The translations under genes were made by a program, and so were the position numbers. A stretch of DNA of 63,910 bases, the filler included, from Globobulimina sp. (lineage: Eukaryota), in NCBI GenBank assembly GCA_003354225.1. It is 58 parts of 58 records of this genome, joined end to end, with 100 filler letters (N's around TTAATTAATTAA, not from the genome) between each part and the next. Parts side by side here need not be neighbours in the genome. Positions count along the whole stretch, not along the records: positions 54,084 to 55,086 come from PIVH01026107.1; 57 more parts are not named here. One strand, 5' to 3'. This document shows, one piece after another, positions 1-63,910 of this stretch; positions within the stretch are counted from its first letter, which is position 1, and every line of letters starts with the position of its first letter. The notes beneath the pieces are model-generated. The model ran no database searches. It worked only from the letters and a program-made list of their open reading frames with translations, and had not been told where the DNA came from.

Positions 1-230
1 CTAAATGACAAAAGTTTTTTTTTCTTCAATTATCAAAGCGTTCATTGAAGAAATGAACTAAAAGCAAAAACCCTTATGTGGCGCAACAGTAAAAAATATT
101 TTGGGGCGAATAATTTCTCGAGTTATGTCGTTTCACCTTTGCTGTGGGTGCACAATTTACAAACAGAATATATCGGCCTTTAAAGGCGAAACATTTAGCA
201 ACTATTTATAAAATCATTGCGTTAATAAAA

Positions 231-779
231 TCAATACATGAAGTCAACAATTTCTTTACAGATAACATCAGGAACACTTTTCACAACTTTTTGTAATGCT
301 TTGTATTGCATGCAATGCACGACATGTATCAAGGATTTGCATTTATTATCATGCGCAAAATATTGCCCTATATCCAATGGCAGTTCCTGTTCAGAACTCT
401 TTCTCCAAATATTAATCCTTGGATGGCTGATCAACATTTTCGCAATGCCATCTCTGCCAAATCGGACACATTCATGCAACGGAGTCCATCCTAAGGTTGG
501 CTCGGATTTGTTAACATCAGTTCTTACATCGTTTAGCAACGTTTTTGCTGCTTCATAATTATTCCAATGAATACAAGCAATCAATGGAGTATAATTATAC
601 ACTGTAGAACATTCATTCACATCCACGCCATTGTAATCTTGTAATAAACCAGAAACACGTTCATTTTCAAAATAATAAATCGCATCAAATAGATTATTTA
701 TCCTGTTTATAGTAGTAACATTTTTTAAAATTAGCTGAATTAATGAAAAATGAAAAGAAAAATAACTGACTTTCTCCAC
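231..779 (-). CDS. Ankyrin-repeat protein (start uncertain)
   Basis: TPLIACIHWNNYEAAKTLL, WTPLHECVRFGRDGIAKMLI and LPLDIG are ankyrin-like motifs; C-terminal VPDVICKEIVDF. Confidence 0.8.
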   Translation of the reverse strand: MEKVSYFSFHFSLIQLILKNVTTINRINNLFDAIYYFENERVSGLLQDYNGVDVNECSTVYNYTPLIACIHWNNYEAAKTLLNDVRTDVNKSEPTLGWTPLHECVRFGRDGIAKMLISHPRINIWRKSSEQELPLDIGQYFAHDNKCKSLIHVVHCMQYKALQKVVKSVPDVICKEIVDFMY

Positions 780-1004
780 GACAGATCGGAATTGAACGAA
801 GATGAGTTGTGGTTGGGTTGTAACTGTTGTTGCATTCTGATATGGAATATTAATGTCGTGATGCTTGAGATTAATTGGCTATCACCGAAATATTAATTAA
901 TTCATAATTATCAGGCATTGTCAGCTGTATACCATTGTTTTAGTTTTGACACAAATCCTATTTTGTTTTAGTTTTGTGAATGGATCAAATCCTAAGTATC
1001 TTTG

Positions 1005-1104
1005 NNNNNNNNNNNNNNNNNNNNNNNNNNNNNNNNNNNNNNNNNNNNTTAATTAATTAANNNNNNNNNNNNNNNNNNNNNNNNNNNNNNNNNNNNNNNN
1101 NNNN
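1005..1104. other. Artificial contig-concatenation spacer (N44-TTAATTAATTAA-N44); 57 copies, period 1104 then 1103 bp
   Basis: An identical 100-bp spacer with stops in all six frames recurs at regular intervals, and the flanking sequences are unrelated. Confidence 0.99.
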
Positions 1105-1850
1105 CCGGATAAAATAACGGCAATCTGGGGAGCCACAGCTAATTGCGATGCTCAGATATTTATTTGTAAAAAACCCATGTTTCAATATTATTGAATTAAT
1201 ACGCGTTTCACAGCAAATTGCAGTTACAATTTGCATAAGAATTAAAGATATATAATATGCGGTTTGTGCTCGTTGTACTAATATTATCTGTTGCGATGGA
1301 TTGATTTCGTGATTAAATTCATATTTTAAATTAGCATATTGGTCAAATCGACATCCTTTGCCATTATCATAACAAAATAATGTTTCTCTCATAAAGTTTT
1401 CCTTCCATTCCGTTTTCGAAATATTTTTTAAATCCGAATATAAATTTATCCCATTGCCATTATCATAAAACATCTGTTGAAATGCTAGAAAACAGCCCAA
1501 TGTTTGGATAACACCGATATGCAAATATGAATAAAGCAGCATTTTCCATGAAACCAATGGATTTTTATAGATATTTCTTGGTTTTTGCGACATTAAATTA
1601 TCTTCGGGTTTCTCATAAGCCATAGCCACACCGGTCCATATATCAGTGGCTAAATCAATCAATAATATCTGCCGCATAGTCAATGCCAATGGTAAACCAA
1701 ATACATTCTTTAAAATCACAGGCAATAATTGCGGCAATTTACTACATAACGTATACACAACAGATTTCTTCAGATTTTCCGAAATTAATCGCCCTTCAAA
1801 TATACCATGGCAAATACTTGCAAAATTATCATTCATCAATATCATATCTT
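1105..1850 (-). CDS. P-type ATPase, type IIC (Na+/K+ or H+/K+ alpha-like), C-terminal fragment
   Basis: DMILMNDNFASICHGIFEGRLISENLKKSVVYTL, ILLIDLATD and MAYEKPEDNLM..KPRN match P2C ATPase motifs. Confidence 0.9.
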
Positions 1851-2108
1851 GTCCGTAATCTTTCATCAGCAGAAACTTCTTCGGTATGAACTCCAAAAAT
1901 TACTCCTTGCATTATGTCATATGACCTTAGCCACCAATATTTGCAGGCTTCAAAAACATTATAAGAATCTTGAACCTTACTTACATGATAAAAACTTACC
2001 GGATCACGAGGAGTAATTTCTCCACCTAAACTCCATTCTCTACCTTTCCATTTTAACACAGCATCTGCTGGAAATATACCTTCGAAAATAGGTCTGCCAG
2101 TCAATGGA
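1829..2108 (-). CDS. sqdB: UDP-sulfoquinovose synthase (SqdB/Agl3-like) internal fragment, prokaryotic; chimerically joined to the ATPase
   Basis: PRDPVSFYHVSKVQDSYNVFEACKYWWLRSYDIMQGVIFGVHTEE..RLRTRYDIDE resembles the SQD1 region SFYHLSKVHDSHN..W..RATDLNQGVVYG..RLDYD, including the SDR YxxxK motif. Confidence 0.8.
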
Positions 2109-2288
2109 NNNNNNNNNNNNNNNNNNNNNNNNNNNNNNNNNNNNNNNNNNNNTTAATTAATTAANNNNNNNNNNNNNNNNNNNNNNNNNNNNNNNNNNNN
2201 NNNNNNNNAGTTTTGCAAAGTGAGAATCTTTACTATAGTAAGTGAGCATGGCACAACCAGCAGATGATCAAAAGGATGTACCAAATGT

Positions 2289-3212
2289 TTGGCCAACGGC
2301 TTTATTATCGAACCAAGCATATGCGTTGAATTTTTCATGTGTAAAGTATGTGTCTTTATACGCTATATATGTCCATTTAATTATGATTTAAGGTGTAATG
2401 GCGTACCAATGTCATGTATGAATACCGAAGAAGGAGAGATTTTATGTGGTAAATGCGCCAAAAATGTGGATAATACATCCCCAATTAAAGCAGTGCAAAA
2501 TATGATAAATAAATTAAAAACAAAGTGTTTAAGTTTAGCAGCAGAGAGCAAACAAAGTATATCCAATTATAATGATGTAGAAGGAGGAAGTATTGTTATT
2601 ACCCAAGTAAAAGATAACCAGTGCGGATGGACAGGAATCATAAAAGAATGGAATAACCATAACAAAGAATGCGAATATATTGTTATTAAATGTGATGAAT
2701 GTAAACAATTTGAGTGTGCTCGTAAATTAATGGCAAAGCATATGGGCCAATGTCCAGACGCTACAATTAATTGTCCATTGTCCTGTGGTACGTATATAAT
2801 ATATAATATCTCTATTTTTTTAATATTTGGTGTATTACTAATTAGGATGTTCGATATTACGTAAAAATGCAGAAAAACATTTATCAAATGACTGTGCTGA
2901 ACAATTAATGGATTGCCGCAATGATGATTGTAAAATGCAGATTAAACGCAAGGATTTTAACAGTCATATTAATAATGAGTGTGATACCCGAATGGTTGAG
3001 TGTGAATTTGTAAAATATGGATGTAATACTAAACAAATTAAATGGAATCAATTGGAAAGTCATATGAATGAATATAAATTCCAACATATATCGAATAAAT
3101 TTGATTTTATCACAACTGGAGTTATGTGAAATATATTGTTTTGTATTGCAGTCCTAATATAATTTATACATAACACTATATAGCTTAATGCTGAAATAGA
3201 TGCATTAAAAAC
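2289..3212 (+). CDS. TRAF-type zinc-finger protein, partial; introns 2788-2845 and 3121-3183
   Basis: Repeated C-x(2-4)-C..H-x(3-4)-C TRAF fingers; removing the GT-AG introns restores the frame (CPLSCGCSILRKNAEKHLSNDC). Confidence 0.85.
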
Positions 3213-3429
3213 NNNNNNNNNNNNNNNNNNNNNNNNNNNNNNNNNNNNNNNNNNNNTTAATTAATTAANNNNNNNNNNNNNNNNNNNNNNNNNNNNNNNN
3301 NNNNNNNNNNNNTGAAGATTTATTATTGCCATCAAATTATTATGATTAATCCCAAAAATTAAGTTTTAATACTCAAGTGTCTAGTCAATTATCATCGTTT
3401 TCTGTTTGCGACACAGCCGACGCTCAAGA

Positions 3430-4316
3430 ATGAGAATTTCTAATTATTTTTGCATTTATTTATTAACTATCTTGCTTTATCCATTGTCGTCATCTCCACC
3501 AAATATAATCATCTTCCTAGTTACGTAGAAAATCTATTTAATTATTTTTGTTTTTGCCGCAAGCATCATATTAATGTTAATTATAGGCAGATGATCTCGG
3601 CTATAATGATTTAGGATCTTTTGGATCTGTTTCAATCAATACACCAAACTTAGATCTTTTAGCTGCAGAAGGAATGAAACTAACTCAGTTTTATTCGACT
3701 GCTCCATTATGCAGTGGTTCAAGAAGTGCATTAATGACCGGAAGGCTTCCTCAACGGACCGGCGTGTACACAAACTATACATATCCAAAAGATTTGCGTT
3801 ATCGTGTATTCACACCATCAACTTCCGGCTCATTACCACAAAAAGAACTGACAATCGCTAATTTCCTAAGAGACAAAGGATATAATTGCAAACTCGTCGG
3901 TATGTTAATAATATTGTTATTGTAATATATGTGTGACTCGTGGCCTCACTCTGTCAAATTTCCAGGAAAATGGCACTTGGGACATCATGAAGCGTTACCC
4001 ACTCAAAGAGGGTTTACATCATTTTATGGGTTACCTTATTCTCACGAAGAAGGCTTCCCGGGACCAGGTATTTGATTTAAATTCATTTTATTATTATGTG
4101 TTACTACATTCTGCATTTAAATTGTTTTCTTTTTACAAAAGACCCCGAAAGATGGGTATATCCGCCAGTGCCATTGTACAGAGATTTTGATATTATTTAC
4201 CAACCATTCAATGGAAGTACATTACAACCATTATATAACAACGAAGCAGTAGAATTCTTACAAAATATGTCCATATCTAGGCAACCATTTTTTTTGTATA
4301 TGTCTTATGAGGTTAT
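3430..4316 (+). CDS. Secreted arylsulfatase-family protein, 5' part; introns 3520-3586, 3900-3965, 4068-4141
   Basis: Signal peptide, PNIIIFLADDLGYNDLG, TPNLD, LCSGSRSALMTGR and GKWHLG after splicing. Confidence 0.92.
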
Positions 4317-4416
4317 NNNNNNNNNNNNNNNNNNNNNNNNNNNNNNNNNNNNNNNNNNNNTTAATTAATTAANNNNNNNNNNNNNNNNNNNNNNNNNNNN
4401 NNNNNNNNNNNNNNNN

Positions 4417-5420
4417 TTCGACTCAACAGCAGGAGATGAATGAGCTGCAGACATTGTATCAAAATGTGCAGTCTCAGCTGGAGATTAAGGAAACTTTAAA
4501 CCAACAATTTCAAAACGAACGGCAAGAAATTATTCAGTTATTTGCGTTGACAGAGATTTTGATTCAGAGCGAAGAATGTGCGGTGGATAAAGACCTTGAA
4601 AGTGAGCAGCGTGAAAGTGATAAGTTTGAAGCGCTGGATATCAAACATGAGATTGAATGCTTATTGAATAATTATCAGAAATTGATGCAGAAAACGGAGG
4701 AGTTGCAGCGTACGATTGATCGCAATGAGAAGCAATATTTGATGGAGAGTGATTTTAATGACAAGTTTGAAGAAATTAAGCGATTATTAACGGAGCAACA
4801 TCAACACGACTTTTTATCTGAAACTAATGATAACGACGAGGATGACAATGGCACTAATAACGGCAGTGCAAATTATAGGAAATCGAGTATTGCTACAAAT
4901 CGGTTATCATTATCCGCAAATTTGTCACCATATCGTCACAGTACCGGCGGTGTGGTTGACTTAAATATGACCAATCCTGATTTACTAAATACGTCCATTC
5001 AGCACATCCAAGAGATTCAGTCCGCCCATAAGTTAATGCGAGAGGAGGAGTTTGAGCAATTATTGAATACAAAGAAAGAATTAAGTCAGCAATTGCAAAA
5101 TATACAGAGCAAATATGATATACTGTCGAGTGAATATGCAGCGCAGTCACAGAAAGTGTCTCTGATGGAACAGGAATACAAACATATTTCCAATCAATTG
5201 GAAAATGTGTGCAGTGAACGAGACTCGTTACGTTTGGAGATGAATAAAAATAAGGAATTGACGGATAAGTTTATGGCAGACTTTAAATCCATTGGTGCAG
5301 AACGAGATAACTTGTATGAAAAAACTAAACTGTTACAGCAGCAAATTGAAATAAAATCTGATCAGAATGATGAATGTGATCGTTTAAAACAAGAAATCAA
5401 TGAATTAAATGATTTAAATA
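4417..5420 (+). CDS. Long coiled-coil protein fragment
   Basis: Open across the contig; E/Q/K/L-rich heptad-like composition. Confidence 0.6.
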
Positions 5421-5520
5421 NNNNNNNNNNNNNNNNNNNNNNNNNNNNNNNNNNNNNNNNNNNNTTAATTAATTAANNNNNNNNNNNNNNNNNNNNNNNN
5501 NNNNNNNNNNNNNNNNNNNN

Positions 5521-6524
5521 GCGGGCAGCGCACAATTGAAGGCGGCAACGGATCCCACACAAATATGTGAGGCTAAGTCCGGTGCACAAGGCATGGTTTT
5601 AGGAATGGAGATGGCGAGAAAGAACATCATGGCACATCCCGAGAGAATTATTTTGCAAACTGATTGGAAGAACTATTTTAATAACGTCAGCAGGAGGGTC
5701 ATGTTGGACACATTATACGACAGAGTCCCCGCTATGTACCCACAGGCCTACCAAATGTACCATAAAGCATATAAGGCATATCTGCCGACAGGCCATACTG
5801 TTGACAATGAACAAGGTTTGGGACAGGGAGTGGTAACAAGCAATGCCATTACTGGCGTTGTATCGAAAGCATTTAACGAGAAAGTCATGGAGAAGTGCAG
5901 GCAAATCAAACCGGACTTTGACATTCATGGAACAGCCAGTTTCGTGGACGATAATTGGGTGTTGATGCACATCGAAGACGCCAACGTGTATATCAGTGTA
6001 GTGGAGAAAGTGGGGCCCCTCTTTGGGTTCTACTTAAATGCGTCGAAGAGCATCATTACGTGTGCATGGAGTGCCGATTCTATTAACCATTTATTGTCAG
6101 ACTCTCTGAAGCAATTCAAAATCAAAGAGAATGGCAACACCGAATGTCTCAGTATTCCTATTGGGACAAAGCAGCATGTTATTGACCATATGCGCACAAA
6201 GGTGACGGACATTAAACGATGCATAGGAAAGGTGGCAACCCTCCAAATGGCACAGGCACAGTACAAAATAATGAGAGATTTTATTAACTCATCACGACTC
6301 GTATATTGGTTCAGTTCTGTCCCACCGGACATAACCATTGAAATCGCACGATTTTATGACACCGAATTACGTGAAATTATATCCAGGATGTTTGGATTCA
6401 TTTTGTCGGAGGAGGAGTTCATTCAATGTGGCTTATCGATCAAGAAGACAGGATTTGGATTACGCACTGCAACCAACCAATTAAGCGCGATCTATCTCCC
6501 AGCTCTCCATGCTTCGAAAGACAT
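5521..6524 (+). mobile_element. Non-LTR retrotransposon reverse transcriptase fragment (CRE-like clade)
   Basis: QTDWKNYFNNVSR, GLGQG, FVDD, LNASKS, LSIPIG and LSIKKTGFGL parallel CRE-clade motifs (DxxNAFN, GxxQG, YxDD, LGVPIG, LPxxxGGLG); GC is higher than in host contigs. Confidence 0.8.
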
Positions 6525-6626
6525 NNNNNNNNNNNNNNNNNNNNNNNNNNNNNNNNNNNNNNNNNNNNTTAATTAATTAANNNNNNNNNNNNNNNNNNNN
6601 NNNNNNNNNNNNNNNNNNNNNNNNCT

Positions 6627-7076
6627 CAGTCTATTTGCAGAACAACAGGTATGGCTCCAGTCGATGTAAACCATAACAATGCTGAAACATTATGGCAAAA
6701 ACTGTATGGACAACCTATGAAAAGCAGAAAGTTCAACTTCCAAGTGGGAGATAAAGTAAGGATAACTAAGGAGAAACATAAACTTTCCAAAGGATATCTC
6801 CCCAATTTTACTCAGGAAATATTTGTGATCCTTGAAAGATTAAATAGATCACCTCCTGTGTACAAGTTAAAAGATCTTAGTGATGAGGATATCGAAGGTG
6901 TATTCTATGAGGCAGAGTTAGTCCGCATAGTGGAAAATGGAAAACAAGCAAGGGAAATCGACAAAGTTTTAAAAACAGAAAACCAAGATGGAAATTTGCG
7001 ATACTTTGTAAAGTTTAAAAATGAACCTGTCAAAAATAATAAATGGGTGTTAGAGTCAGAACTTGTAACTATATAA
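6627..7076 (+). mobile_element. Polinton/Maverick integrase C-terminus with chromodomain-like end
   Basis: GMAPVDV, FQVGDKVRI, KGYLPNFTQEIF, YKLKDL..IEGVFYEAEL and YFVKF..NKWV are typical of Polinton integrases. Confidence 0.88.
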
Positions 7077-7114
7077 ATGGTGTGATAGAAATAAAAAATT
7101 TAACACCAAAAAAA

Positions 7115-7384
7115 ATGTCAGACAACGATTCTGGAAGCAACACAAACCAGTGGACAATTCCACTGTCAGGTAGGAAAATGCCAAAATCCGAATTTGTGTT
7201 TTTTGTACAAGTTGCGCTAATCTATATTGTGGTTATTACATCGATAATCAACTTGACTATAAATGGGGGTGATGGTAAACTGTGGACTGCTTTGCTGAGT
7301 AGCTCTTTAGGGTATTTGTTACCTAATCCCAGTCTCAGAAAACGTCCCCCTAACTTAAATAACAGTAATAATGGTGATCAGTGA
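7115..7384 (+). CDS. Small two-TM Polinton/adintovirus-type membrane protein
   Basis: VFFVQVALIYIVVITSIINLT..LWTALLSSSLGYLLPNP; lies between integrase and penton; TATATAAA at about 7070. Confidence 0.7.
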   Translation: MSDNDSGSNTNQWTIPLSGRKMPKSEFVFFVQVALIYIVVITSIINLTINGGDGKLWTALLSSSLGYLLPNPSLRKRPPNLNNSNNGDQ

Positions 7385-7628
7385 ATTTTACTTAACTCTC
7401 CCTAGCAATACCCATATTGGAAACAAAACTTCAGAATTCCGTGTACAGCTCCCAGATGTCGTCAAACTGAGTGGAGAATGGGATGTCGCCCTAGCGCAGA
7501 TCCAGTATCCAAGATCATGGAACAATGTCACCGATGACCAAGAATCCGAAGGTAGCAAAAACACCATCTATATCACAGTCAATGACGAACAGTATACAAG
7601 ATTCAAAGTTGTTATTCCCAAGGCACAT
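7371..7628 (+). CDS. Polinton minor capsid (penton)-like protein, N-terminus
   Basis: FYLTLPSN..NKTSEFRVQLP..LSGEWDVALAQIQYPRSWNN is the characteristic N-terminus; overlaps the upstream ORF. Confidence 0.8.
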
Positions 7629-7728
7629 NNNNNNNNNNNNNNNNNNNNNNNNNNNNNNNNNNNNNNNNNNNNTTAATTAATTAANNNNNNNNNNNNNNNN
7701 NNNNNNNNNNNNNNNNNNNNNNNNNNNN

Positions 7729-8346
7729 TTCCTCAAAATCCTTGAAAAGTTGTTTTTCTTTATCCAATGTTTTCATTATTTTATCAAAAAATTCTTGTTT
7801 CATTCCACATTTTATTGCGACTTCATTGGCCGTTTCAATTTCTTTTGGGTGTAAACCATCAACGGATGCAAAATATAAACAGCTTATGATGAAATTCGGA
7901 AGCATCGGTATAAATGGATTGCTATTAACATCTTTAAATTCATTTTCGATAAATTTATCCAATATATTTGGATCTTTACTATCTAATAAATTTAATCCCT
8001 TTTTTAAGCCTTCTTCAATTTGAACTTGTGATACTTCGAAAAGAATTTTATGTTCAACCATTGCTTTTTTCTCTGCTTCAGAAAAATCACCATCTGCTCC
8101 ACAAACATATGCCTCCATCGCAATAATATCAACCCATCGAGAATGCTTTGAGTCAATCCATTTTTTACTTTTCGCCCAACGATCATCAGTTATACTGACA
8201 GTATTTCTGAAGTGATTTACAAAAATGCAATATTCATAACGCGTATCCATTTCATTTGTTTTATTCTCATCGTTTTGTTTTGATTTATCATCATTTTGTT
8301 GGTTTGGTTTGTTATTGCTGCTTTCTTGCGACTCCTGACACCCCAT
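7729..8346 (-). CDS. TerB-like helical domain protein with N-terminal MGC acylation motif, 3'-truncated
   Basis: Two TerB-like halves (CGADGDFSEAEKKAM; ASVDGLHPKEIETANEVAIKCGM); ATG at 8346 gives MGCQES. Confidence 0.65.
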
Positions 8347-8858
8347 CACGCTCTTATTCCTGTTAAACTAAATTAAAGTAAGTTTTTGGAAGAGTGTTGA
8401 CACTTTCTCAGGGGTTTTAAAATTGTGGGTTGAACATTTGAGTAACATATTGTTGCTGACCCACAGAATGAAAATCTCTTAGAAAGTGTCCACACTCTTG
8501 GTGATAAAAACGTAAAAATTCTGACGCTGAAAACCGGAGTAAAGCAATTAATTTAAGAACAGCCTTTGGCACATTGAAGACATAAATTATCACAGCAATG
8601 ATGAGGGCTGCACACTTTCCAATTTGCTTTATTTCTACACTTACATATAAAATCGTAATACATATCACCAAATTTATATAATAATAAAATACAAAATGAA
8701 TCTATGATACTATCCAAACTCATTATATTTGCNNNNNNNNNNNNNNNNNNNNNNNNNNNNNNNNNNNNNNNNNNNNTTAATTAATTAANNNNNNNNNNNN
8801 NNNNNNNNNNNNNNNNNNNNNNNNNNNNNNNNTAAGCTCACTAAGCTGGCATCTTATT

Positions 8859-9836
8859 TTGAAAATGAAACCTCTTAACAACTTAATAGGCAATAAATTG
8901 ATTAAAAATCTTTATAATTTGAACAAAAATGATGTATTGAGAAGGGATGTTGTTGATAAAGGATATGAAATTTATTTACAAATAAAAGAGCCGAATGCAT
9001 TTTGTGTAAATAGTTTCCTGAAATTATGTGAAGATTTTAAATATCCACAAAAAGCATTATCGATTTGGAAAGATATTGAAATGTTAATAAATCATGAAAA
9101 CAATAATAAACTGTCATATACGCTGTTAATCAATGTTTATGGACAATGTTCTGTTGAATCAGCACAAAAAATATTTGATTTTATTCATAGCAAAAACGAT
9201 AAAAAAACTGATATTGCCACGATCGGAGCTATGATGAATGTGTATATAAAAAATAAGTGTAATGATAAAGCTTTAGAACTGTATCAAACAATGGAGCCGG
9301 ACTCATTAAACAATGTTTGTCATTTACTCGCAATAAAAGCGAGCGGGAAATCATTAAATCTTGAAAAAGGAAAACAAATTCATCGAAATATTAAAAATAA
9401 TGCAAATATACACATATTAAATTCATTGATTCATTTTTATGGCATTTGCATGGATATAAACAATGCATTATTTGTATTTGAATCAATTAAAAAGAAAGAT
9501 ATTGTAACTTATAATACCATGATCAATGCATTTATGAATAATAATGACAGTGAATCAGCATTGAAATTGTATGATAAAATTGATCATATTAATACTAATA
9601 ATATACGAAGAGATAATCGGTGCCATTTATTAGCGCTTAAAGCATGTATTACAACAAATAATTATGAAAAAGGTAAACGTATTATAATTGATACAAAACA
9701 AAATAGTGATATACAAAACAAAACTGCATTTATTGATTTTTATGGACATTTTGGAGATATATTTAGCGCCGCGGACATTTTTAATTCAATTTCACAGAAA
9801 CACAGAAACATTGTTTGTAATAATTCAATGTTAACA
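8859..9836 (+). CDS. Pentatricopeptide-repeat protein (PLS-like array), partial
   Basis: ILNSLIHFYGICMDINNALFVFESIKKKDIVTYNTMINAF..ALKLYDKI..HLLALKAC..GKRI shows alternating S/P/L-type motifs. Confidence 0.88.
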
Positions 9837-10458
9837 NNNNNNNNNNNNNNNNNNNNNNNNNNNNNNNNNNNNNNNNNNNNTTAATTAATTAANNNNNNNN
9901 NNNNNNNNNNNNNNNNNNNNNNNNNNNNNNNNNNNNTGAACGAGAATTGGATGTAATTTCGTCGGAAAAGACTCGGAATGACCTCTCGACAAGAAATCGA
10001 AAACATGGCAAAACATCCGTCAGTGGTTCGATCCCCGGCGTAGGAACTTTTTTTTGTTATTCTATTTTATTTTTTATTATGCATTAATAGTGATTGAATA
10101 ATATGTTTACTGTGTATTTATTTCATAATTTTGAACATTTAGCAATAAAATAGAACTATGAATATGGCATAATAGAATCAGAGAAACACGACAAAAATAG
10201 GACAGATTTAACAATAATATAACTAAAATAGAAACACATGAATATGACATAATGGAATCAGAAAAACATGGCAATATGACGGAGAAACACGACAATAGGA
10301 CAGAAACATACACATTTAGCAATAATAATCATGAATCAGAGAAATGCAAGTATGCCAGATTTCACTTTGCCCTATATTTTTTGGCGTAATTTTACTATTT
10401 TTTCCATTACTTTCATTTTCGTTCCTCAAAATGGAAACATACAGGCAACAAGTACAAA

Positions 10459-10899
10459 TCATTTTTTACACATTTTTTCAACAATCCTAGTAGTAGTCAG
10501 CTTTGCTGTTTTGTCAACAAGGCTGTCACATCTAAATAACACTGGCACTGCCTTGGCCATCTCTTTGACCTCATTCGTCAGCTGCGTTGCCAAGAATTCT
10601 TGACAATTACTTCCACTTGTAAATGGTTGTTTGCGAATGGCAGCTTGTTGACAAAAGTAGTCCAAGTATTCAAACAACCTGGCCTCATACAGCTTGTCTC
10701 GGAGGATCTTGAACACAGTTGCCCCCACAGGGGTCCAACTGATATACAGTGTGCCATCCGCTGGCAGGGCGGCCATTTCCAGCACAATCTGAAATTTTAC
10801 ATTTGGCACAAAATGTCAACTTTTAATCCAAGTAACGGTCTCTACCTGTATATAGTGTCGCCATGGGACAGATTTTGCTGGTGTTGGCTTACCAGCCAT
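10459..10899 (-). CDS. Hypothetical protein with one intron (10789-10845, TTTCAG acceptor), probably metazoan
   Basis: ATG at 10899 and a phase-0 GTAGAG...TTTCAG intron join to the 10459-10788 ORF. Confidence 0.4.
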
Positions 10900-11040
10900 G
10901 ACTGGACACTTTGCCTCAACGGCAAAACGGACTCTCTCTCNNNNNNNNNNNNNNNNNNNNNNNNNNNNNNNNNNNNNNNNNNNNTTAATTAATTAANNNN
11001 NNNNNNNNNNNNNNNNNNNNNNNNNNNNNNNNNNNNNNNN

Positions 11041-12044
11041 GATATTTCAATAAGATCTTCTTTAATGAATGAGATACATTCGTCATAACTTAAGATGTAA
11101 TTTTGTGGCATCATAAAAATAATTACATGAGAATTAGCAAACAGTTTACAGATATTTGATATATTAATAATATTATTTGCCTTTAAAAATATTGAGCGCA
11201 TCCATTCATATTTGTTCTTTATTTCAATGAAGTTTAATTTAATTATCTCATTTGATACATGATATTGTAATAATTGATCAATATATGGTGGTAATTGCAT
11301 CATACTTTTGTGTGAATTGAAAGTACAAAAAATATGATTGATCAATTCAAACATCATTAATTGCTGTTTGTCATTGGATAAAATTGTATGTTCCCTCACA
11401 GTTAATCCATATGAATCAGTCTCAAAATAACATTCATTGCTCCAATATATTTTGCATAACTCATCCATTTGCCGTTCATAGCAGACATAGCTTGCCATTG
11501 ATGAATTGCTGCAATTCTTAACACTGTATTTCCGCCATAAAATAATGTTTCTCTTTCTTGTGGGAATGCGGATAATTTCGAACACTCAAATTTGAACACA
11601 TCGTATTGTTGACACACAAAAAAACCAGATTTTAAGCCTCCTTCACTGTATTTTTTTAATGTTAACACTATTCCTGATCCACCTGAAAATAGTGCAGCTT
11701 TGGTAAACTAAATCAAATATAGATTCTCAATCATTTCAAACACATACAATTAATTAACAAAACATACATTGGCCGTTGTACTTGTCGGTAAATTAAATCT
11801 TGTGGCGAACATTCCAAAATTAAATATTTTCGTCACACCTCGATAATATTTTCCTTTGTTTAGCTGCGATCCATAACATTGCACACATTCTGATAATAAT
11901 TTGGCCCAATTGCAAATTTCAGCAATTTGGGTTGCATTTTCTGATCGTAAAATGGAACAAAATAAACCACATTCTTTGGTATAATCAGTGTATAATTTTA
12001 ATGCACAAATATGTTCCATTGAGAATACATTACCTTTTTGAATA
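11041..12044 (-). CDS. ADP-ribosyltransferase-like (R-S-E) protein fragment; intron 11708-11767; frameshift near 11410
   Basis: LKLYTD, YYRG, PTSTT and SAFPQERETLFYGG occur in ART order; the downstream frame continues YGLTVREH. Confidence 0.6.
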
Positions 12045-12144
12045 NNNNNNNNNNNNNNNNNNNNNNNNNNNNNNNNNNNNNNNNNNNNTTAATTAATTAA
12101 NNNNNNNNNNNNNNNNNNNNNNNNNNNNNNNNNNNNNNNNNNNN

Positions 12145-13148
12145 ATTTCAAATTAACGGACAGTTATATGACGGATTTACGAGCATGTCATGTAAACGTT
12201 CAATGGATGATTTCTGTGGTGAGTTTTATTTTACTGCAATTTCAGAAACTCAGGTTTTTGAAAATTATCCAATCAAAGAAGGACAAGCATGTAATGTAAT
12301 AGTCGATGGTGAACGATGGATGACTGCGTCAATTGAAACACTAAGTGTTGATTACGATGAAACAGAAATAACAATCAATGCAACAGGTCGAGAAATAACA
12401 GCCGATATTATTGATTCAACCGTGGGACCTGCTATCAGTATAGTTGGTCCCATCAGTCTTGAAGACTTAATAAACGAAGTATTGTCTTTAAGTAGCATAA
12501 CGGATATACAAGTTGTAAACGATGCGCCGAACATAGAACCGTTTGCTGAATCTGAAATAATAAAGCCATCTCTAGGAATGTCTATACATGACTTCTTAGA
12601 GAGTTACGCTAGGACTAGACAGGTATTATTAGTGACTGATAATTTTGGTCGCCTTGTGTTTACTAGGAGCTCTGAGGTATTATCTAATACTCGACTACTT
12701 AATAAAGTCGACGGACAAAGAAACAACGTCACTGGTGCTAGTTCAAAATTCGATAGGACAAAACGTTATGGCAAGTATGTAGTTCATTCGCAATCTAACG
12801 GCGGTGATGTGAACTGGTATCAATCTGAATTCGACCCAAATGCATCAGACGAAGATAACGCTGCAGTAGTTGCCGCCAACACAAATATATTTGCCGAAGT
12901 AATAGACCCTGAAATACGACCAACCAGAATAAACCACATAATATCAGAAAATCCAATGACAGTTGAACAATGCCAAGAACGTGCGGCATGGGAATGTAAT
13001 ATAAGTAGGGCACGTTCAATTGACTATAAGTGTATGCTCGATGGGCATAGTTTCAATGGAGTTGCTTTGAATTCAAATATACTCCACTTTATCGATGACG
13101 ACTTTATGGGCATAAGTGCTGAAATGATTTTAAGCGCCGTCGAACTTG
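12145..13148 (+). CDS. Phage Mu gp44/GpP-like baseplate hub protein fragment
   Basis: INGQLYDGFTSMSCKRSMDDFCGEF, VIVDGE..MT, ATGREITADIIDST, LVTDNFGRLVF and ERAAWECNISRARS. Confidence 0.82.
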
Positions 13149-13270
13149 NNNNNNNNNNNNNNNNNNNNNNNNNNNNNNNNNNNNNNNNNNNNTTAATTAA
13201 TTAANNNNNNNNNNNNNNNNNNNNNNNNNNNNNNNNNNNNNNNNNNNNTTTTTATTATCGCGGTCCATTA

Positions 13271-13996
13271 TTGGATTGGACGAAAAGTTTATCGTATTAT
13301 AATATTGGCTGTGGCGCAACATTGGAACTAGAACTTAAATATTCTGTGGAAATTACATATTTAGATCAAACGTGGAAATTTAAACACATTTCAGAAAATG
13401 ACCAAGTATTATCTCTAAAACAGGGATTGCAAGATCAACTTTTTCAAGAGACAGAAGCACTGAGATCAAAATACAGAGAATTGAGACAAATTCGTACATC
13501 AGAAATGGATTTATTTTATACATGGAGTTACACCGCCAAATTAAATGGCAATTTGACAGTTGGTAACTTTATACGCGCTCAAAAATGTGCCTGGGAGTCG
13601 CGAAGGTATCCAATACGATTAAAACTGGAAATCAATCCAAATGTAACTCCTCTACCGATTATAGTGAATGCACAATCGACTAAGAAACAATTTAAAATAT
13701 TTATAAAAATGCCTTTGTCCAAACTGACATTTGAATATTTTGCATTGCCAAGTGATAAAATTGGAGATATAAAAAGACGAATTGGACGCATCTATTCTGG
13801 TCTTATTGACAATGCGAAATATAAAAAGTACGTTGCAGGTAAACCATTTGAATCCAATCGTATATGGTATAAAAGACTCGGCAAAATGGATGATTGTTCT
13901 TTGGAAGAATGTGTCATTGGAGATCATGCTGTGGTATATTTGGTAGGTCAGGAACATCAAATACCAGAAGATGCAGTGTCTGAAATGAAAAAATGA
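13271..13996 (+). CDS. Protein with ubiquitin-like domains, 5'-truncated
   Basis: KSLSYYNIGCGATLEL and FKIFIKMP..PSDKIGDIKRRI..SLEECVIGDHAVVYLV resemble UBL folds. Confidence 0.55.
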   Translation: MDWTKSLSYYNIGCGATLELELKYSVEITYLDQTWKFKHISENDQVLSLKQGLQDQLFQETEALRSKYRELRQIRTSEMDLFYTWSYTAKLNGNLTVGNFIRAQKCAWESRRYPIRLKLEINPNVTPLPIIVNAQSTKKQFKIFIKMPLSKLTFEYFALPSDKIGDIKRRIGRIYSGLIDNAKYKKYVAGKPFESNRIWYKRLGKMDDCSLEECVIGDHAVVYLVGQEHQIPEDAVSEMKK

Positions 13997-14352
13997 ATTA
14001 GAAACAAGAAAAAGAATATTTAGTGGGAGAGAGAGAGACTTTGTATTTATTTTTGTATGAAACTTTAAGTGGGTTTCATTGTGATTTTTTTGTAATGTTT
14101 TTGTTGAGTTTTCCATAAAATATGTTCTTTTGTAAAGAGCATCCGGTCTTCAGCGTCAGATTTTTATTGGGGCAAGGTATACGCAAACCGTTTCTGGTGA
14201 CTGATAAAGGTAAAAACAATATAGGTTTGCCTTCGTTTCTCAGAAACAATAANNNNNNNNNNNNNNNNNNNNNNNNNNNNNNNNNNNNNNNNNNNNTTAA
14301 TTAATTAANNNNNNNNNNNNNNNNNNNNNNNNNNNNNNNNNNNNNNNNNNNN

Positions 14353-14643
14353 AGATAACAATCATCTACGACGATATCGAATACAAAGTCGATTTATTAA
14401 TTACCACGTCCACCATACGCAAAATGCGCGCAATTAATTGGCAATTTTTATAATGATGTTATAACCAAAGAACATTTAATATGCGTTATGATCTACACAA
14501 ACCACAACGAGATACAACGCAAATTCAAGGAAACCTTACGTTTGCTCACCAATATTAAGCTAATGAGCGCGTTTAATGAGAGCATATACCACGAAAAATA
14601 CATGCAATTGAAGCACAAAATAGTGAGATTGTCAAGAATATAA
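14353..14643 (+). pseudogene. Degraded fragment of the same ART-associated family as 11041-12044 and 59599-60557
   Basis: TIRKMRA / ITKEHLICVMIYTNHNEIQRKFKETLR across frameshifts; parallels EHICALKLYTDY and DYIIAILMYCNFD. Confidence 0.5.
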
Positions 14644-15703
14644 AGCAAACCAATCATTACTAAAATTGGCATCAAAATAAGGGCGCATTATGAAAATAAT
14701 AATAATTACAATAGTAATAATATGAGTGGTAGCCTCATTTAACTACTCACTCAACAAAAATTTTTATTAATCAGAATCAGAATTTAATTCCATTTGCGAG
14801 CCAGTACCTGATTTGAGAAATTCATACCAGATTCAAATTTCTCAAATCTCTCATGAATTTCTCAAATCAACTAGTTTGTCTGAATTGTGTGATTTATAAA
14901 TTTCTCAAATTTCTCAAATCGAATCAAATTTCCCAAATCTACTTAAATAAAACACAAATTTTTTAGTCTCTCAAAAAAACTTATTAGTCTCTAGGCCGAT
15001 GTCGCCCGTTGTCAATAAATGCTGCATCAAAATTTGGTTCTTGATCAAAATCCAATAAATCATCCAAGGATATAACGGCTCTCTCTGAAATTTTATCAAT
15101 TCAGCCCAATCAACAAAACCTCAATTTTCAATCGAATGTACTTTAATAAATTTGTATAAATCTCGTCTTTCTCGCGGTGATTTACCATTCCATGTCGGGA
15201 AAATAAATGGGAATTCCACCGAACACGACCAATGTGTGTTGTGTCCCTCTTTTTTAATATCCAATAATTTCACCAAACCAACTTTCTTTGCCACCTCTAA
15301 ACATGAACGAATTACCAATTTCGGCGGCCATTTGAATGTACCATTCGGCAATTTGTNNNNNNNNNNNNNNNNNNNNNNNNNNNNNNNNNNNNNNNNNNNN
15401 TTAATTAATTAANNNNNNNNNNNNNNNNNNNNNNNNNNNNNNNNNNNNNNNNNNNNATGATAATAAATTACAAAACGAAGGAGAATATTGACACAAATGC
15501 GTAACAACATTCTTTTTTTTTAATTTTTTATACTGCGTTTTCAAAAAAAATAGTTAATTACAATATTGGCACTTTTTTTTGCGGTGCCATGCAGTGGCAT
15601 GACTTTGTTGCAATGCAATGGAGCTATGTGTATGCACTGAGACAGTTAGTGATAAATTAAAATAAATAAATCTCCGAAAGGTTTAACAAAAATGTCAATG
15701 TGA

Positions 15704-16435
15704 TCATCTTTGTAAATCCAATATTAAATAAAAAATAGATTTGCCATTAGCTAGTTGCTCATTATATTTCTGTTCACTGTAATTATAATATTTTCGCACT
15801 TTCTTTATTTGAGAAATGGTGTAAATGCATAATATCCAGATACAAAGTACGCACAATGCCAGCACCCAGATTGGAAACAAAGTGTCTCCCTCGACTTGCA
15901 TACATTGTGTGCCTTTGAATAATTTCGGGATAATCCCATCCGGCCCACATATTTTGGGGAAATTTTGATTCAATATCCATTGGGATACTTTTCCTATTTC
16001 CAATACTAACACACATGAAGCAATCACAAATACATCCAATGCATTCCACGACATACTTATTTGCATCATATTGCTGCAATAGTTCAGATATTTATATTCC
16101 ATCGGAATGAACAGCAACATAATGACCGTCACCGTTAATAAAATGGGGAAAAATATAGCAGTCATAAAAAACGCAAATGATAAAAATGGAGCAGCAAAGT
16201 GTTTATCTGTACAGCCTGGCACTGTAGTTACAATTTGCCATATTGAATATTCACGAACTGGGTCGGATACAAAGTTGCCGACAATCCCTGAAAGTGTATA
16301 CCTCACCGCGACTGCATCAAAAACGGAGTAAATCACCACACAAAAGGCGCCCACAGTAAGCACCAACATTAATACACCATACACTGACGATTTGTTACTA
16401 AATCCAACATGCCAGGCATTATTTTGTTCGTCCAT
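15704..16435 (-). CDS. PqiA-like (paraquat-inducible protein A) membrane protein, C-terminal part
   Basis: YSIWQIV and SWNALDVFVIA (cf. KWSMLDVF); several TM segments. Confidence 0.65.
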   Translation of the reverse strand: MDEQNNAWHVGFSNKSSVYGVLMLVLTVGAFCVVIYSVFDAVAVRYTLSGIVGNFVSDPVREYSIWQIVTTVPGCTDKHFAAPFLSFAFFMTAIFFPILLTVTVIMLLFIPMEYKYLNYCSNMMQISMSWNALDVFVIASCVLVLEIGKVSQWILNQNFPKICGPDGIIPKLFKGTQCMQVEGDTLFPIWVLALCVLCIWILCIYTISQIKKVRKYYNYSEQKYNEQLANGKSIFYLILDLQR

Positions 16436-16560
16436 TGATTTGTCACTAATCTCTATTAAGNNNNNNNNNNNNNNNNNNNNNNNNNNNNNNNNNNNNNNNN
16501 NNNNTTAATTAATTAANNNNNNNNNNNNNNNNNNNNNNNNNNNNNNNNNNNNNNNNNNNN

Positions 16561-17190
16561 CAAAAGATTAGCACCGGTATGGGAGGAATTAGCAACAAAA
16601 TTGAAAGGAAAAGTGAATGTGGCAAAAATAGATGTCACTCAAAATCGTGCATTAGGAAAACAATTTGGAGTTAAAGGCTTTCCGACATTGCTATTATTTC
16701 GACGAGTTTAGTTATATAACACATGACATACAATCCATGCAATTAATCCTTGCACTCTGCACAGGGAAAAATGATCAAATATTCAGGAGCAAGAACCAAA
16801 GAGGCATTGTCAGAATGGGCACTAACTGCAGAAGCAACGGATGCTTTGCCCGGACCAATACCCGTAACAGAAAAAGCATTGTCTGGATTGGTCAAAATAT
16901 TGGAAGATTTAATTGGTGTTTTAAACAAGTTTCCAGTGCCAGCCATTATTTTAATTATTGGAGGCTTACTCATTGGAATTATGTTAGGAGCCATAATGTG
17001 TGGCAGTAGTGTTGAATATAGGGATAGAATTAAGTATATTCCTCAACCCCAATCTCAATCTCAATCTCAGCCACAAACACAAGCAAATGGACCACCGGCT
17101 GCTATTACGGATGATAGTAAGGATGACATTGATGATGCTGATAAAGCTGAAGCTGAACCACAAGACCCCAAAATAAAGAAAGATAATTGA
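16561..17190 (+). CDS. Thioredoxin/PDI-like ER membrane protein (TMX-like), 5'-truncated; intron 16706-16764
   Basis: KRLAPVWEELA..VAKIDVT..FGVKGFPTLLLF..YSGART; one TM segment; C-terminal KKDN di-lysine motif. Confidence 0.88.
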
Positions 17191-17664
17191 CATGACAATG
17201 AGTCAACGACATTAATAATTAAGAGACTACAATATAGCAACGTTTTTTTTAAGCAAATGACACCTACACATTACAATTAATCTTATTAAATTAACAAAAC
17301 ACCGCTTGGTCTCCAGCCAACAGCTGGATAAATCCGATAAATACTAATTCATAAAATAAATTGATTTCTTAGAGTTTTGAAGAAGAAGAAGAAGAAGATA
17401 ATGCCATTTTAGATTTAGAAAGCACGAAAAGTAACCTAAGAGTAGTAGTAGTGGGGCAAAATTCAGTCAGGTTGTAAGTCTGACTCCATACTCACAGATT
17501 GCTTAAACATCCCTGTGAGGGTTTCAATGAATCCAAAAGAGGATCCGGGTGGTGTCGTGAAACANNNNNNNNNNNNNNNNNNNNNNNNNNNNNNNNNNNN
17601 NNNNNNNNTTAATTAATTAANNNNNNNNNNNNNNNNNNNNNNNNNNNNNNNNNNNNNNNNNNNN

Positions 17665-18668
17665 CCATATAGATATTCTGCATTGGAACAATATGCATTA
17701 CCCTTTTATATTGATATTGGTATTGAACATAACGAGGAATATTTCGAAGCTCAATGCGTATTCCAGCTGCGGATACGGCCAGAAAGTTATAACATTGGTC
17801 AAGAAACAATTGGAGCTTCAGAGAATGAAGAGATTATTGATGTGAATTTCAGTAATGATGAATTAGAATGGTACACAAAAGAGAGTGTTGGCATTGTGGT
17901 GCATGGATTATTGATCAAACTCAGCAAAATGGATTCAGAGCAAGACCCAAATGAAAGTACAGTGTTTAATGCAGATTCAGAAGATATTGACGATGGCAGT
18001 ACATACTCATCGGTGGTAGTTTTGTTGCAAATATATTGCATCAGTTAGACTTAACAGAATATAGTATGGCATTTGCATTGTTTGGTATTGATGAACAATC
18101 ATTATTAACTTTACATGACTCAGTTGTTGAAGGTATGATGCAGTCTAAAAAAGACAGGGATACATTTTTAGAATGGCTAACATTATACAAAGAGCAACAA
18201 AAACTGGACCCAATATATTTATATAAATGGATTGATTGTTATGATGTTGAGACTGATAAATGGTTCGAAGCGCAAATAATTGAGATATCAAATTCTTCGA
18301 AAAATATTACGGTACATTTTAAAGGATGGCAAAGTAAATGGGATATTTGGATTGATTTACGTAAGGAAACAGGAACAGTGAGACTGTTGCATACATTTAC
18401 AGTCAAACCTGATACGTTAGCGAGTAGAGATAAATTGGAATCATATGAAGTTGGAACAAAATGCGACTGTTTAGATAGCACAGACAAATGGTTTGAAGCA
18501 GAAATTATTGAGAATAATTTATATAAAATGTTTGAAGCTGGCGAGTTAGTTAAGATTCGATATAAAGGATACAGCTCAAAACATGATGAATGGATTAACA
18601 AACATTCATCTCGAATTGCAAAGTTATATAAGATGACAAATCCCACAATGAACAGTAAAGTCGAATGT
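17665..18668 (+). CDS. NEURL4-type ART-like domain + SAM-like domain + two Tudor-knot/chromo-barrel repeats; frameshift at about 18040
   Basis: AQCVFQLRIRPESY..IDVNFSNDELEWYTKE..VHGLLIK; LTEYSMAFALFGIDEQSLLTL; KWFEAQII..VHFKGWQSKWDIWI and KWFEAEII..IRYKGYSSKHDEWI. Confidence 0.65.
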
Positions 18669-18788
18669 NNNNNNNNNNNNNNNNNNNNNNNNNNNNNNNN
18701 NNNNNNNNNNNNTTAATTAATTAANNNNNNNNNNNNNNNNNNNNNNNNNNNNNNNNNNNNNNNNNNNNATTCAAATTAACAGTATCAG

Positions 18789-19772
18789 TTAATTCCATTT
18801 CGATTCAAATTCCCAATCCACCAATCCACACATCTTCGTAGTTTGTCTGAACCAAATAAATAATCCCCATATTAATATAAACAATACCGTCACAACAGTA
18901 CCCATTGAATACTCTTTATAAAATGTACATAGATAAATAATCGGAGGAAATATAAATGCTATTGAAGCTAATGCATAATCCCCAACAGCATCAATAACTC
19001 CTTTGATCCCAGCACGTTCTTCAAAATAAATACTCAAAGCCATCACCATTGCAAACAAACCAATAGAAATAATATATTCCAATGCTGTCATTTCAAATTT
19101 TTTTATAACTCTTACTAAGCAAATCGGCGAAGAATATTCCTCAGCTTTTTCCTCATTTAATTCCTCCAAACCGACACTATCCGCCGCCTTCACTTTAACT
19201 TCAACATTATTTGTATGTGACGCACCACCTTCAATTTCCTTTTTCATCGCATGTTGATCAACATTCTCACCAGCAGTAGAATGCGTGGTTAATTTTGCAA
19301 TCATAGATTCAATGTAATCTCTAGCACAATGCACGCACAGCGGTACTGTTACTAATAACAAACCAACCAACACATATCTTGCTGTATTAAACCAATAATC
19401 TATTTGGAACAATCGGTCGTGCTCATCAGCAGTAAACACATTATCCGGGAATGTTCTTCCATCCCTAACCCTAAAATTAACAAATCCACCAACTCCTAAT
19501 AATGCACTAATAGCAAATACTATCAATAATGTAAATTTAGAAGCTTTATCCCATGCATCAATGCTTTGATTTCGCATTGTGGATTTTACACAAAATAAGC
19601 AATCATGGTAAATGACAGCAAAAGCAAATGTACCAATGCTCTCCAAAATGTTCATTGAAAACCAGGTCTGTCTGCTATCCACAAATCGGTACAATGGTTT
19701 TGCGATTGTGCTTTGTGTATATGGATCGACAGAGGCTCTGACCACCACAAATAAAACAATCATCCCATACAC
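18789..19772 (-). CDS. Amino acid transporter (Aa_trans/SLC38-like), 5'-truncated
   Basis: SIGTFAFAVIYH, TVPLCVHCARD and IAFIFPPIIYL; multi-TM. Confidence 0.8.
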   Translation of the reverse strand: MYGMIVLFVVVRASVDPYTQSTIAKPLYRFVDSRQTWFSMNILESIGTFAFAVIYHDCLFCVKSTMRNQSIDAWDKASKFTLLIVFAISALLGVGGFVNFRVRDGRTFPDNVFTADEHDRLFQIDYWFNTARYVLVGLLLVTVPLCVHCARDYIESMIAKLTTHSTAGENVDQHAMKKEIEGGASHTNNVEVKVKAADSVGLEELNEEKAEEYSSPICLVRVIKKFEMTALEYIISIGLFAMVMALSIYFEERAGIKGVIDAVGDYALASIAFIFPPIIYLCTFYKEYSMGTVVTVLFILIWGLFIWFRQTTKMCGLVDWEFESKWN

Positions 19773-20384
19773 NNNNNNNNNNNNNNNNNNNNNNNNNNNN
19801 NNNNNNNNNNNNNNNNTTAATTAATTAANNNNNNNNNNNNNNNNNNNNNNNNNNNNNNNNNNNNNNNNNNNNTGTTCGACAGGATTGTTAAAAAAAATGA
19901 AAAACTCTGTCAAACTGAATGAAAATTCAGTACATATCGGAGACCCCTAATGGATTTCTAAATTTTGATTAATGAAAATCGATGACATATTGCGTGGATG
20001 GCATTTTTTGTATCAAAATAAAAACAAAATTATATTTCGATAGATCATTGTATACATCTTCTCTTTGGCCTTGTCAAGTAGCGCGATAACTTGTGGAATG
20101 AGTTCATATATGACAGGAGGACTGGTTTATGGCGTTGTTTGGCGATTGGCTATTATTATCTGTCAATAAAAAGAGAAATTTGAAGTTCTGCGCATTTGAA
20201 AAACTTCACAAGTGTGGTCCGGCTCCATACTCAATAAAACACAATAAATCATTAAACATTAATAACTGAAAATTAACTCTGTTATAACTTATAAAATATA
20301 GATTACCAAAAACATGAATTCGAACACAAAACAAACAGAAAACAATATTGCGAAAAACAATACAAATATAAAACAATCTTCTAA

Positions 20385-20876
20385 TTAAATAACATCATTA
20401 TCGCCAATATCAATTTCAATATCAACGTCCTCCATACATTGCACCACTGCGCTTGAATTTGAGTTGCGACTTAGATCGAGTTCCTCAATTTCATCCGGCT
20501 CCACTTCTTCCTGCGAGTCATATTGCAGCGACCAAAACGGACTTAAATTATCTAAAAACGTTGCTGTTTTTATAAACGCACTCGATCTCCGATGTTGTTT
20601 ATTCCGTATAAATGAATTATTATCCAAATCATCTTCATTTTCATCTTCGTGTTGTTTGCATTGATTATTTATATCAAATGACATTATATTTTCTATCATT
20701 GTGGCATCGCGATCAATATCATCATCATCCTCCGCTTTTAATTTATCATTTAAAATAATCTCCGTTTCCAATAATTCATTCGTATCATTCGTATCATCTG
20801 TATCTTGTGAATCGCTCTCCGACAATGGCTCATCATTCATATTTGCACCGCACGATCAATTTATATATTCATGCTC
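20385..20876 (-). CDS. Acidic low-complexity C-terminal fragment
   Basis: D/E-rich ORF followed by an AT-rich 3' UTR. Confidence 0.45.
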
Positions 20877-21162
20877 NNNNNNNNNNNNNNNNNNNNNNNN
20901 NNNNNNNNNNNNNNNNNNNNTTAATTAATTAANNNNNNNNNNNNNNNNNNNNNNNNNNNNNNNNNNNNNNNNNNNNAGTTTGTTTTAGTATTTAAGAACA
21001 CGTCAATAAGGGAGTTGGCAGACATGATGTTACATTTAAGCTGGATTAAAACTTTTGATTTGGATATGCTGAAAATCCGAATATCAAAAGCTTTTTATTC
21101 CGCTCGGACTTTACTTTAGCAATATGATAAAAAAACTAGCTTAAATTAAATAAAGATAACAG

Positions 21163-21980
21163 TTATTTCCAATGTCGACATCCGTAACAAATCCGGCGAT
21201 GGTAACCTGCACAGTCCGGATGCGATTTTTTTGTCCATGTTGAACCACAACATTTACATTTAATAGATACCAAATACTTTTCTGAGGATGTCATGCATTC
21301 TGGACATGTTTTGATACTGTCACTTGGGCAAAATTGACAAACTCCATTCTTGAAGGAAGACGGACAAAACTTTGCATTGCAAAGATCACATTGAATAATT
21401 GAATGACATTCATCATGTTTGCCAAACCCCAATATACCAGTTACAATCCCACAAAGTGAACAATGGACAATACATTCATTACAGGATGCAAACCACTCAT
21501 TAGCACATCGTTCGCATTGAAATCCTTCCGTACAGCATAATTTATCGCAATTCCTACAAAACTCGACAGATGCATAGGCAGTTATGCATTCTTCACAAAA
21601 TATTTTGTCATTGCATTGAAAATAACCAATTTGAGAGATTGCTGTTTGTGCTCTTTGCAGTCGCCAGTCGTCATCATAACGAACATCTCGCTCAACAAAT
21701 GATAGTTGTGTTGATATGGAATAATCACAGTTTAAGACACAAAATTCATGCTGACATTGGTCAAAATTATCGCATTTTTTAATTTCACCAACAGCAAATT
21801 CCGAGATTTCCTTTATTATTACCGAAGGCATTCGCACTTTGAAACATTTCACTGTCTTTACTGCATCAAAAACAGATTTATATTGTATTTGATCCAAATA
21901 ATCAGAAAATAAACCAGATGAAACAAAATTCTTTGCTTTATTTCTATTTAATGTATCGGCTGCTTTTGACAATATATGTT
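21163..21980 (-). CDS. Cysteine-rich (multi-CxxC) protein, 5'-truncated
   Basis: About ten CxxC pairs following MPSVIIKEISEF. Confidence 0.6.
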
Positions 21981-22080
21981 NNNNNNNNNNNNNNNNNNNN
22001 NNNNNNNNNNNNNNNNNNNNNNNNTTAATTAATTAANNNNNNNNNNNNNNNNNNNNNNNNNNNNNNNNNNNNNNNNNNNN

Positions 22081-23084
22081 CTGTGCCGGGGTCTTTGCTG
22101 TTGGCCTTCGTATTATTGTTCTGTTTGTTGGGCGATCGCGAAATCCTTTTTTTTTAATTATTGGCCAAAAAATATGGACGAAATTATATTTGCATGATGT
22201 ACGAATATAAAATCAAGAATAAAAAAAATATGGACTGTCATTGTACTTACCTGCATTTGGAGGCGGTTTTGATGACACATTGGATGACGTATATGACGGT
22301 CGAACTGTACAAATAGATATGAAATGTATATTTGTATTCATATATTATAACTGCGAAAGTGTATAAGTAAGAAAGACCTGAATCAGACGGCACACGTTTT
22401 GCCCTGAACCCCCTCGCTCGCGACGACAATCCGTTTGATCTCGTCACATTATCACCGTTTGAATTGTTAGTAGTTGGCCTCGAAATGTTATTCGTTGGTC
22501 TGCTGATGTTATTGCTTGATGTGTTATAACTGTTATTTCGGTTAAAATTATTGTTATTGAAACCGCTATAATTTCTGTTAAAATTATTATTATTGCTGTA
22601 ACTGCCATAATTCCTGCTGTTAAAAGAATTGCTGTTATTAAAAGAATTATTGCTGAAATTGCTATATTTCCTGTCCCCTTCGGTGGGATCATAATTTGGA
22701 TCGTATGCCGTCGCCACCCGCGCTGCCCGAAAACCGCCGGCTTTTCGCAATGAAGATTTAGTGACTTTGTCGGCCTCTGCTAACGTTGGGAAGGACAGCT
22801 GCTTTCGTGTCATATCCACATCCTTTTCGTCATATGTATGTACAATACGACGTGCTTTGAAGCCACCTTTCGAGTTTAAGCGGGTTGGGATCCTGCGGGT
22901 CAATGCTGGCGGAGGGATTTTACGGATTAATGCCGGTGGAGTTTCAACGGTTTTAGTGTTTTTTTGGTACTTTCGCAATCGCCTCGCGCTTTTTTTGCTT
23001 TTTTTGGTACTTAATATATTTGTATTTGCCTGTTTTTGCTTTGTCTGTTTTGCCACCTGTGCCCACTTTTGCCGCTGTAATGGA
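22081..23084 (-). CDS. Basic, N-rich disordered protein fragment; introns 22305-22377 and 22146-22250
   Basis: GT-AG introns keep the frame; repeated GF[KR]AxR motifs. Confidence 0.55.
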
Positions 23085-24324
23085 NNNNNNNNNNNNNNNN
23101 NNNNNNNNNNNNNNNNNNNNNNNNNNNNTTAATTAATTAANNNNNNNNNNNNNNNNNNNNNNNNNNNNNNNNNNNNNNNNNNNNTACTCGATATAGAAAC
23201 ATTAGCACGTGAGAAAATAGAGACCACATATCATTTATTGCTGATCTATAGAGAAGTATAAGTTTGTTGTCTGACATGCGGGAAAGAATATATTCTTCTC
23301 TTAGATAGTGACAAAATACTTTTGTTCTTTCGGATACAGACATCAAAGGTCAGCTATTTGAGTGTGAAAGCAAAAATAATTTTCTCTTTTATATAGTTGA
23401 GCAAGTATAGTTTAATAATATTACATATCACGGTTAACCATTACTCTAATACTATACCGGGATTTAAATCAATAATAGTATAACATAGCAAAAATTAACC
23501 TAAAATATCACATTAAAGAATACGGTAACTAGTACATATCACTGAAGATTTTTTTCCTATAATACATACGTAACACATTTCTACATATTGTTTCTAACAA
23601 TTATGGCACACATCTAAATAATGATTGAGATCACGTAGGAATGATGAGATTTATATAAATTTGAAAATATTGAGATGCATATTACGGTTTATATTACTGT
23701 ACATAGTGATATCCCAGATTGTGTCAGGTAATGTAATGATATTTACATAGCTTACATAATAAAACAGCAGCTTTTTTTCTTCTTTTTTACTTCGAGTGCT
23801 TTCGAAATGTTTTTTTCACCGAAATAGACATCTGTATAACGACCTTGAGTTTGACATCCTGTGTCTCTTATATCTAAAAAACAATGACTGACAAACATGT
23901 GTTAGTGTTAGTACCATATATTTTGTGAAGCAACACAAATGTTAAACATAAGCCCAGAGTACTTTCACCTTAGTTTTTGCAGATGTGAGCTCTTCCCAAA
24001 TGAATGAGATGCATAGATACAGTAGGGCAAATTTGTCCACTACGGCTGCGAATTTGGGATTAGTTTGGTATGAAGGGGTGTGAAAAAAGTTAACAGAGAA
24101 AACGAAATTTTGGAATTTTTTTCTCAATTTTAGCAAAAATGACCGTTTTGCAAAGGAACTTGATGAGAAATGGGGTCATAAGTTTTTANNNNNNNNNNNN
24201 NNNNNNNNNNNNNNNNNNNNNNNNNNNNNNNNTTAATTAATTAANNNNNNNNNNNNNNNNNNNNNNNNNNNNNNNNNNNNNNNNNNNNGCTCATTGTAGT
24301 ACTGATTATATCCCCAATGATATT

Positions 24325-24870
24325 TTGCAGCTTTTGAGACATTATGTTGGAGAAAAAGAAGAGATATTAATAATGTCAATCACAGAAATAAAGAGAATGA
24401 AGAAATTGTTGAAATGTCAATTTAAAATAAATGTCACAAGTATTAATAGAATTAGTAAAGAAATTAAATCATTGCAATTAGAAATTGGAAAAGCTCGCAA
24501 AGAAATGCAGTTGCTGCGGTTTGCAAAAATATTCGATATGAAACATATACAAACTATGAAAAAAATTCCCCGAAAATTGCAAAAAATGAAAACAAAATTG
24601 GAAGAAATGAATAAAAAAATAAAGAAAAATGAAATCAAAACAGAAACACAGTTTAATAAAGAAATGGATGGCATAATAAATATTTATTTTAGAAGCTCAA
24701 AACATATATCGCTCAATGAATTATTTGAATCAATTCCAGCTAAACAAAAATCACGGTTTGAGGAACGGGAATATATGTCTGATGATATGGAGATTATAGG
24801 CGACGCATTGGATGAGGTTATCCAACAAGAAACGTCTGATGATTATAATAGAGATTTGGAGGAAATGTGA
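24325..24870 (+). CDS. Coiled-coil hypothetical protein fragment (host-like)
   Basis: K/E-rich, AT-rich ORF. Confidence 0.45.
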   Translation: MQLLRHYVGEKEEILIMSITEIKRMKKLLKCQFKINVTSINRISKEIKSLQLEIGKARKEMQLLRFAKIFDMKHIQTMKKIPRKLQKMKTKLEEMNKKIKKNEIKTETQFNKEMDGIINIYFRSSKHISLNELFESIPAKQKSRFEEREYMSDDMEIIGDALDEVIQQETSDDYNRDLEEM

Positions 24871-24939
24871 CGCAGATTGGAGCATTTGGGAAATAAATGT
24901 TTCTGAAATTTATGTTTTTGTGGATTATGCAGACGCTTT

Positions 24940-25292
24940 TACTGAATCAAATAGATGATGAAATCAACGCAGCGTTCTCCGATCTAAATGTTGAAATTAC
25001 AGGCCCTATGGTGATGTATAACGTGCAGGACCGTTATATCAATGAAGGCATGTTTAACTCCTTCAGCATTGCGTTGGTATTAATTGGTTTGAGTTTCTTT
25101 GTGCTATTCCGTTCGGTTAAATATGGCTTGATTGCACTTGTTCCCAGTGTTGTTCCTATCTTAATGGCGGGTGGCGTGGTGACCCTGATGGGCATTTCGT
25201 TAGACCTTGGCACTATGATAGTGGGTGCAATGACGATGGGTATTGCCGTCGATGATGCGATTCATGTGGTCAGTCGCTATTTACTGGCTCGC
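24940..25292 (+). CDS. Bacterial MMPL/RND-family transporter fragment (chimeric contig)
   Basis: VEITG..FRSVKYGLIALVPSVVP..LDLGTMIVGAMTMGIAVDDAIH; abrupt rise in GC. Confidence 0.88.
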
Positions 25293-25392
25293 NNNNNNNN
25301 NNNNNNNNNNNNNNNNNNNNNNNNNNNNNNNNNNNNTTAATTAATTAANNNNNNNNNNNNNNNNNNNNNNNNNNNNNNNNNNNNNNNNNNNN

Positions 25393-25716
25393 AATTAAAT
25401 CGGGGCAAAGTTGTTGCAAACCACTGCGTACTCCCAATGCGTATGATGGCAAATAAAACGGACCCAACGGAGTTACCTCACCATAACCAATATATCCTGT
25501 ATTCGTTTCAATGGATAAAACTGTCGAATCAAACACTGACACTGATTTGCCACTGCTCCAATTGTATGATCCTTCTTTTAATGGCAAATCACATTGATAT
25601 ACCGATATTTTTGCGATGTGATGCACTTCATCAGTTGTAAAATGGCAAGACGATGGTCGTAATATTGATGCACTGGGTTTTAATAACGATGTGCGTTTAG
25701 ATAAAAGAGAGAACAT
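25393..25716 (-). CDS. Enolase-superfamily (mandelate racemase-like, hydroxyproline dehydratase/epimerase subgroup) N-terminus with predicted mitochondrial presequence
   Basis: IAKISVYQCDLPLKEGSYNWSSGKSVSVFDST..GYGEVTPLGPFYLPSYA preceded by an S/R/K/L-rich, acid-free 28-aa leader. Confidence 0.8.
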
Positions 25717-25734
25717 TAGAAGTTTTGTAGTAGT

Positions 25735-26396
25735 ATGTTACACTTACAACTAGCCACGAATTTAGGGGAGAGAAAGGAGGTAACGTTAAACGAAGAGTTA
25801 TCGATTGGAATTCAGCAACTCGAACCTGTTGCTGTGGAAAATGCAACGAAGATTGCAATTGATGATATGTTGACGAAATTGAGTTTAAAAAGATATTTAA
25901 GATCATCTGAAGTTTACAACATCAATTATAGAGCATTGATATATGTTATAAGCTGGATGTTAGTGTTTGTGATTCCTGCTGCATTTACATATGATGGTAA
26001 ACATTCCTTATTTTTCATTTATTTGACATTGGTTATTGTACAATCCATATTAATTGCAATCATCATTTGTGCAATAAATCGTAACCATGGAAAAAGCAAA
26101 AAAAAAAATAGAAAATTTTATTATCCAAAAACAGCATCAAAACAAACATTGATAATGAAATATTTTTACATTTCGTGTGGGAGAATTAATAAATTATTTA
26201 ATGTTGAAGCTAAGACAGATTATCAAACAAGGATCGCTCCATTATTTAGTGGAATATTGTTGATATTTAGCACCATGAACTGCTTTATTTTATTTTTAGT
26301 GATTGCTTTTAAACAAAACCAAAGTTTATGGAATTTATGTCCAAGCATTGGTGCTGATGTTGAAGCTATCGAAGACGGCCAATGTATATTACGAAA
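25735..26396 (+). CDS. Hypothetical multi-pass membrane protein fragment
   Basis: Three hydrophobic segments in an open frame. Confidence 0.45.
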
Positions 26397-26496
26397 NNNN
26401 NNNNNNNNNNNNNNNNNNNNNNNNNNNNNNNNNNNNNNNNTTAATTAATTAANNNNNNNNNNNNNNNNNNNNNNNNNNNNNNNNNNNNNNNNNNNN

Positions 26497-27500
26497 ATAA
26501 TGAAAAACGCTCACGATTTGGTCCATAACGGTAGCGGCAAAATGTATACTTTAATTTTGAATGATTACTGGTGGCCCAAAATGAAAACCGAGATTGGTAA
26601 TTACTGCAAAACCTGTATAGGATGTCAAGCAGTAAAAGGTATACAACACAAACAAAACCGAGGAACACTTAACTTATTCCCAGCAACGCGGCCTTTTGAA
26701 CAGCTTAGCGTTGATATTGTCGGTCCACTGCCTAAAACCGACGATGACTTCCAATATTTAGTGACCATAATTGACAAATTCTCACGGTATTGTATGATAA
26801 TACCAGTAAAGGATACTTTGACTCCAACCATAATACGAGCCATAGAGCGGTGGTATACTACGTTCGGTCCACCAGAGTCCATTCTATCTGACAATGGATC
26901 GCAATTTCTGTCAAAAATATATCAACATTTTCAAAATTCAAACAAAAATATATCAATATATCAACATTTTCAACTGCCTATCACCCGGAGTGCAACGGGC
27001 AAATCGAACGACTGCATCGATGGATAAAAGAGCGTCTGGCACTGCTTGCGCATGACTTAGGTTTGGAATTTGCGATTGATAAAGCTTACCAATGTGATAA
27101 TTGGTCGCATTACATTCCATTAATACAATATTGCTATAATACCATGGTAAATAGAATGACATTATATACGCCGTTTGATATCGTTTTCGGCACAAATCCT
27201 CGAAATATGGATATATTGAGATGCGACCCAAAATGCCCTGATATATATAGAAAATATATGGCAGTACGAATAAAATTAATACATAATAAAGCACGAGAAC
27301 GACAGCAAAGTTATGATAAAATACGAAAGAAATATTATGATAAAAATCGACATAAAATAAAGATTGAACTGAATGATTTATTAATGTACGACATATCACA
27401 AAGTATGACCAAGAATGAAAAGTCATTGATCCCAAACTACGTTGGTCCATACAAAGTGATCCAAACCATGAATAATAATAAGACTCTAAAGATCCAAGAT
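26497..27500 (+). mobile_element. Ty3/Gypsy integrase fragment (HHCC zinc finger, DDE core, GPY) with frameshift at about 26955
   Basis: AHDLVH..YWWPKM..CIGCQ, LSVDIVGPLP, ILSDNGSQF, STAYHPECNGQIER, TPFDIVFG and VGPYKV. Confidence 0.92.
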
Positions 27501-28402
27501 NNNNNNNNNNNNNNNNNNNNNNNNNNNNNNNNNNNNNNNNNNNNTTAATTAATTAANNNNNNNNNNNNNNNNNNNNNNNNNNNNNNNNNNNNNNNNNNNN
27601 ATAATATGATGAAGTAAGTTTGTTTTTTTTTATGATTTTATATTTATAATAAGAACATAATAATTTTTGTGTGCAAGGAGAGTTAAGATCTGACAGTTAA
27701 TTGTCAGATCAACAAAAATCAAACAAACAAATAAAATCAAAAAATCCATTACAGTGATTATTTGTGTTGATGGTCATGCCTTAGGACATAAATACCATCA
27801 TCATAAACATCCAATATTTATCCTTTTCTCTTTACTATTTCACTCATTCAATCGCCAAATCTATCTTTTTTCCATTCAAACCGTCATCCCATACATTTAA
27901 TTCAATTCAATTTAAATAATCCAATTAGTTCAAAATCAATTTTAATTCGATGAATTTAACCGAATTTATTTAAATCCCATTCTTTTTTATTCAAATCCAA
28001 TATTTGGGTAGATAGACCCTTATACCAGTATTTTGACAATTTTGAGATTTTTTTGTTCCTAAAGGAATTTACTTAAGGATTTGTATAAGAATCATATAAT
28101 TATAGAAACGTTTTGCACATGAAATCAGAGAAACATTTTAAGAAACGTTTTTCAGGGACAGTTTCAGAAACTTTTTTCAGGGACATTTTCAGATCACAAG
28201 TTTTGGCTCAATATGTTGATTATGATTATTGATATCTTAATTATGGTTGATTCCTATTCATAATCATGATAATTACACAAAAATAGGAATAATTATAAAC
28301 ATCCATTGAATTTAGAAACTAAGAATTGAACTAAACACATTAACACAAAAGCGTAGCATCTCAAACTCAATCAACAGTTATATTAAACTACCCAATTGAA
28401 CA

Positions 28403-28604
28403 ATGATTAAAGTATTAAAGATATCATTAGCAGCCGCAGTATTATTATCAAGTACAAATGCGATTGTTGTAAGTCATTGTGATCATGTAAGCATTACCAT
28501 GGACGCAACAATTTTCATTCAGCCAACTGGTGTATGTTTGAGCAGAAAAGTAGATGAAGGAAATGGTATTCAAGTCAGACATTCATCATTTGAGTGTAGA
28601 GATG
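28403..28604 (+). CDS. Secreted cysteine-containing protein, N-terminus
   Basis: Signal peptide MIKVLKISLAAAVLLSSTNA. Confidence 0.5.
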
Positions 28605-29407
28605 NNNNNNNNNNNNNNNNNNNNNNNNNNNNNNNNNNNNNNNNNNNNTTAATTAATTAANNNNNNNNNNNNNNNNNNNNNNNNNNNNNNNNNNNNNNNN
28701 NNNNTCAATGCAACAAACAAGTGATATGCGTGGATGGAGACAAGATTTATTACTTTTTGAATGTATGTGATTGTTTGTTTGGTTTGTTTTAATTTTTTGT
28801 TGTTTGTATATATTATTATTTGAAACTGAAATCATTTCTTTTGCGAATGAGACAAACTTTTCACAGAAAAAAAAATAATTTCAAACAAAGGAGCAACAAA
28901 TATAGAAAGGTGAAAAAGTACAAACACAAAGTGTCCATAGAATGTGCGCGTAATATATGTTGTTATAAACTATGAAACCTTTTGTATTTATCCAAAAGCA
29001 GTAAAAGGTAAAACACGATATTTGCAAATACCGCATAAATATTCATTTTTTTAGTACTTTTTATCATTTTATCATTTTATCATCGTTTCGAAATCCGTAA
29101 TAATTCGTAATATGATTTACAATTTAAAGTCAGTGTACCATGCGTTTGATGTTTAATTCTAAATTGATAGCTTTCGCCATATTTTTTAACTTGTTTCGGA
29201 TCAATATACGGATGTAATTTATTAACATCATCAGGTTATTCTACATTGTAAGTACATTCCATATCAATTGTACTTACTGATATTGTCGTCGTTTTTAGAA
29301 GATTGTTGTTTGGCAGTGTATAAATTACAATGTTTATGATTGAAACCATGTTTATATTAATTTTCAAAACTTTACTTTTCATCTGAACATAACTATCAAC
29401 ACACAAC

Positions 29408-29708
29408 ATGACAGCCAAACCGATGATGTTTGCTATCATAGCCTTCATTATTTCAACCACTGCAATGACATCATCATCACAGTCAAAATCTCAACACATT
29501 TCATCCGGATGGCGACGCCCAAAAACAACATCAACATCAACAACCAGTGATTGTTCTGATGAATGTACCGGTGTTGAAATGCCAAATTGGGCTGAAGCAA
29601 ATTGGCATAGTGGTGATGCTAGTTTTTATTATTCGAGAGCGCCAGGGATTACATTGGATACTGTTTTCAATATTTTCTCACCAAAAAAAGTGTTGTTGTT
29701 GGGATCGG
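29408..29708 (+). CDS. Secreted protein, N-terminus
   Basis: Hydrophobic leader followed by an S/T-rich linker. Confidence 0.45.
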
Positions 29709-30047
29709 NNNNNNNNNNNNNNNNNNNNNNNNNNNNNNNNNNNNNNNNNNNNTTAATTAATTAANNNNNNNNNNNNNNNNNNNNNNNNNNNNNNNNNNNN
29801 NNNNNNNNTTGCAATTACAAATAATAACACATTCTCTATTCATCGCATCAATATGCGTAATATTTAAAACACAGCTTTTCTTTCCACTGAAATTTTAAAA
29901 AAACTTAAGTTCTACGTTGTTGTTGGAGTGTTTTAGCGGAGTTTAACTATTCGCGTTGTCCAATGAAGTCAAATTTATAATGTTTCAGAAAATAAGCACG
30001 CTACAAAAATACAATAATTTATAATCAACAACACAATATACTTACGA

Positions 30048-30812
30048 TCAAACATTAATAATTTCAGCTTCATCCTCCTCATTAACAATATCAAATTTCA
30101 AGCCATCTGCATCAAAGTCGTAATCAACATGAACCACTGCATTATCCTCAATCTTACCATCCAAAATATTAAACGACAGCGGTTTCAACAATAGATTTTG
30201 AATGCACCTCTTTAACGGCCTGGCGCCGTATTGCTTACTGAACCCAATTTGCGACAAATAGTCTTTTGCTGCTTCGCTCACCGTCAAATTTATATTCCCT
30301 CCGTCCTGATTCACCAACTCCTGCAAATTATCGATCTGTATGTCACAAATCGGCCTCATATCGCTCATCCGCAACTTATTAAACACGATAATATCATCGA
30401 TTCTATTCACAAATTCCGGCGCAAAGTGTCTCTTCACTGCATCCAAATGCATATTCCGTATCTCTCTCTCCTTCTCCTCATCCAATCCGTCCTCAACATC
30501 CAAATCGCTCTTTGCCTCCATATGCATACCAAAGTTATACATCGCGCCCAAGTTACTCGTCATGATCACAATGGTGTTCCTAAAGTCCACTCTCCGGCCA
30601 TGCGCATCCGTTAAAAAGCCCTCATCCATCACTTGCAGCAATATGTTGGTAACCTCTTTCGAAGCCTTTTCAATCTCATCCAATAAGATGCATTGATACG
30701 GTCTGCGACGGATACTCTCCGTCAAAGCACCACCTTCGTCATAGCCAATATAACCCGGCGGCGCCCCAATTAAACGCGACACTGAATGCCTCTCCATATA
30801 CTCGCTCATATC
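30048..30812 (-). CDS. clpB: ClpB/Hsp100 (Hsp78/Hsp104-like) C-terminal AAA+ domain
   Basis: MSEYMERHSVSRLIGAPPGYIGYDEGG, LLDEIEKA, IVIMTSNLG, PEFVNRID and YGARPLKR. Confidence 0.95.
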   Translation of the reverse strand, partial: DMSEYMERHSVSRLIGAPPGYIGYDEGGALTESIRRRPYQCILLDEIEKASKEVTNILLQVMDEGFLTDAHGRRVDFRNTIVIMTSNLGAMYNFGMHMEAKSDLDVEDGLDEEKEREIRNMHLDAVKRHFAPEFVNRIDDIIVFNKLRMSDMRPICDIQIDNLQELVNQDGGNINLTVSEAAKDYLSQIGFSKQYGARPLKRCIQNLLLKPLSFNILDGKIEDNAVVHVDYDFDADGLKFDIVNEEDEAEIINV

Positions 30813-31145
30813 NNNNNNNNNNNNNNNNNNNNNNNNNNNNNNNNNNNNNNNNNNNNTTAATTAATTAANNNNNNNNNNNNNNNNNNNNNNNNNNNNNNNN
30901 NNNNNNNNNNNNCGTTAGTAGCTTGTTTGCTAACTTAGCTTGAGAGCTTAGTCGCGAGTTCTTCTAGACACTACCACAAAGAAAGCGGGTGCCAAGTTGT
31001 GAGAAACTAAGAATGTATTAGTAAGAGGGATAAAGAGTTGTAAAATGTAAATGTAAAGTAAGTGCGTAACTGCGAAACGCTACATACGCAGTCAGCTACA
31101 TTGGTTTCCTGCAGCACACCTCCCATGATTTACTTTATTAAATCA

Positions 31146-31757
31146 TTACAAGTGGATAGGCAGTGTGTGTTTTTTGTTAAATTTCCGAGGTTTATTTTTA
31201 TGTGATGTGTTAAATGAACGTTTTTGTGGAAACTGCTTGTTAAAGTTATTGTTATATTTATTATAGTTTCCTCTGTTAAATTTATTATAGCGATGAAATT
31301 TTCTACGATTGTACTTTCCTTTGTATGGAGATGCGGATTTATTATTTGTATTCGAAGCAAACTTATTATTCGTGGTTGATTGATGTGCAGGTAATTCCAT
31401 TACTTCTGACGCATATTCAACTGCTTCACATAATGCTTCCATCGTGTTTGGTAATTGTTTCCGTACCATATGTTCCATAACTAATTTATTAGCGGAGTTC
31501 GTTAAGCATTGGATGAATTTTTTAACGAATTCTGCTTCAGTTGGTTTGGTAATTGATCGTAAAATAGATGTGCCTCCATGTGCAACTGCATAATTCCATT
31601 CTGCTAAAAGTTCTGCATATAATTGTTCAAATCTTTGTAATGATTCCAAAGATGTAAATGCAGCAAGACATTTCCATTCATTATAACGTTTTAATATTTT
31701 CTTTAATTGTTGTTTTCCACCATATGTTACAGGAAATCTGGGCATATCATTTGACAT
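31146..31757 (-). mobile_element. Possible LTR-retrotransposon Gag-like ORF
   Basis: FEQLYAEL..TEAEFVKKFIQCL..PNTMEALCEA fits a capsid-like helical pattern, followed by an N/K/R-rich tail. Confidence 0.4.
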
Positions 31758-32016
31758 ATCAATATAATAAATTATTTATAATCGAAATAATAGGAACGAA
31801 AATAGGTTAATAATGAAATGTTAATGGTTCCCGATGAAACACAACCTTTAACAATTCAATTTTGACTTTCAATGTTTTTATTTTGAATAATCTGTAAAAA
31901 ACTGTAAATTCAAAGANNNNNNNNNNNNNNNNNNNNNNNNNNNNNNNNNNNNNNNNNNNNTTAATTAATTAANNNNNNNNNNNNNNNNNNNNNNNNNNNN
32001 NNNNNNNNNNNNNNNN

Positions 32017-33020
32017 CAATATCCACCGATACTTTGATACAACGCGATTTCAATCGCATTTTGCCTGTTTGCTGCATCTGACAATGACTCGTAATAGTAA
32101 TCATAGCCACAATTATCGAAATCAATGCAATCGTAACGAATAATCGCTTGGTGCCAACTCTCCAACGTTGCTATATACGATCATTACGATGTACATTTCG
32201 CAAAAAAAACTGACAAATGTAATTATAATGTAGCAAACCGAGGTTGTCTGGATCTTTGAGCCATGTACAGGTGGCTTCCACCCACATTTCATGATCAGTG
32301 AGGTTCACATTATAAGGCTCAGAAGACACTTCTTTGTGATATGCAATTACGTCATTCAAATCGTTTGTAGTTAGACTAAAATCCAGCAAAAAATTGTAAA
32401 TCTCATAAAATTGGTCCTGGATTTTAGGATTCCCAATTTTTAATAATGGGCTTAAAGGAAAGGAACACTGTCCTTCGGCGTAACAGGTATCAACCACATC
32501 GTTGTTGGGATCTGTATATAACAAAAAACAAAGCACAATTAACCGTTTTCGTTGCAAATAAAGTAATTATAAATCAACTTCGTGGCAATCCAATACGTTC
32601 AAATTGCATATATTCAGTGTTTGCGGTTTCATTTAAAATGATCGCAAAATCTAAATGCGGCGAATAGAGATTGACAATAAATGGTAATTGATTTGAATAC
32701 AATTCGGTGATAAATTGAGTTAACAATGTTTCTGAGCCAAATGGAACAAAATGCCAATCAATGCCACCCAGCAAATTTTTAGTCAGCCTCTGCGAATAAT
32801 CGCTGATGGCATAACCACGGAGAGAGCCAAAGATGATCGGCGTTGCATTTGTGGGCAAATCGAATTTTGCATTGTATGTATCCAATGTGTCCATGTTTGC
32901 GAGATACCATTTTTGGAGCCAATCCGTATCAGAATCGACAGTGTACGCATCGATAAATATTTGTCGCAATGTTTGATTTTCTTTTAATTGTTTTGGCAGT
33001 GTCCATTCCGGCGTCGTCTC
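32017..33020 (-). CDS. Eukaryotic protein with a periplasmic-binding-protein (OpuAC/ProX-like) domain; introns 32512-32578 and 32171-32238
   Basis: VPFGSETLL..LPFIVNLYSPH..CSFPLSPLLK..YNFLLDFSLTTNDLN..EATCTWLK; GT-AG introns restore the frame. Confidence 0.55.
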
Positions 33021-33178
33021 NNNNNNNNNNNNNNNNNNNNNNNNNNNNNNNNNNNNNNNNNNNNTTAATTAATTAANNNNNNNNNNNNNNNNNNNNNNNN
33101 NNNNNNNNNNNNNNNNNNNNTGTGTGTGTGTGTAAGATGCGAATTTTGATGGGCAATCAAGGATCGTTTACTTGGAAA

Positions 33179-33934
33179 CTAAGAATCCCGTTTGTGACTG
33201 GTATGTGTGATGGTCATTATTTTATTTGTCTTTGCAAGATCGATGTCCAACTTATCAATGTAATTTATGATAAATGATTTATTTTTATACATCAAATTAT
33301 AAAATATCTTTTGATGATAAAATCTTTCTGCAAATGCCAAAATAATGAGTGCGTCCGGATTAAAATGGAAAATATCAACAAATGTTTGTTCCAATGACTT
33401 ATATGTGTCCTTCAAATAAATACAGTCCGCACCAATCACAATATCAAATTTATTATTATTCAGCGTTGTTTTATTTATATTTGAGCCCCAAAAGTATTCA
33501 TGAACTGAGATGTTATCCTTACAATTATTTTTCATTATATTTTGTTTTGATAATTCCATACAATTTTTATCAATATCAGTCAAGTAAACATGCTTTGCAT
33601 TTAATAATGAACAGACAATGCCGCATAAACCTAAACCTCCACCAATTTCAAGCATGACCTTTGATTTTATTTGCAATGCTTTGGCATTTTTATCCAGATA
33701 ATGACTTAATACAATGCTTGCATCCCATACTCGTGTTGCAATGTGTTGATTCTTTCCAGATTGCGTAATTTCAATCATTTGATTAGCAAAATAAAAATCT
33801 CTACTTGTTAGTTTCGAATGTGATTCAACATAGACATTGCTGTACGTAAACTTTACAATTTGCAGTTGGCCTTCGTCTGTCTTCACATCCAGATTATCAG
33901 AGTTTGCATTAAAAGTTTCTTTCTCCTCCGCCAT
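33179..33934 (-). CDS. Protein-lysine methyltransferase, family 16 (METTL21-like)
   Basis: VWDASIVL, MLEIGGGLGLCGI, VYLTD, YFWG and FDIVIGADCIY. Confidence 0.9.
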   Translation of the reverse strand: MAEEKETFNANSDNLDVKTDEGQLQIVKFTYSNVYVESHSKLTSRDFYFANQMIEITQSGKNQHIATRVWDASIVLSHYLDKNAKALQIKSKVMLEIGGGLGLCGIVCSLLNAKHVYLTDIDKNCMELSKQNIMKNNCKDNISVHEYFWGSNINKTTLNNNKFDIVIGADCIYLKDTYKSLEQTFVDIFHFNPDALIILAFAERFYHQKIFYNLMYKNKSFIINYIDKLDIDLAKTNKIMTITHTSHKRDS

Positions 33935-34250
33935 GCTTACCAGCCAATATCAAAGTTTTCTACGCTTATTTTACTTAAGAGTTGATGAAACATACGTTAC
34001 TGCTATGCAATTATTGTTATTATTTGCTATCCAGTCTGTTTCAAGTGATTCAATCCTTCCATCACTATTTGCTAGAAAAACATTTGGCACACTTCACAAT
34101 TGGGCAACAAAACGATACACAAAGNNNNNNNNNNNNNNNNNNNNNNNNNNNNNNNNNNNNNNNNNNNNTTAATTAATTAANNNNNNNNNNNNNNNNNNNN
34201 NNNNNNNNNNNNNNNNNNNNNNNNATGCAATTATTGTTATGTTGTTATGT

Positions 34251-34907
34251 TTATGTTTTGAGCCAGTTTTGTGGAGCATATTGAGACTGTGCATTATAAT
34301 GATATCCAAGTAGCAATTCGCTATATTGCGGCGGGTCACCATCTCCAGTCAATGCAGTATTATCAATCCTGAATGATGGACCAAGCCACATTACTCTGCC
34401 ATAATGATCTTCCACTGAATGATTAGTCAATGGGTGCAATAAAATTGTTAATTCGCCTCTATTCATCATAAACCAACTTATAACTTCATGGAAATATTGT
34501 GCTGGCGTCCATACTTCATATGAGCCGCATGGATGAGGTCCAAATGGTGCCATATTGAACAATGGTACAGCGGATGCATTTAAATCCGGTAAAATAGTCT
34601 CATTTATTCCCGGCAGCACAACCAGGAATTCATGATTTGTTACCTTTCCAACTAATTGCTGTTGTATATATTGCGCTGCATTGACGGAAAGATTGTTATC
34701 CTGAAAAAAATAAACATGAAAATGATATTCTTCGATTTCCGCTGTTGAGGTATAAATAATCTCGGTTTGGTTGATTTTGTGTTTAAACGCATGCGTTGAT
34801 TGATGACACTCTCCTCCTTGACAGGCATATGCGGGCCATGGATAATCACCGCATCCAATGCACATATAAACAGATAACACGATAAGGAGTGGAAATTGTG
34901 TTGACAT
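34251..34907 (-). CDS. DOPA 4,5-dioxygenase-family protein with signal peptide
   Basis: YHFHVYF, PFGPHPCGSYEV, WFMMNRGELTILLHPLT..EDH..MWLG; hydrophobic N-terminal leader. Confidence 0.88.
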   Translation of the reverse strand: MSTQFPLLIVLSVYMCIGCGDYPWPAYACQGGECHQSTHAFKHKINQTEIIYTSTAEIEEYHFHVYFFQDNNLSVNAAQYIQQQLVGKVTNHEFLVVLPGINETILPDLNASAVPLFNMAPFGPHPCGSYEVWTPAQYFHEVISWFMMNRGELTILLHPLTNHSVEDHYGRVMWLGPSFRIDNTALTGDGDPPQYSELLLGYHYNAQSQYAPQNWLKT

Positions 34908-35328
34908 TATTCCTGTTATCTGTGTGACTGTGTCGCTCCTAATATTACAAACTTGCGAAAAATCGAAAAGAAAAAAAGTGTTTTAGTGAAGCTACGGAGT
35001 TTTTGCGCAGCCTACATTTTCAATCGTATATATACAAAATATTGAGAAACAACACAAATACAAAATATTGAGTGGTACAGTGAACAAATCGTAATTTAAA
35101 ATAACAGACACGTTATTTCAATCACATTATTTGCTAATTTGCATCACAACAAACAAAATTCTTTAAAAAATAACAATGCAATATTTATGAAACCAAAAAA
35201 TAATAATCATAATATTTAAGATGATTTTNNNNNNNNNNNNNNNNNNNNNNNNNNNNNNNNNNNNNNNNNNNNTTAATTAATTAANNNNNNNNNNNNNNNN
35301 NNNNNNNNNNNNNNNNNNNNNNNNNNNN

Positions 35329-36261
35329 AATGCGTTATGGAATAAAAGCTTGTCGGAATTAACAATATTAGGAACACATGACAGTGGTTCATACAATCTC
35401 ACAAAGAATATGATGCCTGGCGGCGAGCCAGAGTTTTTATTGGAATTAATTAAAGTTGGCGAAGCATTGGGATTGCCGGTGGACGAAGTGATAACTTTTT
35501 GGTCCAAATCACAACCTTCCAACTTATATGACCAGTTAGTACATGGAACGCGATATTTTGATATGCGATGTGGTTGGAATTACACTCAAAATTGGTATAC
35601 TTACCATGGCCAAATTGGAGCATCCATCCAATTCATATCAAATGATATTAAACGTTTTTTGGACGAACATGACGGGGAAATAGTAATAATTGAAGCAAAT
35701 GGCATCACTGGATATAAAGTGAATAATTCTGATGTTGAAATATTATGTCAACTATTTATAAATATATTTGGTGGTTATTTATATCCGCGGCGTCTAAATG
35801 TAAATGACCCATTTCCGAGCTATGGTGATATGGTTACTACGAATAAACGTGTTTTATTATCAGTTGCTTGGAATAATGATATCATTCAACAATATGACAA
35901 TATATGGTATGGATCAAAGAGTGGTACCATACAAAATACGTATGCCAATACTCCAAATATTTCGAAAATGATTGATTTTAATAACCGACAGGTGCAGTTA
36001 TTCAATAATCATCAGACAATTCAAAATGCATTGTTTAAAATATCATGGACATTAACACCAAACGGTGACACCATATTGGACTCGGTTAAAATCAATGCGT
36101 CTCATACTCTCATTCAATTAGCAGATACTGCAAATTTGGTAATGTCAAATTGGACACAAAGTAATATCAATCAAAATTTATCATTTGGAAATATCTTTAT
36201 TTTTGACGATTATTTAACTGCATCCACTCAACAAATTATTAATGCCTTGTACAAATTATGA
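35329..36261 (+). CDS. PI-PLC X-domain protein (PLCXD-like), 5'-truncated
   Basis: LTILGTHDSGSY, QLVHGTRYFDMR and FLDEHDGEIVII. Confidence 0.88.
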   Translation, partial: NALWNKSLSELTILGTHDSGSYNLTKNMMPGGEPEFLLELIKVGEALGLPVDEVITFWSKSQPSNLYDQLVHGTRYFDMRCGWNYTQNWYTYHGQIGASIQFISNDIKRFLDEHDGEIVIIEANGITGYKVNNSDVEILCQLFINIFGGYLYPRRLNVNDPFPSYGDMVTTNKRVLLSVAWNNDIIQQYDNIWYGSKSGTIQNTYANTPNISKMIDFNNRQVQLFNNHQTIQNALFKISWTLTPNGDTILDSVKINASHTLIQLADTANLVMSNWTQSNINQNLSFGNIFIFDDYLTASTQQIINALYKL

Positions 36262-37536
36262 ATTACTAGAAATAAGAAATGATTTGTTGCGAACAGTCGA
36301 TAAAGCAATAAAATTTGTGAGTGCGTCAATCANNNNNNNNNNNNNNNNNNNNNNNNNNNNNNNNNNNNNNNNNNNNTTAATTAATTAANNNNNNNNNNNN
36401 NNNNNNNNNNNNNNNNNNNNNNNNNNNNNNNNGATTTTGTTCGCATATATTTGCCAGAACTCACTGTTTGAATCGCTTTCAATTTTTGAAACGTTTTCAA
36501 ACTTGAATTTATTTCAATATCCGAACCATCAGAATCTGTTGCATCTGTCCCAAATATTTGACTTAATATCCCCGAATTGTTTGAGAACACACTCGATTTT
36601 TTGCTCCGTCTATGTCTACGTATACGTGGTTTAGATTTGCATTTTTTATCTTTTTTGTGATATTTCGTGTGTTTGTGGGCTATTTTGCTTCGCTTTGATT
36701 GGCCTCGTTTTCTATGGTGCTGTTTGTTGCTTTTTTGGTGCGATGGCGATGCATACATTTCGTGATTGTGTTCATCAGAATTACTATATTCGCCACCCGA
36801 GGAACTCGAGGCTGTGCTGTCAGAATCTGAGGAACATTCAATTGACTCCGCCTTCCACACTCCATCAATATGAACATCACCAATATACGGACTGTGCTGC
36901 ACTTGTAAGCCAACCTGTTGCTTCATGCCATATTCCTTATTATTGCCTGCAAAAAAAAAATCAATTTCAAAAAAAACTGTTTTTTATGAACAATACCTAC
37001 CAAATCGGCCAAACATATTTTTCCATTTCGGAGCAACCTTATTTTTATTTTCATCAATCCCCGGTTTCAAACCGTTTTCCTTTTTTTCTACCGGATCGCT
37101 CGGAAAATTGGCCAACTTCAAATGCTGCCTCGCTTTCAATGGACTCTTATTCCCGTAAACTTTGGGTGTCTTTCCTCGAACACTCCGCTTTTTGCCCAAT
37201 ATCTTCCACCGCGGATCGTGTCGCAGTTGATTCGCTTTCCAATAATCCAACTTCGCAGACACGCCGCCGATATCTAGTCTTTTTTTATGTGACTCCAAAT
37301 GTCGCCTTTTCTTATTTAATTTATTATGTTCCAGAATTATTCCTTGCGAACCAATGTTGATACTCATCCGCTGCGATTTATTGCCGCCAAAAAAAGTCTG
37401 TTGCGCTTTTTTAAATTTCGAGGACAATGCCAATGGNNNNNNNNNNNNNNNNNNNNNNNNNNNNNNNNNNNNNNNNNNNNTTAATTAATTAANNNNNNNN
37501 NNNNNNNNNNNNNNNNNNNNNNNNNNNNNNNNNNNN

Positions 37537-38129
37537 AGTGATCGTAGCACTTCTGTTCATTCCAGCATAACAATGAACTAAACATTTACCATTATTTTCT
37601 TTGCATTTGTCAATAAATTTTATACATTCCTCAAAATGCTGCGAAATATCGTAATTATCCTGATCTTCAGCCTCAATTTCTAAACATATATGCACTCCAA
37701 ATTAACATGTCATATATGTCCAGCAAATGACCACATTTCCTTCCAATATTATATGGGTGTAAGTTGGCGCTATTATCATTGACTGATTCTGCAATGTTAA
37801 TTTGGAGCGTACATACCTAAAATATTTACATTCATTGATGTTGGATATTCAACCGATATAAATCCTGCGTCCAAATTGATTACATAATTTATATCGTTTC
37901 GTTTTAATTTCCTCATATTTTCTGCGTCACGAACAGCACCCAAATATAACCAATCTGATAAAATCAGACTCATTCCAGATTTAACTTTGTATTTCCTGTA
38001 TTGCTTCAATGCGTGTTGCAATTTTAGTTGATATTGTTGGGCTTCTGTATCAAAATCAAACGAGTCAATGTATGCAATGCAATCGTCAATTAATCTGCAA
38101 ATATATTGGATGGGACAGTTTGCCATCAT
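37537..38129 (-). CDS. Dual-specificity protein phosphatase, partial; intron 37680-37816
   Basis: ILSDWLYLG..INYVINL, IEAEDQDNYDISQHFEECIKFI and catalytic VHCYAGMNRSAT. Confidence 0.92.
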
Positions 38130-38640
38130 GGCATAGTTTGAGTTTAAGAAAACAGTTTTTGAGTGGATTGTTTCTTTGAGCCAAAGCTAATGCTGTCATG
38201 CTAAGCAACATCGCCGAAATATTACCACCAATTCCAACTGTTAATAACAAAGCATTAGCTTCAAATGTGAAAAAAACAAACATCGATGATTTGATCAAAG
38301 GATATTGCAAATATCTTCCCGATTCTGTTAAAAATATGATTTTTCTGTATTATCCTAAAATGAATGGGATTTCATATAGTTGGAATATTTCAAAGATTCA
38401 ACAAATAAAACAAATTCATGCATCATATCATCCACAACCCACTCAAAATATGAATGAGGAATTCAAAAAGGAAGAGATAGCCGCTGATCATGAAGTAATT
38501 CATTATGAATTGGAAGAAGCAGATACCATTGATACACTTGNNNNNNNNNNNNNNNNNNNNNNNNNNNNNNNNNNNNNNNNNNNNTTAATTAATTAANNNN
38601 NNNNNNNNNNNNNNNNNNNNNNNNNNNNNNNNNNNNNNNN

Positions 38641-39137
38641 TAGATATGGAAAAAAGCAAATACCATGCAAAGGAGCTCCACAGAATCAAGCAGAAAAGCA
38701 ACGTTTATAAATGCGATTTTAATGGATGCGATAGAATATTTGCCAGAGTGGGTCTGTATAATAAACATAAAAAATGCCATGTCAGAGAGTGTAAATGTAT
38801 GTGGCATGGATGCAACCGGCGTTTTCCAAGGAAAAAAGATCTAAAAATCCACGCGAGGATCCATTCCAATCGTCGCTGCGAAATATGTGGGTTTTGTGGG
38901 AAAACATTTACAGATCCATCCACATTAAGAAAACATTTAAAGTATATTCATTCGGATACTATTTGTGAAGCTTATGTGTGCCGGGAATGTAAAAAAGGAT
39001 TCAGACGAAAAGATTCTTTACAAAAACATTGGCAAATCCATGCAAAAAATGATCGAAATACACATGTTTGTGATATTTGTAATGCATCGTTTACGTTTAA
39101 ATGGAACTGCCAAAAACATAAAAGACTTTATCATTAA
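38641..39137 (+). CDS. C2H2 zinc-finger protein, C-terminal part
   Basis: Five tandem C-x(2-4)-C..H-x(3-4)-H fingers. Confidence 0.93.
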
Positions 39138-40342
39138 TAATTAAATATTGTTTTTTTTTGATTTTGTGATTGTGTACTAACTACTAAGTAAATCATAAAA
39201 TCATATCAATATTTTATCCCAACTGTTGGATATCGTATTATTTTTCATATGTGAATGATTGCTCAGAATTGAAATGCACGTAAATTGTGCGAGGATACAA
39301 GTTTTTTTTATCAAAAAAAACAACAATTTGAACAATAACAAATACGATTTAATCTACAAACACTTTGCAAATTATAAACAACACAGTTCCAATCCGTAAG
39401 TCTGTGCAGAGGGAGATTCCATTGCTGTGGTTAACTATCAACTATGCCAATATAGTTGTTAGAGACTGTGGTAAAAAGATGAGAAAGCTAAGCAACAAAA
39501 ACTTTTAACAAAAACAATGATCTGACCTTTTACATTTAGATGAGTTTAACAATGAGTTCTTTCATTTTGTCGTCGGTGATTCCGTGATCAGGGTCAGTTT
39601 GACAGAAATGTTCATTGAATCCAGGTATGCTTTTTGCTTTGCTANNNNNNNNNNNNNNNNNNNNNNNNNNNNNNNNNNNNNNNNNNNNTTAATTAATTAA
39701 NNNNNNNNNNNNNNNNNNNNNNNNNNNNNNNNNNNNNNNNNNNNCATGTTTATAATACATATAATTGTATTGACTTTAGTATTTGGCAAAACCATCCTGA
39801 AAACGTCAAGATTTAGAAATGGATAAAAATCATAATCAAATAAGACATGTCCATATCCCAAATAAAATCATAATCACTGCAAACACACGCTGCAGTCACA
39901 ACTATTGAGCTAATTTTCATTGTGGTGACCGATCAATCATCAACTCCAAAAGTTGTGACTGCAGTGATCATAAAATCAAAACATCACGATTTCGACTATG
40001 TAGATCGATCACCATGGAATGTGGTGGGTGTTATCTCTCTGAATAAGTAGTGGTTTTCATGGACGCTCGCTCCGCTCCTTTTGTATGTGAGTTTTACAAA
40101 CAAAAAAAACATAATAAAAAGTCCCAACGATGTATTTTGAAAAAAATCCCATAAAATATAAACATTCAAAACACAATCATAAAAAAAAAAGTAGCTATAA
40201 TAAAGGTGAAAAAAAATAAAAATATGGAGTAAAAAAAGATATTTGATATTAAAACAAAACAATGGATATTCCCACAATGTCATTCCCCAAACAAACAAGC
40301 AAATATACGTATAAAATTAACATAAAACTATCATTGTTTACG

Positions 40343-40747
40343 TCAAATGTCATGTACTGTATCATTATTATCGCTTTCTTCTTGCTCATTTATGCTATTT
40401 ACCAACTCATTTATTCTCAAATCGTCATTAATTATCATAGTCCTCCGATCATGATGCGACCGATCTGAAATACTGCTTAAATTCTTCCGATGTCTCCTCT
40501 TTTCAGCAACCTCCTCTTCCTCAGACACGTCAATTGGATCTCGATCCGAACCATCGCTGCTACTCTCACTGCTGTCCTCTGTCAAAACCGCTTCATGCGA
40601 CGCCTGCAACTGACTCATTATTCGGGTATCCACACTCTTCGATCCTTTCATCGTATTTATATCCTTCACAATCATTGTCTGCGTAGACACAGGTTCTAAA
40701 AACTTACTATTCACGGCATCCACACTTGTGATCGGCGGCGGTGTGCT
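40343..40747 (-). CDS. Low-complexity C-terminal fragment
   Basis: S/E/D-rich ORF followed by a U-rich 3' UTR. Confidence 0.4.
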   Translation of the reverse strand, partial: STPPPITSVDAVNSKFLEPVSTQTMIVKDINTMKGSKSVDTRIMSQLQASHEAVLTEDSSESSSDGSDRDPIDVSEEEEVAEKRRHRKNLSSISDRSHHDRRTMIINDDLRINELVNSINEQEESDNNDTVHDI

Positions 40748-40848
40748 NNNNNNNNNNNNNNNNNNNNNNNNNNNNNNNNNNNNNNNNNNNNTTAATTAAT
40801 TAANNNNNNNNNNNNNNNNNNNNNNNNNNNNNNNNNNNNNNNNNNNNG

Positions 40849-41298
40849 TGTAATCAGCCCAAGAATTGGCGGAAAAAAAAGAGTTCGAATCGCGAATATG
40901 AGGCAACTTTTGGTCAGTTACCGCCGAATATTCAGGAAAAAATGAGGAAGGTGAGATTGCGGAAAGCAATGAAAAGCAATCCATTGTTAAGGAGGAAGGT
41001 TAGGATCCGAAGGAAATTCAATTTAAAACATCCGCGGAAAGAGTTTAACAAAAATTTAACCAAAAATTGGGGCTTTTTCGATAAATCGACATTGATCGCG
41101 AAGCACGAGGCGAAAAATGCTGTGCGGGATTCGCGCGTTTTTAGAAAGCCGGTGAATTCGTGGAAAGATCCGTTGCGAAGAGGTTTGGCGAAGCACGGCC
41201 GAAGGAAAGCGTCGTTGAGAGGGATGGCCAAGAGACAAGTTAAAAAACTGCGGAAAAGAGAAAAAATGAGGAAATTGGCGAAAAGAAGAAAAAAATAA
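40849..41298 (+). CDS. Highly basic protein, C-terminal fragment
   Basis: R/K-rich open frame ending in an AT-rich 3' UTR. Confidence 0.4.
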   Translation, partial: CNQPKNWRKKKSSNREYEATFGQLPPNIQEKMRKVRLRKAMKSNPLLRRKVRIRRKFNLKHPRKEFNKNLTKNWGFFDKSTLIAKHEAKNAVRDSRVFRKPVNSWKDPLRRGLAKHGRRKASLRGMAKRQVKKLRKREKMRKLAKRRKK

Positions 41299-41473
41299 AA
41301 CACTGTGATATTTTTTGTATTATTTTTTTTATAATTTTGACTCTTGATTTATGTTACTGAGACTTTTAAACTTTTACAGTATGGGTGTATACGTACTCTC
41401 ACGTATCTTGAAACACTAAATGATATAGTTGTGTTTTATAATTTTCAGGTCACAGTGATTTGTCTGGCTGAAC

Positions 41474-41850
41474 ATGTCAACCTATGCCCTCTTTACAAGG
41501 AAAAGACGATCACAATTATTAGTAAGTGGATATGTCAGAAAATATAAGTGTCAATACATCCATACGGATATTATTAGTGTCATTCATGCATTCCATTATA
41601 CACCATACAACATATTTGATTTATATTCTATCGGTAGAAACGATGGGGGGCAACAAGGAAACGGAGGAAATGAAAATATTCAAAAAATCACAAAAATAAA
41701 AACATTTAAAAAAAAAATAAAAAATATTGTTACTTGTGGTGATGGTGATTTTGGTGTAGCAGCATATATTTTATTTGATGATGAAACCTATGAATGTTGC
41801 GGTTGTAATAGAAGTGGTGTATTAGGTGTTGGACATTATAATAATATTAA
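41474..41850 (+). CDS. RCC1-repeat protein with F-box-like N-terminal motif
   Basis: LLVSGYVR..IHTDIISVIHAF; LYSIGRNDGGQQGNG; CGCNRSGVLGVGH. Confidence 0.7.
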
Positions 41851-42203
41851 NNNNNNNNNNNNNNNNNNNNNNNNNNNNNNNNNNNNNNNNNNNNTTAATT
41901 AATTAANNNNNNNNNNNNNNNNNNNNNNNNNNNNNNNNNNNNNNNNNNNNCACGAACTCTTATGGGTCTTATATTTGTGCAAAGAGATGACCACTTCTCT
42001 GTATCTGGAAGTGGTGGGGTAAAGAACGGCTAAAGCTGGAGTGATCATCATTTCGTCAGGTGAATACAAAAATGACTCAAGTGCACTGTAGGACAAAAAT
42101 TGAGTTAGACATATAGGGATACTCAGTAAAGGATGGGCTTTAATGTAGGACCATTCCCAGACACCACTTTAGCTTACTCGTTGAGAACCAACTAAAGCTA
42201 GAC

Positions 42204-42640
42204 TGACGTATGTGCACTTTTCAGGGTCGTTTTTAGTGCAAGAATGACGTATGTGTAAAATACCATTGTAAAAAAGTATATTAATGCAAAAATGACGTAT
42301 GTGCAAAAATGACGATTGACATTCGTTTTCATTTTTTTGCATATTTTTTACGCTAACTAAAATTTATTTAGCAAACAAATGATATTCTGCATGTTTCACA
42401 CTCATATTACAAAAATTCGATGAATTTATGAAATTTTCCAGATAATTTAATATCAGTGAGTGATCAAAAACGTTCTAATAAATTTCGAATTCAACAGTAA
42501 AATGTTGTGTGATACCCTACATGGTGTTATTTGTTCACAATCTGGAGGTTTTGATTTGTTTCAAAAATTCCATATCCAACACACGCAAAACTACCGTAGT
42601 TGTGACTTTTTTCTGGTGCAAAAATGACGTATGTGCAAAA
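42204..42640 (+). repeat. Four dispersed copies of (tgcaaaaa)TGACGTATGTG(caaaaa)
   Basis: Core at 42204, 42245, 42293 and 42625. Confidence 0.85.
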
Positions 42641-43053
42641 AAGTTGAAAATCTTTTCATTTAAAAATATAAGAAGCTCGTAATTAACCCCAACAGATAGA
42701 GCGCAGAATTCTGCATCGGGCACATCTTTTCGTTTATGGATATCCTTAAAATCTGATTTGATTTCATGGAAATAAAACTTCAAACTCGATTTTCTCAAAA
42801 ACTTTCCCCATTGCACTTGAGTCATTCTTGCATTCACCTGACGAAATGTTTAGTCCACTTTCCCTTTTTTGAAGCTGCTAAGATTAGTAAAGTTGATGGC
42901 GAACTTTTACATGAATGTCTAAAGGACATTTATTTTACACTTGATTTATGGCTNNNNNNNNNNNNNNNNNNNNNNNNNNNNNNNNNNNNNNNNNNNNTTA
43001 ATTAATTAANNNNNNNNNNNNNNNNNNNNNNNNNNNNNNNNNNNNNNNNNNNN

Positions 43054-43820
43054 GCAAAGTCAGCAGTCGATATCTTCCAAAATTTCCAAATTCATCATCT
43101 TGTGGATGGTTTGGAGGTGTTTTTAAACAAAAGGAATTTTCAAATTTAATTATTTCTAACTTATTTGCTTGTGATTGTAATATAAAATTTACAATATTTT
43201 GAAATTCTGCATCTGAATATGTTTCATCTGCATTTTGATTTAAATAACAATCAACAAATACAATGGATTGCAAATTATAAATAATTTTATTATAATAATC
43301 TGTCCCATTTCTTGGATTTGTTTTATATTTGCTGAGAAATGACAGTAAAGTCACGAGATCGCCGATCGACATAAACAAAAGAAATATTTTGTAATAATGG
43401 CATTAATTTCATTTCGCTCAAATCAGATTCGCTACAATGTCCTCCCCAACGTATACCATAAAATGATAAATCTGTAACTCGTTGAAAGAAATTAAATATT
43501 TTTAAACGGCGTAGAACACAGACATCGACTGATAATCTTTCGACATGTCTAAATCTGTGGATTTTTGAAACTTGCCAAGTGTTCATATCATAATAATGAT
43601 CATCAGCACATTGACCATAATCAGGCGCAACTCTTAAATAGTTGTATGGATCATAGCTTTGCAGCAAATGTTTGATTGAAGTGGGCGAATGACAGATTAT
43701 TGCCAGTTTCCTATCACATTGCACTAATCTTATAATTGATGACAATTTAAGAAAGGTACAAATATTATTACTGATAATATCAAATGGTATGGTTGCGGTT
43801 AATGATGCATTTTTGGCCAC
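43054..43820 (-). CDS. F-box protein with LRR-like region; frameshift at about 43375
   Basis: IPFDIISNNICTFLKLSSIIRLVQCDRKL is F-box-like; two ORFs overlap in different frames. Confidence 0.6.
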
Positions 43821-45366
43821 GATTGACTTATTAAATTATATACAAAAATATACATGATACACATGATACACTTGTGCATCATGTGTAGCTATGTGTTCCT
43901 ATGTGCATTCATGTGTATTCTATGTGTTCCTATACCATGATATCCAATGCATTCTCACCATATGGTTTCTAGACAGACGATGATGATGAAAAGCTAAACG
44001 TTTCTTGTGTATAAGCTAATGACAATGACATCCGCTATTTAAACTGCACTTTCTGCNNNNNNNNNNNNNNNNNNNNNNNNNNNNNNNNNNNNNNNNNNNN
44101 TTAATTAATTAANNNNNNNNNNNNNNNNNNNNNNNNNNNNNNNNNNNNNNNNNNNNATAAGGAAAGCTCCGTCATAAATATATTATATATCCATAACCAT
44201 CGACAAAAAATTCTACACATATCAGCCATACATAATGTTAAGAAGATACACAACAAATTAAATGCACAATATATGGATGCAATTTTGGCGTAGGCGGTAT
44301 ACGACTTTGAAAATACATAAAATGATGTTAATGATATATGTGCATCACTGTGACAGCCCGCTTTTTTATTCAAATGCCAATTCCATGATTTATATTTATT
44401 GCCATCGTAGCTGTTCCAGGTCGCGTTACGAACGGGACAGTTATTATCATTTTTAGGCCCATCGTAATTAAACGAGTCCGAAGCTGTATATTTTAAAATT
44501 GAAAGTATGGCAAATATACGTGAAGCAGTTCTTTGTTTGGAAACCTGAAGCATTGAATATGTCATTGCATGTTCGACAGTCTGTGCACTGCGGCATACAA
44601 TATGATAAATCAAATCTTGTGCCTGATACGTCATAAAATGATGCATTTTGCAAAATAAAATAACAGTCACAGCAGTCTGGGTTGTACCTCTTAATTTCGT
44701 TAGCATTCTTATTATTTGCTTTGAAAATAAGAAAACCAATAATAAAAAATCGAATGCTATTCCAAATTGTCCATATTATAAACCACATAACTCCTTGCGG
44801 ATTTTGGCACTCTTCTTTGAGTTCAGGCATTCTGACTATACCTAATTGAAAAGGGAGAATGTGGTAAACTGACACTAAGACTCTAAGCTAGTGACTCCAG
44901 TGCATAATAAAATTTTTAAACTACTGTAATGTTCTCTGTGATTTTCTAGTTAGTCAGGAAGAGTCTTTAAGTTAAAGATCAAAACATTTAAACAATGGGT
45001 TCTGACTTTTTTTTATGTAAGTTGGCAAAGTAAATTGCACTTGTAGTAGGTCGAGCCTGGTTCTAGGGTTGAACTAAGGGTTTTTAAGTAAAGTTTTAAA
45101 GTAAGGAGTACCTAATAAGTTAGATACAATAAATCAAGAGGATTTAGGATAAAAGGTCANNNNNNNNNNNNNNNNNNNNNNNNNNNNNNNNNNNNNNNNN
45201 NNNTTAATTAATTAANNNNNNNNNNNNNNNNNNNNNNNNNNNNNNNNNNNNNNNNNNNNATAATTACACAAATGAATTTATAACTTGTATCCGTATTTAG
45301 TGATGAATTATATATATATATACTTATTAGATAGACGTTGCCATTGTTTCTTCCTGACTCAGGTGC

Positions 45367-46262
45367 ATGTCTGACGTTCCTCAATTAAAGTATATATTGG
45401 ATGGAGGAATGGGTAGATACTTATACTCGATTGGTCTTCCTCGTGATGCTCAATTATGGTCAGCAAAAGCGTTAATTCATCGAAAATATCATCGTTTGGT
45501 GATTGATGCTCATAAAGAATATTTAAAATGTGGATGCAATGTGATTACCACAAATAATTATGCCGTAATCCCGGGATATTTAAAGAATGTAAATCGCATT
45601 AATGAGATTCCTGAATTGACCAAATTATGTGTACAATTGGCAGAAACTGCAAAGAATGAATTTTTAAACGAAAATGGAATAAATAACGTAAATGGATCAA
45701 ATATATTTATTGCGGGATGTCTTCCTCCTTTGATTGAATCGTATCGGCCCGATTTGATTCTATCTGAAGTTCAATCCGTGTCTTATTATGAATCTATTGT
45801 GGATGCATTAGACGGAGTTGATATTTATTTGTGTGAAACGATGGGAGCAGTCAACGAAGCAATTTATGCTTTGCAAGCAATCAAATCGAGAGTGTTTAAT
45901 GGGAAACAAGTTTGGATTTCATTTGCTTTGAATGAAAGAGGGAATATTCGATCTGGCGAAACTGTGGATGCTGCAATAAAGATATTGGAGCCATGGATGA
46001 AAGCGTGTAATATAAGGATTATCTCATTTAACTGTTGTTTGCCAGAATCCATTGATCACATATTTGGAAATCAGAAAATTTCTGCAGAATCAATCAAGAT
46101 TTTAGACAGAAATCATGTCGATTTAGGTGCATATCCAAATGGATTCGAACAAATCAAATCTGACTGGACTTTGAAGGGTGATGGATTTTTGAAATTAAGG
46201 GATATAACACCACAAATATTTTATGAGCATTATGTAAAAGGATGGTTAACAAAATATGCTAA
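45367..46262 (+). CDS. Homocysteine S-methyltransferase family protein
   Basis: ILDGGMG, LWSAKAL, VITTNNY, IAGCLPPL..SYRPD, LCETM, FNCC and GAYPNGF. Confidence 0.92.
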
Positions 46263-46707
46263 NNNNNNNNNNNNNNNNNNNNNNNNNNNNNNNNNNNNNN
46301 NNNNNNTTAATTAATTAANNNNNNNNNNNNNNNNNNNNNNNNNNNNNNNNNNNNNNNNNNNNATGCAGCAATTTGAGAAGATTCAGATGAATAAAAATGT
46401 AGAGTTGGAGGAGGCGGTCAATATGAACAAAATCCGCTATCCCAAGCAAAACAACACAGGCATCGCGATGGATAATTCTGGTGATTTTACCGTGGGGGGA
46501 CAGGGTGCCACGGTGGTTATTCATGGCAAGCATGATTCGGAGAGCAGCAATGAGAAATTTATTGTATAATAATCATAAAAAAGATAAATAACTTTGTTTT
46601 TAGCTCTGACAAGTTTTTACTTTGTACTGCATGGCAACCAATAACGCACCGATTGAAAACCAAAATATCACAAAACATGCTACTTTTACAATAAAATATG
46701 TTGGAAT

Positions 46708-47365
46708 ATGTATTTCGGTTTTATTGCTACACTTTTTTATTGTTGCGGTCGCGATCCATCAGATTGTGGCGATATCACTTCTTTATCAGTTATTGATACT
46801 GGCAATGTTCGTAATATTATATTTGTTGGGAGGTCGCGAACAGGGAAAACAACCTCCATTGAGGTGCTAAAAAATAAAGATTATAATCCAGGACTATTAA
46901 ATGTAATATCTCAAACAAAAAATGCCACCCTTCATTCCTTTGAAAGTGAGACTGGATTAAATTTCAATATCATGGATACGCCGGGTTTATTTGAACTTGC
47001 TTTGGATATTTCAGACAAAAGAACAAATGATATTATTTTGGATGTGATTCGAAAATGCATTCAACACAAAATGGAGGAAATAAATCATGTGTATTTTTTT
47101 ATGACCATTCAGCAGGGTTTGCATGAGGAGGATTTGGAAGCATTTAAATTGTTCACTCATTTATTTGTTGTAATGGATAATAAAATGTCCATTGTGATTG
47201 GGAGAGGGCAACACATTAAAAACACAACTTTTTATATTGATCAATTTAAATCTGTGCCTGATTTGAAACCTTTGTACGAGAAAGGAAATGGGCGAATATT
47301 TTTTTTAGGCGCTGTTCAACAAAATGCAATGGTAAATATTGGAAAAATGAAAGAAAAGGTATATG
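46708..47365 (+). CDS. AIG1/GIMAP-like P-loop GTPase, partial
   Basis: NIIFVGRSRTGKTT (G1) and IMDTPGLFE (G3). Confidence 0.75.
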
Positions 47366-47513
47366 NNNNNNNNNNNNNNNNNNNNNNNNNNNNNNNNNNN
47401 NNNNNNNNNTTAATTAATTAANNNNNNNNNNNNNNNNNNNNNNNNNNNNNNNNNNNNNNNNNNNNAAATATCATGAGTCGATTCTGAAGCAACGAGCTCA
47501 GAAAACGCAACGC

Positions 47514-48458
47514 GTGAAACAGCGGACAATGCGGATTAATGAATTGAAAAATAAAAAAAGAAAAAGAATGTCTGGTCCGCCGGTCCCAGCCTTGGAGTCT
47601 TTGGACGATTATAACCATGAAAGTTATCAAGAGCCAGCCTTGAAAAAAAGACGCAAATCATCGCGGATTCAGTCGTATGGTGGGCACAAAAGAAGTTATT
47701 TAGAAGCCGAGATTGAACAATATATCACGTATCAGTTCGAATTTGCAATCGTTTCCAATTGGACTGCATTTTTAAAATCTGATATTATTACAAAAGATAA
47801 TGAAACATTCAAATCATTTTTTGCCACATTATTCGTGGGTTTGCACATTGATTTTGAGGATGAATACCATGAATGGTACGAAGGCATCATTGAAAAAGTG
47901 CGGATATCGGCAAAGGAGAAAGATGTCGCAATTGCGGATGATATGGATGCCAAAACACAGTCAGTGCAGGAGACAGAGGATGAGATATTACATAAATATG
48001 ATATTAAATTCTTAATAAATTTTAAGAATTTTAGTGGTTTTTGGGATTCATGGCTCTCAATCTCATCCCCAGCACAATTGCAGCGTATAGCGGTGTTGAG
48101 GACCTACAGCAATGCGTACGATGTGGATGATAATGTAAAGCCATTAGCGGAGGTTATACGCGAATTGGATGAACAAGCGATTGTTTCTATTGATACGATA
48201 TCTGCTGCGTTGCAATTGGATCGATCCAAGTTTGTAAATTGGATCAATTCGCAAGCGGTGGAATGGGACGATGCGGATACAATCGATAAGATACTGAAAT
48301 GGACAAAAAAGTTTCTAATGTCCAATAAACAGAACAGTAATAATAATATGATGATAGCGCTGGATTATTTTGTCAAAGCAGGCAATTATTCGAATAAATG
48401 CGATCATATGATCTGTGAAGCGGTGTTGTCAAATTCATTAAATGTCGAATTGAGTTAA
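47514..48458 (+). CDS. Nuclear protein with a Tudor-knot/chromo-barrel-like domain
   Basis: NLS-like KKRKR and KKRRK; IDFEDEYHEWYEGII..INFKNFSGFWDSWL. Confidence 0.55.
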   Translation: MKQRTMRINELKNKKRKRMSGPPVPALESLDDYNHESYQEPALKKRRKSSRIQSYGGHKRSYLEAEIEQYITYQFEFAIVSNWTAFLKSDIITKDNETFKSFFATLFVGLHIDFEDEYHEWYEGIIEKVRISAKEKDVAIADDMDAKTQSVQETEDEILHKYDIKFLINFKNFSGFWDSWLSISSPAQLQRIAVLRTYSNAYDVDDNVKPLAEVIRELDEQAIVSIDTISAALQLDRSKFVNWINSQAVEWDDADTIDKILKWTKKFLMSNKQNSNNNMMIALDYFVKAGNYSNKCDHMICEAVLSNSLNVELS

Positions 48459-48653
48459 AATGCCGCGANNNNNNNNNNNNNNNNNNNNNNNNNNNNNNNN
48501 NNNNNNNNNNNNTTAATTAATTAANNNNNNNNNNNNNNNNNNNNNNNNNNNNNNNNNNNNNNNNNNNNATTTGCTATCCAATCTCCTAAGCCTTGCCAGT
48601 CGATGTCGAACGTGTTGATTTTATACTGGACTTTGGCTTTTTGAAGGCCAAAA

Positions 48654-49244
48654 TCAGCGCCTGTGAATATCTCTAAATTCGGAGTGTTGTTGATGGTGAC
48701 TTTGCGTTCGCCAGTCGTTATTTGGATGAGCTGGCGAACCTTTTAATGTCTTTAATAATGTGTCGACTAAATTTAATGTGGGATAATCCAAAGTATCCTG
48801 TAAATACTCAGATAATTTGGCCTCAAAAACGTTTAAAATGTTGGATTTGATCATCATGACCATATCCCAGCATTTAATTAAGCCCGTACTGGGTTGCATT
48901 CTTCCTAAAGCATCGCTTTGTGTCCATTTTGGGTCAGTGGGATCATCCACGATCAATGAGCCTTGCACCCATTCTCGGATTTGTTTAAGATCCGCGGCGT
49001 TGCCTCCTTTCACAATCTTATATGCCACCTTTTCAATGTTATCTTCTGTCTTCTTGAATTCATTGAATTTGATTAATAATTCAAGATCATCATAAAAATC
49101 TAATAATGCATTATAAATTGACGATTCTGGCTCGGCACGGCCGGGAGCACTGGGTAAACGAACTGTGGATGCTATGCTATTTGCAATTAATCTTTTCATA
49201 TTGGTGTTGCGTAATGCATTCCCAATATTGACTGTAATTGACAT
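48654..49244 (-). CDS. Hypothetical protein
   Basis: 196-aa ORF with normal composition; family not recognised. Confidence 0.45.
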   Translation of the reverse strand: MSITVNIGNALRNTNMKRLIANSIASTVRLPSAPGRAEPESSIYNALLDFYDDLELLIKFNEFKKTEDNIEKVAYKIVKGGNAADLKQIREWVQGSLIVDDPTDPKWTQSDALGRMQPSTGLIKCWDMVMMIKSNILNVFEAKLSEYLQDTLDYPTLNLVDTLLKTLKGSPAHPNNDWRTQSHHQQHSEFRDIHRR

Positions 49245-49955
49245 AGTTTGTACGATAACGAGGAAACGTTCCTGTTTCTTACGACTTTGTTACTTCTTAC
49301 GACTTAGTAGTTATTCAAAAACTAAAAACTTTTTTTATCGAATTCTAAAAACTTGAAGAATATAAAAACATAATATATAAAATGAAAAATCCTTCATATG
49401 ATGTAAAATGGCCATGAATTCGGTGTACTCGCCAACAAAATATAAAAATATCGACTTTATCCCAGCCATAAAATCCTTAATTTCATCGCCAGAGTACAGT
49501 TTAAATGCCATCTCTTCCGCAATCACCTTCTCATCATATTGAATAATAAATTGATGCAAATATATAAATGANNNNNNNNNNNNNNNNNNNNNNNNNNNNN
49601 NNNNNNNNNNNNNNNTTAATTAATTAANNNNNNNNNNNNNNNNNNNNNNNNNNNNNNNNNNNNNNNNNNNNATCGCATTTTCCGTTTCCAAATTCTTGAG
49701 ACATAATGACTAGAACCGCAAAAATAAATGCACAGTGATTAGAGTATGTAAGGTACTTTAGGTTTTCGACAAAAAAGAATTATTTTACACACTGAGCGAG
49801 CATCATAATATTCCATGCATTTGCATAATCCTTGTTTGTTCATTGGTCTAAAGGACTTATATCCATGTTTGTATATACTATTTAAATAGCGTTCTTACTT
49901 GTGTATGGATGAAATCATTAATTGATTTCTTAAAGTTTTGAAGAAAAACTTTTTC

Positions 49956-50020
49956 TAGGTATGAGCACACTAATTTTTTCGTCATTTTGCTTGCTTTTTG
50001 AGTTAGTGTGCTCGTACCTA
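49956..50020. repeat. 18-bp inverted repeat (one mismatch) with 29-nt spacer, bounded by GT..AG on both strands
   Basis: TAGGTATGAGCACACTAA (49956-49973) and TTAGTGTGCTCGTACCTA (50003-50020). Confidence 0.9.
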
Positions 50021-50120
50021 AAGAAAAACGAAAAAAAATCATTCATTCACCAGCAAATATTTTTTGAATTAAGAATTTTACCCAACTGCTGTGTAAAGCG
50101 GCTGGTTTAATTTAATCCAT

Positions 50121-50674
50121 TTAAGGGAGTGCAGTTTTGACAGATATGTGTTTGTTTTGTTGGTCAAACCATTGTTGAACAACATAAGTAATGTCTTGTT
50201 GTGTTGCATGTGTTTTCCAATTCAAACACAATAAATTCCAATCAAAATATTTTGTTAATACATGATAATTAATATAATTCTCACCACACAATTTTTCATT
50301 ATTATCAACAAATACATCATTTGGTCCAAAAATCATAATTCCCCGTTTCTTATTATCATCAATGCAAAAATTAACAATCAATCCATTCGAATCGACATGG
50401 TCAAATTGCATGGTTTTATTCCTTATTCCTCCCATTGTTCCGGGTTGTAATTCATATTTATTTTTCATTAAAAATGATTCCGATCCAATCTCATTGCCAT
50501 ACAATACATTATTTATACATTTTAATAGTAAAATATTATATTTATTTCTATCCCATCCATCTGCTTCGTTCTCTGTATTATAATTATATTGTTTTACTAA
50601 TTCAGACTGTAATCCATTTTTGAGCATGGTCAGAAACGAAGGTTGCATCACTTGCATACTTACTGTCTGTGTTT
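50121..50674 (-). CDS. Hypothetical protein fragment
   Basis: 178-aa open frame; family not recognised. Confidence 0.45.
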
Positions 50675-50774
50675 NNNNNNNNNNNNNNNNNNNNNNNNNN
50701 NNNNNNNNNNNNNNNNNNTTAATTAATTAANNNNNNNNNNNNNNNNNNNNNNNNNNNNNNNNNNNNNNNNNNNN

Positions 50775-50929
50775 GGTGCGGCGCCACCAACTCTTTTGGA
50801 ATAACCTCCTTTCCGCAAATAACGGGCCAAGCGACCAACTGGGAATTGTAAACCTGCTCTGGCTGAACGAGAAACTTGTTTTCCTTTTCCTTTTCCTTTG
50901 CCTCTGCCTCGCTTTCCTTTGCCAGACAT
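50775..50929 (-). CDS. H2A: Histone H2A, N-terminus
   Basis: [35 protein letters not shown]. Confidence 0.97.
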
Positions 50930-51877
50930 ATTCAATTTTAATTAACTAAGTTTGCTTTTTAATGAATAGGATTGAGAATGAATAAGATTGAGAATTAATG
51001 TTGTTTTGTTGAAGATTTCTCAATAAATTGCGATGTTGTTATTCACACAAACTTGGAAAACTGATGATTGCCATTGGTCAATACTACAACAGAAATACAT
51101 AAATATCATCTTTGTTAGATTGCATTATTTACTCCAAAATGACCAAAAATCAACTTTAAACTTTTCACAAAAAATCTTAACATATAAATACTACTTTCTT
51201 GCCTCAGTATATATTTGCAGATATAAAATTTGCATATGTTGATCGCAAAAGTACAAAAAGTAGTTTTACAAACAAACTTGCAACCAATCATTAGAGTTTT
51301 CCTATTTAACCTTGAGTTGCATTTAGAATGCAATTATCATTGCATGCATAATACAACCAAAGGTATTAATGGATGATTGAGCATATACAAAAATCAATAT
51401 AAATCCAAATATTATCAAAAACTAAAATGTATACAATAATATGATCAGAATTAAGACATTATCGACAATGGAAAGATGTAATTTTAATGGATTACGTTTG
51501 AGTCCATCCATCCATCACGATGATAACAAATAATGCTATGCATATTGAAGCAATTGAAATGAACGCAAAAATATACACATAAAGACACATTGAAACAAAC
51601 GCAAAAAATGGAAATGGTTTGCACATTGTACCAAAGTCAGCAATTCCATTCATTACATCAGAGAGAAGACAAATATATGCGGACGCAATGTGTTATATTT
51701 TGTTGTTGATGGGAGAATGTTCGTTATTACAAGAATAAAATTATACAGATGATAAATCTCTCACTCAGTGCACGGACNNNNNNNNNNNNNNNNNNNNNNN
51801 NNNNNNNNNNNNNNNNNNNNNTTAATTAATTAANNNNNNNNNNNNNNNNNNNNNNNNNNNNNNNNNNNNNNNNNNNN

Positions 51878-52197
51878 TCTGGCAGATTCTGCAATGCGCC
51901 ACATTCTAGTAAACTGCGCCTTATTTTAGAATTGCTCAATTCTATGTGCATGGGTTGGTGTGGCAATTTGTGAACAGCTGTTAACAATAATTGTTTCATT
52001 TTATCAAAACACAGTTCATCCTTGCTAGCCTGCGTCAACCCCTTGAATTTGATTTCTGTTTTGCCTGACTTTGTTGCATAGCAGTAAGATTTATTTCCTG
52101 CAGAAAAAATAAAGTTGTTTTTGTTGTGTGTTGTGTTTTTTGTGTACTTACCTAGCACAACTAACTTTGTGATGAAATCATTATCACCCAATTCATT
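51878..52197 (-). mobile_element. Polinton-type protein-primed DNA polymerase B, C-terminal fragment with a 54-nt intron (52098-52151)
   Basis: Spliced sequence NELGDNDFITKLVVLGNKSYCYATKSGKTEIKFKGLT matches pPolB DEL..YITEFVxxGPKxYxY..KxKG. Confidence 0.8.
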
Positions 52198-52313
52198 TTA
52201 GCATTACTCAAACTGGAGAAGATTTCAGCAAGAGGTTTTTTGTCGAGTGTCAGGTACAAAAAAATGCCCCCAACAGCGAGGCCTAAAACGGCCCTAATTA
52301 TTTTCTTATACAT
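52177..52313 (-). CDS. Bacterial flippase-like (lysylphosphatidylglycerol synthase TM domain) N-terminus, truncated by the chimeric junction
   Basis: MYKKIIRAVLGLAVGGIFLYLTLDKKPLAEIFSSLSNAKMNWVI; divergent from the EamA gene. Confidence 0.55.
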
Positions 52314-52485
52314 TTTCTAGCGTTTTGTTTTATGGTTTTGTGCTTGCAAAGATAAAAAACAACACATTTTAGAACGAAAAGTGTATGAAATTATTTCAAA
52401 ACTGAGAATCAATAATTCAGCTCAAATAAATAAAATTACATTAAGTCATCTATAAATTAGATACATTAGCGCAAATTTATAAACT

Positions 52486-52880
52486 ATGTTTGAATCTCAT
52501 TATGGTGAACTAGTCGCCTTAGCTACAGCAATGTTCTGGACAATTACAGCTCTTGCATTTGAAGGTGCTACTACCAGGGTTGGAACCTACTCTGTTAATA
52601 TTATAAGGCTTGTATTTGGTTTTACTTTTTTAACAGCCATGGCCTGGTTTAACCGTGGAATACTATTCCCTACTGATGCAACCCAACATGCTTGGTTTTG
52701 GCTTGGTTTATCGGGTATTATTGGTTTTGTAATAGGCGATTTATTTCTGTTTGCCTCATACCCTATTATAAGCTCAAGAATAGCTATGCTGGTTATGACA
52801 CTTGCTCCACCTTTTGCTGCAATTCTTAGCTTCGTAATCCTTGATGAAAAAATGAGTGACTTAAGTATAGTGGGGATGCT
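52486..52880 (+). CDS. Bacterial DMT/EamA-family transporter, N-terminal half
   Basis: GELVALATAMFW, VNIIRL, LSGIIGFVIGDLFLF and LAPPFAAILSFVILDE. Confidence 0.9.
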
Positions 52881-54083
52881 NNNNNNNNNNNNNNNNNNNN
52901 NNNNNNNNNNNNNNNNNNNNNNNNTTAATTAATTAANNNNNNNNNNNNNNNNNNNNNNNNNNNNNNNNNNNNNNNNNNNNATCTGCTTATGTCGCTGTAT
53001 ACGGATGGAATCGACCTGCAATCAGCCGGATATTTTCTTGATTTGATGCATCCAGATCCTGTGAATGGAAGCAAGGATTGGGAATTAGTGGGCAAATTAT
53101 TTGTAAATGCAAACGATTTGTACATAAAAACAAAAACGAGAAACAATAAACTGACTATATTTGCGATGTACTGTGCTAAAGATAATGTCAATGCAAATTG
53201 CAAAGTTGTGGTTGTATCTTCCAGTGGAATTTATTGAAGATTGCATTGCTTCAAATATTACTCTCTCTAATTATGGCTTACAATATGTACTACGAAACAG
53301 TGCAAACCGTGTTTTCAGAGCATATCAAAACAGAAATTGCTTTGATGCCTATTCTTTGCAAATATTAGCAAGAAATCAAAAATTATTATTCGACGGAAAT
53401 CATGTTATATTTATTAAAGAAGCATTGTTGTCCAATCAGTACAGGGCTGAACCAATGATTTTTATGTTGGATTTTTTTGTGCGACATAGCATGTTGCAAC
53501 AATCTGAAATACGGATCCAATTAAATATTATGCGGCATAGTTGGAACAAGGACCCATTCGACACTTTATATCAAAACTCAGACACAACATAATTTAAAGC
53601 GGATGGCACCACGCGGAAGAAAAGAGTGCAAATGTTGACCGGATTGCAAAATAAAGCTCAATGTTTTAAAACAAATCACAAAACAACACACTGTCTTTTC
53701 TTGTTTGTTTTTGATTTTATACATAAATTTTGTATAATAACACGGTCTGTTACACTTTCTGAGGCCGCACCAAACCACACATTGCAAATCATACTTTGGC
53801 CATAAATGCTAAAATTCCCACTTTCATTATGTTTATAACCATTTACTGTGATCTCTTTATAATTATCTGTCAATTTAATATAAATATGATAATAGCTGCT
53901 GGCACTGGTACGTGATTGCAAATGTGTTTGATTGATTACTGTTATATCGTCAAATGTGTATTTGGAATGCAATCTGATTTTGCNNNNNNNNNNNNNNNNN
54001 NNNNNNNNNNNNNNNNNNNNNNNNNNNTTAATTAATTAANNNNNNNNNNNNNNNNNNNNNNNNNNNNNNNNNNNNNNNNNNNN

Positions 54084-54296
54084 ACTATAAAAAACAGGGT
54101 ACAAAAACGTAATCGCGAACAAGAAAAAAATATGGACTCAACTTATATTGCCGAATTAATCGATAAATATAACGAATTTGCTGAAGATAGAAATTGTTTT
54201 TTCCAAAATGTAGTGCATATAGAAGCCAACCAAAATGTAAATTCTGTTTTTACACAACTTTGTTACTCTATAGATAATATAATATCCGAATTATAA
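54084..54296 (+). CDS. Deoxynucleoside/thymidylate kinase C-terminal fragment (not in the ORF track)
   Basis: TIKNRVQKRNREQEKNMDSTYIAELIDKYNEF..VVHIEAN resembles the dNK lid motif RIxxRGRxxE..YLxxL..Y. Confidence 0.7.
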   Translation, partial: TIKNRVQKRNREQEKNMDSTYIAELIDKYNEFAEDRNCFFQNVVHIEANQNVNSVFTQLCYSIDNIISEL

Positions 54297-54764
54297 AATA
54301 TTTCGATATATCAAAAATATCATTATAAGAGCAATCGCTCGAAAATGAATCCAACGGCAATTCCGTTTTGTTTTTCTCACAAATGTTTGAAAACCACCCC
54401 ATCCGCCATTGCTAGCAAACCAAACTCCTGTTTCATTGACAATGCTTTTTGAGAATTGCTCTTCTAATTCAGTAAGATATTTTGGGTTATCTTTGTTTAA
54501 CTTTGCCATCTTTGCGCAAAACGCAAAATTTGAAACTAGACGGCCATAGTTGATAGTTTTGTCCTTGAAAACAGCATTTATTGCTTCTGGAATCAATTGC
54601 AAAGGCAATTTTTTGGCGTAAGTTTCCAATATGGGGTCCTCTATTTCCACTATTGCGGCAGTCAGTGTTGGTAGGATATAATGTTGATTATAAATTGGTT
54701 GGTCGGTTGCCCAGAGAATAGTTTGTCTAACAAGGCGTCTAATTTGATACACAGTCTCCTCCAT
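54291..54764 (-). CDS. Intronless Bcl-2-family protein (probable viral Bcl-2); alternative start at 54839
   Basis: BH1 VFKDKTINYGRLVSNFAF, BH2 WFASNGGWGGF, C-terminal hydrophobic anchor. Confidence 0.85.
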   Translation of the reverse strand: MEETVYQIRRLVRQTILWATDQPIYNQHYILPTLTAAIVEIEDPILETYAKKLPLQLIPEAINAVFKDKTINYGRLVSNFAFCAKMAKLNKDNPKYLTELEEQFSKSIVNETGVWFASNGGWGGFQTFVRKTKRNCRWIHFRAIALIMIFLIYRNIL

Positions 54765-54883
54765 ATCAACACCATAGGAAATAACAATGCGTCTGACAAG
54801 AGAAAAGTAAAATTGAGAGGATTTCGTCTTTCTTCTCATCCTTTACTATATTTTACCAATTTGTCTTAGTCATTCTGGTTGTC

Positions 54884-55086
54884 ATGGATGAGTCTCGTCG
54901 TGTCAATCTTAAAACTACTTTTTTTAATCCCTGCAACATACCTAAGTATGATTATGGTCAATGTTTGGAAAATGATAAAATCATGAAAACGGCTTTCATG
55001 GTATTTTACATGGACGAGCTGCGTCATACTCTCAAACATCACATAAGCGAATTCTGCAAAGGTTGCAAGCAAGATATAGGTGGAAA
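54884..55086 (+). CDS. Small Cys-containing ORF, 3'-truncated, virus-like
   Basis: Divergent from the Bcl-2 gene; ends in FCKGCKQD. Confidence 0.4.
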
Positions 55087-55199
55087 NNNNNNNNNNNNNN
55101 NNNNNNNNNNNNNNNNNNNNNNNNNNNNNNTTAATTAATTAANNNNNNNNNNNNNNNNNNNNNNNNNNNNNNNNNNNNNNNNNNNNTCAGTCTCTCACA

Positions 55200-56189
55200 A
55201 TGTCGCAAGTAGTGACTAGTGTTGAAGGAGAAGGAACATTTAATTTTAATTCCTGGATAACACAAAATGGATTGGAGTCTGTCAAAGATTTATTAATTAA
55301 ACACAACGCAACAACACCGAGCACATTGAATATGCATGCCAAAGAATTTCAAAGCTTTATGTCTGACCCACAATTATTCAGCAAACGGCATCTGATACCA
55401 ACAATACTCGGCGCTGTCCCTACTATCAAAATTATTGTTGCCGAGGAAGAACAACAAGTAATTGATGCCATACAGCAACATATAAAATCATTGAATCAGA
55501 TAAAAAATCATATTGCAAAATTGAAGCAAGAATATCCCAAAAGCATTGAAAATATAAATGAACAAAAATTAGCAAAAATTAAAGCAACAAAAACAAAAAT
55601 AAATAAAATATTTGATAATTTGTCGCATTTATTGAATAAACGAAGAAAATGTATCTTGGACCAAATTGATGCAGTTGCCATAAATAATAAAATTAATAAA
55701 AATAATAATGACGAAAAGGATAATTATAATCCGTCCATTTCACAAACTATAACAAAGACAAACAATTTTTTAAATCAACAACAGACATTTTGGGATAAAT
55801 TAACCTCAAACAATGAGAACCGATTGGATCGAAAAGCAACAATTATAAAAATGGGAGAAAATATTGATGCGAAATTTAAGCAAACACAAAATATCTTAAC
55901 CAAACATATTGAAAATGTGTCAAAGCAAATTGATAAAAATAAAAAAGTTGTAGTTGACATTGATTTTGTTATCAAAGAAAAAACGCATCAAAAAATTATA
56001 AAATGTGTAAACAAACTGGGAAGAATTATTAATACAACTTTTCAAACGGATATCGCTGAAAAAAAAGGGGATGAACCGGAGGACGAACCGGATGAGGATG
56101 AAAAGGCTGTAATTGTATTAACACAAAAATTAAAACAAGAAACAAACAAAGTATCAAAGACAAAAAAAGCCTTTTTACGCATGACAACA
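55200..56189 (+). CDS. SAM-like N-terminus plus coiled-coil protein
   Basis: FNSWITQNGLESVKDLLIKHN followed by a long coiled coil. Confidence 0.5.
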
Positions 56190-56289
56190 NNNNNNNNNNN
56201 NNNNNNNNNNNNNNNNNNNNNNNNNNNNNNNNNTTAATTAATTAANNNNNNNNNNNNNNNNNNNNNNNNNNNNNNNNNNNNNNNNNNNN

Positions 56290-57011
56290 TTAATGCGACA
56301 CATTGCTGGAACCATATTGTTGGCTCCGTGGCTGTTACCGGCGTGAATAGATATAATTTGAATATAAAATGTGAAATGAAACACTTGTGCTATGATTTTG
56401 TGGCAATTGATAATTGGTTAAATCTTAAAGAAGTGCAAGATATACTCGGTGTGGCGGAGAATATCGAATGGCAATCTTGTAATAAATATGTTGCACATCC
56501 AATACACGCATCGGGGCAAACTATGACGAATTCGCGAGAGTTACTATCGGAAGCAGTGGATGATGGAATTCGAGGTTTAATATTTGCGGGAGATTTGGAT
56601 TATATTTGCAATTGGCTTGGCAACGAAGCGTGGACTTTGCAGTTACAATGGAAAGGACAAGAATCGTTTAAAAGTACAAAAATGTCGGATTGGATTGTAA
56701 ATGGCAACGTTGCTGGTCAAATGAGACAAGGCAGGAATACGAATTTTACATTTTTACGCGTGTATGATGCTGGACATATGGTACCGATGGACAAACCACA
56801 AATTGCGTTGCAATTAATTAATCAGTTTTTATCAAATACGTTAATGTCAAAGGAGAATGTACGTGTACGGAAGGAGTATAATTCTAATCATACCATTCAA
56901 GCAACAATCAGTGTGCAGCCATCTACTTTGGCGAATTTATGGGGTATGCTATTCTTAGAGGTAACGGTGGTCATTTGGTGTTTTTGGCATTGTCAAAGGA
57001 AATCAGATTGA
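56290..57011 (+). CDS. Serine carboxypeptidase (S10), C-terminal part
   Basis: LIFAGDLDYICNWLGN and TFLRVYDAGHMVPMDKP contain the catalytic Asp and His. Confidence 0.93.
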
Positions 57012-58495
57012 AATCATACAAACTTAATTTAATATATAAATTTTAATGTCAATTATTTTTTCTTAAATGTTTTTTCTCTTATTTTATATTTGTTATTTTT
57101 ATTTTTTAAACTATCTGCTTGCTGGTTGCAATACGCATTATTTTTTCTTCCAATTTTGTGCGATATCAAAATCCCTAATATAGTAAAACAAGTTAACTGA
57201 TTTTCAAAATAGACAACATTGTCCTCGCAGGCTTTGGTGTTTATCACAAAATCAACCGCATCTGTATCAATTATCTGATTGGCAGGATCATCNNNNNNNN
57301 NNNNNNNNNNNNNNNNNNNNNNNNNNNNNNNNNNNNTTAATTAATTAANNNNNNNNNNNNNNNNNNNNNNNNNNNNNNNNNNNNNNNNNNNNCATCTCCG
57401 AAACTATCAAATGGTAAATTGTATCGGATCAAGCTACCAACTTATAGTATCAATAGTTCTTTTGCTTATAGTATATTAAATCTGTCTCTTTAAGACAACA
57501 ATAACCAGTATGATGGTAACATATATGGAGGTCAAGTTTAGTTTCTTTATCTATCATTAGGAATTAGTTTAAATCAAGACTATTTACAGGTTGATGAGCA
57601 CCATTTCTAATCCAGAAGGATGGCAACCACTCAAACATCAGGAAGAATAGAAGGCAGGCATATAATATCAATTGCATTGAATTATCGGACATAGCCAAAC
57701 AAGTCCGTTCTGCGTCATTTTGGCACTACAAAGTTGGTCAGTTAATTGTCCGTCGTTTGTCCGTCATTGGTCCGTATAATCAAGTCCATCAATTATCCAA
57801 ATAGACGATCAGGATAGATGCCAAGGCAAACTGATTACGCTACAAAAGACTACGGTAGCAGTTCAATTATCGGCCAAAGTAGATGCTAAATTATGTGACG
57901 CAAGTCTTCCTTCGCGACCATCTGCCAATTTATTATGGAATAAGAAATTTGCATATCATCATCGTGCTGTTGCTCATCAAACTGTATTTTATTATCCTCT
58001 TTTCTGATACATTTTATTATTGTTAGTTCGATTATTAGTGACCAAGTCGTGAACTGCTCCTCAAGTTATTCTTATTATTGTTGCTCAAAGTGTTTTGGTT
58101 CTCATAAAGAAAACTTAATCAGTCTCATTAAGGTACACCTTTTAATCATGCAACCTAGTGTAGCATTCTTCTGAGTGAGCTATTATTCACATTGTTCTCG
58201 ACTTCATAGAGATTATTGTCATCATCACCTTAACAGACATCAGTACGTTGTTTGTGTGCACTTATCCGGATTCCGACACTGTCGAGTTTCCAACTTGCAT
58301 ACTAGATAGCGACGTACGGAATACTGTTACACTATATACACATATACAAATGTGGGGGAACGCGTTACCCCTTGCATGTCAGTTCTGCTCTGCATNNNNN
58401 NNNNNNNNNNNNNNNNNNNNNNNNNNNNNNNNNNNNNNNTTAATTAATTAANNNNNNNNNNNNNNNNNNNNNNNNNNNNNNNNNNNNNNNNNNNN

Positions 58496-59022
58496 TAAAA
58501 ATTGACGCCTTTTAACTTGGGATTCTCTTTTTGTTCATGAATGTCATCATTTAAACGATCCCATGGACCCATATTTATGTCCACAAACCGGAAATAATCC
58601 TCTTTGCTCACACCATTCATAAAACGCTCATTCTTGTCATTATTTTTATATTCTACTTCGATATCTTGTTTCCATTCACTTTTTTGTTGTCGATTACATG
58701 GTGTAATTGGTGTTGGTGTGCAAGGATATAATTCAATGAGACATTAAATAGACGCAAACCTGAATGGTTTACCGGTGCATTGATATATAAATATTTCGTC
58801 CATTAATTGTGAGGCTTGACGCAATTTAAGCAATGCTTGTTGTTGGTTTTTGGTCAATTTGGATAAGTCACATTTTAGGATTGCTTTGGCATATTTTGTT
58901 AATGAGGAGGTAGTAATGGATGGAAGATGCATCTTTGACGGATATTTGCTTGATTCGATAGATCCTTTCTCCAATAATATTTCTTTCTGATCGTCACTTC
59001 CTGGAACACAAATTTGGCCCAT
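58496..59022 (-). CDS. Peptidase M49 (DPP III/NUDT3-like) N-terminal part; intron 58679-58759
   Basis: KYAKAILKCDLSKL..ASQLMDEIF and, after splicing, INMGPWDRLND..KGVNF. Confidence 0.78.
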
Positions 59023-59598
59023 GAAAACGTCGAGATTTAGGACGAAAAGATCCGACCTGAAGTTGACAAAATTTCTGGATAACTAGCTCACTACAAGAAA
59101 ATCAAATTTTCATCATTTCTGAACAAACAAGTGAGCAAACAACGATTAGTGTCGATTAATCGCAAAAAATAAAAATAATTGAATAATTAAAACAGTAATA
59201 TTTTTTATTGATTGGTGGTGTTGAAAAACAATATTTGATGCAATCCGATCAAATCAATGCACTTTTAATACTAATTACTTTTTTCCTTTTTTTCACGAAG
59301 CGGATTTGTTTGGTGGTGTTTAAAAACACCTGGTAAAAAATAAAAAATAAATAAAAATATTGATGAATTAACGCATTATTAATATTCTTGTGAATCTGAT
59401 AATTTGCCCTATTTTTTCCCTTTTTTTTGCGGCAATAATGCGGCATTGATATGTGGTAAGACGCCGCCTGAGGCAATAATGGCATTTCCAAAGAATTTNN
59501 NNNNNNNNNNNNNNNNNNNNNNNNNNNNNNNNNNNNNNNNNNTTAATTAATTAANNNNNNNNNNNNNNNNNNNNNNNNNNNNNNNNNNNNNNNNNNNN

Positions 59599-60557
59599 GT
59601 TGAACAAAAGCTATTTCGAAATATATCAAAATTACAATACATTAAAATCGCAATAATGTAATCAAAATGAAATAAACTGCCATTTTTAATGCCGAATGCG
59701 TTGCATTGTTTGGCTTTTAATCGCTTAATTTCGTCCGTTTTGTTATAAAAATTTGTTTTTTCTCTTAAATCATTAAATTGTTGAATGGTGATTGGACATA
59801 TTTTATTGTGTAATAGTTCTAATTTGGTTGTCATATAATTTTGTTCAATAGAAAGATCACCGAAAGTTTTACCATTTGCGCTCCACGGATCTTGTAAATC
59901 GCGTTGATATTTGTAATAATCCCAATAATACCATGTGATGCCAAACACATTCATATCATCCAAAACATCGGTTTTCCGTTCTTCAACAATATGAATAAAT
60001 TTATTATTTACAAACCTATTTTCACCTAATAATGTGTACAAATTTTTTATTTTTTCTTTCATTATTTTATACATTCTCTCTTTTACGTGATCGATATCAT
60101 CATTTCTGCCATGATCATCATTGTCATCTTGTTTTGATTCCATTTGTTTTTGTTCGGAGTCAGTTAATTTAAATCCAACATCAAATGAATGAAAAAAATG
60201 ACAAAATACTCGATCAAATATCTGCTGGCAACTTATTTCAATGCTATTTTGTTCACCAAAATATAATTTTTCTCTCATATCCATATCCATTCTGTCTCTG
60301 TACATCCGTTGACATTCAATTGTTGACAGATTCGAATCACCCATTTCTTGTACCAGCAAATTATAAATCTCTTCAAATTTATCATCATAATTTAGCAATA
60401 AATGATAAAAATCATTTACAAACTCAACCATTCCGTAATTTGGTAGTTGCGTGATCTGTTCATATATGGTCCTAATACGAAATGAGTCGAGTGACTCATT
60501 CTCAATTTGTGATAAATATTCTTTGTACATTTTCAAAACATAAATAATTCTTTTCAA
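59599..60557 (-). CDS. N-terminal region of an ART-associated host family member
   Basis: FVNDFYHLL, IFDRVFCHFFHSFD, FGITWYYWDYY and IIAILMYCNFD; the last motif is shared with the contigs at 11041 and 14353. Confidence 0.55.
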
Positions 60558-60752
60558 GCATACATTTTCTGCAATATCACATAAATATTTGTTTGACGGC
60601 CNNNNNNNNNNNNNNNNNNNNNNNNNNNNNNNNNNNNNNNNNNNNTTAATTAATTAANNNNNNNNNNNNNNNNNNNNNNNNNNNNNNNNNNNNNNNNNNN
60701 NTTATATTATTTCAATGAAAATGAGGTATTTACTTCGCCGGAGTATTTAAAT

Positions 60753-61640
60753 TTGATACGAAAAGAATGCAATTGGATTAACAATGAATTGGTTAATTTA
60801 CCAAAACAATATTCGTCAAATAAAGAAGCAGATGAAGACTTATTGGACACCTTTGATGTATCACGCATTGAAAAGAAACATAAATACAGCCAAACCGTGC
60901 AAGAAGCCTTGGATTTATTCAACACTTGGCGCAAATGGCAAAATGGTGCAGAATCAGAATGGGTGCAACAGAAATCAGTGCAAGACAATGATTTGAAAAT
61001 ATATTCGAAATCTGTAGAGGGTGAAGCTATCGATATCATTAAAGGTGAAGTAACATTTAATTATCCGCTGGTGGTGGTAATTGGTGTTTTATTGAATAAG
61101 AATCATCGGCCAATTTGGGACGAAGGCTTAAAAGACATTCGATATTTAGAACGATTGTCATCGCTTTCCAGAACAGTGTATGCCACCATGCAAAGTCCGA
61201 GTTTTGTGACGGATCGCGAGATATTATCGGTTAGCTTTGCCTTCCCGATGGAGGATGGTTCGATTATTCTTGGTTCGAGAAGTATTGCTGAAGCGGACAA
61301 CGAGTATGAAGCCGAAATCAAAAATGATAATCATGTCCGGGCTTTTTGTAACTTGGCACTATGGCATATTCGGCCAGATTATGATTCCGGCAATTTACAG
61401 CAAACGAAAGTCACGTATTATACGCAGGTGTCGTTGGGTGGATATTTACCAAACTTGTTGGTGAACAAAGTAAGTGTCGATATTCCAATGTCTGCCTTGA
61501 AATTGAGAGATTATATCGGGACATTATCGGATGAGTTGCATAAACCGGGTTGTTTATGGATCCCTATCTATCCGTGTTTGCATGTGATTGGTGTTGATAT
61601 TAATTCTTTTTTTCAACCAGTCGAAAAGAGTGAGTTGTAA
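60753..61640 (+). CDS. START-domain (lipid-binding) protein, C-terminal part
   Basis: RPIWDE, SPSFVTDREIL, HVRA and TKVTYYTQVSLGGYLPNLLVN. Confidence 0.88.
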   Translation: MIRKECNWINNELVNLPKQYSSNKEADEDLLDTFDVSRIEKKHKYSQTVQEALDLFNTWRKWQNGAESEWVQQKSVQDNDLKIYSKSVEGEAIDIIKGEVTFNYPLVVVIGVLLNKNHRPIWDEGLKDIRYLERLSSLSRTVYATMQSPSFVTDREILSVSFAFPMEDGSIILGSRSIAEADNEYEAEIKNDNHVRAFCNLALWHIRPDYDSGNLQQTKVTYYTQVSLGGYLPNLLVNKVSVDIPMSALKLRDYIGTLSDELHKPGCLWIPIYPCLHVIGVDINSFFQPVEKSEL

Positions 61641-61859
61641 ATATATATAACTACATTTTATTAAATTTTTATTTTATTAATATTAATTAGTATGTCAATA
61701 CAGTNNNNNNNNNNNNNNNNNNNNNNNNNNNNNNNNNNNNNNNNNNNNTTAATTAATTAANNNNNNNNNNNNNNNNNNNNNNNNNNNNNNNNNNNNNNNN
61801 NNNNCTTGCGTTCTTTTACATTTTCCTTTTTGAGACGCACCACGGCAATGACTAATCAG

Positions 61860-61908
61860 TGCGGCAGTGCGGCAGTTATATGCGGCAGTCTATGCGGCAG
61901 TGCGGCAG
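61860..61908 (+). repeat. Five copies of TGCGGCAG
   Basis: Directly visible tandem/dispersed octamer. Confidence 0.85.
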
Positions 61909-62060
61909 GCTGCTAAATAGAACGTCGTCGGGCGCCGTTTTAAACTACAGCCAATTATGGAATATCTTTGTCTGTTTCGCAATTTATTGCGCGGTAAATT
62001 TTGTTTTATTTTCACAATTCTGTGAAAGAATCTCGCAAATCGCCGAAATCAGCAAGAATA

Positions 62061-62807
62061 ATGGATTTTGAAAATAGTAGTAATGCCGAAAACGCCGAAA
62101 ATGTTATTGATGATGGTAAATTTATGGAAATTACCTTTGAAAACTGTTTCGTTGACCAACACTAACTTTATTTTCAGATGTAGATGAAATGCAGCCTATG
62201 CTTTTCGGTGATCATCAAACAAGTACACCACTTAGACGTGCATCTTCGACATCAGTATTAAATAAATCTCCTATCATTACCGTCGATCTCACAATTGATA
62301 GTGCAAGCCCTGATCAACAGAGGTGATATTTCTTTGACACATTCCCCATATATCTATGATATACATACATGTTGTAGGGTCTCTCCACCTGAGAAAAGAT
62401 TGTGTGATCGTAACACCCCTCCTGATCATAAACGGTCCAAATCGTCTCCTAATAAGTCAAACAATCATTCTGATGTCTCACGTATTAATTCTTCGGACTC
62501 TGATAACGATTTTGTCACCCATTCTGCGGGTGTGATTCACAAATTGGCCACAAGTGCTCAATTCAGCGATGATTCAGAAGAAAATGAACCGCTGATAAAT
62601 GTATGTTACATATTTTAGCCAAATATTCATTTTTTTCAAATAAAGTGTTAAATAATTTGATTTCATTTCAGGACCCACAAAATTTACCATTGTTAGACAA
62701 GAAGCCTATCACTTATCTCAAAGTTGCGTCTCTAATGGCTTTTGATGTAGACAATATGCGCGATAAAATATGTTCATCTGTGCCTCAAGTATGTCCAGGC
62801 CGTTGTG
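62061..62807 (+). CDS. Hypothetical multi-exon gene, probably metazoan; introns 62116-62177, 62323-62377, 62601-62671
   Basis: GT-AG introns (two ending TTTCAG, one with CACTAAC branch point) keep a single frame. Confidence 0.55.
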
Positions 62808-63051
62808 NNNNNNNNNNNNNNNNNNNNNNNNNNNNNNNNNNNNNNNNNNNNTTAATTAATTAANNNNNNNNNNNNNNNNNNNNNNNNNNNNNNNNNNNNN
62901 NNNNNNNTATCTCCGACGTATGATAGTTATGTAACGTGTTTGGTACATTGGTAATGTGACTGTTGAGTTTTTATAGAACTGGAACTATTAAAATTAAGAG
63001 TAATAATATATGTACTATTAAAGAGTTATTTGGAACTGTTATACATTTTTG

Positions 63052-63910
63052 TTATATCACATGTTTCCCTAAAACAAACGGTGGGGACGGAGCTGGACTT
63101 TCTACCCTTCCGAATTTTGTACTAGTATAACTATCATCGATTGCAGCATATATGAGTGTTGCAAGGGAATGAGAAATATCCACATCGAATCCAAATAGTT
63201 GCGTCATCCAAACATAACATAAATCCTCTTTAGGGTCAATCGCAAACACAGTGTTCGCAGCACCGGCCCAACCATATGAACCAACCGATGGAAGGGGAGA
63301 AAAAAATCCACCACTTACAATTTGATTATCAATTTTTAGCCCAAATCCTAACCCAAAACCATCATTTTCACCAAATACAAACCTCAACTTTGAACGTTCA
63401 TTGATCACTGACAATACATTTTTATTTCCAGGCAGACGATTTTTCATCATATATTGAATAGTTTTCCTCGATAACAATCTGACACCGTCTAATTCGCCAT
63501 TATTCAATAACATTTTACAAAATAATAAATAATCCTTTAATGTCGACAATAAGCCGGCGCCACCACTTAAAAATAAAAAATCATCCGAATATTGCACTGT
63601 TTGTTGCAAACCAACCTTATATTCTTTAATTGCTTCATTCATCACAGGTTCATAATATATCGATGCTAAATTGTTTTGATTAATATCTCTCATTTTAAAT
63701 GAAGTACTTTCCATATTTAATGGTTTAAATATATTTTCTTTTAAATATACATCCAAGGACTGACCGGAAAGAACCTCAATCAAACGGCCACAAACATCAA
63801 TGGAATAGGAATATTCATATTTGCTTCCAGGTGCGAACAGTAACGGTAATTTTGCTAAATTATTTACAAAATCCTGCAAGGATCCAGGCGCAAAATATAA
63901 CAGAGAAGAC
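63052..63910 (-). CDS. Beta-lactamase-family serine hydrolase, C-terminal part
   Basis: PLLFAPGSKYEYS, IFKPLNM, SGGAGLLST and YGWAGAANTVFAIDP. Confidence 0.9.
   Translation of the reverse strand, partial: SSLLYFAPGSLQDFVNNLAKLPLLFAPGSKYEYSYSIDVCGRLIEVLSGQSLDVYLKENIFKPLNMESTSFKMRDINQNNLASIYYEPVMNEAIKEYKVGLQQTVQYSDDFLFLSGGAGLLSTLKDYLLFCKMLLNNGELDGVRLLSRKTIQYMMKNRLPGNKNVLSVINERSKLRFVFGENDGFGLGFGLKIDNQIVSGGFFSPLPSVGSYGWAGAANTVFAIDPKEDLCYVWMTQLFGFDVDISHSLATLIYAAIDDSYTSTKFGRVESPAPSPPFVLGKHVI

Follow-up and report, generated by a model that had tools for sequence, protein, structure and literature searches.

The window analyzed here, a stretch of 63,910 bases, is composed of 58 separate pieces of 1003 to 1004 bases each, with runs of N and the six-frame stop linker TTAATTAATTAA between them; they seem to be ordered by length. 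Because it is a concatenation of unlinked contigs, the neighboring pieces are uninformative on linkage, and positions 54084 to 55086 represent one whole contig of 1003 bases. Three genes on alternating strands occupy 884 of the 1003 bases, a coding share of 88%. These are the 3' end of a dNK-like nucleoside or nucleotide kinase gene on the plus strand (54084 to 54296), a complete and intronless Bcl-2 family gene on the minus strand (54291 to 54764), and the 5' end of a further reading frame, ORF3, again on the plus strand (54884 to 55086). The stop codons of the two convergent genes abut with zero intergenic bases, both TAA triplets being located within the hexamer TTATAA at 54291 to 54296, as an earlier note on this DNA had claimed. 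A divergent spacer of 119 bp (54765 to 54883), in which both promoters are presumed to be located, separates the Bcl-2 gene from ORF3. Scans of the window for Rfam families and tRNAs gave zero matches.

The Bcl-2 gene encodes 157 amino acids followed by TAA. Counted from its first ATG (54839), the minus-strand ORF, which closes with the TAA at 54291 to 54293, would comprise 182 residues, but the shorter reading is the right one because the relatives P0004 and P0005 are alike only from MEET onward. The earlier note had described an ORF of this length with a BH1 motif carrying Tyr for Trp, a BH2 motif, and a C-terminal segment, and all three elements could be placed on the minus strand. The BH1 motif INYGRLVSNFAF (54519 to 54554) was aligned to NWGR of A1 and reads NYGR, with a tyrosine in place of the usual tryptophan and with the glycine and arginine kept. 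The BH2 motif WFASNGGWGGF (54390 to 54422) was aligned to WIRQNGGW of A1, and the ORF is uninterrupted through GGW. The hydrophobic C-terminal tail WIHFRAIALIMIFLIY (54306 to 54353), a putative membrane anchor, includes a hydrophobic stretch of about 17 residues with basic residues on either side, is near-identical in P0004 to P0006, and corresponds to helix 136 to 153 of an AlphaFold2 model.

Profile and structure searches of the kind proposed in that note agreed on the family. The Pfam Bcl-2 profile (PF00452) matched with an E value of 1.9e-10 and 41.6 bits versus a cut-off of 31.4, and NCBIfam bcl-2 (TIGR00865) with an E value of 1.2e-6, which is far below its full-length cut-off. All 60 PDB sequence matches among those listed were Bcl-2 family proteins, with E values of 2.3e-5 to 4e-3 for the A1/Mcl-1/BCL2L10 types. 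The top matches were A1/Bfl-1 (2.3e-5), fowlpox FPV039 (seventh best, 2.4e-4), BCL2L10, and Mcl-1. Judged from these matches, the protein can be regarded with confidence as a genuine Bcl-2 homologue, for which chance is no issue. The AlphaFold2 model, derived from an alignment of 18 sequences, had a pLDDT of 91.4, a pTM of 0.87, and eight helices; when it was used as a Foldseek query, the top rows were all Bcl-2 family at a probability of 1.00 and TM values of 0.6 to 0.8, albeit with E values of only about 1e-3. The predicted structure agrees with the Bcl-2 fold, in which a bundle of helices surrounds a hydrophobic central hairpin. The dN/dS ratio was 0.11 against a 70%-identical metagenome sequence (L001, see below), calculated from 97 codons and with dS near saturation; the Bcl-2 gene is therefore under purifying selection. 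A functional, tail-anchored protein with multiple BH motifs would be the best explanation for this sequence.

Rank 8 of the Foldseek result was held by the BFVD entry A0A3G5ALI0, an unnamed viral protein of 171 residues with a probability of 1.00 and a TMq of 0.64. Accessions neighboring it in the list belong to metagenomic giant viruses, and its predicted structure may represent a Bcl-2-like fold outside the vertebrate viruses.

When the Bcl-2 protein was compared by phmmer with 1.8 billion representatives, 23 proteins were found at an E value of 1e-3 or below, among them eight at 1e-10 or below (P0006 to P0013) and two weaker fragments (P0015 and P0019). The closest relatives were P0004, with 82% identity, and P0005, with 64%; another one was 55% identical. 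E values within this group ranged from 1e-40 to 1e-12, whereas canonical Bcl-2 proteins appeared only at about 1e-5 to 1e-3, leaving a wide gap. The subfamily comprises about 10 clusters with members of 76 to 157 residues, the complete ones being about 142 to 157 residues in length and ending in the same tail; every member was called as a single ORF. The pattern LPxLxxAIxEIxDPxL...VFKD..INWGR...FAFCA.MA...GGW.GF is common to the subfamily. The BH1 tyrosine occurs in 3 of the 12 members covering this site, namely the protein of the contig and its two closest relatives, and tryptophan in the other nine. The subfamily is a new, divergent and compact clade of Bcl-2 proteins rather than a degraded copy. 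The family alignment (alignment A1) was too divergent for locus scans, so that alignment A2 was used instead.

At least two of the 23 phmmer matches, P0014 and P0026, are false positives. They are long bacterial repeat proteins in which only NFGFNAGGW-type repeats match, and P0025 had the same multi-stretch match pattern. By repeated chance likeness to the BH2 region, their units GFNAGGWRV...FGDNGVW reach E values between about 1e-6 and 1e-4 with the Bcl-2 protein as query, which makes bacterial GGW-repeat proteins a trap for automated Bcl-2 annotation. A search of the prokaryote genome collection gave no relative. A metagenome scan identified L001, a contig of 5413 nt with 70% identity to the Bcl-2 protein over residues 62 to 163. 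This likeness begins abruptly at DPILETY, a position that coincides with the start of a low-complexity, eukaryote-like ORF of 789 amino acids on the opposite strand; the GC content is 38% in the Bcl-2-like part versus 43 to 53% elsewhere, and bacterial-looking ORFs are located at one end. L001 is probably an assembly chimera and hence provides no context for the Bcl-2 gene. Another match of the same scan, L002, is a GC-rich bacterial contig and was read as a false positive.

The gene convergent with the Bcl-2 gene is represented by its last 70 codons and a TAA, while its 5' part lies off the contig. The Pfam dNK profile (PF01712), which stands for a family including dCK, dGK, TK2, Dm-dNK, and viral dNKs, matched this fragment with an E value of 1e-5 and a score of 25.8 bits, which narrowly misses the cut-off of 27. 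The C-terminal 66 residues of the fragment aligned to the end of the profile (positions 135 to 201 of 203), and the P-loop and substrate site, which belong to the N-terminal two thirds, are off the contig. PHROG 761 (thymidylate kinase) matched with an E value of 5.2e-5; a phmmer search against the PDB gave nothing significant, and a word search among longer proteins no homologue. An Arg-rich, lid-like stretch, NRVQKRNREQE (R-x3-R-x-R-x2-E), is present, which may be the kinase lid motif. The left ORF is probably the C terminus of a dNK/TMPK-type kinase, a weaker call than that of the Bcl-2 gene. The tail-to-tail position of a dNK-like ORF that the earlier note had proposed is thereby borne out.

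A small ORF with a CxxC motif, said to start divergently about 120 bp upstream, is indeed found as ORF3. It begins at 54884, 119 bp from the ATG of the Bcl-2 gene, contains CKGC, and runs off the right end of the contig after 67 codons. ORF3 had no match in Pfam, PHROGs, or NCBIfam and no homologue in a word search among longer proteins. The spacer contained no enriched motif, and two candidate regulatory elements were rejected. The octamer AAAATTGA, presumably the Mimivirus-type early promoter octamer, is present at 54809 at chance level only, with 15 copies in the window versus 18.1 expected; the supposed hairpin or terminator at the convergent junction consists only of weak AT-rich palindromes that are 71 to 90% complementary.

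The three-gene arrangement is unusually compact and virus-like. No AATAAA or ATTAAA is located downstream of either convergent stop codon within the contig. According to the available text of a review, cellular pro-survival and Bak-type Bcl-2 genes have a conserved exon boundary at the GGW of BH2, from sponges and placozoans to mouse (PMC8998228). Here, the intron following this GGW codon is absent, GGWGGF and the tail being encoded in one unbroken reading frame. Retrogenes likewise lack the GGW intron, and compact eukaryotic genomes also contain single-exon genes with tight spacing. The synonymous codon score of the three genes of the contig was 0.052 compared to a mean of 0.157 (standard deviation, 0.053) for 25 eukaryote-like ORFs of the window, and it was near the scores of 0.01 to 0.03 of the phage and bacterial ORFs. 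This deviation of about 2 standard deviations is based on 282 codons, and three of the reference ORFs scored equally low, which makes the contig a weak outlier.

Evaluation of the origin of the contig needs to consider the sample. The GC content of the contig was 34%, equal to that of most other contigs in the window, and this was counted against a viral origin. Sequencing run X1 contained a fraction of 0.43 of the words of the contig, and two sister runs next to none; no RNA run was listed as containing it. In X1, the only run with the contig, it appeared as short pieces with a depth of 2 to 12, resembling a minor genomic component, and parts of it had no cover. A contig-long ORF at 12146 to 13147 matched the Mu-like phage baseplate protein GpP/gp44 (Pfam, 9.2e-13), and bacterial-type fragments were EamA (52483 to 52878) and MMPL (24897 to 25292). 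The contents of the window show that the assembly is a mix of eukaryote, bacteria, and phage.

At 3587 to 4200, a sulfatase gene is apparently split by two short GT..AG introns at about 3901 to 3965 (65 nt) and about 4069 to 4141 (73 nt), with a 103-nt exon between them; the Pfam match stops at the GT. The second exon (33 amino acids) searched alone gave no Pfam match, so that these introns rest on the reading of GT..AG and of the KWHLG motif. At least one eukaryote in the sample appears to possess short spliceosomal introns. For this reason, the main eukaryote of the assembly may belong to the animals, where the presence of Bcl-2 genes would be no surprise. Other AT-rich, eukaryote-looking contigs (30051 to 30812, 8835 to 9836, 34254 to 34982, 15707 to 16459, and 63055 to 63909) carry families uncommon in animals: a ClpB/Hsp78-type AAA_2 domain, PPR repeats, DOPA 4,5-dioxygenase, PqiA, and a beta-lactamase-like fold. 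The main organism is a protist or else an animal with many foreign genes. Retrotransposon fragments were also observed, at 26497 to 27500, 6627 to 7073, and 5521 to 6522. They comprise an integrase (rve and H2C2) with overlapping, frame-shifted ORFs, a chromodomain-like C terminus, and an ORF with FVDD that looks reverse transcriptase-like by eye, the last with no significant Pfam match.

A virus or virus-like element as the carrier of the Bcl-2 gene is plausible and the most likely origin, with a probability that we place just short of an even chance. Such a carrier, a large double-stranded DNA virus with a gene-dense genome or a mobile element resembling a virus, would be associated in free or integrated form with the AT-rich eukaryote of the sample and would have captured a spliced Bcl-2 copy, carrying it beside a nucleotide-salvage kinase. 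Reasons for this reading are the high coding share, the alternating strands, the abutting stops, the short spacer, the lack of a poly(A) signal and of the GGW intron, the codon usage, and the wide E value gap to canonical Bcl-2. The loss of the intron was counted in its favor beside the sulfatase contig of the same window with its apparent introns. The earlier note had inferred a piece of an unknown invertebrate double-stranded DNA virus or Polinton-like element with an apoptosis inhibitor, as opposed to DNA of a host protist. From this claim, the compact layout and the intronless Bcl-2 homologue, tail to tail with a probable dNK, stood up, and the parts concerning the virus and the host protist found no such backing. 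The 1003 bases of the contig contain no capsid, polymerase, packaging, or integrase gene, and by Pfam, no eukaryotic-virus hallmark family was matched among 105 distinct ORFs of the other contigs; what these ORFs matched were common eukaryotic domains, a Ty3-type integrase, the baseplate protein of a Mu-like phage, and a number of bacterial genes. Scans of IMG/VR, which detect only fairly close relatives, found none with P0001, alignment A2, P0002, P0003, P0007, and P0008 as queries, that is, the three ORFs of the contig, one alignment, and two distant members of the family.

Alternatively, the Bcl-2 gene may be an ordinary chromosomal gene of the small, AT-rich eukaryote dominating the assembly, for which a micro-invertebrate whose genome is compact would be the simplest candidate, and this is a serious competitor, to which we assign a probability some way below even. 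It would be one of several lineage-specific, intronless, retrogene-derived Bcl-2 paralogues, located near a dNK gene by happenstance. The GC content shared with the other contigs fits a chromosomal gene, as do the failure to find a virus relative or a hallmark gene, the cellular-type motifs and putative tail anchor, all of them intact, and the animal-type items in the window, which include MBT/Tudor domains and C2H2 zinc fingers in addition to the sulfatase with short introns by reading. It is normal for an invertebrate to possess several Bcl-2 proteins, three being given for the rotifer Adineta vaga in the text available of PMC8998228, and the relatives with 82%, 64%, and 55% identity resemble paralogues or genes of sister species. 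A piece of 270 nt from run X1 matches only the last 46 nt of the Bcl-2 gene, with four differences, and the sequence flanking this match on either side is a different one. Judged by its sequence, it is a paralogue at another locus of the same sample; such a paralogue tail with other flanks was counted for the cellular gene, but a host gene family and repeated elements would account for it equally well. Against a chromosomal gene, the abutting stops together with the high coding share leave no room for a 3' untranslated region without antisense overlap, neither stop is followed by a poly(A) signal, and the ancestral GGW intron is missing. Moreover, the codon usage deviates by about 2 standard deviations from that of the eukaryote-like ORFs, and the E value gap separates the protein from every canonical Bcl-2 among the 1.8 billion representatives. 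What probability remains beyond the virus-like element and the cellular gene goes to an artefact or other sources.

Whichever of these origins applies, the protein may act for or against cell survival. In the favored mechanism, the C-terminal helix would anchor it in the mitochondrial outer membrane or the endoplasmic reticulum. A groove in the region of BH1, whose NYGR retains the Arg, and of the GGW in BH2 would bind the BH3 helices of Bax/Bak-type or BH3-only proteins, and this sequestration would block membrane permeabilization and cell death. The BH3 consensus includes a Gly-Asp pair; the helix-2 stretch at the BH3 position of the contig protein reads LTAAIVEI and does not contain this pair. 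Pro-survival activity and membrane targeting are inferred, the former because the best sequence matches are A1/Bfl-1, FPV039, BCL2L10, and Mcl-1 and because the Gly-Asp pair is missing. A pro-apoptotic, pore-forming effector of the Bax/Bak/Bok type is improbable. In the structure comparison, the Z score to BAX was slightly higher, by about 1, than that to Mcl-1 and NRZ, but a difference of this size is counted as a tie by the tool and is due to the extra tail helix, which only the BAX crystal structures contain. The sequence matches named above and the BH3 position also argue against an effector, and the identity to BAX is 15 to 16% versus 21 to 22% to Mcl-1.

A chimera of unrelated fragments with an artefactual layout is very improbable: the assembly is fragmented and of low depth, the related L001 is itself probably chimeric, and no Logan contig spans the dNK/Bcl-2 junction with long flanks, the pieces there being 49 to 97 nt, but four short Logan contigs cross 54291 to 54296, reaching 37 to 38 nt into the dNK gene and up to 56 nt into the Bcl-2 gene (one of them partly), one of these has zero differences over 54273 to 54339, and the longest one at this locus (271 nt, zero differences) covers the start of the Bcl-2 gene, the spacer, and the start of ORF3 (54638 to 54908). 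The layout is probably not an assembly artefact.

With the cellular pro-survival proteins A1/Bfl-1, Mcl-1, and BCL2L10 (NRZ), the protein of the contig shares the Gly-Arg of BH1, the GGW of BH2, and the hydrophobic C terminus. It differs from them in an identity of only 20 to 24%, a length of 157 residues with no long N-terminal or loop region, NYGR instead of NWGR, and the lack of the Gly-Asp at the BH3 position, and the gene differs from cellular Bcl-2 genes in having no GGW intron and a layout of three genes per kb. The viral Bcl-2 genes of fowlpox virus (FPV039), canarypox virus (CNP058), African swine fever virus (ASFV A179L), and grouper iridovirus (GIV66) and the gammaherpesvirus vBcl-2 genes are, like that of the contig with its putative tail anchor, small, intronless, and tail-anchored in gene-dense DNA genomes. 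Shearwaterpox Bcl-2 reached a TMq of 0.81 with the contig protein model, but an identity of 12 to 21% indicates no close sequence relation between these viral proteins and that of the contig.

In the text available of a gene-content network study, the Bcl-2 family of the NCLDV was tied to viruses infecting vertebrates (PMC8570155). In contrast to the vertebrate-virus genes, the sample of the contig looks like a mix of microbes or micro-eukaryotes, and no virus gene is located beside the ORF. A survey of marine giant viruses, as far as its accessible text goes, mentions caspase homologues and cites the ASFV Bcl-2 (PMC10148842). Planarian giant Gypsy-like "Burro" retrotransposons carry BCL-2 domains according to the portion available of their description (PMC6431247), which is an earlier example of a mobile element bearing a Bcl-2 module, in an invertebrate whose genome is AT-rich. 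On the same portion of that source, the Burro domain is part of a polyprotein of more than 5,000 amino acids, whereas the gene of the contig is free-standing, encodes 157 residues with its own start, stop, and tail, and has no retroelement gene beside it. The literature searches listed no paper describing a Bcl-2 gene that stands alone in a Polinton or in a virus, giant viruses included, that infects invertebrates or protists.

The prevailing view, to our knowledge, is that Bcl-2 proteins arose in animals and were copied by viruses of vertebrates. We tentatively propose, as a possibility short of even, that the contig and the about 10 related clusters represent large DNA viruses or virus-like mobile elements of a lineage that is as yet undescribed and has a non-vertebrate host, a micro-invertebrate or a protist. 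If the origin is viral or mobile, apoptosis mimicry would occur in viruses or elements of invertebrates or protists, beyond the vertebrate-infecting viruses, and a new minimal Bcl-2 scaffold would be available for structure-function work. If such a lineage exists, its elements would carry their own tail-anchored Bcl-2 regulator beside nucleotide-salvage genes. If the gene is cellular, it would represent a lineage-specific, retrogene-type expansion, a finding of modest interest to work on how the apoptosis machinery evolved in small invertebrates. With either origin, the NYGR variant of BH1 would be a natural test of the importance of the conserved tryptophan.
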